11,037 bases of DNA from an uncultured bacterium (GCA_964510165.1 CAZEBC010000133.1:1-11037), one strand, 5' to 3'. Shown: positions 1 through 11,037, numbered from the stretch's first letter. Program-made: numbers and translations. The notes: a model not told the origin generated them from the sequence alone.

Positions 1-10
1 CGAAAAAAAG

Positions 11-39
11 TTGACTTTTCCGGCGATGGAAAATATAAT
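11..39 (+). promoter_or_regulatory. sigma70-type promoter of the kinase-Clp/FHA/Zn-finger/rhomboid operon
   Basis: TTGACT (11-16), 17-nt spacer, TATAAT (34-39). A7 tract at 3-9 is UP-element-like. Lies ~50 nt upstream of a GTG start that has a purine-rich RBS. Confidence 0.8.
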
Positions 40-88
40 TTTCGGTAGCCGCATTCTCCACCCAACTCGGAAAGAGGGGGTAATCTCC

Positions 89-2260
89 GTGTTCGACCCC
101 GGCCTGTGGATAGAGGACCAATACCTGGTGCTCGAACGACACCGCGGCCGACGCTGGATTCTGTATGTAGTTCAAGACCGCATATCGGAAACCCTGTTCG
201 CCGTCAAGGCGCCTGCATTTGTCCTGAGCCCCGACACCGCCGCGCGATTCATTCGCAAGGCCAAGAACTGGATCAACCTGGGCGAATGCGAGCAACTGGC
301 TAATGCCTATCTGCTGAAAGAATTCAACTCCGTTCCGCATCTCCTTGTCGAGTACGCCGATGGCCCAAGCCTCGCCGACATCCTCAGCTCGCATCCGGGA
401 CGAGCGCTGCCGATACGCCAGACCGTCGCCTTCATGAGACAACTCATCAGCGGGATGAAGTTCCTCCATAAGGTAAGCCTCCCCGGCGAGAGTCACGGCG
501 CGATCCATGGCAATCTGACCCCGCGCAATATCCTGACCAAGGCCGGGAACATCAAGATTACCGATATCGGCATGGCGGACGCCCTGCGGCGGCCGACCAT
601 TACAAGCGCAGACCTTCTCCCCGGAGAGGCCCTCTATACGGCGCCCGAGCGACTCGAGAAATCCGCCAAAGCAAGCGAATTGACCGATGTCTACTCCTTC
701 GGAGCCGTCATGTACGAGGTCGCGACGGGCACCGTGCCGAAGACTTGTCAGAGTTCGTCTGATCCGCTCTGCGAAATCGTGAGCATCTCGATCGCATCCC
801 CTCGCATGCGCAATCGCTCGTGCCCCCGCTGGCTCGAAGAGATGATCATGAAGTGTATGGCCCCGGAGCCTGAAAAGAGGTTTCAGAGCTTCGAACAGAT
901 TGACGCCTTCCTTCGCGAGGTCGTCAATACGGACGAGCTTCCCCCCGACGACGGAGCCGGCAAGGAACCGCCGAAGACCTCGCGCGTTGCGCGTATACGC
1001 GGCGCGGCCAAGAAGGAATCGCGGCGCCTCGAGCACTATTACCTCGGCGTCGAACATCTGATGCTCGGCCTCATAGAAGAAGAAGAAAGCGTAGTCGTGA
1101 GCTGTCTTGGAGACGCCGTCAGTGCCGACCAGCTTCAGTCCGAGATCATTTCCTGGCTCCCCAAGGGCGAGGGCCCCTGGTATTGGGAGGGCATAAGAAA
1201 GACTCCGCGCTACAAGAAGGTCATGCGAATAGCCCGCAAGATCAAGCGCGGCCTCGAAGAGGACCGTATGCTGCCCCAACACATCCTTCTGGCAATACTC
1301 GAGGAAGGCCGCAACATCCCCGCTCGAGTCCTCAAGAACCTTAAGGTGGACGTGAAGGCCGCATCCGCCAGCCTGCGCCGAGAGCTGCGCCGCAACCGCC
1401 CGGCGGTTTTCGTCAAGGACGCTGACTCGCCCGCCGCAGTCTGCACCTGCCGGGTGACGTGCACAACGGGCATCCCCGGCAACATCCCCTATGTCGGCCA
1501 TGACGCGGAACTCCGGATGGTCGAAAGCCTCCTGCTCGACGATAAAAAGAGCATCATGCTCATCGGAGAGCCGGGTGTCGGCAAGACGGCCTTCCTGAGG
1601 AACCTCGATTGCATAATTTCAGACACGGTGACCAAGACCGGCGCGGAATACGGAGGCATCCATCGCCTGCGCAATGCCGCCCTCCTGGCAACTTCCGAAC
1701 GGGAAGACGACGTGTTCTCGGGCCTGTCGAATGTGTTGAAATCGCTGGTTGAATCGAAGGCGGTGCTCGTGATAGAGGACCTGCCCGTGATGCTCGACCC
1801 GGGTATCAGAGTGTCCCCACTTGACCTGTCGGCCTTGCTCAGCAACTACGTCGTCTCAAGAGGCCTGCTGCTGGTCGCTACGGCCACGCCCGCCGCGTAC
1901 CTGGCATGTGAATCCGGTCACAGAAACCTCCTTGACTTCCTCGAGGTGGTCCGCTTGCCCGAACCGTCGGAGGAAGAACTCACCCAGATACTCTCCTCCG
2001 CGCGGGAGGTGCTGGAATCGGAGTATTCGGTAAAGGTCGTTGACGAAGCCCTTGTCGCGGCCGCCGCGTTCTCCCGTGACATTAAGGACCGCGCGCAGCC
2101 AGCCAAAGCGCTCGAATTGCTTGAACTCGCCTGCGCCTCCGCCAGGAGGTCGTCATCCAAGTACTCGACGGGAGCAATCCTCGTTAATGCGAAACACCTG
2201 GAGGACTCGTGCTCGGAGTATTTCAAGATAGCCTCGACTCCGAGTCGGGAATCTGAATAA
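89..2260 (+). CDS. Ser/Thr protein kinase-like (probable pseudokinase) / Clp N-terminal double repeat / single degenerate ClpA-B-type AAA+ fusion protein, ~723 aa
   Basis: Kinase motifs: FAVK (197-208), HGNLTPRNIL (from 506), KITDIG (554-571), YTAPE, TDVYSFG..YE..TG. Clp-N repeats: HYYLGVEHLMLGL and TPRYKKVM...PQHILLAILEEG. AAA: YVGHDAEL, Walker A GEPGVGKT (1565-1588), EPSEEE, RAQPAKALELL (cf. RFLPDKAIDL). Start moved from TTG 11 to in-frame GTG 89 because AAAGAGGGGG (71-80) precedes it and the upstream starts overlap the promoter. Confidence 0.88.
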   Translation: MFDPGLWIEDQYLVLERHRGRRWILYVVQDRISETLFAVKAPAFVLSPDTAARFIRKAKNWINLGECEQLANAYLLKEFNSVPHLLVEYADGPSLADILSSHPGRALPIRQTVAFMRQLISGMKFLHKVSLPGESHGAIHGNLTPRNILTKAGNIKITDIGMADALRRPTITSADLLPGEALYTAPERLEKSAKASELTDVYSFGAVMYEVATGTVPKTCQSSSDPLCEIVSISIASPRMRNRSCPRWLEEMIMKCMAPEPEKRFQSFEQIDAFLREVVNTDELPPDDGAGKEPPKTSRVARIRGAAKKESRRLEHYYLGVEHLMLGLIEEEESVVVSCLGDAVSADQLQSEIISWLPKGEGPWYWEGIRKTPRYKKVMRIARKIKRGLEEDRMLPQHILLAILEEGRNIPARVLKNLKVDVKAASASLRRELRRNRPAVFVKDADSPAAVCTCRVTCTTGIPGNIPYVGHDAELRMVESLLLDDKKSIMLIGEPGVGKTAFLRNLDCIISDTVTKTGAEYGGIHRLRNAALLATSEREDDVFSGLSNVLKSLVESKAVLVIEDLPVMLDPGIRVSPLDLSALLSNYVVSRGLLLVATATPAAYLACESGHRNLLDFLEVVRLPEPSEEELTQILSSAREVLESEYSVKVVDEALVAAAAFSRDIKDRAQPAKALELLELACASARRSSSKYSTGAILVNAKHLEDSCSEYFKIASTPSRESE

Positions 2261-2269
2261 AGGCCCCAT

Positions 2270-2602
2270 ATGCCCGAAAGCGAGAAAATAGTCGTCGAGA
2301 TCATGAACGGCCCCGAAGACGGGCGAACCATTTCCTGCCAGGAATTCCCGATTACAATCGGGAGGGCCACCGACAACGTCGTTCATCTGCCCTACGACCA
2401 CCTGATTTCACGCTACCATGCCAGGGTTCTGAGGTCGGAAGGTCAAATCCTTCTCCACGACCTCAACAGCACCAATGGCACCTACATAGGAAAACGGAGG
2501 ATTTACGATGAGACGCCGGTCGAGGCCTATCGAATATTTCGCGTCGGCTCAACTCACCTCATGCTGAAACGCGGCTCCGCAAAGCAAAGCCTGAAGGAAT
2601 AG
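2270..2602 (+). CDS. FHA domain-containing protein (110 aa)
   Basis: Canonical FHA motifs ITIGRATDN, ISRYHAR and DLNSTNGTYI. 9 nt after the stop of the preceding gene. Confidence 0.93.
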   Translation: MPESEKIVVEIMNGPEDGRTISCQEFPITIGRATDNVVHLPYDHLISRYHARVLRSEGQILLHDLNSTNGTYIGKRRIYDETPVEAYRIFRVGSTHLMLKRGSAKQSLKE

Positions 2603-2615
2603 CCGGCGAACGCCA

Positions 2616-4418
2616 ATGAGCAAGAGAACCGAAAAGGCTGCCCACGAATCGCAGGAGTACCGCCGCAAGGTGCCGTGCGTCAATCACCACAAGATTGTCG
2701 CGGTCACCCGTTGTGAGGTCTGCGGCAACCCCATCTGCCGGGAGTGCATCAAATATTATGAAGGCGCCCTCATCTGCAGCGCCGAATGCCTGGTCAAGAA
2801 GACCTCCGAACAAGAGGGACGCATCTCCGCCGATGATAGACATCAGCGAAAGGTGCGGGAGCGAAAGCTTGACCGGGCCGTGACCATAGGATTGTGGTCC
2901 GCTCTGGGCTTGGTCCTCGCCGCTGTCGGTATATTCGTATACCTGAAAATGACAGACCAGTCCGGCGAGAAAATGTGGGAGTTCAAGAAGGCCGGCGGTT
3001 ACTTCAGATATTGGGTCAAGCCCGGCATAAACACCCTCTTTCTCCTTTCCGACGAGGGTACCCTCGACGCCGTCGATTCGCTGACCGGCGTGCCGAGTTG
3101 GAGCGCCAAGTTCAAAAAGGGCAAAGGGTCAGGCCGCGCGCTCGTCATCGATGCCGCGCGCTGCCTTGTATACTTCTCGGACACTGTTCTCCTTTGCCAG
3201 GAGGAGCATGGCGATCCCGTCTGGAAGTTCGATGTGCCAAAGCCCCCGCTGTCAGCCACACCCGCCTTCCTGAACGAGCGCGTGTACCTCGCAAGCTGCC
3301 CCAGCGACTTGTCTTACGAGAGCTTCGATTATCTCTCGTGGCAGTCGTCGCCCCCTGAAAAGGAGGGGGATGAAGGGGAATACTCGGTTGTGACCGCCGT
3401 TGACATGAGCTCCGGCCAGGAACTCTGGAGCATCGAGCTGAAGGATATCCGAATCAGCGCCCTGCTCGCCGCCGACCACGGCCTGTACGCCGTCGGTTAC
3501 AAGTTCTCGGACTACAGCCGATACCGCTATCTGCGCTCCAGGGAGCGAACTCCATTAAGCGAAGAGGGGGACGCTGATGAGAAGGAAGAGCTCCCGTCAC
3601 AACTCCATCTGTGGGCGCTTGACCTCGCCTCCGGCGAGCCGAAGTGGAGAATCGAAGGCACGGGCGATTTCGCCGCCGCGCCAAGAACGACCGAGCGCGG
3701 CATCGTGTTCTCCACCACACAGAATGTGTACCTTATCTCGCAAGATGGGACATCCAAATGGAAATATCCGCTCATGGACAAGCTCGTATACGCGATCGAG
3801 CCATCCGCAACGGACCTCTTCGTCTCCACAGACGACGGCTTCCTCAACTGCATTGACCTGGATTCCGGCAAATGGAAATGGATGTCTCACGTCGGGACCG
3901 GCGCGTTCAAGATCGTGCCATCTCCTCCTCTGGTGTTCGTATCCGGATGGGTGAAGAAATATCAGGATGAAGAGGACGAAATGCAGTTCACCGCCACAAA
4001 ACGGGCGCAGGGCGTCGAGGACCTGCTCGAGGAGACCATGAGGCCCTTCGACGACACCTACGAGAGGGTGCTTTACGGCATCAATATCGAGTCCGGCGAG
4101 AAACTCTGGTCAGTCCCGAAAATAACGGGAGATTTTCAATTCGCTCAGGGAAGGCTTTACGCGCTCAGATACTTCGAGTGGATGCAACTACTGGACGCCA
4201 CCGTCGACCCGTCACAGTTGGCAAAGCGCGTCTCGAACCTCGGCGCCTATGACCCCCTCACCGGCGAAAGAGTCTGGGAGTCCGGCATAGAAGGACATGT
4301 CTCGGACCTCGCCTTGACCGATTACGCCGCTATCGTGACCGCCCGGGAGGATGTCTTCAGCATCGCGGGCGGTCAACAACCCAGAGAGGTCCGGCTGATC
4401 GGGATTTCGCTCCGGTAG
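2616..4418 (+). CDS. Membrane-anchored protein: B-box-like Zn finger + single TM helix + PQQ-like (BamB-type) beta-propeller
   Basis: C-x2-H-x8-C-x2-C-x4-C-x2-C-x9-C-x3-C at 2676-2789. Hydrophobic helix AVTIGLWSALGLVLAAVGIFVYL (~2877-2945) preceded by basic residues. Repeated PQQ-type blades: AVDSLTGVPSW, AVDMSSGQELW, ALDLASGEPKW, CIDLDSGKWKW, GINIESGEKLW, AYDPLTGERVW. Confidence 0.88.
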   Translation: MSKRTEKAAHESQEYRRKVPCVNHHKIVAVTRCEVCGNPICRECIKYYEGALICSAECLVKKTSEQEGRISADDRHQRKVRERKLDRAVTIGLWSALGLVLAAVGIFVYLKMTDQSGEKMWEFKKAGGYFRYWVKPGINTLFLLSDEGTLDAVDSLTGVPSWSAKFKKGKGSGRALVIDAARCLVYFSDTVLLCQEEHGDPVWKFDVPKPPLSATPAFLNERVYLASCPSDLSYESFDYLSWQSSPPEKEGDEGEYSVVTAVDMSSGQELWSIELKDIRISALLAADHGLYAVGYKFSDYSRYRYLRSRERTPLSEEGDADEKEELPSQLHLWALDLASGEPKWRIEGTGDFAAAPRTTERGIVFSTTQNVYLISQDGTSKWKYPLMDKLVYAIEPSATDLFVSTDDGFLNCIDLDSGKWKWMSHVGTGAFKIVPSPPLVFVSGWVKKYQDEEDEMQFTATKRAQGVEDLLEETMRPFDDTYERVLYGINIESGEKLWSVPKITGDFQFAQGRLYALRYFEWMQLLDATVDPSQLAKRVSNLGAYDPLTGERVWESGIEGHVSDLALTDYAAIVTAREDVFSIAGGQQPREVRLIGISLR

Positions 4419-4428
4419 AATACGCAGC

Positions 4429-5553
4429 ATGCAGAACATGGATGAAAAGGAGCATACGCGCACACACTCCCTCAACCAGCCCCTTGCAAGCCGCGTCACC
4501 GATCTTCTCCAAGGTTTTGCCGTCGTTACAGACTACACCTGCAAAGCGCATCCGAATCGAATTGCCACCGCAGCCTGCGAAGCGTGCGGCGCTGACCTAT
4601 GTGCCGAGTGCTCCTTCATTCGAGGCCGACGCCTTCTGTGTGAGAGATGCCTCGGGACCGTCGGAAAGGCGCTCGGCGGGAGAGGCGCCTCTTCGCTCAT
4701 CACCGCGCTGCTCACCCATCCGCTGTTCGTCGCCCTCGCGCTATCCGTCCTGCTCGGAATAGTCTTCGTTAACTTCGGGGCGTCCCGCCGCCGGGGGCTT
4801 CTCGGTGGCGCCCCCGAAAACGCCATCGCCGCCGAAGAGCAGACGCGACTCAAGATACTGCTCCATGTTCAGAAGGCGGACAGGATCGAGACCTTTGCCG
4901 ACCTCCTGCGCGACAGGGACCGCCTCATTGAGGCCAACCGTCAATACGCGCGTTCAAAAGAGGTTTACGAGTTGCTCATGCGTGAAATAACAGATCGTTG
5001 GGAAAGTAATCTGCTCACCTTGGTCCGCGCCCGCATCCTCGAAAAGATGGGCGAAGCCGACTACGCCGCCGGCCTTTATGAGTCGCTGGCCAACCAGCCC
5101 GGCGAGGACAAGACATATCCCGCGATCGCCGAATATCATCTGGCGAGGCTTCAGGAAGCCCACAATCCCGAGAAGGCCGTCGAAACATACTCGAAGTTCC
5201 TGAAGGACTTCACGTTCGTTCCTGACAACCTCACGCGCGCCCTCAAGGTAATGGGCTCGAGTGAAGGCTCGTATAACTACAAGAGCAGGCTTCAACGACA
5301 CACGCGCACCGCGTTCAACTATAAGAAGGCCGAGGTGGAAGCCCTGCTCCGCCTGGGCCGACTGCTGAGTTCGCTCGGGCGCGCAGGCGAGGCACGGTAC
5401 CGTTTTTCGCTTGCCGCCGACCTGGGCCGCGGGACCGACCTGGGCGACCAGGCGAGCGAGGAACTTGAGAAACTCCGCGCCGCCAGCGCTCCCGCCGAGC
5501 CGGAATCGAAGGAAGAACCGGTTACGGAAGAACTGGTCATAACCCATTTTTGA
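4429..5553 (+). CDS. Membrane-anchored protein: B-box-like Zn finger + TM helix + TPR-like helical repeats
   Basis: C-x2-H-x8-C-x2-C-x4-C-x2-C-x9-C-x2-C at 4540-4650. Hydrophobic helix PLFVALALSVLLGIVFVNF (~4720-4776). TPR-like segments ARILEKMGEADYAAGLYESL, AEYHLARLQE..NPEKAVETYSKFL and ALLRLGRLLSSLGRAGEARYRF. The start could be 4429 or 4438. Confidence 0.83.
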   Translation: MQNMDEKEHTRTHSLNQPLASRVTDLLQGFAVVTDYTCKAHPNRIATAACEACGADLCAECSFIRGRRLLCERCLGTVGKALGGRGASSLITALLTHPLFVALALSVLLGIVFVNFGASRRRGLLGGAPENAIAAEEQTRLKILLHVQKADRIETFADLLRDRDRLIEANRQYARSKEVYELLMREITDRWESNLLTLVRARILEKMGEADYAAGLYESLANQPGEDKTYPAIAEYHLARLQEAHNPEKAVETYSKFLKDFTFVPDNLTRALKVMGSSEGSYNYKSRLQRHTRTAFNYKKAEVEALLRLGRLLSSLGRAGEARYRFSLAADLGRGTDLGDQASEELEKLRAASAPAEPESKEEPVTEELVITHF

Positions 5554-5558
5554 CAACG

Positions 5559-6806
5559 ATGCTGCTTCCCTACAAGATAGAAACCGAGGTTCAGAGATTC
5601 CCGCTCTTCACGTATCTGCTGATAGCGGTCAACGCGGTGGTCTTCATCTACATGCAATTCCTGACCAAAGACGCGCGGGAACTCATTTGGTATTCCTACG
5701 GCTTCTCTCCCGGGCTGGGCGAACCGTTGACGCTATTCACCTCGATGTTCCTTCACGCGGGCTGGCTGCACATCCTCGGCAATATGGAATTCCTGTGGCT
5801 GTTCGGACGCGCGATTGAAGAGCGGCTGAACATGGTCGTCTGTGCCGCGCTCTACTTCGCGGGCGGGGCAGCCGGCGCGCTGCTCCAAGGCAGCCTTACC
5901 CCTGATTACATGACCGACATCCCCTGCATCGGAGCCTCGGCCGCCATCTCGGCAATACTCGGCGCCTACATCATGCTGTATCCATGGGACGAAGTGAGCT
6001 GTCTGTACTTCTCTTTTTCGATGAGGTATGTCGTCCCGATTACGCTCTCCGCCGTCTGGGTGCTCGGCTCGTGGTTCGTGTTTCAGTTCGTGTACGCCCT
6101 GTGGTTCTCCCCACAGGCAGCCGAGGCAAGCGTCGCATATTGGGCGCACATCGGGGGATTCGCCCTCGGCGCAGTCTCGGCCGCGATCATCAAGTATTTC
6201 GCGGCGCTGGGCGGAACGCTCCGGCAGCGCTCGGCGGCAATGGCCCTTGAGCGCGCATCGGACTTGAGGCGGCAGGGAATGACCGCCGAGGCCGAGGCGA
6301 AGCTGAGGGCGGCGATCGCGGGCTCGCCCAACAACGCCCTCGTCCTCGCGGAACTCGGCCGGCTGGAACTCCTCAAGGATAATCGCAGCCCGGCCCGCAA
6401 GCTGCTCCGCCGCTCGCTGAAGGAGGCCCTGGAACGAAAGCAGCCGGCAAAGGCAATCGGCGCCTTTTACGCGCTCAAGGCGGCGGGTCAGAGGCCGCCC
6501 GACAATGCGCTTCGGCTCACCCTGGGCCGCAGGTTCATACAACTGAAGAAGTACGGCCACGCGCTCGGCGTCATGGCCGAGCCGTTCCGAAAACAGACGA
6601 GCAAGTCCGAAGTCGAACTCGAAGGCCTCGACAAGCTGCTCTATGAGATTGCCGACCTTTTCGCCGGACCGCTTCAGGACCCCACGCGCGCCCAGGCAGC
6701 CTTCGGCGTCCTGCAACAACTCTTCCCGCAATCCCCGCGCAGCCTCGACGCCGAATACAAGCTTCGTGGACTCCGCGCCAAGGGCAAGGGTGCGCTTGGC
6801 GGATGA
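5559..6806 (+). CDS. Rhomboid family intramembrane serine protease with C-terminal TPR-like extension (~415 aa)
   Basis: TSMFLHAGWLHILGNM (HxxxN motif), catalytic Ser in IGASA (5937-5939), catalytic His in YWAHIGGF (6147-6149), several TM helices, helical TPR-like C-terminus (PNNALVLAELGRL..., FPQSPRS). ATG 5559 preferred over TTG 5550. Confidence 0.92.
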   Translation: MLLPYKIETEVQRFPLFTYLLIAVNAVVFIYMQFLTKDARELIWYSYGFSPGLGEPLTLFTSMFLHAGWLHILGNMEFLWLFGRAIEERLNMVVCAALYFAGGAAGALLQGSLTPDYMTDIPCIGASAAISAILGAYIMLYPWDEVSCLYFSFSMRYVVPITLSAVWVLGSWFVFQFVYALWFSPQAAEASVAYWAHIGGFALGAVSAAIIKYFAALGGTLRQRSAAMALERASDLRRQGMTAEAEAKLRAAIAGSPNNALVLAELGRLELLKDNRSPARKLLRRSLKEALERKQPAKAIGAFYALKAAGQRPPDNALRLTLGRRFIQLKKYGHALGVMAEPFRKQTSKSEVELEGLDKLLYEIADLFAGPLQDPTRAQAAFGVLQQLFPQSPRSLDAEYKLRGLRAKGKGALGG

Positions 6807-6826
6807 AGCCCCGTCACCCAACCCAT

Positions 6827-6856
6827 TTGACGAATGCCAGCCCGTTCCCTTATGAT
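6827..6856 (+). promoter_or_regulatory. Putative sigma70 promoter for the CocE/NonD hydrolase
   Basis: TTGACG (6827-6832), 18-nt spacer, TATGAT (6851-6856), in the only sizeable intergenic gap of the + strand block. RBS GAGGAG at 6887-6892. Confidence 0.55.
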
Positions 6857-6899
6857 TCTTGAACACTCCGCTTCCATTCCCGCAACGAGGAGATGCATC

Positions 6900-8807
6900 A
6901 TGAGCGCAGCCATCTTTCGAAAATTCACGCTCCTAAGGCTTTTCACTATTTGCGTCTTGCTGGTCGCGGTGGCCGCTGGCGTTCCGGCACCCGCCGCGGG
7001 CGAATTCACGCAGGAAAAGGTCTGCGCACCCGGCCAATACCAGGGATATTCATTCCCGAAATATGACGGAATCGAAACCACTTCGTTTTACCTCACCATG
7101 CGCGACGGCGTGAAGATCGCCGTGGACCTGCATCTGCCAAAGGGACTCAAGGACGGCGAGAAACTTCCGACCATTTTGTTTCAAACACGGTACGTGCGTT
7201 CGCTCGATTACCGCTGGCCGTTCAGCGCGTTCTCCGACATGTCGCCCGAATCTGGAAAGGCGATCAAGCTGTTCGTGCCGCGAGGATACGCCTGGGTGGA
7301 CGTTGACGTGCGCGGCTCGGGCGCGTCGTTCGGAACCCGGCCCTACCCATGGTCTCCCGACGAGGTGAAGGACGGCGGCGAGATAGTCGATTGGATCATC
7401 CGACAGCCGTGGTCCGACGGAACGGTCGGCTCGCTCGGATGGTCCTACACCGGCTCGACCAGCGAATTCCTGCTCGTCAACAATCACCCCGCCGTCAAGG
7501 CGGTCGCGCCACGGTTCGCCTTGTTCGATGCCTACACCGACATCGCGTATCCCGGCGGCATCCATCTCGCATGGTTCACCGAAACCTGGGCCTGGGTGAA
7601 CCGCACGCTCGACCGTAACGCGATGAAGGAATTCGGCTTCATGCCCTGGCTCTCTGTAAGAGGAACGAGGCCAGTGGACGCAGACAAGGACCGCTCCATG
7701 CTCGCCGCCGCCATCAAAGAACACGAGGCGAACACGAGCGTGCATGAGCAATCCCTCGGCATGCAGTTTCGCGACGACATCTCGCCGTCCGGGCTCGGCA
7801 CGATCGACGCCTTCAGCCCACATGCCTTCCTCGACAAGCTCAATTCCTCCGGCGCGGCGGTGTACAGCTTCTCCGGCTGGTACGACGGCGCCTATCAGCA
7901 CGCCGCCATCAAGCGATACCTGAACCTGACTGTGCCGCAGAAGCTTACCATCGGGCCGTGGGATCACAGCATTGAGATTCGCCCGTGGTGGCCCAACGCG
8001 CAGAAGCCTGAGTTCGACTTCAACGCCGAAATGCTCAGGTTCTTCGATTACCACCTCAAGGGAATCGAGAACGGCGTGATGACCGAAAAGCCGATCCATT
8101 ACTACACGCTTGTCGAGGAAAAATGGAAAGAGGCCGACGCCTGGCCGCCAGCGTCCCAGCCCACCGTGTATTACTTCTCCGAGGACAACACGCTTGCGGG
8201 CGAAAAGCCCGAGGCCTCCGACGCATTCGACACTTATGTCGTGGATTACACCACCGGCACTCGCCTGCATTCGCGCTGGGTGTCACTCGTCAATATGGAC
8301 GGGACACCGATCGTGTATGAAGGCAGAATGGAGGAAGACAAGAAACTGCTGTGCTACACCTCAGCCCCGCTCGAACAAGACACCGAGGTGACCGGCCACC
8401 CCATCGTCACGCTCTATGTGTCCTCAACGCATGATGACGGCAACTTCTTCGCCTATCTTGAGGACGTTCACCCCGACGGTCAAGTCACCTACATCACCGA
8501 GGGCCAACTGCGCGCGCTCCATCGCAAGCTGAGCGTCGAGTCACCCCCGTACAAAGACGTCGTGCCGTACCACAGCTTCAAGCGCAACGACGCCATGCCG
8601 CTTGTCCCCGGCGAAGTCGCCGAACTCACATTCGATCTGTTGCCCACCTCGTACCTATTCAAGAAGGGGCACTCGATACGAGTAGCCATCGCCGGCGCGG
8701 ACAAGGACCACTTCACCCTCATGAAGACCGATCCCCCGCCGACCCTGAAATTCTATCGAAGCGAAGCATACGCATCATCTATACAGTTGTCGGTGATACC
8801 AAGATAG
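6900..8807 (+). CDS. CocE/NonD family hydrolase (alpha/beta hydrolase, X-Pro dipeptidyl-peptidase S15-like), with probable signal peptide
   Basis: MRDGVKIAVD, DVRGSGASFG, nucleophile elbow GWSYTG (Ser 7443-7445), GWYD, GPWDH triad motifs, C-terminal PepX_C-like region (YTSAPL...VTGHP; FKKGHSIRVAI). ATG 6900 follows GAGGAG and begins a basic + hydrophobic + Ala-x-Ala-type signal peptide. Confidence 0.93.
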   Translation: MSAAIFRKFTLLRLFTICVLLVAVAAGVPAPAAGEFTQEKVCAPGQYQGYSFPKYDGIETTSFYLTMRDGVKIAVDLHLPKGLKDGEKLPTILFQTRYVRSLDYRWPFSAFSDMSPESGKAIKLFVPRGYAWVDVDVRGSGASFGTRPYPWSPDEVKDGGEIVDWIIRQPWSDGTVGSLGWSYTGSTSEFLLVNNHPAVKAVAPRFALFDAYTDIAYPGGIHLAWFTETWAWVNRTLDRNAMKEFGFMPWLSVRGTRPVDADKDRSMLAAAIKEHEANTSVHEQSLGMQFRDDISPSGLGTIDAFSPHAFLDKLNSSGAAVYSFSGWYDGAYQHAAIKRYLNLTVPQKLTIGPWDHSIEIRPWWPNAQKPEFDFNAEMLRFFDYHLKGIENGVMTEKPIHYYTLVEEKWKEADAWPPASQPTVYYFSEDNTLAGEKPEASDAFDTYVVDYTTGTRLHSRWVSLVNMDGTPIVYEGRMEEDKKLLCYTSAPLEQDTEVTGHPIVTLYVSSTHDDGNFFAYLEDVHPDGQVTYITEGQLRALHRKLSVESPPYKDVVPYHSFKRNDAMPLVPGEVAELTFDLLPTSYLFKKGHSIRVAIAGADKDHFTLMKTDPPPTLKFYRSEAYASSIQLSVIPR

Positions 8808-8819
8808 AGCGAGGGCACA

Positions 8820-9187
8820 ATGAACACCAGACCATACCTCATAATCCTCGCCGTCCCGTTCGGACTGATGATAGTCAGCGGAATCCTCGGCGTTGGCTAG
8901 AATCATCCGAGACCTTGACGCGGGACAGCATCGGCTCGAAAGGGGTCATGATGGTGAAGCTGTTCTACCTCGGCCTGTTCTTTCTCGCCGCGTTCGCGGC
9001 GGTTCCGCTCATCCTCCATATGTTTATCGCCGGGCAGATCAGAATCGGCAACGGCGAAGTGTTCATCATCAAATGGCTTCAGGCGCACGAGCGTATGGTG
9101 GTCTATTGCGCGTGGGGATTCTTCGCGCTGGGCGTCGGAATAGCCTTTTCACTGGCCAGGAACGATATTCTGCAGCAACTGAAATAA
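8820..9187 (+). pseudogene. Small multi-TM hypothetical membrane protein, apparently split by a 1-nt deletion (~122 aa if repaired)
   Basis: ATG 8820 with GAGGG upstream gives MNTRPYLIILAVPFGLMIVSGILGVG* (stop at 8900). Adding one base at ~8893 (GGC GT- TGG CTA GAA) joins it to the frame of 8915..9187: ...ILGxWLESSETLTRDSIGSKGVMMVKLFYLGLFF... Confidence 0.6.
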
Positions 9188-9196
9188 GATGACAGA

Positions 9197-9371
9197 ATGT
9201 ATTCGCTCCAGTCAATCATCCTCGAGCACAAGCTCAAGTCTGCGTACGACCCCCGTCGAGGTCGCCGTCGGGCCCGGAGGCGCCGTCCTCTTGAGGGTGG
9301 AGACGAGCGACCCCGCGCAATGGCACGACCTCATTTATTTCGTGCGACAGATCGAATCGGCGGTCGAGTGA
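9197..9371 (+). pseudogene. Small hypothetical protein (~57 aa if repaired), apparently frameshifted at a C5 run
   Basis: The frame of 9197 has GC3-rich codons up to ...AYDP. The frame of 9189 has GC3-rich codons only after 9255 (VEVAVGPGG...IESAVE*), and its first half is Ser-rich, as expected for an off-frame reading. Removing one C from 9250-9254 joins the two. Confidence 0.5.
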
Positions 9372-9394
9372 CCAGCCCCGGCCCTTGCTCCCGC

Positions 9395-10546
9395 CTAGAA
9401 CGTCGGGCCCTGCTTGAGGTAGTTGAACGGGACCGAACGGTTTATCTCGGCGCAGGTGCGCCTGCCAGCGGCGACCTCGAGCGCGAGATCGAAAATCTCC
9501 CGGCCCACCTCTTGGATGGTCCTGCCCTCGTCAATCACCGTGCCTGCGTTCACGTCCATGTCGCCCGGCATCTTATTGTAAGTCGTCGAGTTGCTGGAGA
9601 CCTTGACGACGGGGACCGCCGGAAAGCCCGCGGTCGAGCCTCTTCCCGTGGTGAAGAGGATTATCTGCGCTCCAGCGGCAGCCATGCCGGCCATCGAGTC
9701 GATATCGTAGCCGGGTGTGTCCATCACGACGAATCCGCGCCTTGAGGGTCGGCCCGCGTATTCGATCACTTCGGTTATCGCCGTGGTGCCCCCCTTGGTT
9801 ATGCAGCCGAGCGATTTCTCCGTTATGGACGAAAGCCCGCCCTCGATGTTGCCGGGCGCGATCACCATTCCCGCCAATGCGCCCAGCGTCTCGCGCACGC
9901 GCTTCTCGTGCTCGTTCACCAGGCATTCCATCTGCTTGCCGAGATCGGGGTTGGCACAGCGGCGTTTCAGGATGTGGGCGGTCCCGATCATCTCGGTCGT
10001 CTCCGAAAGGATCACTGTGCCGCCCTGGGCCACGAACAGGTCGGCAGCCGCCCCGACGCTCGGGTTTGCGGTGACGCCGGAGAACGCATCCGAACCTCCG
10101 CACTCGAGCCCGACTACCAACTCGCTCACCGGCACGGGCTCGCGCTTTTGCGCCGCGAGTTGCTCCAGGAACCTTCCCGCAATCTCGATGCCCTTGCCAG
10201 TCGTCGCCCGGCTCCCGCCGGACTCCTGTATGACGAGTGCCTCGACGGGCTTGTCCTCCGCCATCTGTGTCAGGTACGAACTGTTGAGAGCCTCGCAGCC
10301 AAGACCGATCACAAGCACGGCGCCGACGTTGGGGTTGTTGATCAGGCCGCCGAGGGTGCGAATGCTGACACCGATATCGTCGGGAGTATAGCCGCAGCCG
10401 TACCCATGCGTGACCGCCACGACATCGGGTAGCGCGCGCCCTATTGCGTCTACGACTCCATTTGCGCACGCGACCGAAGACACCACGAGCACGTGGTTGC
10501 GAACACCAACCTTCCCGCCCTCGCGTTTATATCCGAGAAATTCCAT
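9395..10546 (-). CDS. UxaA/GarD/SuyB family dehydratase or sulfo-lyase, large (catalytic) subunit lacking the SAF domain
   Basis: Begins MEFLGYKREGGKVGVRNHV. Motifs HGYGC, NPNVGAVLVIGLGCE, GLECGGSD, NPSVG, SETTEMIG, PGNIEGGLSSITEKSLG, FTTGRG. RBS GGAGG on the minus strand at 10556-10560. The substrate cannot be assigned from sequence. Confidence 0.92.
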   Translation of the reverse strand: MEFLGYKREGGKVGVRNHVLVVSSVACANGVVDAIGRALPDVVAVTHGYGCGYTPDDIGVSIRTLGGLINNPNVGAVLVIGLGCEALNSSYLTQMAEDKPVEALVIQESGGSRATTGKGIEIAGRFLEQLAAQKREPVPVSELVVGLECGGSDAFSGVTANPSVGAAADLFVAQGGTVILSETTEMIGTAHILKRRCANPDLGKQMECLVNEHEKRVRETLGALAGMVIAPGNIEGGLSSITEKSLGCITKGGTTAITEVIEYAGRPSRRGFVVMDTPGYDIDSMAGMAAAGAQIILFTTGRGSTAGFPAVPVVKVSSNSTTYNKMPGDMDVNAGTVIDEGRTIQEVGREIFDLALEVAAGRRTCAEINRSVPFNYLKQGPTF

Positions 10547-10622
10547 GAAAGGATACCTCCGTCATCCAGGAGTTGACCATCTCCATTTGTCGATGAGAGT
10601 CCTGAAATCTCTCCCGACTCCC

Positions 10623-10649
10623 ATAGGGACACGATGCGCCGTGCCCTAC
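10623..10649. repeat. GTAG-type REP-like palindromic element
   Basis: Minus strand reads GTAGGGCACGGCGCATCGTGTCCCTAT. On the + strand TAGGG/CCCTA and CACG/CGTG pair, with a 1-nt bulge and 6-nt loop. Resembles GTAG-family REP sequences. Only one copy in the window. Confidence 0.55.
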
Positions 10650-10701
10650 ACAATGATGCTCGAATCGGGGCACATTCACTGTTCCCTCTGTGGGCTTGGG
10701 C

Positions 10702-10730
10702 ATTATATCAAAGCGCCGATTCCCTGTCTA
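10702..10730 (-). promoter_or_regulatory. sigma70-type promoter with extended -10 for the UxaA-family gene
   Basis: Minus strand: TAGACA (10730-10725), 17-nt spacer ending in TGA, TATAAT (10707-10702). This gives TGnTATAAT plus a 5/6 match to the -35 consensus. Confidence 0.75.
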
Positions 10731-11037
10731 TTCGGTCTCCCTCAAGGAAAGAGCCAGCAGCAGCCGCCATCAGGCCGGAGACCAGCGGCAATTGCCAGCT
10801 CAATCGTTCCCCCTGGCGAAAACCTTCTCCGCAAGAAACACCGCCAACCCGCTCAGACTGATCCCGAACAGCGCGACCGATATCGCCACGAACGCGAAAC
10901 GATACCACATCGAGACCGAAAAGATGCGGGTCAGCGCCATCTCAAGCATCAGGATCGACAGGCTGATCAGGCCGAGCCCCATGAAGTGGCACGTGTGAAC
11001 GCCAGCGCCGTCATGCGTCGAGACAACATGCTTCAAG
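10708..11037 (-). pseudogene. Frameshifted, truncated N-terminal remnant of a polytopic membrane protein of the spermidine-synthase-like/SAM-methyltransferase-fused type
   Basis: GLGLISLSILMLEMALTRIFSVSMWYRFAFVAISVALFG resembles the N-terminal LE..LTRIFS...YHFAF..IS.ALFG motif of those normally much longer proteins. The frame stops at 10800, right after a G5 run (10809-10813). A second frame continues the hydrophobic pattern (ERLSWQLPLVSGLMAAAAGSFL) and then runs into the promoter. The true start may lie outside the window. Confidence 0.6.

Follow-up and report, generated by a model that had tools for sequence, protein, structure and literature searches.

The window analysed here, 11,037 nucleotides of DNA from an uncultured bacterium (GCA_964510165.1, CAZEBC010000133.1:1-11037), carries five tightly packed plus-strand ORFs between positions 89 and 6806, whose best reading is that of a rhomboid protease complex in which one subunit comes in trans and which is coupled to a non-catalytic, phosphothreonine-reading scaffold. 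In particular, we tentatively propose, with less than even confidence, that the operon is lineage-specific and encodes one membrane-associated complex of two sub-modules, one formed by ORF1, ORF2 and ORF3 and the other by ORF4 and ORF5. The domains that an earlier, sequence-only reading had named were recovered by Pfam for all five ORFs (Table 1). Our literature search found no paper or named system with this five-gene composition, as that reading had also supposed.

Table 1. Features of the operon; positions are those of the window, and the listed spans of ORF1 and ORF5 are 11/89..2260 and 5550/5559..6806.
Feature	Residues	Nucleotides	Strand	Basis
Sigma-70-type promoter TTGACT-17 nt-TATAAT		11..39	+	11/12 match; kept in 9/9 loci
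ORF1, pseudokinase + Clp N-domain + degenerate AAA+	723	89..2260	+	Pfam, alignments to 4eqm, 3j3s
ORF1 pseudokinase	1-285	89-943	+	Pfam Pkinase; alignment to 4eqm
ORF1 two-repeat Clp N-domain	297-432	977-1384	+	Pfam Clp_N (x2)
ORF1 degenerate Clp D1-type AAA+ module with lid	471-700	1499-2188	+	Pfam AAA_lid_9; alignment to 3j3s
ORF2, single FHA domain	110	2270..2602	+	Pfam FHA E 3e-14
ORF3, finger-TM-propeller protein	600	2616..4418	+	Pfam PQQ_2 E 6e-20, zf-B_box E 0.003
ORF3 B-box-type zinc finger, probably cytoplasmic	19-58	2670-2789	+	
ORF3 single TM	87-114	2874-2957	+	
ORF3 PQQ/BamB-like beta-propeller, probably periplasmic	~120-600		+	Pfam PQQ_2
ORF4, finger-TM-TPR-like protein	374	4429..5553	+	Family alignment, AF2 model, Foldseek
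ORF4 tail, probably cytoplasmic: DLL motif + B-box finger	12-74	4462-4650	+	
ORF4 single TM, invariant T-H-P	87-120	4687-4788	+	
ORF4 helical TPR-like domain	130-353	4816-5487	+	AF2 helices, Foldseek
ORF4 invariant C-terminal ITHF		5539-5550	+	Family alignment
ORF5, rhomboid + TPR	415	5559..6806	+	Pfam Rhomboid E 2e-27, TPR_19
ORF5 six-TM rhomboid protease core	13-216	5595-6206	+	
ORF5 Ser127 codon TCG		5937-5939	+	
ORF5 C-terminal TPR domain, probably cytoplasmic	217-415	6207-6803	+	
Promoter-like site TTGACG-18-TATGAT, downstream boundary mark		6827..6856	+	10/12 match

The rhomboid and the two B-box membrane proteins

ORF5 carries the features of a rhomboid serine protease, namely six TMs, the HxxxN motif in TM2 (WLHILGN, with H71 and N75), the GxSx serine in TM4 (GASAA, S127, the serine that the sequence-only reading had located by its codon) and the histidine in TM6 (AHIGG, H197). 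N75, S127 and H197 are invariant in all 30 rhomboid sequences and H71 is nearly so; ORF5 is, to judge from these residues, a catalytically intact rhomboid. Its TPR domain comes straight after TM6, with no seventh TM and no hydrophobic segment beyond residue 216, and six-TM rhomboids of the GlpG type have an N-in/C-in topology. For these two reasons, the TPR domain is probably cytoplasmic. The monomer model of ORF5 is poor (mean pLDDT 50).

An analogy with the rhomboid YqgP had been drawn before, and it can be followed as far as the available portion of PMC7231995 extends. Namely, YqgP is described there as having an N-terminal cytosolic domain, an extra TM and an extracellular C-terminal TPR region, and as acting with FtsH in an adaptor role beside its protease role. 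The likeness holds in that YqgP and FtsH, too, combine an active rhomboid bearing a TPR region with a cytosolic regulatory domain, an AAA+-family partner and an adaptor function. It fails in the side of the membrane, the TPR being extracellular in YqgP but probably cytoplasmic in ORF5, with the extracytoplasmic TPR placed on the separate ORF4, and also in the partner, which is FtsH there and a degenerate Clp D1 without protease here. ORF5 was consequently rejected as a YqgP/GluP-type protein: with only 12 residues before TM1 it lacks the N-terminal globular domain, and it lacks the extra TM and the extracellular TPR as well. A rhombosortase was also rejected (TIGR03902, 16.6 bits; cut-off 84), as were ORF3 and ORF4 as GlyGly-CTERM substrates, since they end in ...IGISLR and ...ITHF and have no C-terminal TM.

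ORF3 and ORF4 had been described as single-pass proteins with a cytoplasmic zinc finger, and the finger common to both appears to be of the B-box type. In ORF4 it has the pattern C-x2-H-x8-C-x2-C-x4-C-x2-C-x9-C-x2-C, invariant in 9/9 sequences; ORF3 has a similar pattern, with eight Cys/His ligands invariant in 8/8. The Pfam zf-B_box scores of the two fingers, 21.5 and 18.1 bits, lie below the cut-off of 24.1, which many relatives exceed. Beyond its finger, ORF4 gives a weak Pfam match to TPR, and its AF2 model (mean pLDDT 72, only ~60-67 in the finger region, with helices at 130-353) matches the TPR proteins LapB, YfgM and BamD in Foldseek (E 1e-4 to 2e-3). From the position of the fingers and the flanking charges (in ORF3, six K/R before the TM and three after), we infer an N-in/C-out topology for both proteins. 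Both TMs contain conserved Gly residues, and that of ORF4 an invariant Pro as well. Of the relatives scanned, 34 of 64 carry the finger, with C-terminal parts that are TPR, DUF4097, Yip1, RDD or Rce1-like, and ORF3 and ORF4 resemble bacterial B-box-TM-X proteins (e.g. Toastrack/DUF4097) in having an N-terminal finger and then a single TM. PMC11237479 mentions the B-box among the envelope-stress contexts of Toastrack; no report found on B-box-TM-X proteins connects the finger, in its accessible part, with the TPR domain of a rhomboid.

Exactly such a contact, suggested by the sequence-only reading, passes a controlled complex prediction in the case of ORF4. Namely, the B-box tail of ORF4 is predicted to dock on the TPR domain of ORF5 with an ipSAE of 0.79, against 0.12 for the best control. 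Of solved complexes, 58 of 80 attain this mark, as do 2 of 110 mismatched pairs, a calibration that is only rough because the run used custom alignments. The predicted interface comprises residues 12-69 of ORF4 and 223-388 of ORF5, with T34/Y36 of the former contacting G333/H334/L336 of the latter; at least 89% of the contacts recur between runs, with a partner pLDDT of at least 80. Conserved residues are not enriched in this modelled interface (Fisher p 0.56 to 1.0). The tail of ORF3 has only the 24-residue finger core in common with ORF4, and it lacks the DLL...VTEY segment, which makes up half of the modelled interface.

Are ORF3 and ORF4 subunits of the rhomboid, or are they cut by it? In the latter case, that of regulated intramembrane proteolysis, the rhomboid would cleave the TM of ORF3 and/or ORF4, and the Clp N-domain of ORF1 together with the FHA protein would capture the freed B-box tails. 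We consider this doubtful. The ability of Clp N-domains to bind substrates and adaptors would suit such a capture, and the modelled tethering of ORF4 to the protease by its tail would bring a substrate close. That said, the active site of rhomboids faces the periplasm, while the proline of ORF4 sits far from it, at the cytoplasmic end of the TM, and in the complex model this TM has no confident contacts listed with the rhomboid core. As far as the available text of PMC7232013 goes, a TM proline is a hallmark of rhomboid substrates, which speaks for cleavage along with the single-pass architecture and the conserved TM glycines, but rhomboids prefer type I/III (N-out/C-in) substrates. Because their N-in/C-out topology opposes this preference, ORF3 and ORF4 look more like subunits than classical substrates, although ORF4, given its invariant proline, may instead be a substrate. 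Among the earlier suggestions of receptors, substrates or adaptors, a partnership with the rhomboid is supported for ORF4 by its modelled docking, and a substrate role is disfavoured by topology. A sigma-E-type cascade was rejected, as neither a sigma factor nor an S2P protease shows up by Pfam in the window or in the scanned flanks of the eight related loci L001-L008.

Conservation and boundaries of the operon

Of the eight species-level relatives sampled, all holding a full-length ORF1 homologue, seven have the five genes on one strand and in the order of the window. Since this order is kept at 35-62% protein identity, and since homologues of ORF6 and ORF7 follow the cluster in 0/8 of these loci, the arrangement is far beyond chance. 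The named relatives all belong to the class Abyssobacteria or its phylum Hydrogenedentota, with the exception of one record titled Candidatus Poribacteria. The families are of comparable size, with ~28 further clusters of the ORF1 architecture and 26 further full-length rhomboid-TPR clusters, and in several pairs drawn from the two families the longest contigs are equal in length. Around the operon, the relatives carry partly syntenic housekeeping genes (PHP, CstA, biotin carboxylase, TetR/MMPL), the PHP gene lying upstream in 5/8 loci.

In 9/9 loci, a near-consensus TTGACT-17/18-TATAAT precedes the start of ORF1 by 43-51 nt, with TTGACTT and AATATAAT invariant in the promoter alignment and the flanking bases diverging. 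Position 11, earlier taken as the left edge of the system, is the -35 box of this promoter and holds no start codon; ORF1 begins at GTG 89, preceded by AGAGGGGG, in agreement with the N-terminus of 25 of 26 aligned homologues, the exception being the shorter P0026. The gaps of 9, 13, 10 and 5 nt between the genes were reproduced with ATG 5559 as the start of ORF5, while the alternative start TTG 5550 gives a 4-nt overlap with ORF4. A new promoter had been thought probable after the rhomboid, and a promoter-like site does lie there, in a window whose promoter scan, taken overall, gives no more sites than chance would (5, with 3.3 +/- 1.7 in shuffled sequence); the scan of the window found no plus-strand terminator-like site after 6806. 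The earlier picture of a bounded operon with one promoter in front is upheld by the conserved promoter and gene order and by the missing ORF6 and ORF7 homologues.

The eighth relative (L007) encodes ORF1-3, with both ORF4 and ORF5 missing, and therefore the two modules may be functionally separable. One could go further and regard them as two independent, merely co-transcribed units, namely a signalling scaffold of a Ser/Thr kinase pathway (ORF1-3) and a housekeeping rhomboid with its adaptor (ORF4-5), uncoupled from each other. Larger gaps before ORF4 and/or ORF5 in L004 and L008 point the same way, as do the different longest contigs of SURF_5 in a clustering-level listing (33,366 for the ORF1 homologue and 25,482 for the rhomboid homologue). 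We nevertheless find this unlikely in view of the same-order adjacency in 7/8 loci at ~50% identity, the single conserved promoter in front, the 10-nt and 5-nt gaps in the window and the B-box-TM design common to ORF3 and ORF4.

The pseudokinase-Clp fusion and the FHA protein

The sequence-only reading of ORF1 as a pseudokinase fused to a Clp N-domain and an AAA module is upheld by Pfam and alignments, with the addition that the AAA module, too, is degenerate. Compared with S. aureus PknB (4eqm), ORF1 has HGN for HRD, Thr for the catalytic-loop Lys and Lys for the alphaC Glu, and has lost the G-loop. Across its family, the HRD Asp is missing in 24/26 members (the other two have HGD), while no member has lost the VAIK Lys and 25/26 retain the DFG Asp. 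Because of these losses, we regard ORF1 as a pseudokinase and reject an active Hanks-type Ser/Thr kinase. Against ClpC (3j3s), the N-domain and the D1 large and lid subdomains align over ~400 residues (E 2e-33). Walker A is kept (its Lys in 25/26 homologues), but the Walker-B DE reads ED and is found in 0/26, the pore loop KYRGEFE is replaced by an acidic, variable sequence (EREDDVF in the window copy), and the RR of the Arg fingers, kept in 3/26 with at least one Arg in 10/26, reads DF in the window copy. What is more, since the protein ends after the D1 lid, it lacks D2; Pfam and the ClpC alignment also showed no M-domain, protease domain or ClpP-docking module. In other words, ORF1 shares with class I Clp proteins (ClpC; 3j3s, 6em8) the N-domain, D1 and Walker A, differs from them in the features just listed and in its added N-terminal pseudokinase, and was rejected as a ClpA/B/C-type unfoldase. 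As far as its residues tell, ORF1 is dead twice, as a kinase and as a Clp D1 ATPase, although some family members, such as those with HGD or an Arg, may have residual activity. Its most conserved domain is the Clp N-domain (0.76 mean column identity), a type of module that binds substrates and adaptors. ORF1 recalls the plant SMAX1/D53 proteins, which are Clp-like pseudo-ATPase scaffolds.

These losses bear directly on the earlier suggestion of ERAD-like or YqgP/FtsH-like quality control, in which the rhomboid would clip clients and the AAA+ motor of ORF1 would extract them. A precedent for a rhomboid with an AAA+ partner exists in YqgP-FtsH, within what is available of PMC7231995, and ORF1 does keep its Walker A motif and carries a Clp N-domain. 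Such a reading, however, needs a working motor, and a single D1-like module without Walker-B Glu, pore-loop Tyr or D2 makes AAA-driven extraction unlikely and this reading as a whole very improbable.

In ORF2, as expected from its earlier description as a phosphothreonine reader, the binding pocket appears intact. The Gly-Arg, Ser-x-x-His and Asn-Gly loops of the FHA motif are all present; G31-R32, S47, H50, G70 and T71 are invariant in 13/13 aligned family sequences, T68 is nearly so, and N69 is kept in 11/13, as read from alignment blocks. The operon itself supplies neither an active kinase nor a phosphatase, and its products include no transcription factor and no further domain of an output type. 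The threonine-phosphorylation pathway of T6SS, in which the kinase PpkA, Fha and ClpV are encoded together, likewise unites a kinase fold with an FHA protein and an ATPase of the Clp family, but the kinase here is dead and fused to the Clp part, and no other T6SS gene occurs in the window or the eight related loci. A precedent for pseudokinase-FHA contact is YukC-YukB of T7SSb (PMC9600267). EssB/YukC and EssC/YukB, as described in the available part of the literature, likewise unite a bacterial pseudokinase with FHA domains and an ATPase in a membrane-associated assembly hub; those FHA domains lack the phosphothreonine-binding residues and make phospho-independent contact, unlike the intact pocket of ORF2, and here there are no T7SS genes and ORF1 is predicted to be soluble. 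Outside the family, too, a small FHA gene comes immediately downstream in each of the nearest relatives of the ORF1 Clp part (L009-L011), and likewise in L017. At L077 an FHA gene lies directly upstream of a distant Clp gene, and the pair adjoins SIR2-TPR, kinase-WD40 and kinase-TPR genes and an integrase.

Proposed function

In the two-module complex that we favour, Module B would consist of ORF4 and an active six-TM rhomboid that binds the B-box tail of ORF4 with its cytoplasmic TPR domain. In this way, ORF4 would contribute in trans a TPR arm on the periplasmic side, next to the rhomboid's periplasmic face. Functionally, this would be a split version of the YqgP layout of a rhomboid plus an extracytoplasmic TPR. 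Module A would combine the ORF1 scaffold, whose best-conserved part, the Clp N-domain, lies between a pseudokinase and a Clp D1 that would not thread but probably binds nucleotides, with a canonical phosphothreonine-binding FHA protein and a second B-box membrane protein bearing a periplasmic propeller. Periplasmic events, sensed via the propeller and TPR arms, would control the cleavage of a client by the rhomboid, candidates being ORF3 or other envelope proteins. The ORF1/ORF2 scaffold would read or gate this cleavage from the cytoplasm by way of phosphothreonine that a kinase from outside the operon would make, with ORF1 itself doing neither kinase nor unfolding work. Of this scheme, the gene order, the promoter, the domain content and the retention or loss of catalytic residues are observed, and the docking of ORF4 on ORF5 is modelled; we infer the topology, the client, what phosphorylation does and how the modules are linked.

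An anti-phage or other conflict system, which the neighbourhood of L077 and the matches of the ORF1 kinase domain to PADLOC kinase models might bring to mind, is hardly credible, since these PADLOC matches are generic and ORF2-5 have none (0/4), so that a known PADLOC defence system was rejected, and since the relatives' flanks are housekeeping, partly syntenic and free of mobile-element genes where scanned with Pfam.

Finally, our two-module complex may be taken one step further, as a bacterial counterpart of phospho-regulated rhomboid complexes, a version that we rate as decidedly improbable. Here, ORF4 would be a substrate-recruiting periplasmic arm, attached or released via the cytoplasmic B-box/TPR joint. 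Thr34 of ORF4 is invariant and lies inside the modelled interface with ORF5; phosphorylated by an outside kinase, it could be the switch that the FHA domain of ORF2 reads. The pseudokinase-ClpN-pseudoAAA protein would serve as a nucleotide-sensing platform linking the propeller receptor ORF3 to the same decision. If true, this would be the first bacterial rhomboid shown to be under the control of Ser/Thr phosphorylation and a pseudoenzyme scaffold.

Conservation and layout of the five-gene cluster

The five-gene cluster, which encodes a pseudokinase-ClpN-AAA protein (ORF1), an FHA protein (ORF2), two B-box proteins with a single transmembrane (TM) segment, of which one bears a propeller (ORF3) and the other a TPR-like domain (ORF4), and a rhomboid-TPR protein (ORF5), is real and conserved. 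Namely, the protein search with ORF1 returned its own cluster and approximately 28 others that likewise combine kinase, Clp_N and lid; these are 45-80% identical and cover at least 82% of the query, and below them the list falls abruptly to ordinary ClpC proteins (at most 30% identity, with about half of the query covered). The few named members of this family come from Candidatus Abyssubacteria/Abyssobacteria and from Hydrogenedentota, the phylum in which the NCBI taxonomy places the class Abyssobacteria. When species-representative genomes were scanned with alignment A1, an alignment with the ORF1 family, 216 stretches matched the pattern, 190 encode relatives and 80 loci were kept. Approximately 60 of these were set aside as ordinary ClpA-like genes (~758 aa) picked up via the N-domain motif, and eight (L001-L008) hold full-length ORF1 homologues at 48-57% identity. 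Scattered homologues with no conserved synteny, which the sequence-only reading had named as speaking against its system, are not what is seen: tblastn with the window proteins recovers all five genes, with order and strand kept, in seven of the eight loci (L001-L006 and L008), at identities of 52-57% for ORF2, 39-46% for ORF3, 44-52% for ORF4 and 57-62% for ORF5. The remaining locus, L007, carries a three-gene variant in which ORF1-3 are directly followed by a convergent CstA gene, and neither ORF4 nor ORF5 was found within 8 kb downstream. Homologues of ORF6 and ORF7, the window genes downstream of the operon, were found in none of the eight loci.

The rhomboid search gave 26 additional clusters of full-length rhomboid-TPR proteins with 50-83% identity and three more distant full-length relatives at 33-36% (protein clusters P0154-P0156), the remaining matches being short rhomboids of ~235 aa. 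With approximately 28 ORF1-type and 26 rhomboid-TPR clusters, the two families are therefore similar in size, and for several ORF1-rhomboid pairs the longest contig has one and the same length. In SURF_5 these lengths differ between the ORF1 and rhomboid homologues, which may be unlinked there. Directly upstream of the operon, a divergent PHP-domain gene is found in five of the eight related loci, as is a gene for a 208-aa protein that matches nothing in Pfam significantly and has one sub-threshold match, to GspD_N0 in L004. Any counterpart of either gene would lie before the first base of the window.

As for the layout, Pfam and NCBIfam confirm the domain content that the sequence-only reading had assigned to the five genes, its gaps of 9, 13, 10 and 5 nt are identical in the ORF listing, and the codon it had placed at 5937 as the rhomboid serine is TCG, encoding Ser127 within GASAA. 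Rfam has no match in the window. The TTG at 11, listed as the start of ORF1, is part of a promoter-like site, which is followed by AGAGGGGG and by an in-frame GTG at 89; it is at this GTG position that the conserved N-terminus (M/V-F-x-x-G) starts in 25 of the 26 aligned homologues, P0026 being shorter. A window-wide promoter scan was not above chance (5 sites versus 3.3 +/- 1.7 in shuffles). We nonetheless accept the ORF1 promoter, because comparison across loci settles the matter: in all nine (the window and its eight relatives), the ORF1 start is preceded at 43-51 nt by an 11-of-12 match, with TTGACTT and AATATAAT invariant in the upstream alignment and the surrounding bases diverged. After the rhomboid stop, where the window scan found no terminator-like site on the + strand, there is a second promoter-like site. 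The ATG listed for the downstream hydrolase gene falls inside it; the true start is probably a Met 22 codons further on (~nt 6900), where a signal-peptide-like segment begins.

Features of the window and of related loci
Feature	Position	Strand	Content
Promoter-like site	11-39		TTGACT-17 nt-TATAAT
ORF1	89..2260	+	protein kinase fold, E 7e-26; two Clp_N repeats, 8e-18; AAA_lid_9, 9e-9
ORF2	2270..2602	+	FHA, E 3e-14
ORF3	2616..4418	+	PQQ_2/BamB-like propeller, E 6e-20; weak N-terminal B-box match
ORF4	4429..5553	+	weak B-box match; weak TPR match
ORF4 C-terminal ITHF	5539-5550
ORF5	5559..6806	+	Rhomboid, E 2e-27; TPR_19
Second promoter-like site	6827-6856		10 of 12
Hydrolase	6834-8807		CocE/NonD family, TIGR00976, E 3e-132
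90-aa ORF	8915-9187	+	two hydrophobic stretches; between hydrolase and dehydratase genes
UxaA/galactarate-dehydratase-like protein	9395-10546	-	TIGR03248 model positions 107-490 only; N-terminal part missing
Three-gene variant	L007:10001-16014		ORF1-3, CstA
PHP-domain gene	L001:9076-9825	-	equivalents in other loci
PHP-domain gene	L004:8996-9703	-	equivalents in other loci
208-aa protein	L004:8373-8999	-	equivalents in other loci
Clp-FHA pair	L009:4397-7351		Chloroflexi
Clp-FHA pair	L010:9971-13698		Ca. Bruticola
Clp-FHA pair	L011: match 10001-11230, FHA 13309-13581		Ca. Bruticola
Clp-FHA pair	L017:9944-13317
Gene run	L077:1075-16997		Acidobacteriaceae contig

The kinase-Clp fusion and the FHA protein

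Judged by its motifs, ORF1 reads as neither a kinase nor a threading motor. In particular, its catalytic loop is HGNlTPrN where S. aureus PknB (4eqm) has HRDiKPqN; ORF1 has also lost the glycine-rich loop and carries a Lys at the alphaC Glu position. Of 26 family members, 24 have another residue for the HRD Asp (Asn in 17, Gly in 5, Ser and Val in one each) and two have HGD; the VAIK Lys is invariant and the DFG Asp is kept in 25. The N-domain and D1 of ORF1 align to B. subtilis ClpC (3j3s) over ~400 residues (E 2e-33). Here, the Walker B is vlviEDlp versus ilfiDElh in ClpC, the pore loop EREDDVF versus KYRGEFE, the Arg-finger pair RR of ClpC aligns with DF, and the protein ends after the D1 lid. 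The sequence-only reading had considered ERAD-like quality control. A variant of this with ORF1 as the motor is unlikely, and it is not borne out by the family as a whole, given that the Walker-B DE is present in none of the 26 members, the pore-loop segment is replaced by an acidic and unconserved one, and ORF1 has no D2. The Walker-A Lys is kept in 25 of 26 members, and 10 of 26 have at least one Arg at the finger position. The sole Lys-less member is P0002, the closest homologue (80% identical to ORF1), whose Walker A reads GESGVGIT with Ile for Lys. What is best conserved is the Clp N-domain, with a mean column identity of 0.76; the pseudokinase has 0.65 and the AAA module 0.58. ORF1 is thus probably a scaffold, which would bind nucleotide and have its N-domain as the working surface.

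A full-text literature search for Clp_N together with Pkinase returned no papers, and rhomboid, kinase, FHA and Clp all go unmentioned in the genomic description of Abyssubacteria. The main text of the 2025 atlas of bacterial STKs, the part covered here, has no occurrence of Clp or AAA; the domain tables in its supplements may list a kinase-Clp fusion.

Turning to ORF2, an alignment of nine family proteins and four from other phyla shows the Gly-Arg and Ser-x-x-His residues of the phosphothreonine pocket to be invariant in all 13 sequences, as is the Gly of the Asn-Gly loop; the Asn of that loop is kept in 11. The operon is therefore predicted to encode a phosphothreonine reader, with no writer or eraser. 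In the three closest non-family relatives of the Clp part of ORF1 (L009, L010 and L011), as well as in L017, a small FHA gene lies directly downstream of the Clp gene; in L077 an FHA gene lies directly upstream. This adjacency suggests an old Clp-FHA partnership. The Clp proteins of such pairs in Chloroflexi and Eremiobacterota-type MAGs are two-ring ATPases of 863-1145 aa, those of L009, L010, L011 and L017 have the N-domain motif HYY[LI]GVEH in common with ORF1, and the FHA proteins are 32-34% identical to ORF2; these pairs may represent an unrecognised partnership. The L077 gene run resembles a conflict island, with genes for a kinase-WD40 protein, SIR2_2-TPR and FHA proteins, a kinase-TPR protein and a phage-type integrase, together with a Clp ATPase whose ClpN-D1 and D2 parts seem to be encoded by separate ORFs.

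The membrane proteins and the modelled docking of ORF4 on the rhomboid

ORF3 and ORF4 have one TM segment each, preceded by a Cys/His finger with eight invariant ligands. Their tails have only the 24-residue finger core in common (42% identity, E 5e-5). ORF3 carries six K/R before the TM versus three after it; the flanking charges of ORF4 are ambiguous, and we place it N-in/C-out because of the position of the finger and the modelled contact with the cytoplasmic TPR domain of ORF5. Both proteins are, in other words, predicted to be N-in/C-out, with a periplasmic propeller in ORF3 and a periplasmic TPR-like domain in ORF4. The ORF4 ectodomain (residues 130-353) is modelled confidently as helical repeats (AF2 mean pLDDT 72). 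Its matches, namely LapB, YfgM and BamD in Foldseek (E 1e-4 to 2e-3, query-normalised TM-scores of at most 0.36) and ESM Atlas entries scoring below 0.9, are generic TPR proteins only, and were rejected as a functional lead. The C-terminal ITHF of ORF4, behind an acidic linker, is invariant in 9 of 9 sequences, some of which have a single additional D/E after it.

The finger itself appears to be a widespread cytoplasmic handle on bacterial membrane proteins when joined to a TM segment. An HMMER profile of ORF4 run against 1.84 billion representatives matched 6 proteins at E of at most 1e-30, 12 at 1e-10 and 184 at 1e-3. Of the 150 listed matches, we scanned with Pfam 64 that were selected because the match starts in the finger: by our count 34 have a B-box match, and 18 have TPR repeats; the latter make up a looser finger-TM-TPR family of ~320-375 aa. 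In others of the 64, the finger is joined to DUF4097/Toastrack (three), Yip1 (two), RDD, an Rce1-like protease or Fib_succ_major. Clusters with finger and TM joined to Toastrack/DUF4097, Yip1, RDD or an Rce1-like CAAX protease are P0299, P0324, P0346, P0316, P0364, P0317 and P0354. A passage in a survey of the Psp envelope-stress system (PMC11237479) notes the B-box among Toastrack contexts.

Across 30 rhomboid-TPR sequences, positions N75, S127 and H197 of ORF5 never vary and H71 is nearly invariant. ORF5 has six hydrophobic segments including the HxxxN helix, and none after residue 216; the 200-residue TPR domain should therefore lie on the same side of the membrane as the N-terminus, which, by analogy with GlpG, we take to be the cytoplasm. 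This differs from YqgP, where passages of PMC7231995 describe the TPR region as an extracellular C-terminal domain. Since ORF4 and ORF5 are absent together in L007, this pair was chosen for complex prediction, with ORF5 (30-row alignment) and residues 1-135 of ORF4 (9 rows) as input; an AF2 model of ORF5 from 6 sequences was discarded (mean pLDDT 50). The pair, whose test the sequence-only reading had proposed as zinc finger against rhomboid TPR, scored 0.79 (runs 0.79, 0.71 and 0.79) versus 0.12 for the best control. Among solved complexes, 58 of 80 get to this score mark, as do 2 of 110 mismatched pairs, a calibration that is only rough given our own alignments. At least 89% of the contacts are shared between runs, with a partner pLDDT of at least 80. 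Without showing binding, the model supports binding of the ORF4 tail to the ORF5 TPR domain. To the modelled interface, ORF5 contributes residues 223-388, which all belong to the TPR domain, and ORF4 contributes residues 12-69, i.e. the DLL...VTEY segment and the finger, the closest pairs being G333, H334, L336 and G337 of ORF5 with V32, V33 and T34 of ORF4. The ORF4 TM makes no confident contacts in the model, and the interface is no richer in conserved residues than the remainder of either domain (Fisher p 0.56, 1.0, 1.0).

A rhomboid with linked candidate partners

Would ORF4 be a substrate or a part of the protease? Excerpts of PMC7232013 describe rhomboids as favouring N-out/C-in substrates and a TM proline as a substrate hallmark; ORF4 carries an invariant TM proline. 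Given that ORF4, like ORF3, is predicted to have the opposite of the favoured orientation, and given the tail-to-TPR model, ORF4 looks like a subunit. As such, it would supply a periplasmic TPR arm to the protease in trans, and ORF4 and ORF5 would then amount to the YqgP layout divided over two proteins. We read ORF1-3 as a second sub-module, because they persist without ORF4-5 in L007, because FHA genes adjoin Clp relatives in other phyla, and because a pseudokinase-FHA contact is known from T7SSb, as parts of PMC9600267 describe. The system as a whole reads as rhomboid-centred regulated proteolysis joined to STK/FHA-type signalling. More specifically, the reading that we favour, tentatively and at somewhat less than even odds, is a rhomboid complex that senses the envelope, with a non-catalytic phosphothreonine-reading scaffold that would gate it or read it out. 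A role of the operon in defence is unlikely, since PADLOC found no defence system and matches the kinase fold only, and the flanking genes are housekeeping genes.

The constituent families are already known; it is their five-part combination that is new to the literature searched and to the PADLOC and NCBIfam model libraries. That said, the system occurs only in an uncultured class, and the operon genes reveal neither input nor output. To our knowledge, bacterial rhomboids are nearly universal and few have known partners or regulators, and the operon presents a rhomboid with dedicated, genetically linked candidate partners. What is more, the modelled contact of the ORF4 tail with the ORF5 TPR domain would provide a concrete, mutable docking model and, with it, a testable rhomboid-partner interface. 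Few bacterial pseudokinases are listed so far, and the pseudokinase-ClpN-degenerate D1 arrangement is a new architecture among them. At the level of genes, the neighbourhoods also hint that a subgroup of Clp ATPases has small FHA proteins as partners in several phyla.
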